DNA of 64,000 bases from an uncultured Formosa sp. GTDB taxonomy: Bacteria > Bacteroidota > Bacteroidia > Flavobacteriales > Flavobacteriaceae. Below are positions 1-64,000 of the stretch, in pieces. Position 1 is the first letter of the stretch. Each line of letters starts with the position of its first letter. The stretch covers positions 14,968 to 78,967 of the forward strand of contig NZ_CANMTH010000011.1 of the NCBI RefSeq assembly GCF_947500765.1, in the 5' to 3' direction. Below the pieces are notes generated by a model, which was not told the origin of the DNA, searched no databases, and saw nothing but the letters and a program-made list of their open reading frames with translations. The position numbers were made by a program, and so were the translations under genes.

Positions 1-82
1 ATTATAACTCGACTTTTCATTTCTAGACAAATACCTATATTGATATATTGATTCTAATTTATTTATAATTCTTCTAAACATC

Positions 83-1021
83 TTACCAATATCTTAAAGG
101 TCTCCCTATTAAAGTCTCTAGTTCTTCATTATATTTCTTATAATAATCTTGTAAAAATAATTTTACACTTTCATTGTCTAAATTTTTATTATTGTTACGT
201 TTTGAATATTTATAAAAGCCCATAAAATATCTTCTATAAATTTCTCGTTTACTTTTATTTTTAGTCATTCTTACAATAACACCTTCAACTATACGCTCCC
301 AAAGATCAAATATTTTACTTAATATAAGTGTTTTTGCAAAAGCCCTTCTTTCAAGTAATTTTTCTTTATTAGAATGAATAGGGTTAAGTTTTATTAATTC
401 TTCTTGTTTAATTTCCAAAAAATTACAAATTGAGCTAATTTCTACTTCATAATCATTTATTAATTCTTCTAAAATAACAACTTTTACTTTTTCTTTAGGA
501 ATATACTTATAAAATTCTTTTATTGATTTTGCATAGCACCCTCGTGCCTTATATTGTAAGTGTAAACGTTCCCAATTTGATAACTCTGTATTATCTTCTC
601 TATCTATAGATCCACGAAAACTTAGTGTTTCACGCCCTTTTGACAGCTCATTAAAATAATGGCTCTCTGCTCGTACTACTGGATTTCTTAAAACAATTAA
701 AAATTTAGTGTTAGGTAAAAATTTAGCAAGTCTTTTATGAGAAGGTTTCCACCATAATAAATCTGCATCTTTTTGACCTAAGAGTTTAGCTTGATCTGGA
801 AAAAGTTTCCAATAATCTAAAATATTATGATAGTCATCCCAATCTTGTAATTTTGAATCACTTGGAGGTTCCTTAGAGAACAATTCTGGTTCAATAAAAA
901 AATCAAAATCAGAAATATTTAACATTGCTATTTCAGAATGTTTACATAATAAATCATAGAGTGTAGTAGTTCCTGATCGTCTTTCTCCAACTATAATAAA
1001 ATGTGGTTTATTTATTTTCAT
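83..1021 (-). CDS. PAPS-dependent sulfotransferase (Sulfotransfer_1/3 type)
   Basis: 5'-PSB loop IIVGERRSGTTTLY and 3'-PB motif LRNPVVRAES; last visible gene of the glycan operon. Confidence 0.85.
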   Translation of the reverse strand: MKINKPHFIIVGERRSGTTTLYDLLCKHSEIAMLNISDFDFFIEPELFSKEPPSDSKLQDWDDYHNILDYWKLFPDQAKLLGQKDADLLWWKPSHKRLAKFLPNTKFLIVLRNPVVRAESHYFNELSKGRETLSFRGSIDREDNTELSNWERLHLQYKARGCYAKSIKEFYKYIPKEKVKVVILEELINDYEVEISSICNFLEIKQEELIKLNPIHSNKEKLLERRAFAKTLILSKIFDLWERIVEGVIVRMTKNKSKREIYRRYFMGFYKYSKRNNNKNLDNESVKLFLQDYYKKYNEELETLIGRPLRYW

Positions 1022-1030
1022 ATTTAAGCA

Positions 1031-2152
1031 TTAATGCACACTTTGTTTTTCAATATTAAGAATTTCTGTAATTTTATTACGCCACTCAACCAAATCGTAT
1101 ATCTTTTTAGGAATATTAGATAAATAGGGGTTTTCTAAATCATTATTAATATAGGTTTTAAGCGAAATATCAATTGCATCAATCCAAGAATTTTCAAAGT
1201 TAGGATTATCTACAAGTTGACCATAATTACCATCTCCTAAAATTTCAGAATTTGGACCTAAATCGGAGGCAATACAATAGCACCCACTCTTTAAAGCTTC
1301 TGTTAATGATAAAGAATGTCCTTCATAACATAATGTAGGAAACAAATAAAAATTGGAAAGGTTATAGTATTTAGGCAATTCTTTATTTGGAATAACACCT
1401 AATGTAGTTACATTTTGTGTATTAAAATTCTGCTTAGTACCAATAATTAGTAACTCTACATCTTTATGTTTCTTAATGATTTTTTCCCATGCTTTTAGGA
1501 TAAGGTGAAGCCCCTTCTTTTTTCTATCTTGTGATAACCATAGAAAATATTTTTTATCAGAATCAAACCCCATACTTTTCTGTAGTTCTTTTCTTTCACT
1601 TACACTAATCTTTTTAAATAAATTAGAGTCTACGCCATTATATAATTGCTTTATTCTGCAAGGTATTGCATGTACGTTTAACAACTGCATTTTATAAGAA
1701 GCCTTAGTAAGAACAACTAATAAATCTATGGCACTAAAAAAATCTTGTTTTTTTTCTGGACTTAAATAATAATTATGGCCATGTTGTAAAAAAACAATTT
1801 TTACAGCTTTCCTTTTACCTCTTTTTTTTAGGTGATAATCCACTGCAAGTAATACCCCGTAATTATCTACTATTGTAATTACAATCTGTTCTTCAGTTTT
1901 AAATATTTTTTCAATAGCAAGAATATAATCTCTGTATCTATAGAATTTTATAAACTTATTTAATAGCTTAGAATGTCTATATCCCTTTATATTAATATGT
2001 TTATGAGATAAAAAATTCTCATTCTCAATGGGACAGATTATATAATCAAAAATGCTATTATCATTTTCATTTAAATCTGTTATCATACGTTTCCAACTTC
2101 CAATAGTCTTTGTAGGTATAGAATTATGTGATATTAAAACGTTTTTAATCAT
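1031..2152 (-). CDS. Glycosyltransferase family 4 (GT-B)
   Basis: RKKKGLHLILKAW, then FLFPTLCYEGHSLSLTEALKSGCYCIASDLG (E-x7-E motif). Confidence 0.9.
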   Translation of the reverse strand: MIKNVLISHNSIPTKTIGSWKRMITDLNENDNSIFDYIICPIENENFLSHKHINIKGYRHSKLLNKFIKFYRYRDYILAIEKIFKTEEQIVITIVDNYGVLLAVDYHLKKRGKRKAVKIVFLQHGHNYYLSPEKKQDFFSAIDLLVVLTKASYKMQLLNVHAIPCRIKQLYNGVDSNLFKKISVSERKELQKSMGFDSDKKYFLWLSQDRKKKGLHLILKAWEKIIKKHKDVELLIIGTKQNFNTQNVTTLGVIPNKELPKYYNLSNFYLFPTLCYEGHSLSLTEALKSGCYCIASDLGPNSEILGDGNYGQLVDNPNFENSWIDAIDISLKTYINNDLENPYLSNIPKKIYDLVEWRNKITEILNIEKQSVH

Positions 2153-2190
2153 TATGTATTATAGGTGTTGATATATTTAAATTATGTATA

Positions 2191-3201
2191 CTATTTTAAA
2201 AATGAAAATCCTTTTCTAAATAATACAATTACAATTATAACTATGTGTAATTTTATTTTGTGTACAGAACTATTAGAAAATCTATCAATAATAGTATTCA
2301 CTTGTGTTTTATATTTTTTAGCAAGTCTTAATCTAACTTTTAATTTTCTTTGGAGTATTAACATTTCATAAAAAGCTTGTAACGTCTTTTTATGGGTTAT
2401 CTTCTCATAAGGCTTAACAAACCTTGGAGATAAGCCTTTAGTGTTTTGAGCTGTAAAATAATGATAATCAAAAACAGCTTCAAGCTTCTTTAAGGTTAGG
2501 GTTTTCTTTGCTGAAATTCTATCATCACCTCTACGAATTAAAAATAAAAAATCTGGTTCATAGAACTTAAAATTAAGATCTTCTATCAACATTCTGAAAT
2601 GGAATTCTGTATCTTGTAATTTTATCCTACTTTCATCATACAACAATTTAGTACTTAAAAATGATTTTTTCCATAAAGGTCCATGAGTAATAAAAAACAT
2701 TTTAGAAGAAACATAATCTATCAAATAATTATCTCCATTTAATTTAGGTTTACGTATTTCAAATACAGTCTTATCCAACTCAAAATAAGCCCCATAACCC
2801 AATACTGCATCCAAGTTTGAATTAGTCTTAAAGATTTCTAATTTACTCGATAAGAAATTTGGAAGCATTAAATCATCACTATCAAACCAATTTACATATT
2901 CACCTTTACTTAACTCGAACCCATAATTACGGGCGGCATTACCCCCTGCGAGGCGATTTCTTGGTCTCTGATGATATTGAATTCTCGAATCTTTTTTGCA
3001 ATAGGTATCTACAACTTGAACTGTGTTATCCGTACTACCATCATCCACAATGATACATTCCCAATTTGTATAAACTTGAGCCAATACCGCATCTAAAGTT
3101 TCCTCTATAAGATGGGCTCTATTGTAAGTTGGAATGATTATTGAAACTAAAGGAAGGTCACCCATATATTTTACTCTTTGGAAACTAATATTATTAAGCA
3201 A
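2191..3201 (-). CDS. Glycosyltransferase family 2 (GT-A)
   Basis: VSIIIPTYNRAHLI, CIIVDDGSTD, ARNYG, WFDSDD; likely start at MGDLPLVS. Confidence 0.9.
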   Translation of the reverse strand: MLNNISFQRVKYMGDLPLVSIIIPTYNRAHLIEETLDAVLAQVYTNWECIIVDDGSTDNTVQVVDTYCKKDSRIQYHQRPRNRLAGGNAARNYGFELSKGEYVNWFDSDDLMLPNFLSSKLEIFKTNSNLDAVLGYGAYFELDKTVFEIRKPKLNGDNYLIDYVSSKMFFITHGPLWKKSFLSTKLLYDESRIKLQDTEFHFRMLIEDLNFKFYEPDFLFLIRRGDDRISAKKTLTLKKLEAVFDYHYFTAQNTKGLSPRFVKPYEKITHKKTLQAFYEMLILQRKLKVRLRLAKKYKTQVNTIIDRFSNSSVHKIKLHIVIIVIVLFRKGFSFLK

Positions 3202-3220
3202 ATAAAAAATAATACTTGTT

Positions 3221-4318
3221 TTAAACTAAATCATTAATATTTTTTTGCAAAGCACCTATATGTCTATCTAAAGAAAAATAATTCAAAATATTCAATCTCC
3301 CTAATTCTCCCATTTGTCTTGCTTTTTCTGGATCACCCAACATAAACAACATATTTTCAACCATTTGCATAACATCATGCTCATCACTCAATAATCCTGT
3401 CTTTCCATCAATAATTACGTCTGGAATACCCGCATGCTTTGTTGAAATCACAGGTACCCCTGCTGCACTTGCTTCTAAAACAGCTAAAGGTGTTCCTTCC
3501 ATATCTCCAGAATTAGCAGTTATAGAATGTTGCACAAAAGCTAAACTCTCTCCTAAATAATTCTGAAATTCTTTAGGTGTAATAACACCTAAAAACGTTA
3601 CGTTATTCTTAAGCTTTAAGTGATTAACCAAATTAAAACATGTCTCTAATAAAATTCCCTTTCCGGCTAACAAAAGTTTTGCATCCGGATACATTTTAAC
3701 AACTTCTCTAAAGGCTAGTATTAAATAATAAGGAGCCTTTTTATCTACAAAACGCCCAATTCCTATAAACTGTTGTTTATCAAAATTAGTGTTTACGTTA
3801 AAAAAATCTGAATTAGGTCCGTAAGTGTTCAATTCTAATTTTTCTAAAGGACATCCTAGTTGAGATAATTTTTCTAACATTACTTTTGATACTGCAATAA
3901 TTTTATTAGATAATTGAAATATTTCTTCATACTTATTACAATGATCTATGACCAACTGACTACTAGCATCTACACCATGGAAATGCACAATAATTGGTAT
4001 TCTTAACTGCTTTAAAACGTTCTTTAAATAAAAAGCATGATTACCATACTCAACCAAAATTATATCTATTTTATAATCTTTTAAAGCTCTTAATAGAACT
4101 TGTTCCCAAGCATATCCATAATGTTTACCAAGAACTTTACTTTTTAACTTCAAAAAATTATAATAAGATTGATTTGCTAATTCTCCTATCCCCTCTAATT
4201 GTATATTAAATCCACCTCCATAGAAATAGAATACATTCCCTTTTAAATAGTTTTTATGAGCTTGTATAAAGGTCTCTGAATATGGATTTTGAGACGGTGA
4301 AAAAATGGCTATATTCAT
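3221..4318 (-). CDS. Glycosyltransferase family 4
   Basis: HFHGVD, GRFVDKKAP, DMEGTPLAVLEASAAGVPVISTKHAGIPD. Confidence 0.9.
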   Translation of the reverse strand: MNIAIFSPSQNPYSETFIQAHKNYLKGNVFYFYGGGFNIQLEGIGELANQSYYNFLKLKSKVLGKHYGYAWEQVLLRALKDYKIDIILVEYGNHAFYLKNVLKQLRIPIIVHFHGVDASSQLVIDHCNKYEEIFQLSNKIIAVSKVMLEKLSQLGCPLEKLELNTYGPNSDFFNVNTNFDKQQFIGIGRFVDKKAPYYLILAFREVVKMYPDAKLLLAGKGILLETCFNLVNHLKLKNNVTFLGVITPKEFQNYLGESLAFVQHSITANSGDMEGTPLAVLEASAAGVPVISTKHAGIPDVIIDGKTGLLSDEHDVMQMVENMLFMLGDPEKARQMGELGRLNILNYFSLDRHIGALQKNINDLV

Positions 4319-4339
4319 GGATTTTAAGATAATTGAATA

Positions 4340-5203
4340 CTATAAGTTATTCTTTATTTTTTTTAAAAGCATTTTAAACATATATAAAACTGATTTTTTA
4401 GTTTTAATTCGTTTTAGACAGTCTTTATGAAAGTTAATTGTTTTAATTATTTGTTCTTTTTCTCTCCCTTTTAGAAAATTATTGAAATATTGAAATAGAT
4501 TTATACGGCTTCTATGATAATCTAATTGTTTAACATTATTTGTTACTCCAGTAATATTCTTTCGGTACACACTCCAAGACTCATCAAATCTGAATAACTT
4601 ACCTTTAGAAGAAACTATAGTAAATACAGCCATATCTCCACTTTCTATATTAACCAACCAATCTGGCAAGACTAAAGCACTAGATTTAAACACAAAAGAA
4701 GCAGTATGAAATAACGCACGATTAGATAAAGTATCTTTTAAAAAAAAGATGTTCTTGTCATATTCTCTCCAAAGTTTAGGGATAGAATGTGGCTCTAACT
4801 CATTAATAAATTTAGTATTATGAAAACAACCTGAAAATTCATTGTTAACCTCTAAAAAATCTATCTGTTTTTGAAGTTTTAAAGAATCTGTCCAATAATC
4901 ATCTCCTTCACATAAAGCAACATACTTACCTTTACACTCGTTCAATGCCCATATAAAATTAGGCATCATCCCTTTATTGGTTTGATGTTTTATATACTTT
5001 ATCCAGTCTCCATTTTTATGCGTACTCTTAATTCCTTCTACAATTGTTTGAGTAGCATCTGGCGAACAGTCATCTGCAATTAGTAATTCTATTTCAAAAT
5101 CACAGTCCTGCATCAAAACACCTTCTATCGCCTCTTTTATATAATCCTCATGCCCATACGTAATCATGCATACGGATACTTTAAAATTCTGCTTAGTATT
5201 CAT
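4340..5203 (-). CDS. Glycosyltransferase family 2
   Basis: VSVCMITYGHEDYI, IADDCSPD, ALCEGDDYW. Confidence 0.9.
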   Translation of the reverse strand: MNTKQNFKVSVCMITYGHEDYIKEAIEGVLMQDCDFEIELLIADDCSPDATQTIVEGIKSTHKNGDWIKYIKHQTNKGMMPNFIWALNECKGKYVALCEGDDYWTDSLKLQKQIDFLEVNNEFSGCFHNTKFINELEPHSIPKLWREYDKNIFFLKDTLSNRALFHTASFVFKSSALVLPDWLVNIESGDMAVFTIVSSKGKLFRFDESWSVYRKNITGVTNNVKQLDYHRSRINLFQYFNNFLKGREKEQIIKTINFHKDCLKRIKTKKSVLYMFKMLLKKIKNNL

Positions 5204-5738
5204 CTATAAATTTTAAAAGACCTTGTTTTCTTGATTTGATTTTTTTTACGGGTATACCAGCATAAACAGACCAAGCATCTAGGTTTTTAGTAATTAAACT
5301 CATTGCTCCTGCTACAGCACCTTCATTAACAATTGCATTAGGTAGAATAGTTGAATTAGCACCTATTTGCGAATATTTATCTAAAAAAATTTCACCATTT
5401 ATTATATGATTATGAATTGGCTTAGTCATTGGGCTCATTAAAAAATCTCCATTAAAATCATCTGAAGCTGAAAATAAAGTACATCGTGGAGAAAGTCCAG
5501 AAAAATCTTTCATTACAATACCATATTTTCCATACAAAGCACAATAAGCAGAAATGTGTATATGAGAACCTAATGTTATTTTTCCTGATAAAATACAAAA
5601 ATCGTCAATCCTTACATGATTGCCAACAATTAGATTCTCAGGGTTATATATTCTAGCATACTTACTGATATAAACATTAGTACCAAAAGATTTTAACCCC
5701 AAATCCTTAAGCTCATTTATTGAATAAAAAGAATTCAT
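5193..5738 (-). CDS. vioB: Hexapeptide-repeat acetyltransferase, VioB-like (dTDP-4-amino-4,6-dideoxyglucose N-acetyltransferase)
   Basis: ELKDLGLKSFGTNVYISK...VRIDDFCILSG left-handed beta-helix pattern as in VioB; overlaps the stop of the VioA-like gene. Confidence 0.6.
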   Translation of the reverse strand: MNSFYSINELKDLGLKSFGTNVYISKYARIYNPENLIVGNHVRIDDFCILSGKITLGSHIHISAYCALYGKYGIVMKDFSGLSPRCTLFSASDDFNGDFLMSPMTKPIHNHIINGEIFLDKYSQIGANSTILPNAIVNEGAVAGAMSLITKNLDAWSVYAGIPVKKIKSRKQGLLKFIDEY

Positions 5739-6796
5739 ATTAAAAATTTAGAAATTTGAAGAATTGTATTTCTTTCCATACAAGCCCATAATGGCAAACA
5801 TAAAATACGAGCACTTATACTTTCACTTATTTTACAATCATCTCCATTAATATAAGGTAAACAATTCAAACTAGGATAAAAATAACGTCTAGGATAAATG
5901 TTCTGTAAATTCATGCTTTTTTGTACTTGTAGCAACTCTTCCTCAGAATTAAATATTATTGGATAATAACTATTATTCCATATCGTATTTTCTCTTATTT
6001 TTAATTTCTTAACAGCTGAATATTTCAATAATTCATCATATAATTCAACAGCAGAATTTCGCGTTTGCATTATCTCCTCAATATAAGGTAAAACAGCAAG
6101 TCCCATAGCAGCCTGTGGTTCGCTCATTTTAGCATTAATACCCAATCCTTGAAAGGCTTCAGGTCCATCATGTCCAAAATTATGATGATAAAACATATCG
6201 TTATAATATTCTGGTTTGCAAAACAAAGCTCCGCCTTCTCCAGTATGAAATAATTTTGTTGCATGAAAACTACATGTACTCACATCTCCATATTCAAAAA
6301 TAGATTTCCCTTTATAAGTAACACCAAAGCAATGGGCTGCATCATATATTACTTTAAGACCATATTTATCTGCAATAGTTTGAATAACATCAATATTACA
6401 TGGATTTCCGAAAACATGGGTTGCTAGTATTGCGGATGTATTAGGTGTTATTGCGGCCTCGATCTTGGTTTCATCAATCGTTAAATATTCTGGATGAATA
6501 TCTACATAGACTGGCGTACAACCTTCCCAAACAATACTACTTGTTGTAGCTACATAACTAAATGGAGTTGTTATAATTTCACCTTTTAATTTCAAAGCTT
6601 TAATAGCTATCTGCAAAGGCAAAGTACCATTTGTCATAGCTATAATGTTAGTTACAGACAGTACATCTTTTAAATCACTTTCTAATTGCTTAACTAAAAC
6701 ACCTCGATTGGTCATCCATCCTGTACTCCATGCGCGCTTTAATATCTCTTGATACTCCACTTGTGGAGGTAAAAAGGTTTTAGTAACATTTATCAT
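5735..6796 (-). CDS. vioA: DegT/DnrJ/EryC1/StrS aminotransferase, VioA-like
   Basis: ITTPFSYVAT, YDAAHCFG, SFHATKLFHTGEGG (PLP lysine), GINAKMSE. Confidence 0.7.
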   Translation of the reverse strand: MINVTKTFLPPQVEYQEILKRAWSTGWMTNRGVLVKQLESDLKDVLSVTNIIAMTNGTLPLQIAIKALKLKGEIITTPFSYVATTSSIVWEGCTPVYVDIHPEYLTIDETKIEAAITPNTSAILATHVFGNPCNIDVIQTIADKYGLKVIYDAAHCFGVTYKGKSIFEYGDVSTCSFHATKLFHTGEGGALFCKPEYYNDMFYHHNFGHDGPEAFQGLGINAKMSEPQAAMGLAVLPYIEEIMQTRNSAVELYDELLKYSAVKKLKIRENTIWNNSYYPIIFNSEEELLQVQKSMNLQNIYPRRYFYPSLNCLPYINGDDCKISESISARILCLPLWACMERNTILQISKFLI

Positions 6797-6808
6797 CTAA
6801 TCAATAAA

Positions 6809-8068
6809 TTATAAATTTTCCCATTTAAACATAGGTTTTATATAACCAGGTTCTTTACCCATATAACTTCCAATTTCTAAATCACCGTTAATTACTGTAA
6901 AACTCAATATATTATCTTCAACCCATACTGCTCGTTTTCCATCCTTAACGAAAAAGAATTTAAGAAAGAATGTTCCAGGGTTAAAAAAATAGGCAGGAAC
7001 AATAGTTTTTAAGTGATTTTTACCTTTATTTAATTTTATTTCAGTTTTTAAATGATGAAAACTGAATAGAGTATCACCTTCATCGTTTATTAAATGGAAA
7101 GTGACATGATATTTTTCAGGTTCACTATCAATATTTAATATTGTTTCTAAAACTATTTCTTCAGACTCTACAATAACAGCTTCATTATCTCTATTAAGAT
7201 TGCGTAATCCTATTTCTAAAAGTTCAAAAACTCCATCTTGTTTTAAATCACTAAACTTCCTAACGTTGTTAATTATAACATTTCCTGATTTTAAATAAAA
7301 ATTCACAGCTTCTTCTGTTCCGCCTTCAAAAACAGTTTTGCCATTTTCAAGGACAATGGCTCGGGTACATAAATTCTTAACCGCAGCCATATTATGACTC
7401 ACAAACAACACAGTTCTCCCATCTCCCTTACTTATGTCTTGCATCTTCCCAATGGCCTTCTTTTGAAATTCAGCATCACCCACGGCCAGTACCTCATCTA
7501 TCACTAAAATATCGGGCTCTAAAAAAGCCGCTACAGCAAAAGCTAAACGTACACGCATCCCAGAAGAATAGCGTTTTACAGGCGTATCTACATAGCGTTC
7601 GCACCCACTAAAGTCTATAATCTCGTCTTCTTTGGCTTTTATTTCAACCTTAGTCATTCCTAGAATGGCTCCGTTTAAGTAAATATTTTCACGCCCCGTT
7701 AATTCCGGATGAAACCCTGTACCCACTTCTAATAAACTAGCAATACGGCCACGGGTTTTGATTTCTCCTGTGGTTGGGCTGGTTACCCGCGACAAGATTT
7801 TTAATAAAGTCGATTTTCCTGCACCGTTTTTACCAATGATTCCTAAGACTTCGCCTTGTTGCACTTCAAAATTAATATCTTTAAGTGCCCAAGCATATGC
7901 ACTCTTACCTTTACTACTACGATCGTTAACTTCTCCAATCTTTAAATACGGATCTTCCTTTCCTCGAATACGATGCCACCAACGGTTTAAATCGTGACTA
8001 ATAGTACCTGTACCTATCAATCCTAGGCGGTATTGTTTACTTATATTTTCTGCTTTAAGGATGATCAT
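6809..8068 (-). CDS. wzt: Polysaccharide ABC transporter ATPase with C-terminal Wzt carbohydrate-binding extension
   Basis: GKNGAGKST, LLEVGTGFHPELTGRENI, YSSGMRVRLAF, DEVLAVGD, VSH; about 160-aa C-terminal beta-rich domain. Confidence 0.93.
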   Translation of the reverse strand: MIILKAENISKQYRLGLIGTGTISHDLNRWWHRIRGKEDPYLKIGEVNDRSSKGKSAYAWALKDINFEVQQGEVLGIIGKNGAGKSTLLKILSRVTSPTTGEIKTRGRIASLLEVGTGFHPELTGRENIYLNGAILGMTKVEIKAKEDEIIDFSGCERYVDTPVKRYSSGMRVRLAFAVAAFLEPDILVIDEVLAVGDAEFQKKAIGKMQDISKGDGRTVLFVSHNMAAVKNLCTRAIVLENGKTVFEGGTEEAVNFYLKSGNVIINNVRKFSDLKQDGVFELLEIGLRNLNRDNEAVIVESEEIVLETILNIDSEPEKYHVTFHLINDEGDTLFSFHHLKTEIKLNKGKNHLKTIVPAYFFNPGTFFLKFFFVKDGKRAVWVEDNILSFTVINGDLEIGSYMGKEPGYIKPMFKWENL

Positions 8069-8148
8069 TACTTATAATGGGTTGTATTGGTTTTTGGTCA
8101 TTTACTAACGTTTACAGACTATAGTAGCCCGTCTACCAAAATAATGGG

Positions 8149-8156
8149 CTAATATA
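8149..8156 (-). promoter_or_regulatory. Putative -7 promoter element (TATATTAG) for wzt
   Basis: One-base variant of Bacteroidota TAnnTTTG about 80 bp upstream of wzt; the same variant lies upstream of wzm (13376-13383). Confidence 0.4.
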
Positions 8157-8291
8157 ATAAAAGCATACGACTTAAAAGTTTTGAATTATTATTAATTCTA
8201 GGACTTAAAAATTCACCGCTTAAAAAAAATCCCCCACAAAACGGTATCATAAAATCAACTGAAATACAGCACAAAAAAAAACCCCATAGAA

Positions 8292-8650
8292 CTGTCAAGC
8301 ATAGCAAGGCACGCAGCGAAGCATCTCATCAATAAAACCTAAATCATGAAACCAACTGTCATGCAGAGCGAAGAGCAACGAAGCGAAGCATCTCACGAAC
8401 AAAACCACAAATCACAAAACCAACTGTCATGCAGAGCGCAGCGAAGCATCTCTCCAATAGAACCTAAATTAAAACATCTAGTAAATAAGATTCCTCCTAC
8501 CGTCGGAATGACATTGAAACCCAAATCATGAAACCATCTGTCATGCAGAGCAAAGCGAAGCATCTCTCCAATAGAACCTAAATCACAAAACCAACTGTCA
8601 TGCAAAGCGAAGAGCAACGAAGCGAAGCATCTCTCCAATAGCACCTAAAT
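8292..8650 (+). repeat. REP-like palindrome array I (about 5 TGTCATGC..GCATCTC units plus one inverted GTCATTCC..GGAATCT unit)
   Basis: Repeated CTGTCATGCAGAGCGCAGCGAAGCATCTC-type cores separated by about 30-bp AC-rich, mutually similar linkers. Confidence 0.92.
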
Positions 8651-8663
8651 TACTTTTAACAAC

Positions 8664-8888
8664 TCACCATTTCACCAACTTACCATTAACCACCCGACTA
8701 AGCAAAGCCCGTAACACATCATCATAAGGCACTTTAAAATACTCACTATACTCCCGAATAGTAACCTGTTTTCGATTAACAATATTATATTCCTGACGAA
8801 TATCTTGTATGTATCGCTTAGCCGTTTTGTTACAAACCCCCATAAGGATTGCAACATCATTACTATTTAAAAACATACGATATCCCAT
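8664..8888 (-). CDS. Small (about 70-74 aa) putative helix-turn-helix DNA-binding protein
   Basis: LNSNDVAILMGVCNKTAKRYIQDIRQEY...QVTIREYSEYFKVPYDDVL fits an excisionase/MerR-like HTH pattern; start moved from 8984 to the ATG at 8888 (or 8876). Confidence 0.6.
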   Translation of the reverse strand: MGYRMFLNSNDVAILMGVCNKTAKRYIQDIRQEYNIVNRKQVTIREYSEYFKVPYDDVLRALLSRVVNGKLVKW

Positions 8889-9306
8889 TCTGTATAACAC
8901 TTTATACCATTGCCATGTATTATTATATTTTAACGAAATAACCTCTAATATGAACCACCAACTCCACTGAAAGTAAAACATCACAACCCAATAAAAAGAG
9001 AAAATGAACTAATGCAAACCCAAATTCAAGTGAGGAAAACATGCGAAGACCTTGAAGACTAAAACCCACAACACACTCATAATAAGACGATTATTATTTT
9101 TTTCAACACAATAAAAGTGCCATAAATAAAAAAACGAAGTAAATACTTGCAATAAAATGCATTTTAATCCTACAATACACTTAAAAAAATCGGTAGCTCC
9201 ATCGCCACTAAATCAGCTATATCACTGACCTAAACGCTATAATAAAGCATCTGAGAGACGCCGTTTAAAAAAAAAGGATAAAATAATAAATCAAGGCTTT
9301 ACTACA

Positions 9307-9350
9307 GATACGTCATATCAAAGCCATACCAAAGCCATAGATACCTTATG
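9307..9350. repeat. Four 11-bp tandem units
   Basis: GATACGTCATA TCAAAGCCATA CCAAAGCCATA GATACCTTATG. Confidence 0.6.
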
Positions 9351-9390
9351 GGGAGTATATGAAAACCTATAGCCCACAGCATGATAAAAT

Positions 9391-9490
9391 CTAGAAAAAA
9401 CAGGAATAAACAGGAATAAACAGGAGGATATAGGACGATATAGGAAATTCTAATACGAAATAAGAAATTGTAAGAACATTAAGGAACCTT
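9391..9490. repeat. Phased 10-bp repeat tract (about 10 units)
   Basis: (C/T)AGGAA or TAAGAA-like motif starting at 9401, 9411, 9421, 9431, 9441, 9461, 9471 and 9481. Confidence 0.7.
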
Positions 9491-9725
9491 TTAAAAAACG
9501 ATAAAGCTCTTATTGTAATTTAGAACTAAGAGATCGCATAAACCCATGTATTGTTGAATAACATGTAAGCATTAGCCAAACGCATCCCGGGGACCTACAT
9601 AGGTTTATAGATCATAAGTTTTAACCGCAGGTTGTAGCACATCGAAATGCACAAAACAGCTAAAATCACGCATGAGTTTGTGGCTAAAATTCAACAGTTA
9701 TAACCTGCATAAATTTTATAAGATC

Positions 9726-10475
9726 ATGGCAAAATACAAATCATTATTTAATGTAGAAGGCTCTATCGGAGAGGTAACCTTCTATAAAGGAGAAGACGGA
9801 TACTACATCCGGTCTAAAGGCGGTGTAAGCAAAGACCGCATATTAAACGATCCTGCGTTTGTGCGAACACGAGAAAACAATACTGAATTCGCACAATCGG
9901 CAACATCTGGCAAGCAACTGCGGCACGCCATTACAGCCTTGTTAACAGATGCTAAAGATAATCGGATGACATCCAGATTAACACAAGTGATGAGTCGTGT
10001 GAAGAATGCCGACTTAACTTCAGCAAGGGGGCAACGAAAAGTAAGTATCGGAATCACAACTAACGATGGTAAAGATGCCATTAAGGGATTCGACTTTAAC
10101 AACAATGCGCTTTTAAACAGTGTTTTACTTGAAGCGTTTACATTAGATACTACGACTGGCGAAATTAGTATACCTAATTTTATACCCTCGCAGCAGTTAA
10201 ATAGCCCAAGCGGTGCAACACATGTGAGTTTTAACGCAGGCTTCTTAAATCTGAATTTCAACGATAACATTTCAGATTTACAAGTCAGCCCTACTGTAAA
10301 TTTAGTCATTAACAACACAGCAGCGCCCTTAACGTTAACGCCCGCAACCACGCCCACAGGTACTGGAACCCCGTTTTATTTTTTTAAGATTACATTCTAT
10401 CAAGATGTAAACAACACCCAATACCCCTTAAAAAATGGAGCCTTTAATGTCTTACAACTTATTGAAGTATTGTAA
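9726..10475 (+). CDS. 249-aa hypothetical protein of a family I recognise as recurrent in Bacteroidota; function unknown
   Basis: Long ORF with its own terminator; EGSIGEVTFYKGEDGYYIRSKGG...NDPAFVRTREN N-terminus, helical middle, beta-rich C-terminus; likely start MAKYKS at 9726. Confidence 0.8.
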   Translation: MAKYKSLFNVEGSIGEVTFYKGEDGYYIRSKGGVSKDRILNDPAFVRTRENNTEFAQSATSGKQLRHAITALLTDAKDNRMTSRLTQVMSRVKNADLTSARGQRKVSIGITTNDGKDAIKGFDFNNNALLNSVLLEAFTLDTTTGEISIPNFIPSQQLNSPSGATHVSFNAGFLNLNFNDNISDLQVSPTVNLVINNTAAPLTLTPATTPTGTGTPFYFFKITFYQDVNNTQYPLKNGAFNVLQLIEVL

Positions 10476-10494
10476 ACAAGGTGTATCCCATTTT

Positions 10495-10525
10495 AAAATC
10501 CTCGTCCCCCCGAGGATTTTTTTTT
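10495..10525 (+). terminator. Intrinsic terminator
   Basis: AAAATCCTCG-TCCCCC-CGAGGATTTT followed by a T-run, 20 bp after the stop. Confidence 0.85.
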
Positions 10526-10539
10526 AAATCAAACCAGTA

Positions 10540-11585
10540 ATCATGCAAAACAAAGTAAAGCATCTCTCCTATAGAACCTAAATCACAAAACCAACTGTCA
10601 TGCAGAGCGGAGAGCAACGAAGCGAAGCATCTCACCAATAAAACCTAAAATCACAAAACTAACTGTCATACAGAGCAAGGAACGCAGTGAAGTATCTCTC
10701 CTATAGAACCTAAATCATAAAACCAACTGTCATGCAGAGCGCAGTGAAGCATCTCACCAATAAAACCTAAAATCACAAAACCAACTGTCATACAGAGCAA
10801 GGAACGCAGCGAAGTATCTCTCCTATAGAAATTAAATCATAAAACCATCTGTCATGCAGAGTGAAGAGCAACGAAGCGAAGCATCTCACCAATTGAACCC
10901 AAATCATGAAACCATTTGTCATACAGAACGCAGCAAAGCATCTCTCCTATAGAACCTAAATCACAAAACCATCTGTCATGCAGAGTGAAGAGCAACGAAG
11001 CGAAGCATCTCACCAATTGAACCTAAATCATGAAACCATCTGTCATGCAGAACGCAGTGAAGCATCTCTCCTATAGAACCTAAATCATAACATACAATAA
11101 ATAAGATTCCTCCTACCGTCGGAAATCGTAGATTCGACGCAGTCAATGACATTGCCCCCAAAATCATAAAACTAACTGTCATGCAGAACGCAATGAAGCA
11201 TCTCTCCAATAAAACCTAAAATTACAAAACTAACTGTCATGCAGAGCGCAGCGAAGTATCTCTCCAATAGAAACTAAATTTAAACATCTAGTAAATAAGA
11301 TTCCTCCTACCGTCGGAATGACATTGAAACCCAAATCATGAAACCATTTGTCATACAGAGCAAGGAACGCAGCGAAGCATCTCACCAATAAAACCTCAAT
11401 CATGAAACTAACTGTCATGCAGAGCGCAGTGAAGCATCTCACGAACAAAACCTAAATCAAAACATCTAGAAATAGATTCCTCCTACCGTCGGAAATCGTA
11501 GATTCGACGCAGTCAATGACATTGCCCCAAAAATCACAAAACCATTTGTCATACAGAGCAAGGAACGCAACGAAGTATCTTTCAA
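10540..11585 (+). repeat. REP-like palindrome array II (about 14 direct units plus 3 inverted ATTCC..GGAAT units)
   Basis: 57-69-bp periodicity of the same core as array I. Confidence 0.95.
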
Positions 11586-11647
11586 TTCACCCCCAATAAC
11601 AAATAATCCAAATTGAATTAGTCACCATTTTTTCATAAATTAATAAC

Positions 11648-11953
11648 ATGAAAACAAAAGGCGCTCATAATTATTATGTCTACATCTTAACCAATAAAAA
11701 CAAAACTGTTTTATATACAGGTGTAACAGGAAATTTAAAAGAACGCTTATACATTCATAACAATCCGCAGTCCTTTTCTAAAGCATTTACAGCAAAATAT
11801 AATTGTATTTTCTTAGTCTATTACGAACATTTTTTCTGCATTGAAACAGCGATCAGAAGAGAAAAGCAAATTAAAGGGTACAGCCGTATAAAGAAAAACA
11901 AACTAATTTCAGAGTTTAATCCTAATTGGAACTTTTTAAATGATAAGATTTAG
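11648..11953 (+). CDS. Stand-alone GIY-YIG nuclease (UPF0213-like)
   Basis: YYVYIL...LYTGVT (GIY-YIG), LKERL (Arg), AIRREKQIK (metal-binding Glu), FNPNW (Asn). Confidence 0.92.
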   Translation: MKTKGAHNYYVYILTNKNKTVLYTGVTGNLKERLYIHNNPQSFSKAFTAKYNCIFLVYYEHFFCIETAIRREKQIKGYSRIKKNKLISEFNPNWNFLNDKI

Positions 11954-11970
11954 AGGTAAGATAAACCTAC

Positions 11971-12450
11971 AAAATCACAATCACAACTGTCATGCAGAGC
12001 GGAGAGCAACGTAGCGAAGCATCTCACCAATAAAACCTCAATCATGAAACTAACTGTCATGCAGAACGCAATGAAGCATCTCTCCAATAGAACCTAAATC
12101 ATAACATACAATAAATAAGATTCCTCCTACCGTCGGAAATCGTAGATTCGACGCAGTCAATGACATTGCCCCAAAATCATGAAACCGACTGTCATGCAGA
12201 ACGAAGAGCAACGAAGCGAAGCATCTCACCAATAGAAACCAAAATCATGAAACTAACTGTCATGCAGAACGCAGTGAAGCATCTCTCCTATAGAACCTAA
12301 ATCATGAAACCAACTGTCATGCAGAACGCAGTGAAGCATCTCTCCTATAGAACCTAAATCATGAAACTAACTGTCATGCAGAACGCAGTGAAGCATCTCT
12401 CCTATAGAACCTAAACCATGAAACCAACTGTCATGCAGAACGCAGTGAAA
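11971..12450 (+). repeat. REP-like palindrome array III (about 7 direct units plus 1 inverted; near-perfect 57-bp tandem at 12244-12450)
   Basis: ATCATGAAAC(T/C)AACTGTCATGCAGAACGCAGTGAAGCATCTCTCCTATAGAACCTAA starts at 12244, 12301, 12358 and 12415 (last partial). Confidence 0.95.
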
Positions 12451-12474
12451 TAGCTTTAAAAGACGACATGCTAA

Positions 12475-13356
12475 CTAAACCGTATCAATAAATTTCTTCT
12501 CTGTACTATTAAAGACTATAAGTCCGAATAAAAACACTAAGACACTCACTATACCAATATACAGCAATTGAGACACAGAAATCTCTCCAACCCCCAAAGT
12601 AATATAACGGAACGCTTCAATAACAATAGTCATAGGATTATAAGCCACAAGCCAAGATACACTTGGTAACTTCTCTTCAAAAAAGGATAACGGATACATC
12701 ACTGCCGAGCCATACATTAATAACTGTACACCAAACGTTACCAAGAAAGTTAAATCACGATATTTTGTGGTCATAGACGAAATAAGCATTCCAAAACCTA
12801 ACCCCAAAAGCCCCATAATAAGAACCAAAACGGGTAATAGTAGTAAACTAATTTGCGGACTTGCAGCATATGCAGCATCGGTAAAACTCACATAATACAC
12901 GTAGAAACCTATAAATACCAATAACTGAATGGCGAATTTCACCAAATTAGACACCACAATAGACATCGGAATAATCACACGAGGGAAATAAACTTTCCCG
13001 AATATGGCTTGGTTTTTTGTAAATGTATCGCTAGTTCCTGTCAGACATTCTTTAAAATAATTCCATGCAGTAATCCCTGCCAAGTTAAACAAAAAAGCAG
13101 GTACGCCTGGCTTTACAGGAATGGCTGCCAAGTTATTAAAAATGACTGTGAATATAATAGACGTAAATAATGGTTGAATAAAATACCATAGTGGTCCAAG
13201 TATGGTCTGTTTATATACCGTGACAATATCACGTTTTACAAATAAGAATAATAAATCCTTGTACCTCCATATTTCCTTAAAATTAAGATCTACTAATTTA
13301 CGCTTCGGAGAAATGGTATATAACCAAGGAAGTTCTTGTTGGTCTGATGGATTCAA
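12475..13356 (-). CDS. wzm: Polysaccharide ABC transporter permease
   Basis: EIWRYKDLLFLFVKRDI...YKQTILGPLWYFIQP, GKVYFPR, NPMTIVIEAFR. Confidence 0.93.
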   Translation of the reverse strand: MNPSDQQELPWLYTISPKRKLVDLNFKEIWRYKDLLFLFVKRDIVTVYKQTILGPLWYFIQPLFTSIIFTVIFNNLAAIPVKPGVPAFLFNLAGITAWNYFKECLTGTSDTFTKNQAIFGKVYFPRVIIPMSIVVSNLVKFAIQLLVFIGFYVYYVSFTDAAYAASPQISLLLLPVLVLIMGLLGLGFGMLISSMTTKYRDLTFLVTFGVQLLMYGSAVMYPLSFFEEKLPSVSWLVAYNPMTIVIEAFRYITLGVGEISVSQLLYIGIVSVLVFLFGLIVFNSTEKKFIDTV

Positions 13357-13617
13357 TGTACTGATTTTAGATGCGCTAATATAACAAATGCATCGGAATT
13401 ATAAATTATGATTTAAGATTAGTTGTTTTTAGTTATGAGGTATTCTGATTACTGAGTTTTCATGCTTAATACTCGCATACTATCTCGTTTATTTTATTGC
13501 ATTTAAATAGCACCTTACATCAAGAGTTTGCTTTTTTCACATTCCCGTTAACCTAAATGGTATTCAGGTTATAATTCAAATGGGCTTTTGAAAACTTGTT
13601 TGTTAAAAAAAACACAG

Positions 13618-13926
13618 TGTCATTCCGACGATAGGAGGAATCTATTTCCAGATGTGTTTAATTTAGTTTCAATTGGAGAGATGCTTCGCTGCGTGCCTTG
13701 CTCTGCATGACAGTCAGTTTCATGATTTTTGGTTTCAATGTCATTGACTGCGTCGAATCTACGATTTCCGACGATAGGAAGAATCTATTCCAGATGTGTT
13801 TTGATTTAGTTTCTATTGGTGAGATGCTTCGCTGTGTGCCTTGCTCTGCGTGACAGTCAGTTTCATGATTAAAGATTCAATGTTATTGACTGTGTCGAAT
13901 CTACAATTTCCGAGGTACAAAGAATC
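13618..13926 (-). repeat. REP-like palindrome array IV, inverted relative to arrays I-III
   Basis: TGTCATTCCGACGATAGGAGGAATCT and GAGATGCTTCGCTGCGTGCCTTGCTCTGCATGACAG are reverse complements of array units. Confidence 0.9.
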
Positions 13927-14042
13927 GTTTAATCACCATTACACATTTACAACACACACTGTAAAAACAACCTCAGAAAATAACACCGACTTAACATGCT
14001 AGTACCGCATTAATCTGTATTTTTATACCTTAAAATTATACT

Positions 14043-14855
14043 ATGAAATTATCTCAAGTGAAACTAGTCGTTACCGATATGGATGGCACCTTACTAAACT
14101 CTAAAAGTCAAGTAAGTCCACTTTTTTTCAATCTATTTCAGAAACTTCAAGCTCATAATATTCATTTTATAGCAGCTAGTGGCCGACAATATTTTAGTAT
14201 TGTTGAAAAGCTAAAAACCATTAAAGATCAGATTACCATTATAGCAGAGAATGGAGGAATTACAAGACGTGGTGACCAAGAATTAGCTAAAATGCTATTA
14301 TCTAAAGACAGAATCAACTCCATTTTACCTTTACTAAGAACACTCGATAATGTTTTTATTGTGTTATGCGGAAAAAACAAAGCCTATATAGAAACACAAG
14401 ACATCCATTTCCCTAAGCTTTTAAGTGAATATTACTCAGAATTTAATACGGTTAAAGACTTGACAGAAGTGAAGGATGATGAGTTTTTAAAGATTGCCAT
14501 TTATCACACAGATAATTCTGAACAGTTTATTTATCCGCATGTCAAACATTTAGAACACGACCTTCAGATAAAAGTTTCTGGAGAACATTGGTTAGACATT
14601 TCTCATCACGATGCAAATAAAGGATTTGCTTTAAAACTCGTACAAGAAGAACTTGGGATCTCTGAAGATGAAACCATGGTGTTTGGCGACTATAACAACG
14701 ATTTAGAAATGCTTGAGCGTGCTTATTTTAGTTATGCTATGGCCAATGCACACCCGAATGTTAAGAAAGTGGCGCGTTTTGAAACTAAAAGCAATGATGA
14801 ATTGGGTGTTGAGACCGTTTTACAAGAACTGATTGCCACTAAGTCTGCTAAATAA
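14043..14855 (+). CDS. Cof-type HAD family hydrolase (subfamily IIB)
   Basis: TDMDGTLL, ASGR, ENGG, NKG, FGDYNNDLEML. Confidence 0.92.
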   Translation: MKLSQVKLVVTDMDGTLLNSKSQVSPLFFNLFQKLQAHNIHFIAASGRQYFSIVEKLKTIKDQITIIAENGGITRRGDQELAKMLLSKDRINSILPLLRTLDNVFIVLCGKNKAYIETQDIHFPKLLSEYYSEFNTVKDLTEVKDDEFLKIAIYHTDNSEQFIYPHVKHLEHDLQIKVSGEHWLDISHHDANKGFALKLVQEELGISEDETMVFGDYNNDLEMLERAYFSYAMANAHPNVKKVARFETKSNDELGVETVLQELIATKSAK

Positions 14856-14914
14856 TCACAAAAGCAGACTTTTGAAGGTATTCTAATTTGTTGAAGCCAC
14901 TCCTTAAATATATT

Positions 14915-15334
14915 TTAAGCACCGATAGCTGTTAATACCAACTGTCTGGAGCCGCCATAATCTCGGTGCTCACAAAGGTAGATACCTTGCCAGGTTCCTA
15001 AATTAAGCCGACCATTGGTAATAGGAATTTGAACACTCGCCCCCATTAAAGACGATTTTATATGTGCAGGCATATCGTCTGATCCCTCGTAGGCATGTAT
15101 ATAATACGGTTGATTTTCAGGCACCATAGTATTCATATGACTTTCAAAATCGACACGTACGGAAGGATCTGCATTTTCATTTACGGTTAAACTCGCTGAC
15201 GTATGTTTAATAAATACCTGTAACATTCCTGCTTTTATATTGCTCAACTCAGGTAGTACTTTGATTATATCGTCCGTGATAATATGAAACCCACGTTTAT
15301 ATGGTTTTAAAGTAATCTCTTTTTGATAGACCAT
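14915..15334 (-). CDS. yjbQ: YjbQ/UPF0047 family protein
   Basis: HTSASLTVNENADPSV, HIKSSLMG, LGTWQGIYLCEH. Confidence 0.9.
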   Translation of the reverse strand: MVYQKEITLKPYKRGFHIITDDIIKVLPELSNIKAGMLQVFIKHTSASLTVNENADPSVRVDFESHMNTMVPENQPYYIHAYEGSDDMPAHIKSSLMGASVQIPITNGRLNLGTWQGIYLCEHRDYGGSRQLVLTAIGA

Positions 15335-15811
15335 AAATAAGCTTTTGAATTAAAGATACAAAGGAAACATTTATATCTCAAATGTAAGTAATCGCTTAAT
15401 CATTAATAATTAAATGTCATTCCGACGCAGGAGGAATCTATAAACTATTGTTTATGTTGTCTTGATGTTCATTTTGCCTTGATGCAGATCCTTCGACTTC
15501 GCTCAGGATAGACCAAGCCAAAAGATCAAATGAATTTATAGGTCATTACTGCGTAGCATTCACTACCGAAGATTCATGCTTACTACTGCGTAGTACAGTT
15601 CCGCTTCTTCGTTCATTATGACTGAAAATTCATGGAGGTTCTATTGATGATTTATGTATAGGATTATGTTTTTGCTTTCTTTGATAATATGCTCTAATAG
15701 ATTCCTCGTGCCTCGGAATGACATTGGATTACTTTCAGATATTTAGATGTTTATTGATTCTCAAAGTTTTTTCAACCATAAATCACTAATTGTAGTAATG
15801 GCCTATCTAAA

Positions 15812-16032
15812 GGGTATCGTAAAATGTGCAGTGCACAGTACGTAAAATTTTAAGCTGTTTGAGCATGATCAAAGTTGATTAATGCTATTGATATTAATAT
15901 ACCCATGTTTTGATTAGGATTACATAATTACAAGCGAGTTCTTAAAATTTAGTACTGAAGCCTAACATTTAGATACGTTTTAGTCAGCCTAGCTTTTTTT
16001 GGTTCGTTTTTTTAGCGATGAAAAAAATGAAC
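15812..16032 (+). ncRNA. Structured Flavo-1-like element, copy 1
   Basis: Nested stems GTATC/GATAC, TAAAATGT/ACATTTA, CAGTAC/GTACTG, AAATTTTAAG/CTTAAAATTT around CTGTTTGAGC..GCGAGTT, then a GTTCGTTTT..AAAATGAAC hairpin; Flavo-1 resemblance recalled, not computed. Confidence 0.55.
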
Positions 16033-16427
16033 ATATTAAAAATAGATTCCTCGTATCTTGGAATGACATTGGATTTATTATCATATAATAATTTGTTGTA
16101 CAGATCCTTCGCTATCGCTCTGGATAAACCAAGCCAAAAAATCAAATGAATTTCTAGGTCATTACTGCGTACCATTCACTACCGAAGCTTTATGCTTACT
16201 ACTGTGTAGTGCAGTTCCGCTTCTTCGTTCATTATGACTGAAAATTCATGGAGGTTCTATTGGTGATTTATGTATAAGATTATGTTTTTGCTTTCTTTGA
16301 TAATATGCTCTAATAGATTCCTCGTACCTTGGAATGACATTGGATTACTTTCTGATATTTAGATGTTTATTGATTCTCAAAGTTTTTTCAACCATAAATC
16401 ACTAATTGTAGTAATGGCCTATCTAAA

Positions 16428-16648
16428 GGGTATCGTAAAATGTGCAGTGCACAGTACGTAAAATTTTAAGCTGTTTGAGCATGATCAAAGTTGATTAATG
16501 CTATTGATATTAATATACCCATGTTTTGATTAGGATTACATAATTACAAGCGAGTTCTTAAAATTTAGTACTGAAGCCTAACATTTAGATACGTTTTAGT
16601 CAGCCTAGCTTTTTTTGGTTCGTTTTTTTAGCGATAAAAAAAATGAAC
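16428..16648 (+). ncRNA. Structured Flavo-1-like element, copy 2
   Basis: Same stems as copy 1, offset +616. Confidence 0.55.
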
Positions 16649-17106
16649 ATATTAAAAATAGATTCCTCGTATCTTGGAATGACATTGGATTTATTATCAT
16701 ATAATAATTTGTTGTACAGATCCTTCGCTATCGCTCTGGATAAACCAAGCCAAAAGATCAAATGAATACTCTTTTTATCTTCTCTGTTCATTTTGTCTTG
16801 ATACAAAACGAACCAAAAAATCAAATGAATTTCTAGGTCATTACTGCGTAGCATTCACTATCGAAGCTTCATGCTTACTACTGCGTAGTGCAGTTCCGCT
16901 TCTTCGTTCATTATGACTGAAAATTCATGGAGGTTCTATTGGTGATTTATGTATAGGATTATGTTTTTGCTTTCTTTGATAATATGCTCTAATAGATTCC
17001 TCGTACCTTGGAATGACATTGGATTACTTTCTGATATTTAGATATTTATTGATTCTCAAAGTTTTTTCAACCATAAATCACTAATTGTAGTAATGGCCTA
17101 TCTAAA

Positions 17107-17327
17107 GGGTATCGTAAAATGTGCAGTGCACAGTACGTAAAATTTTAAGCTGTTTGAGCATGATCAAAGTTGATTAATGCTATTGATATTAATATACCCA
17201 TGTTTTGATTAGGATTACATAATTACAAGCGAGTTCTTAAAATTTAGTACTGAAGCCTAACATTTAGATACGTTTTAGTCAGCCTAGCTTTTTTTGGTTC
17301 GTTTTTTTAGCGATGAAAAAAATGAAC
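17107..17327 (+). ncRNA. Structured Flavo-1-like element, copy 3
   Basis: Same stems as copy 2, offset +679. Confidence 0.55.
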
Positions 17328-17677
17328 ATATTAAAAATAGATTCCTCGTATCTTGGAATGACATTGGATTTATTATCATATAATAATTTTTTGTACAGAT
17401 CCTTCGCTATCGCTCTGGATAAACCAAGCCAAAAGATCAAATGAATTTCTAGGTCATTACTGCGTAGCATTCACTATCGAAGCTTCATGCTTACTACTGC
17501 GTAGTGCAGTTCCGCTTCTTCGTTCATTATGACTGAAAATTCATGGTTTATAATCGTGATTTTGGTTTTAATAATTACTTATTTGCTTAAACAGCTTAGA
17601 ATTTTATGAGTTGTTCACTGTATATTTTACGTTACACTCTCGATAGGCCTAAGTCTTCACGATTTCACAACTCACCA

Positions 17678-18937
17678 CTAAGTCTTTTGCTTCTTCTTTT
17701 TTGCAGCAGGAAACAAGACATTATTTAGGATTAAACGATATCCTGGAGAAGTAGGATGTAGTTCTAATTCTGTTTTTGGGTCTCCAACTTTATGGGTATA
17801 ATCTTCAGGATCGTGACCACCATAGAATGTAAAGAATCCTTTTCCTTTTATACCGTGTATATATTTTGCTTCACCATTACTTTTATTCTCTCCTAGAATT
17901 AAAACATTCGATTTAATTTCATCGCGTGTAAACGACGTTGTTTGTCCCATAAACCCTTTAACCAAAGCGGTATGATTCTGACACAACATTGTAGGTACAG
18001 GATCCCATTTTGCAGAAAAGTCCATTAATGAAAAATAATCTGCATCTTTTAAAATCCGACGTTTAGACGTCATATCTATAGACGAAAACTCATACACCTT
18101 CGGATTGCGCTCTAAAGTATAATTTGTAAAAGCAAAGGTTTTAGCATAGTCTATCTGTTTCTGATAATTAGGATCGCTCCCATCGCCATCAAACATGGCT
18201 TCACAAATATCGACCCCTTCGGCAGACAACGCAATATCGAAAGAATCGGTCGCACTACACATGGCAAACATAAATCCGCCACCAACCACATAGTCTCTTA
18301 TTTTTAAAGCCACAGCCAATTTCTCATCAGAAACCTTGTTATAACCTAAACGTTTGGCCAAAGCTTCGGCTTCTTTTTTATCTTCTATATACCAAGCAGT
18401 CGTTTTAAAACTATTATAAAACTTACCAAATTGGCCAGTAAAATCTTCATGATGCAAATGCAACCAATCGTAAAGCAGTAAATTATCGTTTAAAACATCT
18501 TCATCGTAAATCGTTGTATACGGAATCTCGGCATAGGTTAACACCATTGTTACGGCATCATCCCAAGGTAATTTTCCTTTAGGTGTATATACTGCTATTT
18601 TTGGTGCTTTTTCTAGTACTACAGCTTCCATATTCTGACTTGGACTCTCTATTAATTCTAGAATTTGCTCTGATTTAGACGTCGATAAGACTTCGAAAGA
18701 CACGCCTCGAATCTGGCATTCTCGTTGAATAGCATCTGTATCTGGTAATAAAAAAGAACCACCTCGATAATTTAACAACCACTTTACTTTAAGTTGTTTA
18801 TCGAGTGCCCAATACGTCATACCATATGCTTTTAAATGATTTTTTTGCCCATCGGCATCCATAGGAATCAGAATATATGATGCAAATGTGTTTGCCGAAA
18901 GCAATAAACAGAATAAGACGAATAGAATGCGTTTCAA
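17678..18937 (-). CDS. Conserved exported Bacteroidota protein with probable class I glutamine-amidotransferase-like fold
   Basis: Signal peptide MKRILFVLFCLLLSANTFA; DWLHLHHEDFTG; GGFMFAMCSATDSFD nucleophile-elbow-like Cys. Confidence 0.6.
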   Translation of the reverse strand: MKRILFVLFCLLLSANTFASYILIPMDADGQKNHLKAYGMTYWALDKQLKVKWLLNYRGGSFLLPDTDAIQRECQIRGVSFEVLSTSKSEQILELIESPSQNMEAVVLEKAPKIAVYTPKGKLPWDDAVTMVLTYAEIPYTTIYDEDVLNDNLLLYDWLHLHHEDFTGQFGKFYNSFKTTAWYIEDKKEAEALAKRLGYNKVSDEKLAVALKIRDYVVGGGFMFAMCSATDSFDIALSAEGVDICEAMFDGDGSDPNYQKQIDYAKTFAFTNYTLERNPKVYEFSSIDMTSKRRILKDADYFSLMDFSAKWDPVPTMLCQNHTALVKGFMGQTTSFTRDEIKSNVLILGENKSNGEAKYIHGIKGKGFFTFYGGHDPEDYTHKVGDPKTELELHPTSPGYRLILNNVLFPAAKKKKQKT

Positions 18938-19070
18938 AATAGGTGTAGATATAATTGAAGTTGAAAGATACTTAATTTTTAATGTGCTTTAAAATACTTT
19001 ATCAAAAGATTAAAGGATCTATTAATTTCGTGTTGGGTTGCGCTTTACTCTCAACCTTAAATTCATATAC

Positions 19071-19113
19071 AAAAAAACCATGAACATTACGTTTAAGTAA
19101 TACTCATGGTTTT
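19071..19113 (-). terminator. dnaB terminator
   Basis: AAAACCATGA..ATTAC/GTAAT..TCATGGTTTT inverted repeat with an A-run on the + strand. Confidence 0.7.
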
Positions 19114-19136
19114 AAAAACGGTGTGTTATTTATATT

Positions 19137-20681
19137 TTAAAACGGTACGTCGTTATCATCGTCTTCGTTCATAGCACTACCAAACGCATCTGTTGGTGTA
19201 GGGAAACTATTTCCTGATGCAAAACCAGAGTCTTCATTAGGATTCGTATTCATTTTACTATGAAACTCGTATGGCGAATCGAAATCGTCTAAATTATCGA
19301 ACTTACCTAAGTTACCGATAAACTTCAATCTAATGTTTTCTAATCCACCATTTCTGTGTTTAGCGATAATAAACTCGGCTTGTCCTTCTGTAGGAGAACG
19401 CTCATCATCATCCCATTCTTCAATTTTATAGTATTCTGGACGATAAATAAACGATACAATATCGGCATCTTGCTCGATCGCACCAGATTCACGAAGGTCG
19501 GAAAGCAGTGGACGTTTAGAACCACCACGGGTTTCAACCGCACGCGACAGCTGAGACAGTGCTATTACAGGCACCATTAATTCTTTCGCTAAAGCCTTTA
19601 AGTTTCGAGAAATCATCGAGATCTCTTGTTCACGGTTTCCTCCATGGCTTGGTCCACCAGTCATTAACTGCAAGTAGTCAATCATGATTAGTTTAATGCC
19701 GTGTTGCGACGATAAACGTCTGGCTTTTGCACGTAAATCGAATATAGAAAGCGATGGGGTATCATCAATAAAAAGTGGTGCTTTTTCAAGTCCTTTTACT
19801 TTTACATTTAATTGCTCCCACTCGTGTTTTTCTAATTTTCCTGTTCTTAATTTTTCTGAAGATAATCCCGTTTCAGAAGATATTAAACGCATAATTAACT
19901 GCACAGAAGCCATCTCTAGGGAGAAAAAGGCAACAGGTATATTTTGATCGACAGCAATATTACGCGCCATAGATAAGGTTAATGCTGTTTTTCCCATCCC
20001 TGGACGAGCCGCTACGATAATTAAATCGGAAGGTTGCCATCCCGAGGTTAATTTATCTAGCTTATCGAATCCGGTAGGAATACCACTTAACCCTTCTTTA
20101 TTTGATATTTCTTCAATCTTTTTCTTGGCTTGAATTACCAAGTCTTGTGCCGTTTCACTCGACTTTTTAATGTTCCCTTGGGTAACTTCGTATAGTTTGG
20201 TTTCGGCAGCATCTAGTAAGTCGAAAACATCTTTGGTTTCATCGTAAGCTTCTTCAATAATTTCAGAAGAAATTTTAATCAAACTACGCTGAATAAATTT
20301 CTGTAAAATAATACGTGCATGGAATTCGATATGCGCTGAAGAAGACACCTTTTGAGTTAACGAAATCAGGTAAAAATCGCCTCCTGCAACATCTAGCTTA
20401 GCATTCTTCTTTAATTGACTAGAAACGGTTAATAAGTCAATAGGTTCACTGTTCTCGAACAGTTGAAATATAGCTTCAAAAATGTATTGATGCGACTCTT
20501 TATAAAATGCATCTGCACTAAGAATATCGATAACCTCATCGACACCTTTTTTATCAATCATCATCGCTCCAAGTACAACTTCCTCTAAATCAAGAGCCTG
20601 AGGTGGTATTTTACCACGTTCTAAATTGATTAAAGTGCTTTTATCCACTTTATATCCTTGTAATTGATTGGGTTGTTTCAT
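19137..20681 (-). CDS. dnaB: Replicative DNA helicase
   Basis: AARPGMGKT, FFSLEM, IDYLQLM, ALSQLSRAVE, SDLRESGAIEQDAD; no intein. Confidence 0.98.
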   Translation of the reverse strand: MKQPNQLQGYKVDKSTLINLERGKIPPQALDLEEVVLGAMMIDKKGVDEVIDILSADAFYKESHQYIFEAIFQLFENSEPIDLLTVSSQLKKNAKLDVAGGDFYLISLTQKVSSSAHIEFHARIILQKFIQRSLIKISSEIIEEAYDETKDVFDLLDAAETKLYEVTQGNIKKSSETAQDLVIQAKKKIEEISNKEGLSGIPTGFDKLDKLTSGWQPSDLIIVAARPGMGKTALTLSMARNIAVDQNIPVAFFSLEMASVQLIMRLISSETGLSSEKLRTGKLEKHEWEQLNVKVKGLEKAPLFIDDTPSLSIFDLRAKARRLSSQHGIKLIMIDYLQLMTGGPSHGGNREQEISMISRNLKALAKELMVPVIALSQLSRAVETRGGSKRPLLSDLRESGAIEQDADIVSFIYRPEYYKIEEWDDDERSPTEGQAEFIIAKHRNGGLENIRLKFIGNLGKFDNLDDFDSPYEFHSKMNTNPNEDSGFASGNSFPTPTDAFGSAMNEDDDNDVPF

Positions 20682-20793
20682 AAGTGCGAAAGTAACTAAA
20701 ATGATGTTATTAATACATGATTTTTAATGGTTGATGTTAACGATTAGTCAACATCTTAACTGTTAATAACTTATATATTTTGTTAATAACCAT

Positions 20794-20825
20794 AAAAAAA
20801 TCTGAAGCGAGATGGCTTCAGATTT
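20794..20825 (-). terminator. accA terminator
   Basis: AAATCTGAAGC-GAGATG-GCTTCAGATTT with A-run. Confidence 0.8.
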
Positions 20826-20848
20826 ATAACATTGGGGTATAGAAAGGT

Positions 20849-21802
20849 TTAATCTTTATAGACACCCATATTTTCGTATTTAGCCATTCTCTTTTTTACT
20901 AAATCTTTTGGTGATAAGTTTTTAAGTTCATCGAAAGATTTTATAATAGCAGTTCTAACGATCTCGAATGTTTGTTTACGATCTGTGTGTGCACCACCAA
21001 TTGGTTCTTTCACAATTTCGTCTACTAACTTTTGTTTTTTCATATCTGAAGCCGTTAATTTTAACGCTTCTGCTGCTTGTTCTTTATATTCCCAACTACG
21101 CCATAAAATAGAAGAACAAGATTCTGGTGAAATTACAGAATACCATGTATTTTCTAACATCAATACACGGTCTCCTACACCAATACCTAATGCACCACCG
21201 GAAGCACCTTCACCAATAATTATCGTAATAATTGGTACTTTTAAACGGGTCATCTCTAAAATATTTCTAGCGATAGCTTCTCCTTGTCCGCGTTCTTCAG
21301 CTTCTAAACCTGGATATGCACCTGGAGTATCAATTAAAGTTACTACAGGAATTCCAAACTTTTCGGCAGATTTCATTAAACGTAAAGCTTTACGATAACC
21401 TTCAGGGTTTGGCATCCCAAAATTTCTAAACTGTCTTGTTTTGGTATTAAATCCTTTTTGTTGTCCGATAAACATATAACTTTGGTCGCCAATTTTACCT
21501 AGCCCACCAATCATTGCTTTATCGTCCTTTACATTTCTATCTCCATGAATTTCAAGGAAAGATTCTCCGCAAAGGGCTTTAATATAATCTAAAGTGTAAG
21601 GTCTGTCTGGATGTCTAGACATCATTACACGTTGCCAAGGTGTTAAGTTTTTATATATTTCTTTCTTAGTCTCGATAAGCTTTTTCTCAATCTGCTTACA
21701 AGTCTCTGATACGTCTACATCACTTTCCTTACCTATAATCTCGCATTTATCTAATTGCTCTTCTAGCTCTTTTATAGGAAGTTCAAATTCTAAATATTCC
21801 AT
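20849..21802 (-). CDS. accA: Acetyl-CoA carboxylase carboxyltransferase alpha subunit
   Basis: [45 protein letters not shown]. Confidence 0.97.
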
Positions 21803-21866
21803 ACCAAATGAAGGTTTTGTTTTTTAGTTAGCCTACAAATATAAAAACTTTAGCGTTGATATTTTG

Positions 21867-22763
21867 TTAAGACTCTTTTCTTTTTAAAGCTTTCCAATTT
21901 TTAAATAAACCGTTAAGCACTACAGCACCTAAAATAAAAGCAGCACCGAAGTAAAAATTGGTCGACATTTTTTCTTTCTCTGGGAATAATATTATCGCTA
22001 AAATAATACCGTAAATAGGTTCTAAATTAAAGGTAAGCATTACGGTATATGGACTAACATGTTCCATGATTTTTACTGAAGCAATAAAGGCATAAGCAGT
22101 ACATACTGAGGCTAGAATAAACAAATACCACAAATCGGATTCTGCAACATTAAAAAAATCTTGATTAAAGCCTGAACCAAATAATGCTATAAATAAAGTG
22201 ATGAATAGTACCCCACTAATAAACTCGTAAATGGAGATTACCGAAGGGCGATATTGCTTCACAAATTTACCATTTAAAACAGCAAATAAAGCCGATAAAA
22301 ATGCTGAAGTAATTCCTAATATTATACCTTCAATATACTGAAGTTCGCTTTGAGTGATTAAAAAAACACCCAAAACAACCACTATTCCAAACACCATTTC
22401 GTATTTAATGATTTTCCGTTTATGAATAATAGGTTCTAAAATAGAGGCAAAAAAAGCCCCCGAAGATACCATGGATAATGTAATGGAAATGTTTGATACT
22501 TTTATAGCTCCAAAAAAAGTGATCCAATGTAAAGCAATAATAATACCTGCAAACGCAAATCTAAGAATTGTTTTTGGAGGCACTTTAATAGGAATACGTT
22601 TAACACGAATGTATATATACATTAATACTGTAGCCATAAGCATACGGTACCACACTAAAGGAATAGCATCTATGGTAATTAACTCGCCTAATATAGCCGT
22701 AAACCCTGCTATAAACACCAACAGGTGCATATGCAGATAATTAAGTAATTTAACGTCTCGCAT
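21867..22763 (-). CDS. DMT/EamA family transporter
   Basis: About 10 TM segments in two EamA-like halves; NLEPIYGI. Confidence 0.85.
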   Translation of the reverse strand: MRDVKLLNYLHMHLLVFIAGFTAILGELITIDAIPLVWYRMLMATVLMYIYIRVKRIPIKVPPKTILRFAFAGIIIALHWITFFGAIKVSNISITLSMVSSGAFFASILEPIIHKRKIIKYEMVFGIVVVLGVFLITQSELQYIEGIILGITSAFLSALFAVLNGKFVKQYRPSVISIYEFISGVLFITLFIALFGSGFNQDFFNVAESDLWYLFILASVCTAYAFIASVKIMEHVSPYTVMLTFNLEPIYGIILAIILFPEKEKMSTNFYFGAAFILGAVVLNGLFKNWKALKRKES

Positions 22764-23826
22764 TATATAATAGGTAGGCGGCTAGCACCCCAAAAATAAT
22801 ATTAGGAAACCATACAGCTACCAATGGTGAAAAATCGGACTGCTCTGCCATAACACCAAATATTTTGTCGAAGAAGACAAAAACCATGGCTATACTAACA
22901 CCAAAGGCAAGGTTAACTCCCATACCTCCACGGCGTTTTTTAGACGATACCGCAACGGCGATAATAGTTAATATATATACTGAAACAGGTAAACTCCACT
23001 TTCTAAATTTCACTAACTCGTAACGGCCAATACTGGAAGATCCTCTTCGTTTTTCTTTTTCTATAAACTGATTTAAATCGCGATAGTTTAACGTCTCGGC
23101 AATATATTCTAGAGGTGTTAAATCTTCTAAATCGAAACTAAAAATAGTGTCTTTACGGCGTTTTGTTTCAAAAACATCGTCATTCTCTCCCACTGTGCGT
23201 TTCACATAATCTACCATACGATACACGGAGTCTTTTTCTATATAACGAATATTTCTAGCACTCATTTTATAAACTAACTTATTATCTACAACATGTTCTA
23301 GAGAAAAGTTTTGTCCCATTCTGTTCTTGGCATCAAAACTACTTACGTAAATAAAATCGTGATCGTTAATTTGTCGGTACACACTCCCCGTTTCTACTGC
23401 TTTCTTATTATTTTTAAAGTATTTATAATCAAAATCATTAAACCCCTTACTCGCTTCGGGAGCTAAATACATTCCTAAAAATAATGCTAAAATAGCAACC
23501 ACGGTTGCCCCAATCATATAAGGACGTAAGAATCTAGAAAAAGATACTCCTGAACTTAAGATGGCTATAACCTCTGTATTATTTGCTAATTTAGATGTGA
23601 AAAAAATCACGGAAAGGAATAAAAATAACGGAAATAAAAGGTGAGCGAAATAAATGGTGAAATCTAAATAAAATAAAGCCACCTCGACAAAAGGCACTTC
23701 TTTTTCTAAAATTTTACCAATTTTTTCAGCTAAATTCACGGTAATTCCAATAGGAATAAACAGCAACAACATCATTAAAAATGTGAGCAAATACCGTTTT
23801 AATATGTACCAATCTAATATCTTCAA
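22750..23826 (-). CDS. LptF/LptG family LPS export permease
   Basis: KILDWYILKRYL, NTEVIAILSSGVSFSRFLRP, KRRGGMG, AVWFPNIIF. Confidence 0.9.
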   Translation of the reverse strand: MKILDWYILKRYLLTFLMMLLLFIPIGITVNLAEKIGKILEKEVPFVEVALFYLDFTIYFAHLLFPLFLFLSVIFFTSKLANNTEVIAILSSGVSFSRFLRPYMIGATVVAILALFLGMYLAPEASKGFNDFDYKYFKNNKKAVETGSVYRQINDHDFIYVSSFDAKNRMGQNFSLEHVVDNKLVYKMSARNIRYIEKDSVYRMVDYVKRTVGENDDVFETKRRKDTIFSFDLEDLTPLEYIAETLNYRDLNQFIEKEKRRGSSSIGRYELVKFRKWSLPVSVYILTIIAVAVSSKKRRGGMGVNLAFGVSIAMVFVFFDKIFGVMAEQSDFSPLVAVWFPNIIFGVLAAYLLYNARR

Positions 23827-23828
23827 GA

Positions 23829-24959
23829 CTATAGTCTATTATCCATTTGTTTAACCATCATATCCTTCCAAACTTTAAAATCTCCAGCTAAGATATGTTT
23901 TCTCGCTTCACGAACCAACCACAAATAGAATCCTAAATTATGAATGGTTGCAATTTGCTTTCCTAATAATTCATTTACAGAAAATAAATGTTTTAAATAG
24001 GCTTTAGAATATTCTGTATCTACAAAAGTGATACCCATTTCATCAATAGGAGAAAAATCGTCTTCCCACTTTTTATTTTTTATGTTTATTGAACCGTAAG
24101 CCGTAAATAGCATCCCGTTTCTGGCATTACGCGTTGGCATAACACAGTCGAACATATCTACACCTAAAGCTATATTTTCTAAAATATTTATTGGCGTTCC
24201 CACTCCCATTAAATAACGGGGTTTATCTTCCGGAAGAATGTCTGTTACAATCTCTGTCATTTCGTACATTTCCTCGGCAGGTTCTCCTACAGACAAACCT
24301 CCTATGGCGTTACCTTCGGCTCCAACTCCTGCAATATATTCTGCAGATTGTTTACGTAAGTCTTTATAGGTACTACCTTGAACTATTGGAAAAAATGTTT
24401 GACCATAGTCGTACTTTAAGGGTGTTTTATCTAAATGCGTTAAACAACGTTCTAACCAACGATGTGTCATATGCATAGAACGTTTGGCATAATTATATTC
24501 GCAAGGGTAAGGCGTACATTCATCAAATGCCATAATAATATCTGCTCCAATACTTCGTTGAATTTCCATTACATTTTCTGGAGTAAACACGTGGTAACTT
24601 CCATCAATATGCGATTTAAACTTCACCCCTTCTTCTTTTATCTTTCTATTTGAAGACAGAGAATATACTTGATATCCTCCAGAATCGGTTAAGATATTAC
24701 GATCCCAATTCATAAATTTATGCAAACCACCTGCTTTTTCAAGGATTTTGGTTTTTGGGCGTAAGTATAAATGATAAGTATTCCCAAGAATAATGTCGGG
24801 ATTAATATCATCTTTAAGTTCGCGTTGGTGCACCCCTTTTACAGAACCTACGGTTCCTACGGGCATAAAAATTGGTGTTTCTATTTTACCATGGTCTGTC
24901 GTTATTACTCCAGCTCTGGCTTTACTTTGTGGGTCTTTGGCTTTTAAGTCGAATATCAT
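23829..24959 (-). CDS. tgt: tRNA-guanine transglycosylase
   Basis: ETPIFMPVGT, NTYHL, TDSGGYQV, GGLSVGE, YLMGVG, DCVMPTRNAR; start at MIFDL. Confidence 0.97.
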   Translation of the reverse strand: MIFDLKAKDPQSKARAGVITTDHGKIETPIFMPVGTVGSVKGVHQRELKDDINPDIILGNTYHLYLRPKTKILEKAGGLHKFMNWDRNILTDSGGYQVYSLSSNRKIKEEGVKFKSHIDGSYHVFTPENVMEIQRSIGADIIMAFDECTPYPCEYNYAKRSMHMTHRWLERCLTHLDKTPLKYDYGQTFFPIVQGSTYKDLRKQSAEYIAGVGAEGNAIGGLSVGEPAEEMYEMTEIVTDILPEDKPRYLMGVGTPINILENIALGVDMFDCVMPTRNARNGMLFTAYGSINIKNKKWEDDFSPIDEMGITFVDTEYSKAYLKHLFSVNELLGKQIATIHNLGFYLWLVREARKHILAGDFKVWKDMMVKQMDNRL

Positions 24960-25221
24960 GTTCAAAAAATCATCAGTCGGCAAATATAATTAACTCGCTG
25001 TGATATGTATTGGTATTTAAAAAAAATTAAGAATCATTACTATAATAATCTTTTTATATGTTCAATTTGAGAGGGTTTACAGTCAAAATTACTAAAAACA
25101 ATTCGCATGTAATTAAGAATAGAGGCCTTTAAGTAAACCTTTACGCAAATTACCAAAATATTAATTTGCTAAACAGACATAAAGGGTTATTTTTGAGCCT
25201 TTAAAAATCAAGTTATAAAAC

Positions 25222-26067
25222 ATGGCTAACACAACAGAATTACAAGATTTAACGACTCAGGTTCGTAGAGATATTCTACGCATGGTACACAAAGTAAACT
25301 CTGGTCACCCAGGAGGTTCTTTAGGATGCGCAGAATTTTTAGTTGCCCTATACAATGAGGTTATGGACCGTAAAGACGGTTTTGATATGGACGGTTTAAA
25401 CGAGGATTTATTTTTCTTGTCTAACGGACACATCTCTCCTGTATTTTACAGTGTACTTGCACATGCTGGATATTTCCCAGTTGAAGAATTAAGCACTTTT
25501 AGATTAATTAATTCTAGATTACAAGGACACCCAACTACTCACGAAGGTTTACCTGGAGTACGTATTGCATCTGGTTCTTTAGGCCAAGGTATGTCTGTAG
25601 CAATTGGTGCTGCACAAGCTAAGAAATTAAATGGGGACAATAAATTAGTTTACACTTTACATGGTGATGGTGAGTTACAAGAAGGCCAAAACTGGGAAGC
25701 GATTATGTATGCTTCAGCAAAAAAGGTAGACAATTTAATTTGTACCATAGATTTAAACGGACAACAAATAGACGGTTCTACAGATACCGTTTTACCAATG
25801 GGTAGCATTGAAGCTAAGTTTTTAGCTTTTGGTTGGGATGTTTTAACTGTTGAAGAAGGAAACGATATAGATGCTATATTAAAAGGTATGGCAGAAGCAA
25901 AAGCATTAACAGGAAAAGGAAAACCCGTTTGTGTATTATTAAAAACCGTTATGGGTAATGGTGTAGATTTTATGATGTACACTCACGCTTGGCACGGTAA
26001 AGCACCTAGCGACGAACAATTAGAAAATGCCTTATCTCAAAATCCTGAAACATTAGGAGACTACTAA
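25222..26067 (+). CDS. Transketolase N-terminal (TPP-binding) subunit
   Basis: SGHPGGSL, LSNGH, SGSLGQG, GDGELQEGQNWEA. Confidence 0.95.
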   Translation: MANTTELQDLTTQVRRDILRMVHKVNSGHPGGSLGCAEFLVALYNEVMDRKDGFDMDGLNEDLFFLSNGHISPVFYSVLAHAGYFPVEELSTFRLINSRLQGHPTTHEGLPGVRIASGSLGQGMSVAIGAAQAKKLNGDNKLVYTLHGDGELQEGQNWEAIMYASAKKVDNLICTIDLNGQQIDGSTDTVLPMGSIEAKFLAFGWDVLTVEEGNDIDAILKGMAEAKALTGKGKPVCVLLKTVMGNGVDFMMYTHAWHGKAPSDEQLENALSQNPETLGDY

Positions 26068-26088
26068 TCTTCACAATCTAAAAAGACA

Positions 26089-27042
26089 ATGAAAACATAC
26101 ACATATACAGAAAAAAAAGATACAAGAAGCGGATTTGGAGCAGGTTTAGCTGAACTTGGAAGAACAAACCCTAATGTTGTGGCTTTATGTGCTGATTTAA
26201 TTGGTTCATTAAAAATGGACGAATTTATTAAAGAAAATCCAGAACGTTTTTTCCAAATTGGTATTGCAGAGGCAAACATGATGGGAATTGCAGCAGGTTT
26301 AACCATTGGTGGAAAAATTCCGTTTACAGGAACTTTTGCAAACTTTTCTACAGGTCGTGTTTACGATCAAATTCGTCAATCTATTGCGTATTCTAATAAG
26401 AATGTGAAAATTTGTGCATCTCACGCGGGTTTAACTTTAGGAGAAGATGGAGCAACCCACCAAATTCTTGAAGATATTGGATTAATGAAAATGTTACCAG
26501 GAATGACGGTTATTAATCCTTGTGATTACAACCAAACAAAAGCAGCAACTATAGCTATTGCAGAATACGATGGTCCTGTTTACTTACGTTTTGGTCGTCC
26601 GTCAGTGCCAATTTTCACACCAGCAGATCAAAAATTTGAAATAGGTAAAGCCCTTCAATTAACAGAAGGAGCAGATGTTACTATTGTAGCAACAGGTCAC
26701 TTAGTTTGGGAAGCCTTAGAAGCTTCAAAAGCATTATACGAAAAAGGAATTTCTGCAGAAGTTATAGATATTCATACCATTAAGCCTTTAGATGCTAAAG
26801 CCATTTTAGATTCTGTTGCAAAAACAAGATGTATTGTAACCGCCGAAGAGCATAATATTCTTGGTGGATTAGGAGAAAGTGTTGCACGTGTATTAGCAAC
26901 TAATAATCCAACACCTCAAGAATTTGTAGGTACAAAAGATACTTTTGGAGAATCTGGAACACCTGCACAGCTTATGGATAAATACCAATTAAATGCAGAA
27001 GCGATTATAAACGCTTGCGAAACGGTTATTAAAAGAAAATAA
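26089..27042 (+). CDS. Transketolase C-terminal subunit
   Basis: [34 protein letters not shown]. Confidence 0.95.
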
Positions 27043-27090
27043 TTTTGTTAATTTCGCGTTTAATGTAAACATTCATTAAAAACGAAATCT

Positions 27091-27675
27091 ATGAAAAAAA
27101 TAATCATAATGCTTTGTGTTGTTGTAGGAGCCTTACAACTTACATCAGCACAATCTGGTTCAGGTTACGGTATTAAAGGCGGTTTAAACTATAGCTCTAA
27201 CGGAAATTACATTTCCTCTGTAGGCGATCATATAAAACACTCAGACAGAAACATTGGTTTCCATCTGGGTGTTTTTGCTAAGTTTGGTAGCAAACTATAC
27301 TTTAAACCGGAGTTAATGTATACAAAAACCAGTAGCGCATACAATCATACTGATTTAGAAATTCAAAAAATAGATTTACCTGCATTAGTAGGTTTTCGAA
27401 TAATTGGGCCTTTAAGTGTGTTTGCTGGACCTTCATTTCAATATATAATCGATTCTAAATTTGATGACATTGATTATGATAACATTGAAGAAGAACTTAG
27501 CATGGGATTAAATTTTGGTTTTGCTTTAAACATACGTACTATTGGTATTGACTTAAGATATGAACGCGGATTTAACAACAACGAAACTGATTTTATTAAT
27601 AACAACACTTCTAATGACGTAAAGATAGATTCTAGACCAGACCAGCTTATTCTTAGTTTATCTATTAAAATGTAA
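27091..27675 (+). CDS. Outer-membrane beta-barrel (porin/PorT-like) protein, paralog 1
   Basis: Signal peptide, YGIKGGLNYS, KPELMYT, alternating amphipathic strands, C-terminal LSLSIKM. Confidence 0.8.
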   Translation: MKKIIIMLCVVVGALQLTSAQSGSGYGIKGGLNYSSNGNYISSVGDHIKHSDRNIGFHLGVFAKFGSKLYFKPELMYTKTSSAYNHTDLEIQKIDLPALVGFRIIGPLSVFAGPSFQYIIDSKFDDIDYDNIEEELSMGLNFGFALNIRTIGIDLRYERGFNNNETDFINNNTSNDVKIDSRPDQLILSLSIKM

Positions 27676-27844
27676 ATACGGCTTAAATTTCACAGAATTA
27701 ATACAAACAATACCTGAATTTATTTTTAATACTATCAAATTTACAATTCAGCATGAATTCCCCGTTAACCTTCCTAAATCCTCGATAAAAAGAAAATAAT
27801 TTTAGTAGTTTCGTAGACTTAAAACATCATTATACACGACAACT

Positions 27845-28429
27845 ATGATAAAATTAATAATGATGCTTTGTGTTATTGTTGGAACTATTCAGATTTCTTC
27901 AGCACAAAAGGGCACTGGTTTTGGTATTAAAGGGGGAGTAAATTATAGTGCTAACGGTAGTTATATTTCTTCTGTAGGCGAGCATATAAAACACCCAGAT
28001 AGAGACTTTGGTTTTCATCTGGGTGTTTTTGGTAAGTTTGGAAGCAACATTTACCTTAAAACGGAAGTCATGTATACTCAAACCAGTAGCACTTACAACC
28101 AAGACAACTTTAATGTTCAGAAAGTAGATGCACCAGCTTTAATCGGTGTACAATTAATTGGACCTTTAAGTATATTTGCAGGACCAACACTTCAATATGT
28201 TATTGACACGAATTTAAATGACATAAAAGCAGAAGATCGTAGTGAAGATATTACTGTAGGACTTAATTTCGGAATAGCTTTCAACTTTAAACGTATTGGA
28301 ATTGATCTAAGATACGAGCGCGGATTGGAAGATTATGAATTAGAATTTATTACAAACAATGGTTTACATATCGTTACTATAGATTCTAGACCCGATCAAC
28401 TAATCTTAAGTTTATCTTTAAAAATTTAA
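27845..28429 (+). CDS. Outer-membrane beta-barrel protein, paralog 2
   Basis: Same length and motifs as paralog 1 (IDSRPDQLILSLS). Confidence 0.8.
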   Translation: MIKLIMMLCVIVGTIQISSAQKGTGFGIKGGVNYSANGSYISSVGEHIKHPDRDFGFHLGVFGKFGSNIYLKTEVMYTQTSSTYNQDNFNVQKVDAPALIGVQLIGPLSIFAGPTLQYVIDTNLNDIKAEDRSEDITVGLNFGIAFNFKRIGIDLRYERGLEDYELEFITNNGLHIVTIDSRPDQLILSLSLKI

Positions 28430-28654
28430 ATTCAAGAAACCACTTTAATATAAAATTAGCTTTAATAATTATAGACCATTTTTAGGAGTCTTACTATATG
28501 ATATATGACTTACATCTCTGTATTAAAACTGTAATAAAATAGTTAAAGAGACTGCTCGTAATTTCTTTATTGCTTATTTTTGAAGTATAAGTCGCGTAAC
28601 AAATAATATGTTACGTGTTGTGTTTAGTTAAACTACGATTTTTACAATTATAGA

Positions 28655-29050
28655 ATGCGAATAGATAAATATTTATGGTGTGTAAGGTATTACAAGACAA
28701 GAAGTATCGCGACCACAGCATGCAAAAAGGGACATATTAAAGTAAATGGTGCTGTAGTAAAGCCAAGTCGGGACGTATATCCACAAGATAAAATTGAAGT
28801 CCGAAAAGATCAAGTAAACTATAGTTTAAAGATTAACGACTTGCCTGCAAACCGTGTTGGTGCTAAATTGGTAGATATTTACCGTGTAGATACCACACCT
28901 AAAGAAGCTTTCGAGGCTCAAGAGTTATTAAAATATGCTAAAGATTATTATCGTAAAAAAGGAACAGGACGCCCAACCAAAAAAGACCGTAGAGATATAG
29001 ACGACTATCAAGACGATCAGGATGGAGATGCCGTTAAGGAGCATTCTTAA
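28655..29050 (+). CDS. S4-domain RNA-binding protein (Hsp15/HslR-like)
   Basis: MRIDKYLWCVRYYKTRS, GTGRPTKKDRR. Confidence 0.9.
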   Translation: MRIDKYLWCVRYYKTRSIATTACKKGHIKVNGAVVKPSRDVYPQDKIEVRKDQVNYSLKINDLPANRVGAKLVDIYRVDTTPKEAFEAQELLKYAKDYYRKKGTGRPTKKDRRDIDDYQDDQDGDAVKEHS

Positions 29051-29137
29051 TTCCTCATATTAACTTATATTTTAATTCTTAAAATAATAACGGGATAAAA
29101 AAACTCTTTTTATCTTTGATTAAATACTAATACACAA

Positions 29138-29641
29138 ATGGAAGCTATTAAAAATATTATTTTAACTCACGATGAAATCAATCATAAAATAAAACGTATT
29201 GCGTATCAAATTTATGAGAGTAATGTCTATGAGGAAGAAGTGATTTTAGCAGGAATAGACAGTAATGGCTATATTTTAGCCAAAAAGCTAAAATCAATTT
29301 TAAGTAAAATTTCACCTATAAAGCCTGTACTTTGTAAAGTTATTATTGATAAAAAAAATCCAAGAAATGACATTAAAACATCTTTAAGAGTCGATGAATA
29401 CACTAATAAATCGATTGTTTTAATTGACGATGTTTTAAATTCAGGAACCGCTTTAATATATGGTGTACGCTTTTTTTTAGACGTGCCTTTAAAGCAATTT
29501 AAAACCGCTGTATTAGTCAATAGAAATCACAAAAAATACCCTGTTAAAGCCGATTTTAAAGGTATCTCTTTATCTACGTCCTTAAAGGAACACGTCACAG
29601 TAGATTTTGATGGAAAAAATTACGAAGCCTATTTAGACTAA
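29138..29641 (+). CDS. PyrR-like phosphoribosyltransferase
   Basis: IKRIAYQIYE, VLIDDVLNSGTAL (PRPP loop), LVNRNHKKYPVKADFKG. Confidence 0.8.
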   Translation: MEAIKNIILTHDEINHKIKRIAYQIYESNVYEEEVILAGIDSNGYILAKKLKSILSKISPIKPVLCKVIIDKKNPRNDIKTSLRVDEYTNKSIVLIDDVLNSGTALIYGVRFFLDVPLKQFKTAVLVNRNHKKYPVKADFKGISLSTSLKEHVTVDFDGKNYEAYLD

Positions 29642-30154
29642 GTGAGACATCACCTCATCCAACACGGCCATTTCTGTAGTATTATCTACAGGAATTACAA
29701 CCTGAGCTTGATTGTAGTATACTGCACGCTCGAACATGTGCTTCCCTATAAACTCCATTAATTCATTATCTGTACTAAATCGACTTAATAATGGTCGATT
29801 TTCTTTTTCATGCTTTAAACGACTTGTTAACTCCTTTATGCCGGCTTTGAAGTAAAAAGATTTTGCATTTTTATGTTGTGTGATTAACTCCATATTATTA
29901 GCATAGCACGGTGTACCACCTCCAAGCGCTAAAACAATATTATTTTGTTCTTCCAAAAGCCCTTTTAAATACTCATTCTCTTTTTTTCTAAAATAGATTT
30001 CTCCACGTGATTTAAACAATTCCGGAATAGATAACTGTTCTTGTTCTTCTATATAATCGTCTAAATCTATAAAAGGATAATTAAGTGCTTTTGCTAATTT
30101 TTTACCCAAAGTAGACTTCCCCGAGCCCATATACCCTATTAAAATTAAATTCAT
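29633..30154 (-). CDS. aroK: Shikimate kinase
   Basis: GYMGSGKST, GEIYFRKKE, LGGGTPC, NRPLL. Confidence 0.95.
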   Translation of the reverse strand: MNLILIGYMGSGKSTLGKKLAKALNYPFIDLDDYIEEQEQLSIPELFKSRGEIYFRKKENEYLKGLLEEQNNIVLALGGGTPCYANNMELITQHKNAKSFYFKAGIKELTSRLKHEKENRPLLSRFSTDNELMEFIGKHMFERAVYYNQAQVVIPVDNTTEMAVLDEVMSHLV

Positions 30155-30288
30155 TTAAAGTGTTTTTTATTGATCCTTAAAAACATACGTATTTAAGCAA
30201 CAAAAAAACGAAAAAAAAATCAGAAACACGCTTGGAATTCTAAATAAAGATGATATATTTGCACCCGCAATACGCAAACAAAAACAAA

Positions 30289-30361
30289 GACCTGGTAGCT
30301 CAGTTGGTAGAGCATCTCCCTTTTAAGGAGAGGGTCCTGGGTTCGAGCCCCAGCCCGGTCA
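30289..30361 (+). tRNA. tRNA-Lys(TTT), copy 1
   Basis: Cloverleaf; anticodon arm TCTCC-CTTTTAA-GGAGA; TTCGA T-loop; TATATTTG promoter upstream. Confidence 0.97.
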
Positions 30362-30365
30362 CAAG

Positions 30366-30397
30366 AAAAAGGTTAAACATATTTGTTTAACCTTTTT
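30366..30397 (+). terminator. Terminator after tRNA-Lys 1
   Basis: AAAAAGGTTAAACA-TATT-TGTTTAACCTTTTT. Confidence 0.8.
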
Positions 30398-30423
30398 TAT
30401 TTTTACATCCTATTTATTATAAT

Positions 30424-30508
30424 GCGCACGTGGCGGAATTGGTAGACGCGTTGGCTTGAGGGGCCAGTGTCCGTTTAGGACGTGGAAGTTCGAATCTTCT
30501 CGTGCGCA
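30424..30508 (+). tRNA. tRNA-Leu(GAG)
   Basis: GCGCACG/CGTGCGC acceptor stem, anticodon loop TTGAGGG, long variable arm. Confidence 0.96.
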
Positions 30509-30696
30509 CTTTTACTTATTTTATATTTTTCCTTGTTTTAAAACGCTTAAAAACAACACAAACAACTTGTTTACAAGGCTTTAAAACAGATTATTTCATT
30601 CAAGAATAAAATAAATAAAAAATATTTTAAAAATAGGTTGTTTTTCTAAATAAAGGTCGTATATTTGCACCCTCGTTATAGAGAAAGAAAAACAAT

Positions 30697-30769
30697 GACC
30701 TGGTAGCTCAGTTGGTAGAGCATCTCCCTTTTAAGGAGAGGGTCCTGGGTTCGAGCCCCAGCCCGGTCA
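30697..30769 (+). tRNA. tRNA-Lys(TTT), copy 2
   Basis: Identical to copy 1; own TATATTTG promoter. Confidence 0.97.
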
Positions 30770-30772
30770 CAG

Positions 30773-30805
30773 AAAAGGTTAAACAGCAATGTTTAACCTT
30801 TTTTT
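30773..30805 (+). terminator. Terminator after tRNA-Lys 2
   Basis: AAAAGGTTAAACA-GCAA-TGTTTAACCTTTT plus T-run. Confidence 0.8.
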
Positions 30806-30989
30806 ATTTGTATAACCTTACATATTATAGTGTATATTTTCTTTCATTTTGTACTCAAACAAAATGAAAAGTTATCACTCACCAACTATTCTTACTCTTG
30901 TTTTTTTACTTTTTTAAATTAGTTATTACTATTGATACGCCTTGTTGAAACGATTTAAAAGTAAAATAGAAGTCTTTTAAAACTAAAAC

Positions 30990-31556
30990 TTACTCATTTA
31001 ACAATTTATCTATAGTTTCTCTTACCGTATCGCTATTCCAATTGGAAGCTCCCGTTTTATCGATTACAATATTCCCTGCTTTACTTATTAGCAATGTTCT
31101 AGGTATTGTAGATGTATTTAAACGCTCTGGAATAACTGAAATAGGTTGATGTACAGGAATATGAAACCCTTTCTTTTTTAAGAACGATTCGATAACCTTT
31201 TGCTCTTCATTAGACACAAACAGAAACTGCACTTTATCTTTATAGTCTTGATGTAAATTTACCAAACTTGGCATTTCTGCAATACAAGGTGGGCACCAAG
31301 TTGCCCAAAAATTAACAAGAACAACTTTTCCTTGAGCAGATTTAAAATCGTAGGAATTTCCATCTAAATCTATTAATTTCCATTGATAAGAATCAATCTG
31401 CTTCTGATTTTCTATAGCTTCTACAGAAGGACCAAATAATGCTAATCCTTTTTGGATAAAGACCTGAATAGGTTGTCGTGTTTGTGGAATAATTAATAAC
31501 ACTAAAAAAGCGCCAAAAATGATATTGGAAATTTTATTTTTTTTTGATTTTAACAT
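30990..31556 (-). CDS. TlpA-family thiol:disulfide oxidoreductase
   Basis: VNFWATWCPPCIAEMP; start moved to MLKSKK because the longer ORF crosses a terminator. Confidence 0.9.
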   Translation of the reverse strand: MLKSKKNKISNIIFGAFLVLLIIPQTRQPIQVFIQKGLALFGPSVEAIENQKQIDSYQWKLIDLDGNSYDFKSAQGKVVLVNFWATWCPPCIAEMPSLVNLHQDYKDKVQFLFVSNEEQKVIESFLKKKGFHIPVHQPISVIPERLNTSTIPRTLLISKAGNIVIDKTGASNWNSDTVRETIDKLLNE

Positions 31557-31570
31557 AATATACACTGTAT

Positions 31571-31611
31571 AAAAAAAAAGAAACGCATCATCTTTAAGAT
31601 GAATGCGTTTC
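31571..31611 (-). terminator. Terminator of the spondin gene
   Basis: GAAACGCAT-CATCT..AGATG-ATGCGTTTC hairpin with A9 on the + strand. Confidence 0.75.
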
Positions 31612-31666
31612 AAATTTAGCAACAAAATTCTAATTACATTAAGAATTTCGATTTCAATTATAATTA

Positions 31667-33028
31667 CTAGTTTGCTGTAATTGTTACTTTAAGAAGTGTA
31701 TTTACTGCTGGATATGTAAACCCATCATTAACATCGCTTAAAAGTAAAACATTTCCATTTTCTTCTTCCCCAGTATCACTATCTAATTGGTTTGTTACTG
31801 TATTAGGACCTATTGCAGGTTCTTCATTAACCTCTGTTCCTGCATCCCATAAATAGATACTACTTGTTACATCTCCGTTAATTGCCACTCCACTTGTATT
31901 AAAAAGCGCAATTCCATCATCATCTGTTCCAAGAAACACATCATTAGTTGCTGCTAACATGTTTACAAAAGATAAATGATCTCCTATTTGAGCATCAAAA
32001 GTAAACTCGTAAGAACTACCTGGTAAAATTGGTCCTGCACTACTACTTCCTACTGGTGTATTCATAATAGCACCTTCGGTAACTCCTGATAAACTTAAAA
32101 TGTTAGCGCCTAAGATTGCTACATTTCCATCTTCTGCAATAGCTTCAACACCATTTCCATAATCTACTGTTCCTTCTGTAAATAATGGATTTGTATTATC
32201 TTCATGAATTACCCAAACCCCTGGAGATGCTGGATAAGTTACTCCTGTATTTTCTGCTGTATACGTTCCTAAGTTTGTTACATCACCATCTTCTGCAATA
32301 TTCTCTATACCTTGTCCTAAATCTGGTTCACCTTCAGTAAATAAAGGATTAGTTCCGCCATGTACAACATATACACCTGGAGAAAGTGGCGCTACTCTAT
32401 CGCCTAAACTTGTAGATAATGTGGCATCGGCTAAATCTTCAATACTAATTAAAAACTGAGTCCCTTGCATATAAGTTACACTTACATTAATGATCTCGTT
32501 CACTTCTGGAAAATCGAAAGCGTCTCCATTTGTAACATTACTCATTAATAATACATTTCCATTTTCAACAACACCTGTATTTGGTCCTGATTGATTCGTA
32601 ACTGTATTAGGTCCTACTGAAGGCTCTTCATTAACTTCTGTTCCTGCATCCCAAAGATATACTTGATCTGTAACGTCTCCTGAAATAGGATTTCCATTTT
32701 CATCATATAACGCAATTCCGTCATTACCTGGTCCAAAAAATGCATCATTAGTTGCGGCTAACATGGTTACAAATGATAAACTCTGGCTTCTACCAGCATC
32801 TACTACAAATTCATATTTTTTTCCTGGTGTTGCAGGTCCTGGGCTAGAATCTCCTGTTGGTGTGTTAAATATACCCGATTTTAAATAGGCATTAACTGGT
32901 GCTATATTTTCAATAGTTACAGTAAATGATCCGTCTGGTGTTGTATTTACATTTGAATTATCATCATCACTTGAACATGACATTCCTACTAAACCTAAAA
33001 AGGCTGCTCCTAAAACTAATTTCCTCAT
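31667..33028 (-). CDS. Lipoprotein with two tandem Spondin_N-like domains
   Basis: Lipobox GMSC followed by SSDDD; repeated LSFVxMLAATNDxF, YLWDAGTEVNEEP and SPGV motifs. Confidence 0.8.
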   Translation of the reverse strand: MRKLVLGAAFLGLVGMSCSSDDDNSNVNTTPDGSFTVTIENIAPVNAYLKSGIFNTPTGDSSPGPATPGKKYEFVVDAGRSQSLSFVTMLAATNDAFFGPGNDGIALYDENGNPISGDVTDQVYLWDAGTEVNEEPSVGPNTVTNQSGPNTGVVENGNVLLMSNVTNGDAFDFPEVNEIINVSVTYMQGTQFLISIEDLADATLSTSLGDRVAPLSPGVYVVHGGTNPLFTEGEPDLGQGIENIAEDGDVTNLGTYTAENTGVTYPASPGVWVIHEDNTNPLFTEGTVDYGNGVEAIAEDGNVAILGANILSLSGVTEGAIMNTPVGSSSAGPILPGSSYEFTFDAQIGDHLSFVNMLAATNDVFLGTDDDGIALFNTSGVAINGDVTSSIYLWDAGTEVNEEPAIGPNTVTNQLDSDTGEEENGNVLLLSDVNDGFTYPAVNTLLKVTITAN

Positions 33029-33067
33029 AATTTATATTTTAATATTTGTTATTAATTATTTATGAAG

Positions 33068-33112
33068 CAAATCTATGGGATAACAATAAGTTGTTTTGTT
33101 AGCTACCTAACA
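33068..33112 (-). promoter_or_regulatory. Spondin promoter: -7 element TAGATTTG (33075-33068) and Crp-type operator TGTTA-N6-TAACA (33097-33112)
   Basis: Perfect TGTTAG-CTAC-CTAACA palindrome centred about 41 bp upstream of the inferred start site. Confidence 0.7.
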
Positions 33113-33124
33113 CAAATGAAAAAA

Positions 33125-33796
33125 TTATGCGACTTTTTTTAATATTCTGATTTCTTTACGATGAAATTCTAGATAATTCTCCTCTTTAAGTTCGTTTAAA
33201 AGAATATTTAATGTTGGTCTTGAAGTTCCTATTAATGAAGCAATATCACTTTGTGTATAATGATGACAGATTACAGTATCTCCTGTTTCTGGGCAGTTAT
33301 AGCCAGAGTCTGCACATAGCTCTGCAAGAAACTCAATTAATCTGGTTTTAGAATCTTTAAAAAGCAACAGCTGTAACCTACGCTCTAGTTTTTTAAATTT
33401 TAGCCCAATAAACTTATAGACTTTAAAACTAAAAGGCTGATTATCTCGCATTAAATCATACATAGTATCTACGCCTATTGGACAAATAGATGTTGTATTA
33501 TCTAAAGACTGGGCAAATTCGTCACGCTTAGATTCTCCTAAAATGGCTTTTTCTCCAAAGAGTTCGCCTTTAGCTAGAATGGCTTTAACAACTTCCTCTC
33601 CATCTTCATTATAATATCCGATTTTTACTTTTCCTTTTTCAATCAAAAAGATTTTGTTAGACGCATCTTCTTCAAAATAGATATAATCTTTCTTTCTATA
33701 TTCTGAAAAAGAATGTCCCTTTTTATAAGCTTTAAACTTATGTGGACACAACATATTAAATAAATTAACATCTTCAAAAAACCAGACTGTACTCAT
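33125..33796 (-). CDS. Crp/Fnr family transcriptional regulator
   Basis: GKVKI, GELFGE cyclic-nucleotide-binding fold; C-terminal HTH TQSDIASLIGTSRPTLNILL. Confidence 0.92.
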   Translation of the reverse strand: MSTVWFFEDVNLFNMLCPHKFKAYKKGHSFSEYRKKDYIYFEEDASNKIFLIEKGKVKIGYYNEDGEEVVKAILAKGELFGEKAILGESKRDEFAQSLDNTTSICPIGVDTMYDLMRDNQPFSFKVYKFIGLKFKKLERRLQLLLFKDSKTRLIEFLAELCADSGYNCPETGDTVICHHYTQSDIASLIGTSRPTLNILLNELKEENYLEFHRKEIRILKKVA

Positions 33797-34347
33797 ATAT
33801 GTTTGTATAATTAGTTAGTATAATTAAATGGTCGGTAAGGTATGAGCTTCCTTACTTACGCCTTTAACAAAAAAACGCTAAAGCCTAAGCGCTTTTTTAT
33901 TTATAAAACACTTAAAATCAATAAATAGTCCAAACCATTCTCTTTTAATTAAAAAGCTTTCGAAACATCCTTTACACTAATCTCTATCATATATATATTA
34001 TGTATTTAGCACTTGACCTCGTTTTTTAACACTTAAGAATGATGTTCTAAGTAGAGTTATTAATATTATAATCTAACATCTGTTTTAAATTATTAATACC
34101 TAAGCTCTATATGTTTATATAACAAAAGGATTTTGAAAGTCTGTATATTTTCTCAATTTTATTAGAATAAAACACATAAAAACAACATACTGTTTTTTAA
34201 GCATTTACACATAAAATACAAGTATTAAACTAGAATAACGTTAATAAAATTGTTATTTAAGTTTGTTACTATGTTATTCGTCTAAAAAATAATTAATCTC
34301 TATTTGTTTTTTTGAAATTAAGTAATAATAATCCTATAAATAGATTT

Positions 34348-35400
34348 ATGATGAAAAAATTACTTAAAAAATTATCTTTAACAGCAGTGTTATCTTTAAC
34401 ACTTGCAAGCGTATATGCACAAGATCCAGATGCTTTTTTACATGTACAATTTGAAAATAATTTAAATGCCAGTACTACAGAAGCTGCTGGTATTAGCTTT
34501 GAAGTTTCCGATCCTGATATCGCAATAAATTATAACAGTAGTAACACTAAAGAAGGTAGTTATGCTATAGATTTCTCAAGTTACACTGAAAGTGATGATA
34601 ATAGTTTAATTGATAATACGTCTTCTGTACAAATTGAAAGCACAACAAAGTTCGCTATTACAGGTAGTAATGCTCGTACTTTCGCTGCTTGGATTAGATT
34701 TGATGATATAAATTCAGATACAGACGGGTCCTATTGTATAATGAATATGGGCGACCCAAGTTCTAGCTCTCAAGGAAGAGTGACTTGGTCTTTTGCTGCT
34801 GCTAATGATCGAATTCAAATAGCTGTAGGAGGAGGTAATGTTAACAGTAATTACGACACTAGCTCAAATTCAAATTTAGAAGATGGTAATTGGCATCACG
34901 TGGCATTTACTTATGCTGCTGGAGCAACGTTAGATGCCATTATTTTTTATATAGATGGAGAAGCTGTTACCAACAATGGTGGTAGCAATTCAGACTCTGT
35001 TGGCTTTAATACAGACGAAGATTTAGTGTATATAGCCACAAGAGGAAACAATAGTCAAAAATGGTTTGACGGCGGTGGCATAGATGATCTTAGAGTGTAT
35101 GACGAAGTGCTTACTGCAGAAGAAATCTTATTAATTTATGGTGGTACTTATCTTAATATAGGAGATGTGGCTTTTGAAGAGCATGAACTTAAAGCTTACC
35201 CAAATGCTGTAGAAGACTTTTTAAATATAAAAACCACAAGTAATAGCGCCTTAAATATTAGTGTATTTGATATCACCGGGAAAGCAATTATAAGAACATA
35301 TGGAAACTCTGTTGATATGAGTGGGTTAACTTCTGGATTATATATTGTAAAAGTTAGAGAAGACAACAAAGTAGCAAACTTAAAGATTCTTAAAAAATAG
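34348..35400 (+). CDS. Secreted LamG-like jelly-roll protein with T9SS type A C-terminal domain
   Basis: Signal peptide; RTFAAWI, WHHVAFTY, FYIDG, IDDLRVYDEVLTAEEI; CTD YPNAVEDFLNI..GLYIVKV..LKILKK. Confidence 0.85.
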   Translation: MMKKLLKKLSLTAVLSLTLASVYAQDPDAFLHVQFENNLNASTTEAAGISFEVSDPDIAINYNSSNTKEGSYAIDFSSYTESDDNSLIDNTSSVQIESTTKFAITGSNARTFAAWIRFDDINSDTDGSYCIMNMGDPSSSSQGRVTWSFAAANDRIQIAVGGGNVNSNYDTSSNSNLEDGNWHHVAFTYAAGATLDAIIFYIDGEAVTNNGGSNSDSVGFNTDEDLVYIATRGNNSQKWFDGGGIDDLRVYDEVLTAEEILLIYGGTYLNIGDVAFEEHELKAYPNAVEDFLNIKTTSNSALNISVFDITGKAIIRTYGNSVDMSGLTSGLYIVKVREDNKVANLKILKK

Positions 35401-35424
35401 TGTTCTACAAGTTTATAATTTTCT

Positions 35425-35466
35425 AAAAAATCCTGTTGTATCTAAATCATATAACAGGATTTTTTT
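35425..35466 (+). terminator. Terminator after the LamG gene
   Basis: AAAAAATCCTGTT..AACAGGATTTTTTT. Confidence 0.8.
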
Positions 35467-35794
35467 AGCTTTTAAGAAATGGTAATTAGGTTCAAATTAT
35501 TCCATACCATATAGGTTGAGTCACACTATTATTTTAAAAGATTATGAAACTCTATTAAAAGTAGAGTTTAGAATGTTTATTAGTATTGTGGAACATGTGG
35601 TTACTAAATGTCTTTTTATTTTAATTTTTAATAAGGGACACCTGAATACTTATACTCTAGTGCTAATAAATTATGAAGTGGTAACTTGAAGTTTAAAATA
35701 CCATATAAATCACACCCTATTCCTATGGTAAACAATACTTAGTATGTTGAAATATTAGTTCTAAAAATTAGTATAGAAAAAAAATCTATAAACA

Positions 35795-35826
35795 AAAAAA
35801 TCTAGTCTGTACAGACTAGATTTTTT
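35795..35826 (-). terminator. Terminator after aconitase A (perfect 32-bp palindrome)
   Basis: AAAAAATCTAGTCTGTACAGACTAGATTTTTT. Confidence 0.75.
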
Positions 35827-35861
35827 GTTATAAAAACACTAAGTTATAAGAAAGCTCGTCG

Positions 35862-38141
35862 CTATTTTAAACTTTCAGCATTCTCTTTTTTAATTAAGTT
35901 TAATGCAGAACCTTCTTTATACCATGCAATTTGAGCCGCGTTATAGGTATGGTTCGTTACAATAATATCTTTAGTCCCATTTTCATGAACAAATTCTAAT
36001 GTTAACGGTTTATCTGGAGCAAACTCATTTAAATCTAAGAAGTTAATCGTATCGTCTTCTTGAATTAAATCGTAATCTGATTCGTTAGCAAATGTAATAC
36101 CTAACATCCCTTGTTTTTTGAGGTTTGTTTCGTGTATACGTGCAAAAGATTTTACTAACACAGCAGCGACACCTAAGTGACGTGGTTCCATAGCTGCATG
36201 TTCTCGAGAAGACCCTTCACCATAGTTATGATCTCCAACTACAATTGTTTTTACACCTGCAGCTTTATAGGCTCTTGCAGCATCAGGAACACCTTCAAAT
36301 TCTCCCGTTAATTGATTTTTAACAAAATTTGTTTTTTGGTTGAATGCATTTACAGCACCAATTAAACAGTTATTAGAAATATTATCTAAATGTCCACGGA
36401 AACGTAACCACGGTCCAGCCATAGAAATATGGTCGGTGGTACATTTACCAAAGGCTTTAATTAACAATTTAGCACCTGTTATATCATCTCCTAACGGCGT
36501 AAATGGTTCAAGTAATTGTAAACGCTCAGACGTTGGAGATACAGAAACAACGACACCACTACCATCTTCATCTGGAGCTAAATAGCCATTATCTTTTACT
36601 TCGAAACCTTTAGGAGGCAATTCCCATCCTGTTGGCTCATCGAACATCACTTCTTCCCCATCTTCATTAATTAATTTATCTTTCATTGGGTTGAAATCTA
36701 AACGCCCGGCAATAGCAATTGCAGCAACCATTTCTGGAGACGCTACGAATGCATGCGTATTTGGATTTCCATCGGCACGTTTCGCAAAGTTTCTGTTAAA
36801 CGAGTGAATGATACTGTTTTTAGGTGCGTTTTTAGGATCGCTATATCTTGCCCATTGACCAATACATGGTCCGCAAGCATTCGTAAAGATTTTAGCATCT
36901 AATTTCTCGAAAATTTCAAGAATCCCGTCACGTTCTGTAGTATATCTTACTTTTTCTGAACCTGGATTAATCCCAAATTCCGCTTTTGTTTTTAAGTTTT
37001 TATCTAAAGCTTGTTGGGCTATAGATGACGCACGAGATAAATCTTCGTAAGACGAATTGGTACACGATCCGATTAATCCCCATTCAACTTTTAAAGGCCA
37101 ATCGTTTGCTTTCGCTTTTTCAGTCATTGAAGCTCCAACAGGCGTAGACAAATCTGGAGTAAATGGTCCGTTTAATAATGGTGTTAATACAGATAAATCA
37201 ATTTCTATAACCTCATCAAAATATGTATTTGGGTCTGCATAAACCTCAGGATCTGCCGTTAAGTAGTCTTTAATTTCATTTGCAGCATCTGCAACATCTT
37301 CACGCTCTGTTGCGCGTAAATAACGTTCCATAGATTCGTCGTAACCAAAAGTTGATGTTGTTGCCCCAATTTCAGCACCCATATTACAGATTGTACCTTT
37401 ACCGGTACAAGACATAGATGTTGCGCCTTCACCAAAATATTCCACTATAGCACCTGTTCCTCCTTTTACAGTAAGAATTTCGGCTACTTTTAAAATCACA
37501 TCTTTAGGAGCTGTCCAACCCGATAATTTTCCGGTTAACTTCACACCTATTAATTTAGGAAATTTTAATTCCCAAGCCATACCTGCCATAACATCTACAG
37601 CGTCGGCACCACCAACTCCAATAGCTACCATACCTAAACCTCCTGCATTTACAGTATGGGAATCGGTACCAATCATCATCCCACCAGGGAATGCATAATT
37701 TTCTAGAACGACTTGGTGAATAATACCTGCTCCTGGTTTCCAGAATCCGATACCGTATTTGTTAGACACAGACTCTAAGAACTTAAAAACTTCGCTACTT
37801 ACATCGTTTGCGTGTTTTAAATCTGTAGACGCTCCATCTTTAGCTTGAATTAAGTGATCGCAATGTACTGTTGTTGGTACAGCCACATTATCTTTTCCTG
37901 CTTGCATGAATTGTAATAATGCCATTTGCGCAGTCGCATCTTGACATGCAATCCTATCTGGAGCAAAATCCACATAGTCCTTCCCTCTTGTAAATGCTTT
38001 ATCCGGAGTCCCGTCCCATAAATGAGAATATAAAATCTTTTCAGAAAGCGTTAACGGTTTGCCTACAATGCCGCGTGCTTTATCTACACGTTCCGCCATT
38101 TTGGTGTACACACCTTTAATCATATCAATGTCAAATGCCAT
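35862..38141 (-). CDS. acnA: Aconitate hydratase (mitochondrial-type)
   Basis: [50 protein letters not shown]. Confidence 0.95.
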
Positions 38142-38320
38142 AAAATTTTGTTTTTTTTGTTATTTGATTTTAGTCTAAGTTACAAAATGTGAATGAGTAA
38201 TAAAAATATAATATTATATAGAATCATTATAACATAGAATACGTAAACTTACTATTGAGCATTACAACACATCCTAATTATGGCCCTTAAATATTGAAAA
38301 TGCATTATTATAAATGTGTT

Positions 38321-40696
38321 TTATTTTACAAGAATTTTTTTATGAATACTATTCCCTAAATGGTCTAAAACAGTAATAATATGTTGTCCTATATTTAAAT
38401 CGATAGCGACTTCATTAAAATTAGTCGTCGTTTTTAAAAACGTATCATCCAAATACCAATACAAAGTCGCATTGGCATCATTATGAGCTATTTTAAAAAT
38501 CACTTTATTACGTTCGCCAGAAACTCCTTTAGGCACTATAATGGTATTGGTATTTACTGGTTCTGAAAAAGCCATAACAGTTGTTACTTCTCCTTTACAA
38601 CCTTCTCTTAGAGGAGGTACCGTTTTATAATCTACATTATTTTTCTTGTAATACCATGCCATTAAAGGCGGTAAAATAAATTGAGAAACAGTATTTATAT
38701 CACTAAGTTTTTCACAAGACGTATTGACTTGATACGTTTTTGTTTTATCTAAATGAATTAATTTATGATACTTACATAATGACGTTTCTAAACCTTTAGC
38801 AGGTATTTTTTGCAGTGTACTCGGACAAATATCACTAGCTAATTGTCCGCTTTTAGTACATATTTTAGCATCAATTAAATCATCATAAGGCGTAGAAAAC
38901 CATTCCGATTTTGGTAGTATGTCAAACACATCAAACATTACCGGTGCAGCAGCACTAGTACCTGTTACGCCAGGTCTTCCTTCTCCATCAGCATTTCCTA
39001 CCCAAACACCTACCACATAATCTTTAGTGACACCAACACTCCAAGCATCTCTATTTCCATAACTCGTTCCTGTTTTCCATGCAATTTCTTGTGCAGAATT
39101 ATAATAACGCCAAGAATTATCTATACTCGGTCTATTGAGTTCTTTCATCGCTTCAAAACCAAAATAAATACTACCTGCGTTAAGATGAGATTTATTAAAA
39201 GTTAAGGCTCCTAAATCAGCATTAAATTCTTTGTTATAATTGGGGTGTTGAAATTCTTTTAAATAATACTGACTAGAATTTGAATTAAAATGCACAAGAG
39301 TTGAGGCTAGATTACTATATGCACCACAAATATCCCATAAATTACCTTCTGCTCCTCCAAGTATTAATGACAGCCCGTAATGATCTGCTCCTTTATTAAT
39401 ATTTGATATTGAGAGTGATTGTAAATCATCATAAAACCGCGTTATGCCATATGAATATAACATTCTTACAGCGGGAATATTAAGTGATTTTGCTAAAGCC
39501 AATTTTGCTGAAACGGCACCTAAATATTTTAGAGTAAAATTTTCAGGTTTATAATTACCAATTGTTGTTGGAACATCTGGCAATATGGTTTCGGGTAACA
39601 GCTCTCCGGCATCTAACATAGACATATATAAAAAAGGCTTTAAAATACTTCCTGTACTTCTTGGAGCCGTAATTATATCGACATCTTTATGGTGTTCTTT
39701 AGTTGTATATGTATTTCCTATATAGCTTATTACTTTTTTAGTTTTTACATCTAAAATAAGAACAGCCATATTATATACTCCATTTTGAGATTGTAGTGTG
39801 TAATGTTTATTTACTATTTGTAGTGCTAATTTTTGTACAGCAAGATCTATTGATGTTTTTACGCGTTCTCCACTATTTTTTTTTGCTACCTTTTGTAATA
39901 AATGAGGCGCTAGTTGAGGTAAATTTTTAGGTTTGGTTGGGATTTCTTCTTCTATAGATAAATTATAAGTAGTTTGATCGATAATATGAGATTCTAGTAA
40001 CTTCTTTAATAATCGATTTCGTTTTTGTAAAAGTAAGTCGGCATTTTTTCCTGGATATAATAAACTTGGAGCATTTGGTAATACTGCAAGCATAGCACTT
40101 TGTCCCCATGATAATTTTGTAGGAGCAACATTAAAATACCGCCACGAAGCAGCTTCTAAACCAACCACATTACCACCATAAGGCGCATGTGAAACATACA
40201 TTTTTAAAATTTTATCCTTTGAAAATTTAAATTCTAATCTTGTTGCTAAAATTAACTCTTTAAATTTTTCAAAGTATGATCTTTTATGTCCCTGTCTAGA
40301 AAGTCTTATTACTTGTTGGGTTATTGTACTTCCTCCTCTTACAGTTTTTTTTGCTTTTATATTGGCTTTAAAAGCATTGAACATGGATACAGGGTTAAAA
40401 CCTGGATGCTTATAAAAATGTTCGTCTTCAAATTGAACGATGCAGTATTTAAATTTATCAGGAACAGCATCTAAATCAGGAAACCGCCATTGTCCGTCAC
40501 TAGCTATTAATGCCCCCAATAATTCACCATCTTTACTTTCTATTAGGGTTGAGTTGGGCGTAATAAACAGTTTTTCAGGAAGACAAAACATATAACATAG
40601 GCTTAAAACAACTATTAAAAATGTCTTAAACCTATGTTTTTTTAAATATATTTTAAGCTTAACTAAGCCTTCATTTATTCTATTACTTGTACCCAT
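38321..40696 (-). CDS. pbpC: Penicillin-binding protein 1C
   Basis: Transglycosylase FEDEHF, GGSTITQQ; transpeptidase STGSILKP, SLN, KTGTS; C-terminal BiPBP domain. Confidence 0.93.
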   Translation of the reverse strand: MGTSNRINEGLVKLKIYLKKHRFKTFLIVVLSLCYMFCLPEKLFITPNSTLIESKDGELLGALIASDGQWRFPDLDAVPDKFKYCIVQFEDEHFYKHPGFNPVSMFNAFKANIKAKKTVRGGSTITQQVIRLSRQGHKRSYFEKFKELILATRLEFKFSKDKILKMYVSHAPYGGNVVGLEAASWRYFNVAPTKLSWGQSAMLAVLPNAPSLLYPGKNADLLLQKRNRLLKKLLESHIIDQTTYNLSIEEEIPTKPKNLPQLAPHLLQKVAKKNSGERVKTSIDLAVQKLALQIVNKHYTLQSQNGVYNMAVLILDVKTKKVISYIGNTYTTKEHHKDVDIITAPRSTGSILKPFLYMSMLDAGELLPETILPDVPTTIGNYKPENFTLKYLGAVSAKLALAKSLNIPAVRMLYSYGITRFYDDLQSLSISNINKGADHYGLSLILGGAEGNLWDICGAYSNLASTLVHFNSNSSQYYLKEFQHPNYNKEFNADLGALTFNKSHLNAGSIYFGFEAMKELNRPSIDNSWRYYNSAQEIAWKTGTSYGNRDAWSVGVTKDYVVGVWVGNADGEGRPGVTGTSAAAPVMFDVFDILPKSEWFSTPYDDLIDAKICTKSGQLASDICPSTLQKIPAKGLETSLCKYHKLIHLDKTKTYQVNTSCEKLSDINTVSQFILPPLMAWYYKKNNVDYKTVPPLREGCKGEVTTVMAFSEPVNTNTIIVPKGVSGERNKVIFKIAHNDANATLYWYLDDTFLKTTTNFNEVAIDLNIGQHIITVLDHLGNSIHKKILVK

Positions 40697-43600
40697 TGTC
40701 CTTTTGTACGTGCAAAGAAATCATTATCATACATTGCTTCAACTTGCATACCAGGCAAATAATAGCTTCCTAAGTAGGACGCATTAAGCAAGACTTTAAA
40801 GCTTTTCGTTTCATTAGACTTTAAATCAAAGTAATAATTAACTCTATCGTCTCGTACATCTTCATAGGTAATGTTACTGTTTCTAGAATTATTAAGATTA
40901 AACCTTGTATTTATAATTTCCCATCCAGAAGGAAACAAAGCACTTAAAGCAACATCATTTACAGCTAATTGCTTATTATTTTTCAGGGTAATATTTGCAA
41001 CGAAATTAGTGCCTTGCTGAATTTTATTGACATCAATAGTTTTGCCAGATCTATCTGTAAAACTCATAGTCACCGAAATATTTTTCTCAATAACCTTTTC
41101 ATTTCCTATTGGTAAAATCCCACTATTTAATAATCGAACGTAAACAATATTATCTTTATTATTCTTAATTTCAATAGTATTCTTACCCGAATTTACATTA
41201 AAATGATCTAGAACTATAGCTTTATCAGAATTTACAGTTTCTTGTTTTTTACCATTAAATTTATAACTCATACGTATACCATCGTCACCAATAAACTTAG
41301 CATATTTAGACATGGCTAAAAGGCAATACGACGTAGTTTGCGTACTCATATAGGTTTCACTTGTTAATGATGAAGCAATAATATCAGCAATTTCTTTTGC
41401 TTTTAATTCGTCATCTAACACAATATAAGTTTCTAAAAACATCGCTAGGTTTCTTAATTCAGAACCATAATTATTTTCATTTTTAGCCGCAATTTCTAAA
41501 TCGCCATAAGAACTATAATCAGCTATTAATGCTTTAGCTACCTCTTTTTTACCTGTTATGGCATAAGTTGCGGCAAGCCTTAACTTCGCTAAAGCATTTA
41601 ATTGCCCTTGAAGCGCAAGCTCTCTTAGCCTATTCATTGATGATTTGTCTGGATTTCTAGCCAATGCCAGTGTATATAAACGATAGGCTTGAGCTAATTG
41701 ATTACCGTTAGAACTCCAGCCTTCTGAAGCTTTCTTTTGATAATTTATCCACTTCGTTTTAAAGTCAATAGGAAGTACAAACCCTTTTTTCTCTGCTTCC
41801 AGGAAAAAATGTCCGACATAACTTGTAGACCAATCGTTTACAGTATTCTGATTTTGCCAATACGAAAAACCACCACTTGATTTCTGAAATTTTGATAATC
41901 TATCAATAGCAGATTCTATATTTTTTTGAGTGTCTTCTTTTTTATCCTCAGATATTTTAAAAACATCATTTAAATATAATTGAGGAAAAGCACCAGATGT
42001 TGTTTGCTCTACACAACCATGAGGATATGCAATTAAATATTGTAATCTACCTGTAAAATCTATAGATTGAAAACTAGACAATTCTAACTGTGCTTTATTC
42101 GTATCAATAACTCCAAACGTATTAAAATCTAAAGTTTGTGATGCGTTAGGTTGTAATACAATATCTACAGCTTCAATACTTTCTGGATTTGGATTAAAAG
42201 CATTTAATTCTAAATTATAAGACGCCTGTTCTCCATGGCCACTAACTTTAACATCTATTTTTCCAACCCCTTCTTTAAGCACTTCTACATCAAAATAAGC
42301 CATTTTTTCGTCTGGACTAGCATATGTAATTGTTTTAGAAGATGCGCCAATAACTTTAAAAATATCATTTGACGTAATAGATACTTTTACTGTTTTAATT
42401 TTGTTTTCTAAAGCAAAAACAGTGATTGGAATTCTAACCTTTTCTCCAGGAACTACTTTTCTTGCCATAGATGCTAAAACCATTAATGGTTTTCTAACAG
42501 GTGTGGCTTTTCCTGCACTTCCATAAGCTTCTGTTTCTGGGTTATGAGCAACCACCATTGTTTTAACAGAACCAATATATTTAGGTATTTTAATACGATG
42601 TGTCTTACTGCCATTTTTATCTAATTGAAAAGGGCCTTTATAAATAACGACAGGCTTAAACCTATTTGCTTTCTGATTTTTACTACCAGCAAGCATACCG
42701 TCACCACCAATACTAAATACCTGATTAATGTTTCCCCCAAAAGCGCCTATAATCTCATCGTACACATCCCATGTTTTTACACCTAAGGCTTCTTTTTTAT
42801 AGAATGTAGACCAAGGGTCCGGTGTTTTAAATCGTGTAAGGTCTAATAAACCTTCATCGACAATAGCAATAGAATACGTCATCGCTTTTCCGTTTTCTTC
42901 ACTAATTTTCACGGTAACTTCTTCCTCCGGCTCTAAAACATCTGGCATATTTATTACAGGCTGAAGCTTTGTTTCTGGATTTTCTATAGCTATACCTGTA
43001 ATACCATACATTCTAATTGGTAAATCATTTTTTGTATTATTATGATTTTGCAATAAACTAATGTTTATAAACACATTAGGTGTCATCTCTTTAGTTATAG
43101 GCAATTCAAATTTAGTATCGCCTTTACTTGCCTTAACCCAAAATCCTTTAAGAACTCCTGTTCCATTTTCTAAGGTTACCAATGCTCTACCAGAACCAGA
43201 TGAAGGAAATGTAACTGTTGCTTTTTCTCCGACTTGATATTTGTCTTTATCTGTAGAAAATGAAAGCATCGTTGCAGAAGACGGATCTCCTTTTCTTGCC
43301 TTTCCAGCCCAACCTGGCCAATCTACAAATATCATTTTAGCTGTTGAATGTCCAGATTCTTGATTTGTAACGTATACTAAATAACGTCCCCATTCTGGAT
43401 ATTTCAATTCAAATTCAAATGTTCCCTTTCCGCTAGCATCTGTAGAAACTTGTGTGGTAAATTCTTCGTTTTTACTAGAACTTGTATCAAAAGAGGATAA
43501 GTTATCTTCATCTTCATTCCACCACCAATTACTATTGACCTTATAGATCGCTACTTTTAATTTTTTTACGGCTTTTGGTTTTCCATAAGCATCAACCGTA

Positions 43601-46200
43601 GCCACTTCAAACTTATGTTTTGTATCGGTAAGTAACATATTTCTTGAAGCGTCTCCTTTTGGGGTAAGTAACCCCACATAAGATGTATACGATGCATAAT
43701 TTACGGCAAAAGCATCTGAACTAAAATCGCCTCCTTCTTCATATACTTTAGATAGAAATGTGGCTCTTAAAAGTCCCGCAGGACTGTTTTTTGTATTGGG
43801 TTTAAATGTAAATTGCGCTTTACCACTTTGATTTACCTTACCATCGAAAACAACTTTATCTTGAGAGGTAAACGTTTTTGTTGGATCATCGAACTCAAAA
43901 CCAGGAAATGCTTTAAATTCCGTTTTAATAGGATTAAAACTTACTGTTATGTCTGCTTTTAAATCTTTAGCAATGGCGCCATGTAACCACAAAGCCTCAA
44001 GATTTCCTTGTACTAATTTATTGGCAGTAATTAAATCTTCATCCAGAGACGTTTTAATTTTTAGCCTATTAGGTTTTATCGTTTCTATTTTTAAGACTTT
44101 AGTAAAATTAGCACCTCCAACACTTACTTTCGCCATCCAAGACCCCGTATAATCATCTGGATCTGTTGGAACCCTAAAGCGATAAAAATTATTTAAACCT
44201 TGCGTACTTATTTCTGAAAAATATAAGTTTCCATATGGATTAAAAACTTCTAATTTAACAGGATGATTCTTTGGTAATTTATTGTTTTTATCATTTAACA
44301 TAAATGATAAGTGAATGGTATCTCCAGGTCTCCAAACCCCTCGTTCTCCATAGATAAACCCTTTTAAACCACGCTTTAATTCGGCTCCAGAAACATCAAA
44401 CTTACTCACCGACAAAGCCTTACCATCATTTAATCTCACATATGTACTAATTTTATTTTTAGTAACAATTACAAAATAAGCTTTAGCACCCGCAGAAAAA
44501 GTTAATTTCCCTTCACTGTCTGTATTTTGACGACCAATTAATTGTTGTTGGTAATTATAAAACTTCACGTCTGCATCTGCAATTGGATTTGTATTTACAA
44601 TATCACTAGCCGCAATAAAATATGTATGTTTCTTACCTTCTTTTACAATGACTCCAATATTAGATGCTAAAATATTTGAGCTAACCTTTTTATTGACATA
44701 GTATGAATTTTCACATGGATTATCTGAATCTCTCCAACTATAATCTTCATAATAATACGAAGAATCCCAATTACTAAATTCAGCTTCTTCTTGATCATAA
44801 TTAGTAATTTCTTCTTCTATAAGGTCATCATCTTCATTCTCACATTTATAATTTGAATCGCTTTTTTTAAAGCTGAGTTCTACTCTGTAAATTGCTCCAG
44901 GATCAGGATTTATAATTTCTTTTAAATCTACAGAATAGGCCTTCCAGTTAGAAAGATCCTCGCCAGAACCACTTAAATTAATTGTTTTTTTAGCTATAGG
45001 TCTAGCGACTCTTAAAAGTTCGTCACTACCACCTAAATCGTTGTTTTGTAAAAACTGTAGTACATTGTCTTCAAAAATTTTAATGATTGTAACATCGACA
45101 GCTTTTAGGCTAACCGCTTCAAAATTAAATTTTAAGTTTTCTGAATTGGGAAGTATGGTTCCGTTTTGTAATAATCTTACTTGTGGTTTTATTTCTTCAA
45201 AAGTAATAGCTTGTGTTACATTACTTTTTAATGCATTTCCATAACTACTTTTTACACTTCTGTGTATAGTAAGCTTTTTAGTGTCTTTAATATCGTTAAC
45301 ATACACTTTAACACTATTATTGTTCGTCGAAAAAGAAAGGTTGTATTCACCTTCTATAGTTATTAAACCATCTAAATTTTGATTACTATTAACAGGATCT
45401 GAGAAGTTAATTTCTACGTATTTACTCTCTTCATCAAATACATTTATACTAATGACTTTAAAATTATTTTTCCCTGGTATTTCGTAAGTATAATCACCTT
45501 TCGTATCAATATCAAAATTACTTCCATCCCATTCTATTTCTATTTCAGAATCCTTTTCAAAACGTTGAATACTATCTATTTTAAACTTGAAATATTTACC
45601 ATCACTATTCTCATTTTCTATTTTAACAGGTAAAATTTTGCCATTTTGTTTTACTCTAACTATTTTTTTTGCGGTTGATGTTAAAATATCATCACTTGAT
45701 TTTATAATACCATTTAAGTATTGCCAATCTCTTGAATAGCTTTGCAGGTTATTTGTATTGACTTGAAAGTCTTGTTTTATGGTTTTAACATCGAAAATAA
45801 ACGTCTTAAATTCACTACTAACATCTTGTAATGCTCCTAAATCTAACTCGAAAGTATATCGCGTATCAGAATCAAATCTTTCATTAGGGATAAAGGCAAT
45901 CGTTCTATTATTAAGCGCCATTACTTTCCCCGGAATTTTAGGGGAAATAGTAAGAATACTATGATCTAACTCTACCTCTGAAGACACATCCTTCATGGGA
46001 TTAATTAGAACAATCTTAATGTGATCTTTGGTTGAAATGACTCCTGATGAAACTTCAAAAATATGATCTTTAAACTTTTGAATATTACTTAAGGACACGC
46101 TAGCTTTATCATCACATCCTACAAATAATATAAAACAGATAAATAATAATAAAGACGTATTTTTTTTAGTTAGCATATTTTTATATAAATATTTAAACAA
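40675..46200 (-). CDS. Bacterial alpha-2-macroglobulin (YfhM-like) lipoprotein
   Basis: Lipobox FVGC, RGVWRPGD, thioester motif YPHGCVEQ, YLPGMQVEAMY. Confidence 0.93.
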   Translation of the reverse strand: MFKYLYKNMLTKKNTSLLLFICFILFVGCDDKASVSLSNIQKFKDHIFEVSSGVISTKDHIKIVLINPMKDVSSEVELDHSILTISPKIPGKVMALNNRTIAFIPNERFDSDTRYTFELDLGALQDVSSEFKTFIFDVKTIKQDFQVNTNNLQSYSRDWQYLNGIIKSSDDILTSTAKKIVRVKQNGKILPVKIENENSDGKYFKFKIDSIQRFEKDSEIEIEWDGSNFDIDTKGDYTYEIPGKNNFKVISINVFDEESKYVEINFSDPVNSNQNLDGLITIEGEYNLSFSTNNNSVKVYVNDIKDTKKLTIHRSVKSSYGNALKSNVTQAITFEEIKPQVRLLQNGTILPNSENLKFNFEAVSLKAVDVTIIKIFEDNVLQFLQNNDLGGSDELLRVARPIAKKTINLSGSGEDLSNWKAYSVDLKEIINPDPGAIYRVELSFKKSDSNYKCENEDDDLIEEEITNYDQEEAEFSNWDSSYYYEDYSWRDSDNPCENSYYVNKKVSSNILASNIGVIVKEGKKHTYFIAASDIVNTNPIADADVKFYNYQQQLIGRQNTDSEGKLTFSAGAKAYFVIVTKNKISTYVRLNDGKALSVSKFDVSGAELKRGLKGFIYGERGVWRPGDTIHLSFMLNDKNNKLPKNHPVKLEVFNPYGNLYFSEISTQGLNNFYRFRVPTDPDDYTGSWMAKVSVGGANFTKVLKIETIKPNRLKIKTSLDEDLITANKLVQGNLEALWLHGAIAKDLKADITVSFNPIKTEFKAFPGFEFDDPTKTFTSQDKVVFDGKVNQSGKAQFTFKPNTKNSPAGLLRATFLSKVYEEGGDFSSDAFAVNYASYTSYVGLLTPKGDASRNMLLTDTKHKFEVATVDAYGKPKAVKKLKVAIYKVNSNWWWNEDEDNLSSFDTSSSKNEEFTTQVSTDASGKGTFEFELKYPEWGRYLVYVTNQESGHSTAKMIFVDWPGWAGKARKGDPSSATMLSFSTDKDKYQVGEKATVTFPSSGSGRALVTLENGTGVLKGFWVKASKGDTKFELPITKEMTPNVFINISLLQNHNNTKNDLPIRMYGITGIAIENPETKLQPVINMPDVLEPEEEVTVKISEENGKAMTYSIAIVDEGLLDLTRFKTPDPWSTFYKKEALGVKTWDVYDEIIGAFGGNINQVFSIGGDGMLAGSKNQKANRFKPVVIYKGPFQLDKNGSKTHRIKIPKYIGSVKTMVVAHNPETEAYGSAGKATPVRKPLMVLASMARKVVPGEKVRIPITVFALENKIKTVKVSITSNDIFKVIGASSKTITYASPDEKMAYFDVEVLKEGVGKIDVKVSGHGEQASYNLELNAFNPNPESIEAVDIVLQPNASQTLDFNTFGVIDTNKAQLELSSFQSIDFTGRLQYLIAYPHGCVEQTTSGAFPQLYLNDVFKISEDKKEDTQKNIESAIDRLSKFQKSSGGFSYWQNQNTVNDWSTSYVGHFFLEAEKKGFVLPIDFKTKWINYQKKASEGWSSNGNQLAQAYRLYTLALARNPDKSSMNRLRELALQGQLNALAKLRLAATYAITGKKEVAKALIADYSSYGDLEIAAKNENNYGSELRNLAMFLETYIVLDDELKAKEIADIIASSLTSETYMSTQTTSYCLLAMSKYAKFIGDDGIRMSYKFNGKKQETVNSDKAIVLDHFNVNSGKNTIEIKNNKDNIVYVRLLNSGILPIGNEKVIEKNISVTMSFTDRSGKTIDVNKIQQGTNFVANITLKNNKQLAVNDVALSALFPSGWEIINTRFNLNNSRNSNITYEDVRDDRVNYYFDLKSNETKSFKVLLNASYLGSYYLPGMQVEAMYDNDFFARTKGQWVQVIE

Positions 46201-46262
46201 ATTTATAAAAAAATACTTGTTAAAATTTTATTAATTCTAATAAAAAAGATCCAATAAATAGC

Positions 46263-46298
46263 AAAAAAAAACCTGAGTCTTAGACTCAGGTTTTTTTT
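46263..46298 (-). terminator. acnB terminator
   Basis: AAAAAAAACCTGAGTC-TTA-GACTCAGGTTTTTTTT. Confidence 0.85.
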
Positions 46299-46317
46299 AT
46301 GACTAGTAGTATATCAA

Positions 46318-49095
46318 TTATACAGACAACAACTTACTTGAAGGCTTAAACTTCGTTAAGTTGATACCTTCTACAGCTTCTTGATACTCTGCTAAATTAG
46401 GTGTTCTTCCTAAGATTGTAGATAATACGACAACTGGAGTTGAAGATAATAAAGACTCCCCTTTTTTCTCTCCAGAATCCTTAACCACACGTCCTTGGAA
46501 TAAACGTGTAGATGTTGCCATTACGGTATCTCCAGGTTCTGCCTTTTCTTGGTTCCCCATACAAAGGTTACATCCTGGACGTTCTAAGTACAACATGTTT
46601 TCGTATCCTGTACGCGCTACTGCCTTTGGATCGTTATCGTCGAATTCGAAACCTGAATACTTCACTAAAACATCCCAATCGCCTTCTGCTTTTAATTCAT
46701 CAACAATATTGTAAGTTGGAGGCGCAACAACTAAAGGCGCTTTAAACTCAACTTTCCCTTGTTGTCTCTCAATGTTTTTCAACATTTGAGCTAATATTTT
46801 CATATCACCTTTATGTACCATACAAGATCCTACGAAACCTAAATCTACTTGTTTCGTTCCTCCGTAAAAAGATAATGGTCTAATTACATCATGTGTATAA
46901 CGTTTAGAAACATCGTCGTTATTTACATCTGGATCTGCAATCATTGGTTCAACGATTTGATCTAAATCTACGACTACTTCTGCTTCATACTTCGCATTAG
47001 CATCTGGTCTTAACGCTGGTTTAATTCCAGTTTTAAGTTCTGTAATTCTAGTTTCTGCTTTTTCAACTAAACCTTTAAGTACTTGACCTGCATTATCCAT
47101 TCCTTTATCAATCATGATTTGGATACGCCCTTTAGCTATTTCTAAAGATTCAATTAACGTTTCATCTTCAGAGATACAGATAGACGCCTTAGCTTTCATT
47201 TCTGCAGTCCAATCTGTAAATGTAAAGGCTTGATCGGCAGTTAATGTTCCAATGTGAACCTCGATGATTCTACCTTGGAATACGTTTTCTCCACCAAATT
47301 GCTTTAACATTTGTTGTTGTGTAGCGTGCACCACATCACGGAAATCCATATACGATTTCATTTGTCCTTTAAACGTTACTTTTACAGACTGTGGAATTGG
47401 CATTGAAGCCTCACCTGTAGCTAATGCTAAAGCCACGGTACCTGAATCTGCTCCGAAAGCCACACCTTTAGACATACGTGTGTGAGAATCTCCACCAATA
47501 ATGATGTCCCAATCTCCTACTGTAATATCGTTAAGTACTTTATGAATAACATCCGTCATTGGGAAATATTTCCCTTTAGGATCACGACCAGTAATTAAAC
47601 CAAAGTCGTTCATGAATTTCATTAATCGCGGTATGTTTGCTTTAGATTTATTATCCCAAACAGATGCTGTATGACACCCTGATTGGTAAGCGCCATCTAC
47701 AATTGGAGAAATTACTGTAGCAGCCATCATTTCTAATTCTTGAGATGTCATTAAACCTGTAGTATCTTGAGACCCTACAATGTTAACTTCTACACGCACG
47801 TCTGAACCAGCATGTAATACTTTCCCTGGCGTTGTTCCTACGGCATTTTTGTTGAATATTTTTTCAACAGCTGTAAGTCCTTGTCCTTCAATAGAAATTT
47901 CTTTTGATGGTGCATATACTGGCACAACATCTACCCCTAATATTTTAGAAGCAACGGTTTGTAATTTCTTACCGAATACCACTGCGTAAGATCCACCTGC
48001 TTTCATAAACTCCATTTTTTGTGGTGTAAATGCTGCAGAAATATCTTTTAATACGGTATCGCCGTTATATAATTTTTTCTCTTTTGTATTAATAGTAAGT
48101 ACCGTTCCTGTTGCCACAGAGTACTCTTCTTTTAAGATAGGTTCGCCTTCTTCGTCACGAATTGTGTTTCCGTCTGCATCTTTTTGTTGCAACCAGTTTT
48201 TAAGATCTAAACCAATACCTCCTGTTACACCAACTGTAGTTAAGAAAATTGGTGAAATTCCGTTTGTTCCAGCAATTACTGGTGCAATATTGATAAATGG
48301 CACATACGGGCTGGCTTTAATACCTGTCCATAACGCCACGTTATTTACACCTGACATTCTAGAAGACCCCACCCCCATTGTTCCTTTTTCGGCAATTAAC
48401 ATCACACGTTTATCTGGATGTTGTGCTTGTAAGGCTTTTAATTCTGCTTGTTGTTCTTTATTATGTTCGAATAAACACTGACCGTGTAATTCTCTATCTG
48501 AACGTGAGTGTGCATCACCACCTGGAGATAATAAATCTGTTGAGATATCACCAACTCCTGCGATAAATGTTACCACGTCTATTTTTTCGTCTATTTCTGG
48601 AAGCTTAGTAAAAAATTCTGCTTTCGCATAGCTTTCTAATAAGTCTTTAGCTACAGCATTTCCTTCTTGGTATGCGTTTTCTAAACGTGCAGTATCTGCA
48701 TCGTAAAGAAATACTTGCGTTTTTAAAACTTCAGCAGCTTCTTTTGCTAAAGTCGCATTAGCACCTAAAGCTAAATCTAATAATACTTCTATAGAAGGTC
48801 CACCCTTCATGTGAGATAATTGTTCTAATGCAAAAGCAGGCGTAATTTCTTTAACTACAGACTCACCAAGGATAATTTCTTTTAAAAACTTAGCTTTTAC
48901 ACTAGCAGCAGCAGTAGTTCCAGGTAACACATTATAGATAAAAAAGTTAAGAGAGTCTTCTCTATATTCATTATCTAAATCTTTAATCTGTGCTATGATT
49001 TCGCTTAATAATGCAGCACCATCAATAGGTTTTGGATGAAGCCCTTGACCTTTACGATCTTCGATCTCCTTGATGTAATCTTTATAAGTAGTCAT
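46318..49095 (-). CDS. acnB: Aconitate hydratase 2 / 2-methylisocitrate dehydratase
   Basis: HEAT-like N-terminus, GVGSSRMS, QDTTG, GDSHTR, GSCM, PGCNLCMGNQ. Confidence 0.96.
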   Translation of the reverse strand: MTTYKDYIKEIEDRKGQGLHPKPIDGAALLSEIIAQIKDLDNEYREDSLNFFIYNVLPGTTAAASVKAKFLKEIILGESVVKEITPAFALEQLSHMKGGPSIEVLLDLALGANATLAKEAAEVLKTQVFLYDADTARLENAYQEGNAVAKDLLESYAKAEFFTKLPEIDEKIDVVTFIAGVGDISTDLLSPGGDAHSRSDRELHGQCLFEHNKEQQAELKALQAQHPDKRVMLIAEKGTMGVGSSRMSGVNNVALWTGIKASPYVPFINIAPVIAGTNGISPIFLTTVGVTGGIGLDLKNWLQQKDADGNTIRDEEGEPILKEEYSVATGTVLTINTKEKKLYNGDTVLKDISAAFTPQKMEFMKAGGSYAVVFGKKLQTVASKILGVDVVPVYAPSKEISIEGQGLTAVEKIFNKNAVGTTPGKVLHAGSDVRVEVNIVGSQDTTGLMTSQELEMMAATVISPIVDGAYQSGCHTASVWDNKSKANIPRLMKFMNDFGLITGRDPKGKYFPMTDVIHKVLNDITVGDWDIIIGGDSHTRMSKGVAFGADSGTVALALATGEASMPIPQSVKVTFKGQMKSYMDFRDVVHATQQQMLKQFGGENVFQGRIIEVHIGTLTADQAFTFTDWTAEMKAKASICISEDETLIESLEIAKGRIQIMIDKGMDNAGQVLKGLVEKAETRITELKTGIKPALRPDANAKYEAEVVVDLDQIVEPMIADPDVNNDDVSKRYTHDVIRPLSFYGGTKQVDLGFVGSCMVHKGDMKILAQMLKNIERQQGKVEFKAPLVVAPPTYNIVDELKAEGDWDVLVKYSGFEFDDNDPKAVARTGYENMLYLERPGCNLCMGNQEKAEPGDTVMATSTRLFQGRVVKDSGEKKGESLLSSTPVVVLSTILGRTPNLAEYQEAVEGINLTKFKPSSKLLSV

Positions 49096-49692
49096 AAATA
49101 AATAATATTTTTTTTGTCAATATTAAATTAGTGTAAGTTTATAAAACTGTAATTAGTATATAAATTTTATTTCCCTATTTACATAATAAGGAGTAAGTCG
49201 TTTCTTTATTTGTTTCTTAACAGTCCATGTAATCTGCAACGAAATCGATATAATAATTTTGTCGTAATTATACATTTTTTTAATGCCTTGCCTTCTCTAA
49301 AACAAAACGTGAGGCACTAACATACATTTTTGTCTTAATTAAGGATACTGTTTAACACTATAGAGATCAAATGATAGACAACACCTTTGAGAAAACTTTG
49401 CAAACATAAAAAATTTAATGCAAAGTTGTTAAAAGAAAACTTGTAATACAATACACAATGATATTAAATTGTTATAGTGTTATCAATTTTAAGAATATCC
49501 ACAATTAAATCTAATTTTTAGAGAAATACCTGTTAATTATTTAAAATAAACCGATAAAACAATTAGAAATTATGAATATTATAATTTATTTATAATCTTT
49601 TCAAAAACTAAAAGTTTTAAAATTAAAAAGGGGTGAAACTGTCATGCGTTTTAACACAATAGAACGCTTACTTTAAAATTACAAATAGAATA

Positions 49693-50646
49693 CTAAAATA
49701 AGCTTTTAATGATTTTTTCTTCGGAAACACCTTCGGCTTCCGCCTTGTAGTTTTTAATAATACGATGTCTAAGAATACCGAATGCAACGGCTTGAACATC
49801 TTCAATATCTGGAGAAAATTTGCCACGTATAACAGCATGCGTTTTTGCTGCTAAAATTAAATTTTGTGAGGCTCTTGGCCCAGCGCCCCAATCGAGGTAA
49901 TTCTTAACAATATCTGGAGCAGATTCAGAATTTGGTCGTGTTTTCCCCACCATAGTTACTGCATATTCAATAACATTGTCGGCTACGGGTACACGACGAA
50001 TTAATTTTTGAAAATTGACTATTTCTTCAGCATTAAATAATGGAGTTATTGAAACGACACGATCTGTAGTTGTTGCTTTAACTACCGCTACTTCTTCCTG
50101 AAATGTTGGATAGTCTAAATGAATGGCAAACATAAAGCGGTCTAATTGCGCTTCTGGCAAAGGGTAAGTCCCTTCTTGTTCTATAGGGTTTTGCGTTGCT
50201 AACACAAAATAAGGCAAACTTAATTTATAATGTTGGCCAGCAACAGTAACTGAGCGTTCTTGCATGGCTTCCAATAATGCGGCTTGCGTTTTTGGAGGTG
50301 TTCTATTAATTTCATCAGCTAAAATAATATTCGAAAAAATTGGTCCTTTAATAAATTTAAAGTTTCTACTTTCGTCTAGTATTTCACTACCTAAAATATC
50401 GCTAGGCATTAAATCTGGTGTAAACTGTATCCGTTTAAAATCTAATCCCAAAGCTTGAGAAATTGCATTTACCATTAAGGTTTTTGCTAAACCAGGCACA
50501 CCAATTAATAAGGCATGACCCCCTGAAAACACAGAAATTAAAATCTGCTCTACCACTAAATCCTGACCAATTATAATTTTGGAAATTTCGGTTTTTAGCG
50601 CTCCAAATTTCTTAACAAATTGTTCTACGGCAGCAACGTCTGACAT
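49693..50646 (-). CDS. MoxR family AAA+ ATPase
   Basis: GVPGLAKT, IQFTPDLMPSD, DEINR, ATQNPIE, EAQLDRF, GAGPRA; start at MSDVAAVE. Confidence 0.93.
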   Translation of the reverse strand: MSDVAAVEQFVKKFGALKTEISKIIIGQDLVVEQILISVFSGGHALLIGVPGLAKTLMVNAISQALGLDFKRIQFTPDLMPSDILGSEILDESRNFKFIKGPIFSNIILADEINRTPPKTQAALLEAMQERSVTVAGQHYKLSLPYFVLATQNPIEQEGTYPLPEAQLDRFMFAIHLDYPTFQEEVAVVKATTTDRVVSITPLFNAEEIVNFQKLIRRVPVADNVIEYAVTMVGKTRPNSESAPDIVKNYLDWGAGPRASQNLILAAKTHAVIRGKFSPDIEDVQAVAFGILRHRIIKNYKAEAEGVSEEKIIKSLF

Positions 50647-50648
50647 CT

Positions 50649-52118
50649 TTATTTTTTTAACCAATTACTTGCAAATTCACAATTTCTATAATCTCCGTTA
50701 ATTTTAATATATGTATCAGAAATTGTTTCTTTTTGCCATTTTTCAACAGCTTTTAAACGTTTATCACCTAAAGCTAAATCTTTAATTTTAAGATAATCTT
50801 GAGCATAGTTTGCTTCGTGCTCATCTACACGATCTGAAACTGTAAGAATTTTAAATTTTATTTTCCCTGTACGGTCTTGATCTTTTAATATCGTACTAAT
50901 TTCGTTATCTTTTAAATTTTGAATTTGTCCGTATAATTCTGGATCCATTTTAGTTAATTCAAAATTGTAATCTTGAGTCGATGGATTAATTAATTGTCCG
51001 CCATCGTATTTTGTTTCTTTTTCGTCACTATACTTAATAGCGGCTTCTGCAAAAGTAATTTCTCCGCTTTCTAATTCGGCTCTTGCTTTTTCTATTTTTT
51101 CTTTGGCTTTAGCAATTTCTTCATCAGACACTTTAGGCATCAATAATATATGACGAACATCGTATTCTTGCCCTCTAATTTTTTCTAAGTAAATAATATG
51201 GTATCCATATTCTGTAGCAAATGGTTCAGAAATCTCACCTTCTTTTAAAGAAAAAGCGACTTGTCTGAATTCTTTCACCATTTTAGGACGCTTACGGTTT
51301 AACGTATATAAACCTCCATTTGCACGAGAAGCTCCATCGTCGGTATATAATACCACTTTAGAACGGAAACTTGCACCATTTTCAAGAACATCTGCACGCA
51401 TTTCTTTTAAACGTTCTATGACTTTATCTTTTTCTTCTTGAGTTACTTGTGGTTCTACAACTATTTGAGCTACTCTTAATTCGGTTCCGAAGGTAGGACG
51501 CTCATCTTTTGGTACATTATTAAAAAATACACGAACTTCTTCTGGAGTTACTTCTACATCTTCAACAATCTTTTGTTGCATTTCCTGCGCTAGCTTCTGA
51601 CTCTTGTTTACTTCAAACATTTCATCTCTTAAGCTTTTTTCATCTTCTTTGTTATATAATTTTAACAACGCATCCATAGAACCGTTAGTTTGTTGTAAAA
51701 ACGATTGAATTTGTTGATCTACATACGACTGTATCTCAATATCCGAAACGATTATACTATCTTGTACCGCTTGATGCGCATATAATTTATCTTCAAGTAG
51801 CTTTCCAAACAACTCACAATCTGTAAAATCTGCTGTACTTACACCTTGAGCTTGTAATTGCAATTTTGTTTTGACAACATCAGATTCTAAAACAATATAT
51901 TCTCCAATTACTGCTGCAACTCCATCTATTTTTTTTGCTCCAGGAGAGACTAAAGAATCTTTTACCATTTTAGGCTCTTCTACGACTTCTTTTGTTTCTG
52001 GAACTTCGTCTGGGATAATTTCTTGTGCAAACATGCCATTTGCACTTAAGATTAAGCTAAAAAGTAAAGCTTGTTTGAGGTTAATTATAGATTTCAAATT
52101 GTTTGTTCTTAATTGCAT
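50649..52118 (-). CDS. surA: SurA-like peptidyl-prolyl isomerase/chaperone
   Basis: IDGVAAVIG SurA N-domain and two parvulin domains (GYHIIYLE, VRHILL). Confidence 0.75.
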   Translation of the reverse strand: MQLRTNNLKSIINLKQALLFSLILSANGMFAQEIIPDEVPETKEVVEEPKMVKDSLVSPGAKKIDGVAAVIGEYIVLESDVVKTKLQLQAQGVSTADFTDCELFGKLLEDKLYAHQAVQDSIIVSDIEIQSYVDQQIQSFLQQTNGSMDALLKLYNKEDEKSLRDEMFEVNKSQKLAQEMQQKIVEDVEVTPEEVRVFFNNVPKDERPTFGTELRVAQIVVEPQVTQEEKDKVIERLKEMRADVLENGASFRSKVVLYTDDGASRANGGLYTLNRKRPKMVKEFRQVAFSLKEGEISEPFATEYGYHIIYLEKIRGQEYDVRHILLMPKVSDEEIAKAKEKIEKARAELESGEITFAEAAIKYSDEKETKYDGGQLINPSTQDYNFELTKMDPELYGQIQNLKDNEISTILKDQDRTGKIKFKILTVSDRVDEHEANYAQDYLKIKDLALGDKRLKAVEKWQKETISDTYIKINGDYRNCEFASNWLKK

Positions 52119-52932
52119 CTTTTGTAATATCTTTTTCTAAATCTCTAATGAGTTCTAATTTTCTCTTATTAATCACGATTTGATCGATGGTAGGCTTAAC
52201 GTACTCTAGTGGTGCCGTGCTACCACGCAATAAAATGTCATTAACGCGCATCAAATATACTCCTAAAGAATCTTTGAGCTGTATAAAATTAGATTTTTTT
52301 AACAGTTGGTCTTTATTTTCAAGTGAAACTACAGGAATTTTACTTATAACTTGACTCATTTTTACCCAAATAGAATCGTTTAAAGCATAAGATTTAAATT
52401 GAATAGAAATAGAATCTAATTCTCTCTTATCTTCTTGATTAAATCGCTGAAACTTGGTTTGTATATCTTTAAAATCTAACCTGTTTTCATCGACATTTAT
52501 ATATCTAAACTTGATTAAATCTTCGTTTAATTTAAAAGCTTCTGTATTTGCTTTATAATAGCGTTCTGCTTCTTCAATTGAAACTACAGTATCGACACTA
52601 CGTTTTACCAAAGCTTCTAAATATGCTTTAGAGTATAAATCTCTTTTATACTGATTGACTAAACGCTGAAAATCTTCTAACTTTGTTTCGTTTAAATTTC
52701 GTTTGGCTCCTTCTACTAATAACTCTTGCGTTGCCCAACGTGTAATAAAATTTTGAACCACAAGCGTACTGTCGTCCTTGGATGCCCCTTCGTTTACCAA
52801 ATCTTTTATATCTTCTTGATACAAATACGTTTCGTTAACACGAGCCACAGGAATACGCTCATCTTCTGTTTTAAAAAGCTGACACGAGGTTACACTTAGT
52901 AACACTAATATTAAAAATATTCTGTTTTTCAA
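52081..52932 (-). CDS. PPIase-associated lipoprotein
   Basis: Lipobox VTSC, VARVNETYLY; member of the three-gene PPIase operon. Confidence 0.7.
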   Translation of the reverse strand: MKNRIFLILVLLSVTSCQLFKTEDERIPVARVNETYLYQEDIKDLVNEGASKDDSTLVVQNFITRWATQELLVEGAKRNLNETKLEDFQRLVNQYKRDLYSKAYLEALVKRSVDTVVSIEEAERYYKANTEAFKLNEDLIKFRYINVDENRLDFKDIQTKFQRFNQEDKRELDSISIQFKSYALNDSIWVKMSQVISKIPVVSLENKDQLLKKSNFIQLKDSLGVYLMRVNDILLRGSTAPLEYVKPTIDQIVINKRKLELIRDLEKDITKDAIKNKQFEIYN

Positions 52933-54888
52933 TTATTGATTATTAATTTGATTTCTTATTTTAGTCAACACACTTTCATTAATAGATACAGTATATTTAG
53001 CATGTAAATCTTGTAACCAAAGGTCTTCTTTATTGGCTTGAAAATCGCTAATAACACTACCTTTTGCTTCGTCGAAAGATTTGAGTGTTTTTGGAAGTAT
53101 GTTATTAACTTTGGCTACTATATAACCATCATTAAATTCGTAAATATCTGAAAGTCCTTTTTTATATTCAAAATCTGCAGGAAGACTTTGATTATTTTCT
53201 TCTAAAACTCCGGTAGTAAACATAACGTGAATTTCGTCTTTCACATTAAGTTTTGCTTTAATGTCTTCTAAAGGTACATTCTTTTTTAATAGTTTAGCTA
53301 CTTTTTTAATGTCCTTTCTAGTTACAGAAGCTCCTACAATAGCATCTATTCTTTTGTTCCAAAAATAATTTTCTCTATGTGCTTCGTAATAGTTTTGTAC
53401 CGCTACAGTATCTTTTTGGCCTGCATTCCAGATTTCATTTTCCATTAAATCAAATAACAATAAACCATCTCTATACTCTCCTATTATTTCTGCAAATTCA
53501 GGATTCTCTTCTTCTAAATGAGCTTCTTGATAGGCTTTAAGTTCTAGATCTAAGAACGTTTCATAATTAATTTCTACGATTTTATTCAAACTAAATTTTT
53601 CAGAAAACATAGCTTGACGTTTTTCTATAAAATTACCAAAATCTTTATACGTAAGCGTTTTAGAACCTATGGTTAATAACGTTTTATCGGCCGTAAATTT
53701 AGAAGGCAATTCCCATGTACGTTCATAGTATTTTTTATTCAAAATCTTAACAAAATAAGATAATGCAGGCTGGTCGTCTGAAATATTATAGCGTTTTTTT
53801 AAATCATGAATTCGGCTTTCATTAATACGTTTAGACCTACTATCTAATTTAACTTTCTCTTCCAATTCCGATTTCATATCTGCAAATTCTGGCACAGGCT
53901 TACGGTCTAATAGTTTAACTATATGCCAACCAAAATTTGTTTTAAACGGTTTAGAAACATCTCCAACTAAAACTAAATTAAAAGCTTCTTCTTCAAATTC
54001 GTTAGAAGACAGTTGTCCCTTAGAGAAAGGAGCTAACTCTCCGCCCTTATTGGCCGAGCTTAGATCTTCAGAAAACTGTTTTGCTAAACTCTCAAAACTT
54101 TCACCTTGATTCAGTTTTTTATAAATATCATTAATTCTTGCTTCTGGATTAGAAATAGTATCTCCTTCTTTATTTTTAGCTACCATAATATGTGCCACCT
54201 TTACGGTACCACGAGCAGGACGTTTATCTAAAACTTGTACAACATGATACCCAAAACGTGTTCTAAAAGGTTGAGAAACATCTCCAACCTGGGTCTTGTA
54301 AGCTGCATTTTCAAAACTATATACCATTTTAAAAGCAGAGAAATACCCTAAATCTTCTGCAAAAATAGATTTTCCATCATGCACATCTTTTTTAACCTTA
54401 TCGAACCCTTCACTTATTAGACGGTTTCTTAGTTTCACGATTTCCATATATGCAGCTAATGTATCTTTTGGAGATGCATTTTCGTCTAATCTAACTAAAA
54501 TATGTCTTGCTCTTACTTCAGTTTTAGTGCGCTTATAAGCTTCTTCTACCAATTCCTCTGTAACGGTATTATCTGTTAGATAATTTTGCGATAATTGATT
54601 TCTGTAGGATTTTAATTCTCTTCGATAAGCCCCTTTTTCATCTAACTTTAAAGATTTTGCTTCAGCTAATTTTAATTTATAATTAATGAATAACTGTAGA
54701 TAGGCATCTACATCTTTTTGAGATTCGTCTTTTACTAAATCTAAATTCTTGTTATAAACTCTAACAAATTCTGATGCATATACTGGAGTTTCGTCCACTT
54801 TAAAAAGAATATCTTCTGAAGCAATTTGTGCTGTACTTATGTATGAAACAGTAAGTAACAGCAACAACAAAACGGATTTCAATTTCAT
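52933..54888 (-). CDS. Peptidyl-prolyl cis-trans isomerase with two parvulin domains
   Basis: VRARHIL, FRTRFGYHVV, VKVAHIM, SEDLSSANKGGEL, FGWHIVK. Confidence 0.9.
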   Translation of the reverse strand: MKLKSVLLLLLLTVSYISTAQIASEDILFKVDETPVYASEFVRVYNKNLDLVKDESQKDVDAYLQLFINYKLKLAEAKSLKLDEKGAYRRELKSYRNQLSQNYLTDNTVTEELVEEAYKRTKTEVRARHILVRLDENASPKDTLAAYMEIVKLRNRLISEGFDKVKKDVHDGKSIFAEDLGYFSAFKMVYSFENAAYKTQVGDVSQPFRTRFGYHVVQVLDKRPARGTVKVAHIMVAKNKEGDTISNPEARINDIYKKLNQGESFESLAKQFSEDLSSANKGGELAPFSKGQLSSNEFEEEAFNLVLVGDVSKPFKTNFGWHIVKLLDRKPVPEFADMKSELEEKVKLDSRSKRINESRIHDLKKRYNISDDQPALSYFVKILNKKYYERTWELPSKFTADKTLLTIGSKTLTYKDFGNFIEKRQAMFSEKFSLNKIVEINYETFLDLELKAYQEAHLEEENPEFAEIIGEYRDGLLLFDLMENEIWNAGQKDTVAVQNYYEAHRENYFWNKRIDAIVGASVTRKDIKKVAKLLKKNVPLEDIKAKLNVKDEIHVMFTTGVLEENNQSLPADFEYKKGLSDIYEFNDGYIVAKVNNILPKTLKSFDEAKGSVISDFQANKEDLWLQDLHAKYTVSINESVLTKIRNQINNQ

Positions 54889-55171
54889 TATTTATAATTT
54901 AATTGTAAACAAAAATAGTAATATAAAACTATAATACAAGTTGCTTTAACAAACGCAGCTCTAACAGCTTTAGTATTTTTATTCGGATTTGATTTATAAA
55001 AAAACATATATCGTATTTCAATATTTTATTGTTTTAATTAAGCGTTATCAATTTTACATTAAGTAATTAAAAAACAGTACTTTGATATATTATTTTTAAA
55101 ACGACAAACAATATATAGTAAGTGTTTACAATCTGATAAAGTAATTTGTATTTTTGTTAAAACTTTAACAC

Positions 55172-55405
55172 ATGCGACAATTAAAACTGATTTGGGATTT
55201 TCGAGGTCCACATGCCTTAAAAACAGCCGAACATCATGAAATTCATTTAAAAGAATATATAGAGAACGAACATTTAGATATTACTATAACTGGAAATTCT
55301 GAGCTAAGTGAAATGCATGCTATTGCCTTTTTAGTTGTTAATGAGTCGGATATGAAACCTTTACGCGATGCATTAAAGCCACATCGCGGAGAAGTTTATC
55401 TATAA
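55172..55405 (+). CDS. Small conserved hypothetical protein
   Basis: Clean intergenic 77-aa ORF (LIWDFRGP..AEHHEIHL) preceded by a promoter-like TATTTTTG. Confidence 0.7.
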   Translation: MRQLKLIWDFRGPHALKTAEHHEIHLKEYIENEHLDITITGNSELSEMHAIAFLVVNESDMKPLRDALKPHRGEVYL

Positions 55406-55473
55406 ATATCATAAAATTTTATCATTATAATTACGATATTTTCACCCATAAACTGTGAGGTTTTAAACTACAT

Positions 55474-56541
55474 TTGCAAATCGAATTTTTTAAGTGCCCA
55501 TATGCTATGTTAAACGATAGACGAACAACTAATTTTCTCCTACTTATTATAGTTATTCCATTAGTATTTTATTTACTAAAAATATTATCATTTATTTTTG
55601 TCCCGCTTATTTTTTCAATGTTCATCGCATTACTATTTTTACCCATAATGAGATGGTTAACAAAACGAAAATTGCCTAATGCTCTGAGCATCGTTATTAT
55701 TGTTCTTATTATTTTAGTGTTTTTTAAATTGGCAGGCGATTTAATACAATTATCTAGTAAAGAAATTCTATCGACTAGTGATGCTTTTATTTTTAAAGCT
55801 GAACAAAAAATAAAACTTTTAATTTCGAGTTTGGAAAGCTTTTTTGGTACCGAATTACTTAATGATGACATTAGTATTTCTACCCAACTATTAGATAAAG
55901 ACACCCTTTTAAGCAATTTTGGACCAACTGTAAACTTTATACGCACCACGTTAACAATGGTGTTAATGACTGCTTTTTTTGTGGTCTTATGGTTAGCAGA
56001 ATCTATAAATGTTCACAAGCTATTAAACAACACTATTTTAAGACAAAAACATACGTCTGTTAAAACCTTTATGAAAATTGAAAAGGATTTAATAAAATTT
56101 ATAAAAGTAAAAGTGTTTGTTAGTCTATTAACAGGAATTGGTACAGGTTTAGCGTGTTATGCCTTCGATGTTAGTTTTCCTATTTTCTGGGGATTATTTG
56201 CTTTTATTATAAACTTTATACAAATGGTAGGCTCTTTTGCTACAGTAATCCTTTTATCTATTTTTGCTTTTGTTGAAATAGAAGTAGCGAGTACTTTAAT
56301 TTTCTTTATACTAAGTATTACGGGTGTTCAGGTATTATTTGGAGCTATTTTAGAACCTGTTTTTATGGGAAAATCTTTCTCTATAAACATTATAACCGTA
56401 TTAGTAATGCTAATGTTATGGGGATTTATTTGGGGCATTCCAGGCTTAATTATGGCTATTCCAATTACTGTATTTGTTAAAATTATATTAGAACAATTTC
56501 CTAGCACTAAACTTATTGCTAGTATTTTATCTAAGGGCTAA
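55474..56541 (+). CDS. AI-2E family transporter
   Basis: Multi-TM; FWGLFAFIINFIQMVGS, ILEPVFMG, WGFIWGIPGLIMAIP. Confidence 0.9.
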   Translation: MQIEFFKCPYAMLNDRRTTNFLLLIIVIPLVFYLLKILSFIFVPLIFSMFIALLFLPIMRWLTKRKLPNALSIVIIVLIILVFFKLAGDLIQLSSKEILSTSDAFIFKAEQKIKLLISSLESFFGTELLNDDISISTQLLDKDTLLSNFGPTVNFIRTTLTMVLMTAFFVVLWLAESINVHKLLNNTILRQKHTSVKTFMKIEKDLIKFIKVKVFVSLLTGIGTGLACYAFDVSFPIFWGLFAFIINFIQMVGSFATVILLSIFAFVEIEVASTLIFFILSITGVQVLFGAILEPVFMGKSFSINIITVLVMLMLWGFIWGIPGLIMAIPITVFVKIILEQFPSTKLIASILSKG

Positions 56542-56723
56542 TTAAGTTATGTCTTAAAGCTTATTCTGTATTTATTTCCAAACTTTTAAATACAAGGTTA
56601 AAAAAAAGCCTGAGCAAGCAGATTCAATATTAAAATACAGACCTAAAAAAGCTCCTATTAAAACATAAATTCGTTCTAACAGGAGCTTTATATAATAAGA
56701 AAGAAAGTAATTAACTCTTCCGT

Positions 56724-58196
56724 CTATCTTGAATAATTTGGAGATTCTTTAGTGATGGTTACATCGTGTGGGTGACTTTCGTTAATTCCACTAGCTGTAA
56801 TTTTCACGAAACGTCCTGTTTCTTTTAATGTCTCTATATCTTTAGATCCGCAATATCCCATACCTGCACGTAAACCTCCTACAAACTGATGGATACTTTC
56901 TTCTAAATCGCCTTTATAATCTACGCGACCTACAATACCTTCTGGGACTAATTTTTTAATATCGTCTTCTATATCTTGGAAATAACGGTCTTTACTACCT
57001 TCTTTCATCGCTTCAACAGATCCCATACCTCGGTAAGACTTAAACTTTCTTCCTTCAAAAATAATAGTTTCTCCTGGAGACTCTTTAGTCCCCGCTAATA
57101 AAGATCCTAACATTACAGTATCTGCACCTGCTGCAATAGCTTTAGGAATATCTCCTGTATATCGAATTCCACCATCTGCAATCACAGGAACACCGCTACC
57201 TTTAATAGCTGCGGCAACTTCTAATACTGCAGAAAACTGAGGAAAACCAACTCCTGCAACAACTCGTGTTGTACAAATAGATCCTGGACCAATACCCACT
57301 TTTACTGCATCTGCTCCTGCTTCTACTAGATATTTAGCTGCAGCTGCTGTTGCAATATTACCAACAACAACATCTAAATATGGAAATTTAGCTTTTACTG
57401 CTTTTAATACATTTACTACACCTTTAGTATGTCCGTGAGCCGTATCAATAATTATAGCATCAATACCTGCATTATATAACGCTTCGGCACGTTCTACAGC
57501 ATCGGCAGTCACTCCTATGGCAGCAGCTACACGTAAACGTCCGTAAGAATCTTTATTAGCTATTGGCTTCTGTGTAAGTTTTGTAATATCTCTAAATGTA
57601 ATTAACCCAATTAAATTATAATCGGCATCAACTACGGGTAGTTTTTCAATTTTCTTTTCTTGTAAAATAACTTCAGCATCTTTTAAAGATGTTCCTTCTG
57701 CTGCAGTTACTAAATTCTCGGAAGTCATAATTTCAACAATAGCACGATCATTTTCATGTTCGAAACGTAAATCTCTATTGGTAACAATTCCTTTTAATTT
57801 CCCTTCATCATCTACAATGGGAATTCCGCCAATGCTATGTTCTTTCATGCAATTTTTAGCATCGCTAACTTTAGCCGTTAAAGGCAAGGTTACCGGATCG
57901 ATAATCATACCGCTTTCTGCACGTTTAACTTTACGTACTTCTTGAGCTTGCTGCTTTATCGACATGTTTTTATGCAACACACCAATACCTCCTTCTCTAG
58001 CCATAGCAATAGCCATCGCACTTTCTGTAACGGTATCCATAGCCGCAGAAATAATCGGTACGTTAATTGTAATGTTTCGTGTAAATTTTGTTTGAATATT
58101 TACCTCTCTTGGTAAGATTTCGGAAAATGCTGGAACTAATAAAACGTCGTCGTAGGTTAGTCCTTCTCCTAGAATTTTGTTTTCGTGTGCTGTCAT
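56724..58196 (-). CDS. guaB: IMP dehydrogenase
   Basis: [12 protein letters not shown] pair, [24 protein letters not shown]. Confidence 0.98.
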
Positions 58197-58268
58197 GGTG
58201 CAATTAAGATATAATTGCGTGCAAATATACTATTTTTAATAGTAAATAAGAAGTGAATTTACGTAATT

Positions 58269-58970
58269 TTAATTAGACCATTTGCAATATGGTAAAAGCA
58301 CATTTACAGCATAATAATATCTATCATCTGGATTTTTTAAATTTCCTATAAATGTTAAGCCTTTAGGTACAAAAAAACGGTAAACTCCTTTTCCTTTAGC
58401 TATTTGAGAAATCTGATTTAAACTTTCAGTATCGATATTTTGATAGACAGTTTCTACCCATTCGTACTGTTCGCGATAAAGCATTTTTAAATCCCAAATT
58501 TCTGCTGTTGTATTTTTAAGGGGTTTGGCTGCCAAAAACAGGTCTTTTAAATAGTAAAACGAATTATTAAAAACCACTTCACTACCATAATTAGTATTCT
58601 GAATAGTCGTTTTTTTTACAACGTATTTATAGGGAAATATGTTTATTACATTTAATTTTTCGGAAACAAAAGAGGCCATTTTTACCCAATAAATCTCATT
58701 CCCTTTTTTGTCTAATTCGTGTTGAAGCCAAATATAGAACCCCAAACGTTGCTCTACCGAAGTATACTGATTCGGGTACATATACAGTAAATTAAAACGG
58801 TTTGCCTGTTGCCATACTATAGAATTTTGTTTTCTATCTTTAGTAAACCAATCTCCACGAGGTAGCGTTTCCAACTTGGTTTCTTTTTTGTACACTGTTA
58901 AATTTTTCCATTCTTTAGCGAAAACAACGTTCAAACTTAAAAACAAAACAAGGAAAAAAAATAATTTCAT
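58269..58970 (-). CDS. Exported hypothetical protein, possibly DUF2515-like
   Basis: Signal peptide; QRLGFYIW, YWVKMASFVSEKL, LYREQ..VETVYQ motifs. Confidence 0.45.
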   Translation of the reverse strand: MKLFFFLVLFLSLNVVFAKEWKNLTVYKKETKLETLPRGDWFTKDRKQNSIVWQQANRFNLLYMYPNQYTSVEQRLGFYIWLQHELDKKGNEIYWVKMASFVSEKLNVINIFPYKYVVKKTTIQNTNYGSEVVFNNSFYYLKDLFLAAKPLKNTTAEIWDLKMLYREQYEWVETVYQNIDTESLNQISQIAKGKGVYRFFVPKGLTFIGNLKNPDDRYYYAVNVLLPYCKWSN

Positions 58971-59005
58971 AATTAAGATTGTTAAACGACGTAATTAATT
59001 AAGCC

Positions 59006-60367
59006 TTATAAACCTTGTATTTTATCTTGAAAAGGCAATATCCAATTTTTATGTCTATAAGATTGTTTTTGCTGTAATAAATTTACTTCTGGATCTACGT
59101 ATGTTGCACTCGGCCTACCATTTAAAGACACACAACTTTCGGCATAAACCTCTACATTATCATGCCCTTTTGTATTAAAATGACGTCCTAAAAAATGCGC
59201 ATATTCTAAAATAAAATCAGGCTGGAAACTCATTTGTTTCTCTTGACTAGGAGTTAAAAAATCGGCATTATTAATATTAAAATGCTCTCCTGTTTTAGAA
59301 TCTACAACAAAAAAAGTTGTAGTACCCGACCTTTCTATAAGCGATGTTCGCCAAGAAAACAAATACCCCTCTCCGGTCCAAAACAATTCTCCAGGATATA
59401 ACATATACCGCAGCGGAAACAGTAATTGAAACATAAAGAACAATCCCACAATAAAAATAGGGAAAGGTGTTCTATATTGATAATCTTTTGTCATTTTTAA
59501 TGCAGATGAAAATTTTAATCCATTCTGTATAGGAGACAAAAATGCTCTTAAAATTAATAGTGCTTTTTGGTGCCATTCTAAAGAGAAGAAAATAGGCGCA
59601 CAAATAATTAGTATTAAAGGCAACATACCTAAAGGAAACAACGCTTGCGAAAACAGCTGATTAAAAACAAGTAAGCAAAAGGCAAAAAACCGCGTGCGTT
59701 TATAAAGCAATAGGAAAGGAATTGTTAAATCAAAAATCATAAAACTCCAACTTACGCTATAATGAAACCAACTTGATTGTAATATAGGCTCTCCTATAAA
59801 AGGGATATTTTTACTTGACGTTAACCATAATTCTAAAGGCATAGCACGTAATAACCAATCTGAATTAAGTTTTGCTAAACCAGAATATAAGAAAACGATA
59901 AAAAACATTAATTTCACACTATCTAAGCACCATTTTGGAATGGTACGATATGCGCGTCTTGAACGTAACGAATCTATTGAAAAGGCTGCATTTGCAGGCA
60001 AGAAAATCATTAAAAAGCTCAGTACCATAATAAAATAAGAAGACGATTGGTACACTGTTTTATCCATGAATTGAATATATGTGAAACTTAAAAAAAAAGT
60101 CACTATTGCAATTCTATATTTAAATCCAAAAGCCACAAAAACAGAAGACAAACCACACAAAGCAAACAAAGCATATGTATAAATACCAAATGGTTTTATC
60201 CATTCGAAAGCGTAAAATGTAAAATGAAATTTAGGTTCTACATACAGAGATTCTATCCAACCTTTCTGCCAAAAACTTATTAAACTAGCACACATTAACA
60301 AACCAAAACAGACTCTAAACACTACTAGTGGCGCTGGATTAGTTGTTTTTATGAAGTAGTTATTCAT
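59006..60367 (-). CDS. HTTM-domain protein (vitamin K-dependent gamma-carboxylase-like)
   Basis: PAPLVVFRVCFG, KFHFTF, GLAKLNSDWL, WTGEGYLFSWR, QMSFQPDFILEYAHFL. Confidence 0.88.
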   Translation of the reverse strand: MNNYFIKTTNPAPLVVFRVCFGLLMCASLISFWQKGWIESLYVEPKFHFTFYAFEWIKPFGIYTYALFALCGLSSVFVAFGFKYRIAIVTFFLSFTYIQFMDKTVYQSSSYFIMVLSFLMIFLPANAAFSIDSLRSRRAYRTIPKWCLDSVKLMFFIVFLYSGLAKLNSDWLLRAMPLELWLTSSKNIPFIGEPILQSSWFHYSVSWSFMIFDLTIPFLLLYKRTRFFAFCLLVFNQLFSQALFPLGMLPLILIICAPIFFSLEWHQKALLILRAFLSPIQNGLKFSSALKMTKDYQYRTPFPIFIVGLFFMFQLLFPLRYMLYPGELFWTGEGYLFSWRTSLIERSGTTTFFVVDSKTGEHFNINNADFLTPSQEKQMSFQPDFILEYAHFLGRHFNTKGHDNVEVYAESCVSLNGRPSATYVDPEVNLLQQKQSYRHKNWILPFQDKIQGL

Positions 60368-60576
60368 ATATTAAATAAGATTTAAAACGTTTATTAATGT
60401 GCTTAACGAAGCCAGAAACATAAAATAAATCCTATTCGTTAAATAATTAGTAACTTCAAATAAAACGTTATGTTATTTAAAGCATTAAAAAATCCACATA
60501 AACACAAATTTCTAAATATTATTTAGGATATATAAGTAAAATACCAATTAATTACAAAATTATCTTCAATGAAATT

Positions 60577-61440
60577 TTAATGGTATAGGCCAAACATTTT
60601 AGTAGCCTCATTATAAGCACTTTCAAAACTTAGTGCATTTAATTGATTTACTTTTTTTGTTGTAAAGTATGACAACAACTTTTCGGTTGGCATATTCCCT
60701 GTTAACTCATCTTTAGCCATTGGGCAACCTCCTAACCCTTGAATAGCACCATCAAATCGTGTACAGCCGGACTTGTAAGCCGCGTCTACTTTTTCAAACC
60801 ACGAATTTGGTGTAGTATGTAAATGTGCTCCAAATTCTATATTTGGATATAACGGTATTAAATTAGAAAACAAATAGTGTATGGTCTCTGGATCTGAGCT
60901 TCCTACAGTATCACTTAACGAGAGTATTTTTACTCCCATTTTACTTAAACGCTCTGTCCATTCGGCAACAATATCTACATTCCAAGGATCTCCGTAAGGA
61001 TTACCAAATCCCATAGAGATATAAACAACCACTTCTTTATTACGTTGCTCTGCAATATTCAAGATCTCTTGTAAAGTCTCTACAGATTCAGCAATGGTTT
61101 TATGCGTATTACGCATTTGAAAGTTTTCTGAAATTGAAAACGGATAGCCTAAATAATCTATTTCTTTATGTTTTGAAGCCTCTTCGGCGCCTCTAGTATT
61201 GGCTATAATTGCCAAGAGTTTACTTACTGTTTTAGACAAATCTAATCGAGATAGCACTTCGGCTGTATCTGCCATTTGTGGAATGGCTTTAGGCGACACA
61301 AAACTACCAAAATCGATAGTATCATATCCTACACGCAACAAAGATTGAATGTATTGCACTTTACGTTCGGTAGGAATACATGCTTTTATTCCTTGCATGG
61401 CATCACGCGGACATTCTATTATTTTTACATCTTGAGCCAT
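60577..61440 (-). CDS. Hydroxymethylglutaryl-CoA lyase family protein
   Basis: ECPRDAMQG, GSFVSPKAIPQMAD, HLH, GLGGCPMA. Confidence 0.92.
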   Translation of the reverse strand: MAQDVKIIECPRDAMQGIKACIPTERKVQYIQSLLRVGYDTIDFGSFVSPKAIPQMADTAEVLSRLDLSKTVSKLLAIIANTRGAEEASKHKEIDYLGYPFSISENFQMRNTHKTIAESVETLQEILNIAEQRNKEVVVYISMGFGNPYGDPWNVDIVAEWTERLSKMGVKILSLSDTVGSSDPETIHYLFSNLIPLYPNIEFGAHLHTTPNSWFEKVDAAYKSGCTRFDGAIQGLGGCPMAKDELTGNMPTEKLLSYFTTKKVNQLNALSFESAYNEATKMFGLYH

Positions 61441-61472
61441 TATTTGTTACCGTTTATAATTTAAAAATACCA

Positions 61473-62099
61473 TTATTTTTCTGAAAATAAGATAAAAAAC
61501 GCAATCCCAATGAACACCACAACTTGCATCCATTTTAAAATATGACCAATCCCTTTATGTTGTTTTAAATACGTTGAAATGGAACCTCCTAGAATGGCAA
61601 TCGTTACAAAAACCAAAAATGAGACTCCTATAAAAATAAAACCTAAAATATAGAATTGATATACTGTTCTTAATGAATCACTGAATAAAAACCCTGGAAA
61701 AAAAGCAAGAAAAAAGATGGACACTTTCGGATTTAAGACATTCATTATAAACCCTTGTTTATATAATTGACTCCATGTTTTCTCTGGTACATTTTCTTGA
61801 GTTAACAATACGTTTGCATCACTTTTATAAACCTTAAAAGCCAAATAAATTAAGTATATCGCTCCTAAAAATTTAATGATAAAGAAAATAGTATCTGAAG
61901 CTTTTATAATAGCAGACACACCAAAAGCAACCAAAGTAGTATGTACCAAGCACCCTGAAACCAATCCGCATGCTGTAGCGATACCAAACGACTTACCATT
62001 GGTTATACTTTGCATTAAGACATAAATAACATCTGGCCCAGGAGCAATTGCCAAAACCGAGGTTGCTATGATAAAGGATATTAAAACATCTACATCCAA
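61473..62099 (-). CDS. LysE family translocator
   Basis: APGPD, GAIYLIYLA, GFIMNVLNPK. Confidence 0.92.
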   Translation of the reverse strand: MDVDVLISFIIATSVLAIAPGPDVIYVLMQSITNGKSFGIATACGLVSGCLVHTTLVAFGVSAIIKASDTIFFIIKFLGAIYLIYLAFKVYKSDANVLLTQENVPEKTWSQLYKQGFIMNVLNPKVSIFFLAFFPGFLFSDSLRTVYQFYILGFIFIGVSFLVFVTIAILGGSISTYLKQHKGIGHILKWMQVVVFIGIAFFILFSEK

Positions 62100-62102
62100 A
62101 AG

Positions 62103-63137
62103 TTATGCATGTTTTAAGATTGCCTTATTAATTTTTTTAATTAATCCTGGTCCTTCGTATATAAATCCAGTATAAATCTGTACTAAAGTTGCCCCTGCAT
62201 CTAGTTTTTCTAAAGCATCTTCTGCAGAATGGATTCCTCCTACTCCAATAATAGGAAATGCTTTATTACTTTTTTCACTTAAGTACTTAATAACTGCTGT
62301 ACTTTTATCTTTAACCGGCTGTCCGCTTAACCCACCATTTCCAATAGTTTCCAGTTCTGATTCTGAAGCTTTTAATCCGCTACGGTCTACAGATGTATTC
62401 GATGCTATAACACCATCAAGTTGTGTTTCTTTTACCAATTCAATAATTTCATCTAATTGTACATCATTTAAATCTGGTGCTATTTTAAGTAAGATTGGCT
62501 TTTCTTTTCCAAACGATTTATTTGCTTTTTTTACTGTGCTAATTAATTCTAACAGATAGTCTTTATCGTTTAATTTAGCATGACTACCAACGTTTGGACA
62601 ACTCACATTAAGAACAAAGTAATCTACATATGGGTGCAATGCATTAAAACAAGTCACATAATCTGCAGTGTAGTTTTCTGGTGTAGTTTGGGTGTTTTTT
62701 CCAATATTTCCACCAATAAGTATTTTTCCCTTATTTTTCTTAAGCTGAGTAATTGCAGTCTCGACACCTTCATTATTAAATCCCATACGGTTAATTAAAC
62801 CTTGATCTTCAATAAGTCTAAAAATTCGTTTTTTAGGATTTCCAACCTGTCCGATTGGTGTTACTGTTCCTATTTCTACAAACCCAAATCCGAAGTTTAC
62901 TAGTTCATTATACAACACTGCATTTTTATCGAAACCAGCTGCTAAGCCCACTGGATTTTTAAACGTTAATCCGAAAACATTTCGTTCTAGCTTTTTATCT
63001 TCAATCACGAATAACGATCTAAATATATGAGGTACAAATGGTATTTTAGAGAGAAAACGCACCATAGAAAATGTGAAGTGATGCACCTTCTCAGGATCGA
63101 AACTAAAAAATAAAGGACGAATTAATAACTTATACAT
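62103..63137 (-). CDS. pyrD: Quinone-dependent dihydroorotate dehydrogenase
   Basis: [38 protein letters not shown]. Confidence 0.97.
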
Positions 63138-63238
63138 TGCAGTTTTATTTATGCAAAAATACTTTTAAATAAAAAATCCTACAATTCAAAAAGCATAAAT
63201 AATTAATAATAGTATTTTTGTATAAAATTTCACCCCTC

Positions 63239-64000
63239 ATGATAAATAAACAGCACCTTATAAACCGTTTTGTAAGCTACATAACTGTAGATACAGAATC
63301 GGATCCAGAAAGTAACACAACCCCAAGTACAGAGAAACAATGGGATCTTGCCAATGCTCTTGCTGAAGAGTTAAAAACAATTGGTTTAGAAGATGTCTCT
63401 ATAGATGAGAATGCCTACATTATGGCAACTTTACCAAGCAATGTAGACCATGACGTTCCTACAATTGGTTTTATTTCACATTTCGATACCTCTCCAGATT
63501 TTTCTGGCGCTAATGTTAACCCTCAGTTTATAGAAAATTACGACGGAAAAGACATTGTTCTTAGCAAGGAGCAAAACATCATATTATCTCCAGATTATTT
63601 TGAAGATTTACTGCTTTACAAAGGACAAACACTAATTACCACAGATGGAACAACGCTATTAGGAGCAGATGATAAAGCTGGAATTACTGAGATTGTTACA
63701 GCTATGGAATATTTAGTACAACATCCAGAAATTAAACACGGAAAGATTCGTGTTGGCTTTACTCCTGATGAAGAAATAGGTCGCGGAGCTCATAAATTTG
63801 ATGTAGAAAAGTTTGGAGCAGCATGGGCTTACACTATGGATGGTAGTGAAATAGGAGAATTAGAATACGAAAACTTTAATGCTGCTGGAGCCGTAGTTAC
63901 TATAAAAGGGAAAATTGTACATCCTGGTTATGCGAAAGGGAAAATGATAAATTCTATGTACATCGCTACAGAATTTATTAATTCATTACCACGCATAGAA
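63239..64000 (+). CDS. pepT: Peptidase T (tripeptide aminopeptidase), truncated by the window end
   Basis: Translated by hand: [58 protein letters not shown]; absent from the ORF track because it has no stop. Confidence 0.93.

Follow-up and report, generated by a model that had tools for sequence, protein, structure and literature searches.

The small helix-turn-helix (HTH)-type gene and the divergent 249-amino-acid (aa) gene that interrupt a polysaccharide locus of an uncultured Formosa sp. belong to a gene pair that is widespread, yet unnamed, in Bacteroidota and that is of mobile-element origin. Our tentative reading of the 249-aa protein, found in a 64,000-nucleotide stretch of DNA that we refer to as the window, is that of a repressor-gated, nucleic-acid-binding effector derived from a mobile element. 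We are fairly confident of the regulatory and evolutionary part of this explanation; the part that concerns the function of the effector is doubtful.

The initial annotation regarded the pair as an orphan, a description that does not suit the 249-aa family, which comprises 2632 cluster representatives (50% identity) at E ≤ 0.001 and yielded 1550 homologues in one search. This very large family has no name, domain model, solved relative or significant fold match. It nonetheless has a conserved partner, a conserved motif in the DNA and clear rules of context; its members are found at polysaccharide junctions, on plasmid backbones and in non-phage lysis cassettes. Assigning a function to it would annotate thousands of genes, and could uncover either a principle of phage exclusion or regulation that is new for Bacteroidota, or a release system of a new kind that depends on lysis. 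Simple assays could probe the interaction predicted between the HTH protein and the repeats.

The gene pair and its control region

The 249-aa protein is encoded on the plus strand at 9726–10475 (ATG at 9726, stop codon ending at 10475); an upstream extension of this ORF, from 9672, is common to none of the homologues. The small gene lies on the minus strand at 8664–8888. Its ORF spans 8664–8984, with a GTG at 8984, and the start conserved among homologues is the ATG at 8886–8888 (MGYRMFL...), giving a protein of 74 aa. The control region between the two genes (8889–9725) is partly conserved with Formosa sediminum, and downstream of the 249-aa gene the ORF list and the terminator scan reveal repeats and an intrinsic-terminator-like hairpin with a T-run (10495–10520, plus strand; 10-bp stem, 6-nt loop), and nothing else. 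The unit is thus present as first described, with a minus-strand HTH-like gene, a spacer of 837 rather than 840 bp, a plus-strand gene and a strong terminator. A single sub-threshold Rfam match within 8000–12500, to 'Phe_leader' at 10431–10525, was set aside as a weak hit to the terminator hairpin.

The pair is carried by a 4.4-kb insert which splits wzm (ABC-2 permease; 12475–13356, minus strand; Pfam and ORF list) from wzt (ABC exporter ATPase with a Wzt_C domain; 6809–8068, minus strand; Pfam). Arrays of 57–68-bp units flank the pair on either side, at 8290–8650 and 10530–11290. They do bound this unit, as had been noted, but they are absent from most other loci and are not part of the module. 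No ORF for a recombinase (integrase or transposase) or for a holin-type membrane protein was found in 8000–12500, no integrase or replication gene accompanies the window's copy, and no peptidoglycan hydrolase gene adjoins its 249-aa gene. Inverted repeats in 8600–9800 are 10–13 nt long, which is chance level, and for this reason an invertible promoter was rejected. By eye, no convincing promoter of the Bacteroidota −33/−7 type (TTG / TAnnTTTG) was seen, a sigma-70 scan being inapplicable to this phylum.

The small minus-strand ORF, whose translation had been in question, differs from the Formosa sediminum copy at 7, 6 and 22 sites in codon positions 1, 2 and 3, respectively, and its family can be aligned across two orders, from Flavobacteriaceae to Cytophagales plasmids. 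This third-position bias and the cross-order alignment indicate that it is a real gene. In the two nearest clades it is divergent from, and upstream of, the 249-aa gene in 33 of 37 loci; as the initial annotation had stated, both genes do recur as a pair of hypotheticals in Flavobacteriia. The two proteins co-evolve, their divergence being correlated with r = 0.83. The pairing is not obligatory, because in the far clade of the 249-aa family an HTH partner accompanies only 1/24 loci.

The AlphaFold2 (AF2) model of the 74-aa protein has four helices (pLDDT 79) with a helix-turn-helix-like pair at residues 9–34. Foldseek matches to this model are weak, with E > 0.6 throughout, and most are to winged-HTH DNA binders, so that 'HTH-like' is a plausible label for a fold assignment that does not reach statistical significance. 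The window's copy had no match above threshold in Pfam, NCBIfam or PHROG and none to Cro, C, Cox or XRE models, while a PDB profile search returned only noise such as histone H3.

The control region contains about three units of an 11-bp direct repeat of the CCATACCAAAG type (9314–9353, plus strand; TRF reports 11 bp x 2.4 at 9314–9339), which read ATAT/ATAC/ATAG at 11-bp spacing. A second phased set follows on the same strand at 9394–9473. It is composed of the A-rich 10-bp units GAATAAACAG and AGGACGATAT plus a 20-bp unit, which TRF resolves into tandem repeats of 10 bp x 3.2 (9394–9425), 10 bp x 2.4 (9422–9445) and 20 bp x 2 (9435–9473). Similar A-rich 10-bp arrays occur 200–300 bp 5′ of the gene in three loci of the polysaccharide clade (L082, L084 and L076). 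The initial annotation had suggested examining whether the phased repeats accompany the pair, and they do: 11-bp repeats with an ATAC-type core are found in 20 of 28 spacers, and the density of ATAC-N7-ATAC is 2.42/kb in spacers against 0.072/kb elsewhere, a 34-fold enrichment. An identical ATACTTTATCT motif is found on a Marivirga plasmid. At the sequence level, the 11-bp repeats are thus conserved in motif, period and presence between genera and even between orders. They also co-vary qualitatively with the predicted recognition helix of the small protein. Loci encoding a SERYGR/SERYAR helix have ATACTTTAT-type repeats, and divergent helices, including that of the window, go with divergent repeats. 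Both the co-occurrence and the co-variation fit binding of the repeats by the HTH protein, and we consider the 11-bp repeats its putative operator.

Closer to the 249-aa gene, the sequence can be read as a leader stem (9627–9713, plus strand) in which 9627–9636 would pair with 9699–9708, with one G-U pair, and which runs directly into an ATAAA box (9709–9713) 17 nt 5′ of the ATG. A stem of differing sequence ending at ATAA 15–18 nt before the ATG was detected by script in 10 of 18 clade loci, or 11 if the window, read by eye, is included; the corresponding figures are 24% in shuffled upstream sequences and 2/40 in other clades.

Fold and distribution of the 249-aa family

Members of the family have a near-constant length of 249 ± 1 aa. 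The AF2 model of the window's protein (pLDDT 93) consists of a hairpin (residues 12–30), helices (36–133) and strands (139–248), the very layout that had been predicted from the sequence. The N-domain, made up of the hairpin and the helices, is basic, with a mean net charge of +11 and seven nearly invariant Arg/Lys residues; judging from this charge and the conserved basic residues, it is compatible with nucleic-acid binding. The C-domain is modelled as an acidic Ig-like sandwich whose loops vary; T165, H166, Q226, N229 and Y233 form a conserved polar/aromatic cluster on the sandwich. The N-terminus, MAKYKSLFNVEG, lacks a hydrophobic signal segment, and no signal peptide is present.

No match above threshold was obtained for the 249-aa protein in Pfam, NCBIfam, PHROG or PADLOC and no PDB relative by profile search, and 48 members of the family, scanned against Pfam, likewise gave no match. 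Foldseek searches of the model against PDB and BFVD found nothing at E ≤ 0.001, with weak Ig-, C2- and CBM-like matches confined to the C-domain; the modelled fold is apparently new. Family, PDB and fold searches gave no significant match to a characterised enzyme, which the initial annotation would have taken as evidence against its reading. NTPase motifs, families or folds (Walker, actin-like, tubulin-like) are not found in the protein, nor is similarity to NusG/KOW, sigma factors or any known regulator. There was no tblastn match in 50,697 phage records and no relative in IMG/VR pattern scans.

Genomic context tracks the phylogeny of the family. The window's clade is monophyletic and syntenic; in at least 13 genera it occurs inside polysaccharide loci, at the junction between a conserved export block (Wza, Wzc, UGDH, epimerase) and a variable wzm/wzt/glycosyltransferase block; many marine Flavobacteriaceae carry the gene at this junction. 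Identity within the clade is 65%, the conservation level of Wza, Wzc and UGDH, and the divergence of the protein shows a partial correlation with that of the export genes (r about 0.4). The window's copy is syntenic and without a recombinase, the flanking arrays are absent from most other loci and the inverted repeats are at chance level, and therefore it is not a mobile element. The proposal of a minimal non-autonomous element is equally at odds with its slow evolution, similar to that of the export genes, and with the missing integrase and replication genes.

In the sister clade, the 249-aa gene heads an operon with DUF5675 lysin and holin-like genes on conjugative-transposon-like, RteC-bearing islands. 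DUF5675, a C82-like candidate lysin, and two small membrane proteins are encoded 0–41 bp after the 249-aa gene in 17 of 61 loci, and a holin-type gene is present in 15–17 sister-clade loci. DUF5675 is found nowhere in the genome of the window, and we infer that the lysis genes were either lost or never present in the window's clade. Outside the lysis clade the gene is mostly monocistronic and usually convergent with its neighbours. A role as first gene of an operon was thus rejected as a general rule, being true of the lysis clade only.

Other relatives reside on metal-resistance elements and plasmids. On all seven Fulvitalea plasmids the pair is no further than about 8 kb from rep, parAB or xerA, and three of them have it directly beside rep. 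Four of these seven copies are near-identical, however, and the 'one per plasmid' pattern is therefore ascribed to shared backbone ancestry, which weakens its reading as a sign of plasmid-specific function. Type I restriction-modification (R-M) genes are located less than 10 kb away in 9 of 61 loci, and this genome's own paralogue is directly upstream of hsdR-M-S. The family was found in only 54 of the 201 genera of the bacterial family, and not in a congeneric genome; a single genome may hold up to 6 copies, and near-identical copies exist across four genera. Such a patchy distribution, together with the multiple and near-identical copies, points to horizontal transfer.

Possible roles of the 249-aa protein

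In the mechanism that we favour, the 74-aa protein would bind one face of the helix at the 11-bp repeats and repress its own promoter, that of the 249-aa gene, or both. Derepression would lead to synthesis of the 249-aa protein from a leader that combines a 5′ stem with an A-rich start region. The protein would then act in the cytoplasm as a conditional effector, with nucleic acid bound via the basic domain. Its likeliest role would be that of a phage-exclusion or abortive-infection-type effector and, in second place, the maintenance of the host locus; in the sister clade its action would be coupled to cell lysis. Against an effector it can be held that PADLOC defence models match neither protein and that the link with defence consists of the proximity to type I R-M genes. 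Turnover of defence genes is usually fast. The synteny in at least 13 genera and the conservation at the level of Wza, Wzc and UGDH fit a locus-linked, housekeeping-like role better than defence.

The lysis cassettes of the sister clade suggest that the 249-aa protein might instead be a signal-less exoprotein, freed by the DUF5675 lysin and the holin-like proteins in a way resembling type 10 secretion systems (T10SS) or bacteriocins. The polysaccharide-locus copies would then be variants released otherwise, perhaps hitting the surface glycans of competitors, while the resident locus gives insensitivity. We regard this as unlikely. It would be in line with the close succession of the 249-aa, candidate lysin and membrane protein genes, the lack of a signal peptide, and the conserved cluster on the sandwich, carbohydrate-binding modules being among the weak fold matches. 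There is precedent for T10SS export of cargo without a signal peptide (PMC10847048, PMC10109510), and MACPF toxin genes are reported to be acquired together with LPS glycan genes in Bacteroides (PMC6246601). On the other hand, DUF5675 is missing from this genome, most members of the family are encoded by single genes and an immunity gene is absent. Length and sequence are also more strictly conserved than in receptor-binding toxins, and the +11 domain with its invariant Arg/Lys residues bears more resemblance to an intracellular nucleic-acid binder.

It is rather improbable that the 249-aa protein is a locus regulator or nucleoid-type protein, which binds DNA or nascent RNA to tune long polysaccharide operons (in relatives, operons for lysis, restriction or the plasmid backbone), in function comparable to UpxY/UpxZ or RfaH. 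The fixed place at the junction of the export and variable blocks, a conservation that equals and partially correlates with that of the export genes, the basic N-domain and the several paralogues per genome would all agree with such a factor. Yet the protein resembles no NusG/KOW, sigma or other regulator, the gene is usually monocistronic and convergent with its neighbours, relatives occur in unrelated contexts, and the limited range of genera, with no copy found in a congeneric genome, speaks against this role.

A module for replicon or island maintenance, with the HTH protein on a centromere- or iteron-like array and its partner stabilizing the carrier DNA, seems quite improbable to us. The 11-bp phased direct repeats do look like centromere or iteron arrays, all seven Fulvitalea pairs are close to plasmid maintenance genes, and some islands have adjoining R-M genes. 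But neither a motif nor a fold of the NTPase type is seen in the 249-aa protein, the plasmid copies largely reflect a common backbone, partition would be needless for the chromosomal copies in polysaccharide loci, and the divergent arrangement is unlike that of toxin-antitoxin pairs.

The original idea, in which the 249-aa protein coats DNA as a capsid or filament subunit of a satellite or minimal non-autonomous element, is very improbable: a basic N-terminal arm joined to a β-sandwich recalls small-virus capsid proteins, and the fixed length and the sister-clade lysis genes would agree with it, but neither PDB nor BFVD offers a significant capsid match, phage records and IMG/VR scans hold no homologue, no replication, packaging or integration genes travel with the pair, and the clade of the window shows synteny and vertical stability.

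Comparison with known systems

The effector model has its closest counterparts in the divergent switches of temperate phages and in R-M controllers (lambda cI/cro with rexAB, P2 C/Cox, PvuII C protein). As in these systems, a small HTH-type gene is divergent from its presumed target, the spacer has repeated operator-like sites, and the pair occurs next to restriction systems as well as on mobile DNA. The partner would be cytoplasmic, as RexA is, and in the sister clade small membrane protein genes follow downstream. In contrast to these switches, the sites are non-palindromic 11-bp direct repeats, none of the Cro, C, Cox and XRE models matches the small protein, there is no surrounding prophage, and no relation between the large protein and RexA or other phage proteins could be detected.

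The pair resembles UpxY/UpxZ and RfaH-type factors in being a small accessory gene set in polysaccharide loci, in having several paralogues per genome and in its leader, which is long and structured; it differs from them in the lack of NusG/KOW homology, its usually antisense orientation to the biosynthesis genes and the occurrence of close relatives elsewhere. Partition systems such as ParR/parC and TubR/tubC employ a cytomotive NTPase as partner, whereas the 249-aa protein is composed of a hairpin, helices and a β-sandwich and gives no NTPase match.

In T10SS and related lysis cassettes (Serratia ChiWXYZ, the Salmonella chitinase and typhoid-toxin systems, Yersinia entomophaga; PMC10847048, PMC10109510, PMC13284979), the arrangement resembles that of the sister clade, where a signal-less gene is followed by DUF5675 hydrolase-type and holin-like genes in a non-phage setting with a local regulator. 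The window's copy and its genome, unlike T10SS, are without a lysin or holin partner, and the candidate lysin of the sister clade is a C82-like DUF5675, which is not among the known T10SS hydrolases.

Among named families, the one closest in language-model features (0.76) is DUF6266 (PF19781), an uncharacterised Bacteroidota family with a structural TM of about 0.5. It differs in length (213 versus 249 aa), and its Pfam model matches none of the 48 family members, nor the window's protein at gathering score. An N-terminal MA...G..G..G-hairpin-R motif is common to both families, hhalign aligning them over 50 residues (E = 1.6e-4, probability 50%) with a similarity limited to residues 1–51, and in one ORF an N-terminus of the 249-aa family is fused to the body of a DUF6266 protein. 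DUF6943 is a partner of either family, and the two co-occur in the same genomes. They might constitute a new Bacteroidota superfamily of signal-less proteins freed by co-opted phage lysis genes, of which the polysaccharide lineage is a glycan-directed antagonist or surface-acting branch with the resident locus as 'immunity', a proposal to which we attach a low probability. If true, this lineage would be the lysis-released counterpart of the linkage between MACPF toxin and LPS glycan genes in gut Bacteroides.

Organization and control of the gene pair

The 74-aa HTH-type gene and the divergent 249-aa gene form a 1.9-kb unit within a 4.4-kb insert that parts wzt (ABC_tran and Wzt_C by Pfam; 6809-8068, minus strand) from wzm (ABC2_membrane by Pfam; 12475-13356, minus strand) of a polysaccharide ABC exporter. 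Formosa algae is nearly identical to the window, the best protein match being 98% identical. The small gene occupies the minus-strand ORF 8664-8984, where a conserved ATG at 8886-8888 (MGYRMFL...) yields 74 aa. The 249-aa gene extends on the plus strand from the ATG at 9726 to 10475, a start (MAK...) common to all homologues, and is followed by a terminator with a 10-bp stem (10495-10520). A sub-threshold Rfam match to 'Phe_leader' at 10431-10525 (32 bits; gathering score 55) corresponds to nothing more than this terminator hairpin.

The initial annotation had taken the small ORF for a gene that recurs together with its neighbour, and both proposals hold. In the small gene, the differences from the F. 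sediminum copy are distributed 7/6/22 over codon positions 1/2/3, so it is subject to selection at the protein level. In F. sediminum, Mangrovimonas and Winogradskyella, a homologous small ORF precedes the 249-aa gene in divergent orientation; with short flanks, 18/20 loci had such an ORF. A better profile detected it in 33/37 loci of the two near clades, but in only 1/24 loci of the far clade. The family (consensus R-CIYPKDIQRITGKSERYGRKLL-IK) can be aligned across Flavobacteriaceae and the Fulvitalea and Marivirga plasmids, and the divergence of the small protein correlates with that of the 249-aa protein (r = 0.83). The AF2 model (pLDDT 79) is four-helical, and residues 9-34 form a helix-turn-helix-like pair; its fold matches, none of them significant, are mostly winged-HTH DNA binders (RacA, GerE, 434 repressor, MarR, AspA).

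The 837-bp spacer between the divergent genes contains four tandem repeats, one of 11 bp (9314-9339), two of 10 bp (9394-9425 and 9422-9445) and one of 20 bp (9435-9473). Such phased repeats accompany the pair: TRF detected 11-bp direct repeats in 20/28 spacers, most with an ATAC(T)TTATCT-type core, and there are 2.42 ATAC-N7-ATAC sites per kb of spacer vs 0.072 per kb elsewhere in the same loci. On the Marivirga plasmid this motif is located 6 bp from the small gene. Small proteins with SERYGR/SERYAR go with ATACTTTAT-type repeats, and loci with divergent helices, including the window (VCNKTAKR), have divergent repeats (CCATACCAAAG). Judging from these sequences, the 11-bp repeats are probably the binding sites of the small protein. 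A small DNA-binding-type protein, a putative direct-repeat operator and a divergent gene together make a regulatory layout well supported.

Among loci of the polysaccharide clade, to which the window copy belongs, a stem that varies in sequence abuts an ATAA(A) box 15-18 nt 5' of the ATG. A script found this arrangement in 10/18 loci of the clade, 11 including the window, where 9627-9636 pairs with 9699-9708; the controls gave 24% for shuffled upstream sequences and 2/40 for other clades. No promoter could be placed. In the lysis-clade spacer (L090, L094 and related loci), the stretch that separates the 11-bp repeats from the 249-aa gene has a conserved CCATAAAATTACGTGATTTG box and a hairpin conserved through compensatory changes (TTGACAACAC..GTGTTATCAA vs TTGGAAACCC..GGGTTTTCAA), which is an RNA leader or else a second site for a protein.

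The 57-68-bp units (core CTGTCATGCAGARCG-N4-GAAGCATCTC) of the arrays flanking the pair (8290-8650 and 10530-11290) and of the array at 11950-12450 are almost confined to the island: the 4.36-Mb assembly has 12 matches to the pattern, 11 of which fall within 8424-12399, all in one orientation. Related arrays (GTCATTCAGAGCG...GAAGAATCTC) are found near family members elsewhere (L078, L082, L071) and near the own-genome paralogue (L125). Arrays of this type occur near just 5-6 of 61 loci, and a view of the flanking arrays as part of the module is not supported. A 101-aa GIY-YIG gene (PF01541, E = 2e-14; 11648-11953, plus strand) is embedded in the arrays; 6/61 loci have a homologue at most 10 kb from the 249-aa gene (cluster c19), and a second copy, 52% identical, is present on contig C4. 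Nuclease and arrays are possibly linked.

Distribution, genomic context and mobility

The 249-aa family was found in 54/201 genera of the host's taxonomic family, a single genome carrying as many as 6 copies; a search of a congeneric genome yielded none. A phylum sample revealed it in at least nine taxonomic families and in 0/87 genomes of one large family. We surveyed 20 kb around 60 members, clustering the neighbours (61 loci), and found that context follows the maximum-likelihood phylogeny. The polysaccharide clade (15 members including the window; support 100/99) resides in polysaccharide loci, usually between a wzm/wzt/glycosyltransferase block and an epimerase/UGDH/Wzc/Wza block. Within this clade, the mean identity of the 249-aa protein is 65%, compared with 74% for Epimerase, 72% for UGDH, 60% for Wzc, 58% for Wza, 56% for Wzt and 54% for Wzm.

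In the lysis clade (16 members; support 99/97), three genes begin 0-41 bp downstream, encoding DUF5675 (PF18925, phrog_1501), called C82-like and a candidate lysin (bioRxiv 10.64898/2026.04.11.717860), an 80-aa protein with two TM segments and a 70-aa protein with one. Genes for RteC, HTH_17 and P-loop proteins, as is typical of CTnDOT-like elements, are close by. Seven Fulvitalea axinellae plasmids, four with near-identical copies, and one Marivirga plasmid carry the gene close to rep, parAB or xerA. Near-identical pair copies in four genera (L066-L069; branch lengths 0.003-0.044) adjoin heavy-metal P-type ATPase and metal-binding genes, which indicates that a metal-resistance element transferred them recently. 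In 9/61 loci, type I restriction genes are located at most 10 kb away. The own-genome paralogue (G000:C9:53710-54453; L006, L125; 250 aa, 30% identical), which has no HTH partner, is found between mnmE and hsdR-hsdM-hsdS, 356 bp upstream of and co-directional with the restriction operon; a 17-copy 46-bp repeat array is 3 kb away.

An ancestry of the pair in mobile elements is well supported. That the window copy is itself mobile, as had been proposed, is not supported: it lacks a recombinase, is syntenic and evolves slowly.

Possible functions of the 249-aa protein

Pfam, NCBIfam, PHROG and PADLOC contain no match to the window protein, a Pfam scan of 47 relatives was equally negative, and the family profile found nothing among PDB sequences. 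The family comprises 1550 matches in a 90%-identity collection and 2632 representatives at 50% identity (E <= 0.001), almost all 248-251 aa long and, where the taxon is known, from Bacteroidota. The AlphaFold2 model (48-sequence alignment; pLDDT 93, pTM 0.82) agrees with the predicted layout, residues 12-30 forming a beta-hairpin, 36-133 a helical region and 139-248 a beta-sandwich. Foldseek returned nothing at E <= 0.001 in PDB or BFVD; weak matches to Ig-, C2- and CBM-like domains fall on the sandwich. The N-domain is basic (mean net charge +11 across the family; pI 9.8 in the window) and the sandwich acidic (-5; pI 4.1). Nearly invariant N-domain residues include R29, R38, R49, K63, R66, R84 and R104, the sandwich has a conserved T165/H166/Q226/N229/Y233 cluster, and variability peaks at 71-80 and 181-200.

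Ranking five readings by confidence, we tentatively place first a repressor-gated cytoplasmic nucleic-acid-binding effector of the phage-exclusion or locus-maintenance type. The conserved basic domain, the tight control, the island, plasmid and restriction-system contexts and the coupling of the sister clade to lysis genes are consistent with such an effector, although long-term synteny in a polysaccharide locus is unusual for defence genes. Rather unlikely is that the protein would be a cargo released by lysis, by analogy with type 10 secretion (PMC10847048, PMC10109510), or a glycan-directed antagonist, for which MACPF genes in LPS-glycan loci (PMC6246601) offer an analogy. Lysin and holin-like genes directly 3' in 17/61 loci would suit release, but the own genome, in which no DUF5675 was found, has no lysin. 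The fixed junction position of the 249-aa gene and its conservation, like that of the export genes, could also fit a locus-specific regulator, an unlikely role given that the protein resembles no known regulator and that the gene is usually monocistronic. Plasmid-type maintenance, suggested by the iteron-like repeats and the copies near rep/par/xerA, seems very doubtful, as there is no NTPase and the plasmid copies share backbone ancestry. The earlier idea of a capsid or filament, prompted by basic arm, sandwich and strict length, is highly improbable because neither a fold match nor a capsid or phage match was obtained.

Relation to DUF6266

A bona fide DUF6266 gene (PF19781) with a convergent HTH_17 gene is present in the own genome (G000:C2:658275-658865; L030), other DUF6266 loci being L038-L065. 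DUF6943 precedes DUF6266 in five other genomes, and in six loci a member of DUF6943 neighbours the 249-aa gene; 17/19 genomes carrying DUF6266 also have the 249-aa family. One ORF in another genome fuses a 249-aa-family N-terminus to a DUF6266 body. DUF6266 is the sole named neighbour of the family: the two proteins score 0.76 by language-model features and a TM of ~0.5 between predicted structures, and the profile-profile alignment covers residues 1-51 only (E = 1.6e-4, probability 50%).

Follow-up and report, generated by a model that had tools for sequence, protein, structure and literature searches.

How does a solitary gene for a 101-aa GIY-YIG nuclease come to lie within a large array of small repeats, and do gene and repeats belong together? 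The question is raised by the 64,000-nt stretch of DNA analysed here (the window), which is part of contig C11 of a 4.36-Mb genome of an uncultured Formosa sp. (32% GC, 232 contigs). A preliminary description of the locus, which was unsure whether such a nuclease-repeat pairing had been formally described, recovered the partnership independently from the sequence alone. The partnership is real, and it has already been described, in the Ssn nucleases with their NTS/SRM motifs (PMC11893778). Judged from the sequence comparisons presented here, it is highly probable that the gene encodes an Ssn-family single-stranded DNA (ssDNA) nuclease and that the units surrounding it are its cognate hairpins.

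Chenal et al. (2025, Nat Commun 16:2388) described the NTS of Neisseria as a hairpin carrying a CGTC tag, a stem beginning with AT and a C after the stem (PMC11893778). SsnA of Neisseria meningitidis, a 94-aa single-domain GIY-YIG protein (cd10448, GIY-YIG_unchar_3), binds NTS only as ssDNA and cuts a few nucleotides upstream; the three nucleotides before the stem weigh most in cutting and the C after the stem in binding, and the loop tolerates change or extension (PMC11893778). Double-stranded DNA, plasmid DNA and RNA are not substrates, and RNA is not bound. Ssn-related motifs (SRM) lie near 71% of the Ssn homologues, the other 29% being reported without them, and the analogy of Ssn to IS elements and REP/RAYT was offered in the Discussion as a hypothesis only (PMC11893778). 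As an enzyme class, site-specific ssDNA endonucleases were described only in 2025, and they are of interest as ssDNA-cutting tools.

The nuclease gene and its family

The gene occupies positions 11648-11953 on the plus strand and is assigned to the ssn type from its open reading frame, its Pfam match, its invariant residues and its grouping with NTS-bracketed proteins. The GIY-YIG domain of Pfam (PF01541) covers residues 8-81 of the protein (E 2.1e-14), Pfam revealed no second domain or extension past it, and NCBIfam holds no model matching the nuclease or the two neighbouring ORFs. Alignment with 34 relatives shows no variation at residues Y12, Y23, G25, R33, H37, E60, R71, E72, K76, R80, K83 and N91, which agrees with the earlier account of a lone GIY-YIG protein with intact Tyr, Arg, Glu and Asn motifs. 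Among them, Y12, Y23 and E72 are the counterparts of Y6, Y17 and E64, the catalytic Tyr/Tyr/Glu of SsnA, which have been mutated in published work (PMC11893778). The two tyrosines are spaced by 11 as in SsnA, and the Tyr-Glu spacing is 49 against 47, a difference explained by a two-residue insert.

GIY-YIG homing endonucleases of the I-TevI type, in which the nuclease is joined to a separate DNA-binding domain, are encoded in introns or as free-standing phage genes. This candidate was rejected, as the protein has no separate DNA-binding domain beyond its 101 aa and its context is chromosomal and intergenic.

A sequence search of the PDB with the 101-aa protein returned no Ssn structures and matched UPF0213 proteins only, weakly (1zg2, E 0.0018; 1ywl, E 0.037). 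The family placement was established through loci carrying the Neisseria motif. Among the matches listed, 80 loci (L032-L111) were collected by the exact NTS pattern, and two of them (L108 and L109) hold a homologue of the 101-aa protein (36-43% identity, E 2e-14) whose gene is bracketed within a few nucleotides by exact canonical NTS. In a phylogenetic tree these two proteins group with all relatives of the 101-aa protein, while UPF0213-type proteins lie a very long branch away. By sequence, the protein in the window belongs to the NTS/SRM-flanked GIY-YIG clade (cd10448), a placement made by proxy of the L108 and L109 proteins. In the genomes of N. lactamica and N. mucosa, reached via NTS loci, the only GIY-YIG genes found were a UPF0213-type gene and uvrC, and the UPF0213-type gene inspected in Neisseria had no NTS adjoining it. 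At least 112 stretches contain the exact NTS consensus of Neisseria, and their lineages are very diverse, including, among the matches listed, Dehalococcoidia, Planctomycetota, Latescibacterota, Verrucomicrobia and many Proteobacteria.

Repeat units and arrays around the gene

The units share a tag-stem-tag architecture, with a core that runs from GTC through a stem beginning with AT (ATGC or ATAC, and ATTCC in a second type), a loop and the complementary half-stem to a C, and is followed by a conserved 32-nt linker. They read ..CTGTC-AT..AT-CTC, and a typical 57-nt unit, at 12300-12356 on the plus strand, consists of a 25-nt tagged hairpin core and the 32-nt linker. The Watson-Crick inverted repeat comprises only 4-5 bp (ATGC..GCAT, ATAC..GTAT or ATTCC..GGAAT) and encloses loops of 13-23 nt. 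In the main type the interior, as read off the sequence, is AGA, a 2-bp stem with a loop of 3 nt to 13 nt, and GAA, which could stack by non-canonical G-A pairs and a small inner hairpin.

When folded as ssDNA with nearest-neighbour parameters, whole units of the ATGC/ATAC type are no more stable than shuffled sequences (z +0.4 to -0.8), and a long ATTCC variant reaches z -1.4 to -1.6. The stem is instead backed by covariation across loci. Compensatory variants (ATGC..GCAT and ATAC..GTAT) coexist within the array, alongside a combination with a G-T pair (ATGC..GTAT) and a unit with a mismatch (ATAC..GCAT). Across loci, GTCAT sites are closed by a complementary half-stem followed by ATC in 67% of cases near the gene and in 9% far from it (Fisher p 8e-55), with 18 distinct half-stem variants among the closed sites. 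The word palindrome, used in the preliminary description, is thus appropriate to the 4-5-bp inverted repeat, and overstated for the 57-67-nt tandem units, which fold no better than their shuffles.

The upstream array (10540-11580, plus strand) contains 14 head-to-tail units of 57, 65 or 67 nt with the core GTC-ATGC/ATAC..GCAT/GTAT-C, interleaved with three ATTCC-type units on the minus strand to give 17 in total, and has a higher-order period of 122-124 nt. The downstream array (11969-12458, plus strand) contains seven ATGC-type units on the plus strand, the last truncated, and one ATTCC-type unit on the minus strand, eight in all; three of its 57-nt units are 94% alike. These counts, like the related units announced at 8.3, 13.6 and 15.4-17.4 kb, stand as first reported. 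The segments 11972-12176 and 10958-11162 are 93% identical, and the nuclease gene therefore sits between direct repeats. TRF likewise recovered periods of 57, 67 and 122-124 nt, at scores (as high as 676) that set the units apart from chance. That the arrays grow by tandem duplication is demonstrated by the near-identity of 57-nt units and by the higher-order repeats of 122-124 nt.

Of the other repeats, an array of the same unit types lies at 8290-8650 (plus strand), with four units on the plus and one on the minus strand, and repeat comparison revealed that further related units, which point the other way, lie upstream of wzm (13615-13913, minus strand). Repeat comparison further identified, at 15485-17700 on the minus strand, 616/679-nt composite repeats with tagged hairpins of an ATTCC-GAGG type; the composite unit is present in three to four copies, and its minus-strand ORFs of 63-84 aa are repeat-derived and probably not genes. 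The ATTCC-type unit occurs in a short and a long form. The long form, recognised by repeat comparison and folding at 11104-11163 (minus strand) and present again at 11474-11533, 12118-12168 and 13727-13786, carries a 21-nt insert right after GTCATT; the insert is edged by ATT on both sides and makes a second hairpin with better pairing. A CRISPR-like array was considered and rejected, the 'spacers' being conserved portions of the repeat unit.

The units resemble NTS in that oriented hairpins, each with an AT-first stem preceded by a GTC tag and followed by a C, lie on either side of the gene, and the locus resembles Ssn loci in a protein of about 95-100 aa made up of the GIY-YIG domain alone with conserved Tyr/Tyr/Glu, in variable loops that are tolerated, and in the absence of an HUH transposase. 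They differ from NTS/SRM, which have GC-rich stems of 7-10 bp in hundreds of dispersed copies, by an AT-rich stem of 4-5 bp that leads into an AGA/GAA internal loop with a small hairpin inside, and by the arrangement of units of 57-67 nt in head-to-tail tandem arrays. The host also differs, being a member of the Bacteroidota, the source of most of the protein-atlas clusters nearest to the window and a phylum outside the main-text discussion of Chenal et al. (PMC11893778). A second kinship is with the CGTC-tagged REPs of Di Nocera, De Gregorio and Rocco (2013, BMC Genomics 14:522), known from five phyla including Bacteroidetes, which 'apparently lack a dedicated transposase' (PMC3733652). These have a terminal CGTC or TGTC tag, a nearly always AT-first stem and a short unpaired tail, with stems of 8-9 bp, loops of 4-5 nt and mainly head-to-head dimers, head-to-tail arrangements being 'negligible' (PMC3733652). 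The units in the window share the CGTC/TGTC tag, the AT-first stem and the short tail, and differ in their 4-5-bp stems, 13-23-nt loops and head-to-tail order; the first impression that the repeats are REP-like holds for them as tagged hairpins.

The published degenerate SRM pattern, which does detect canonical NTS, matched nothing in the window or in 30 homologous loci, and matched two sites in the whole genome against one in a reversed control. Together with the short stems (4-5 bp against 8-9 bp in the described families) and folding equal to that of shuffles, the lack of pattern matches in the window counts against the Ssn assignment. The pattern is a search aid rather than a definition. 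By its protein and the logic of its motif the locus in the window is a member of the Ssn family with a motif variant outside the published search space. A short-stem hairpin variant that escapes the SRM search is new, as are hairpin units in head-to-tail arrays. The Ssn partnership thereby reaches a lineage of low GC content whose hairpins are AT-rich, much shorter and undetected by the published pattern, and since short-stem hairpins are missed by that pattern, part of the 29% 'motif-less' Ssn homologues may have divergent motifs.

Linkage of nuclease and hairpins

The association was followed in the 30 best homologous loci, which come from other genera of the family and were picked on protein similarity only. 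In all 30 the nuclease gene has tagged hairpins as its immediate neighbours, which establishes the linkage across genomes. In 20 loci taken with 10 kb on either side, hairpin density is 9.2 per kb within 250 nt of the gene and about 0.1-0.2 per kb beyond 1.5 kb, against about 0.05 per kb in a reversed-sequence control, an enrichment of about 60-fold near the gene. Hairpin type also varies with the nuclease: the nuclease clades have hairpin types of their own, and distances between proteins are correlated with those between hairpin cores (Mantel r 0.44, reached in 0 of 5000 permutations, although shared ancestry inflates such tests). Nuclease and repeats are accordingly, on the sequence comparisons, a true pair, with chance excluded. 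The pairing, the palindrome enrichment around short GIY-YIG genes and the co-phylogeny of nuclease and flanking repeat, all raised in the preliminary description, are borne out by these data, the last subject to the same caution about ancestry. Many distinct nuclease/hairpin pairs within one bacterial family constitute a ready source of new specificities.

Within the genome itself, the exact unit family of the window is confined to the neighbourhood of the nuclease gene. The wider tag-stem-tag superfamily amounts to about 85 units, not dispersed and clustered in about a dozen places, with arrays on C3 (near 555 and 566 kb), on C9 (near 57-58 kb), at the start of C11 and on small contigs. A genome-wide count is uninformative, as a 4-bp stem easily arises by chance (300 matches to the generic tag-stem-tag pattern against 267 in the reversed genome, barely above control), and only clustering and position are telling. 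Two of the three largest arrays, on C9 and C3, do not adjoin a nuclease gene. The former (C9:57400-58400) consists of 20 ATTC-type units with a period of 46-47 nt, resembling the hairpins on the flanks of the window nuclease's nearest homologues from other genera, and the latter (C3:565700-566900) of 15 units of the ATTCC-GAGG type; neither has a nuclease gene nearby. The genome has only two short GIY-YIG genes. The second, an Ssn-type gene of 98 aa, fills the trpB-trpA spacer (C4:357100-357510; L168:2128-2510) and has one degenerate hairpin on each side, with the GTC tag lost (TTC and ATA instead).

REP/BIME elements with a RAYT, the REPtrons, were reportedly described by Nunvar (2010), Bertels and Rainey (2011) and Ton-Hoang (2012). 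The present system is like them in outline, with tagged imperfect hairpins, mosaic clusters, a small nuclease gene flanked by them and, by analogy with SsnA, putative ssDNA recognition. It is unlike them in its enzyme (GIY-YIG instead of an HUH Y1 transposase), in its tag (GTC instead of GTAG) and in the absence of a RAYT from the genome. A whole-genome search for the RAYT/IS200 transposase domain (PF01797), which did give matches in control genomes, yielded at best 18 bits, below the 23-bit cut-off and inside a 1361-aa frame on C8. The system is thus free of a RAYT, as first proposed, and none flanked by the same repeats was found elsewhere in the genome.

Probable mechanism, possible mobility and function

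By analogy with SsnA, the 101-aa protein would be a site-specific ssDNA endonuclease with the CGTC/TGTC-tagged, REP-like hairpin units as its Ssn-related motifs. The protein would bind a hairpin whose strand has become single-stranded, as may happen in replication, repair or DNA uptake, recognise the GTC tag ahead of the stem and the C behind it, and nick the tagged strand only, a few nucleotides 5' of the tag; we infer such cleavage of ssDNA from the characterised enzyme. The structure-specific nickase of cruciforms or supercoiled plasmids envisaged earlier is unlikely, because characterised Ssn proteins bind only the ssDNA hairpin and are inactive on dsDNA, plasmid and RNA. Breaks made by the nuclease and repaired by recombination between units would help to lengthen arrays and to remove or replace cassettes, and we infer that they may act as a driver of array growth; that the nuclease 'drives amplification and spread' of the arrays, as was suggested at the outset, is kept as a hypothesis, one that Chenal et al. 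put forward in their Discussion too (PMC11893778).

The biological role of the pair may be that of a selfish cassette or of a Neisseria-like, ssDNA-directed control of recombination, two tentative readings that are mutually compatible and equally doubtful at present. In the former, gene and hairpins would form an autonomous mobile cassette with the GIY-YIG nuclease as the mobilising enzyme (REPtron- or IS-like, without HUH), seeding and spreading arrays. The patchy, multicopy distribution of the family favours this, with homologues in 128 of 201 genomes of the same bacterial family in one to nine copies, some with stop codons and many at contig ends. So does the trpB-trpA spacer. In two congeners (G209 and G210) and in a genome of another genus (G004) it measures 2-9 nt; six congeners, the present genome among them, have a 380-nt cassette there (type A, truncated in G207), and three others an 800-990-nt cassette (type B). 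The type B nuclease is 45-50% identical to that of type A and is accompanied by a different hairpin array with longer stems. In a TrpA+TrpB tree the present genome, a type A carrier, is sister to a type B carrier with 97/99 support. The wzm-wzt spacer, which ranges from about 100 nt to 4.4 kb, is likewise in keeping with a mobile cassette.

The spacer data show gain and replacement of cassettes and, as sequence comparisons, fit active mobility and homologous replacement via the flanking genes alike. Homologous recombination through trpB and trpA can explain swaps between close relatives. Against a mobile cassette stand also the existence of gene-less arrays, the absence of a readable target duplication and the variable geometry of the ends, in which no fixed IS-like orientation of the nearest flanking hairpins was found (+/- in only 8 of 21 two-sided loci, with all other combinations occurring); strand-transfer activity is not known for Ssn. 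A wider form of the same idea, for which we likewise see only a limited chance, would see in the Ssn genes and their hairpins cassettes that mobilise themselves, as GIY-YIG equivalents of REP/RAYT or IS200-type elements. They would enter the very short gaps between genes transcribed together (trpB|trpA, wzm|wzt), replace each other there and seed head-to-tail arrays, and the short-stem variant would be an unrecognised large branch missed by the published search. The cassette turnover between trpB and trpA in congeners is new, and its presence, absence and replacement offer comparative material on cassette mobility, a matter left open by the published work (PMC11893778).

The alternative of a domesticated function, possible but similarly uncertain, holds that the nuclease cuts incoming or exposed ssDNA at its motifs, as in Neisseria, and so modulates recombination around the genes it flanks, here those of the wzm/wzt polysaccharide ABC exporter. 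In N. meningitidis, DNA that carries NTS transforms about 5-fold better once SsnA is lost, and the NTS of that species are clustered near surface-related genes (PMC11893778). In the window the arrays surround wzm (12475-13356, minus strand; Pfam ABC2_membrane) and wzt (6809-8068, minus strand; ABC_tran, with a sub-threshold Wzt_C match of 22.3 bits against a 30.4-bit cut-off). The two genes are 4.4 kb apart, and the gap between them (8069-12474) is occupied by arrays, the nuclease gene and two ORFs without Pfam or NCBIfam match, one of 106 aa (8664-8984, minus strand) and one of 267 aa (9672-10475, plus strand). The region is highly variable among congeners; the spacer is about 100 nt in another genus and 500-800 nt in several congeners, and in G205 an orthologue 87% identical to the window gene adjoins wzm. 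A host function is made less probable by the number of motifs in the genome, only about 85 and clustered, and by the position of the second gene copy in the trp operon, away from surface genes.

Near wzm, G207 has a homologue 77% identical to the 267-aa ORF, and both ORFs have weaker matches upstream of wzm in G002. A further congener (G018:C30:35933-38679; L197, L206) contains two tandem copies of wzm, separated by tagged hairpins and accompanied by a distant Ssn-type gene (42% identity).

Improbable by comparison with the foregoing is the view that the repeats are mainly RNA elements, such as terminators, stabilisers or small RNAs, among which the nuclease gene merely lands. The units do lie between and downstream of genes, and many tagged REPs have been argued to be transcribed (PMC3733652). 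However, Rfam, including Flavo-1, gave no match to the arrays at the gathering score or with E relaxed to 1, conservation falls precisely on the tag bases required by SsnA on DNA, hairpin type follows nuclease clade, and RNA is not bound by SsnA (PMC11893778). Weakest of all, and in our opinion safely dismissed, is the chance location of a housekeeping UPF0213/YhbQ-type GIY-YIG protein beside a repeat-rich spacer, as suggested by similar size, a common fold family and the weak matches to 1zg2 and 1ywl, since the similarity is marginal, a very long branch parts the 101-aa protein from that type, hairpins are linked to the gene at all 30 loci with about 60-fold enrichment, and the family is patchily present with pseudogenes.

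At 10431-10525, the position of the terminator hairpin after the 267-aa ORF, the only Rfam hit was recorded, a sub-threshold match to the family Phe_leader (32 bits against a gathering score of 55), which is most likely spurious.
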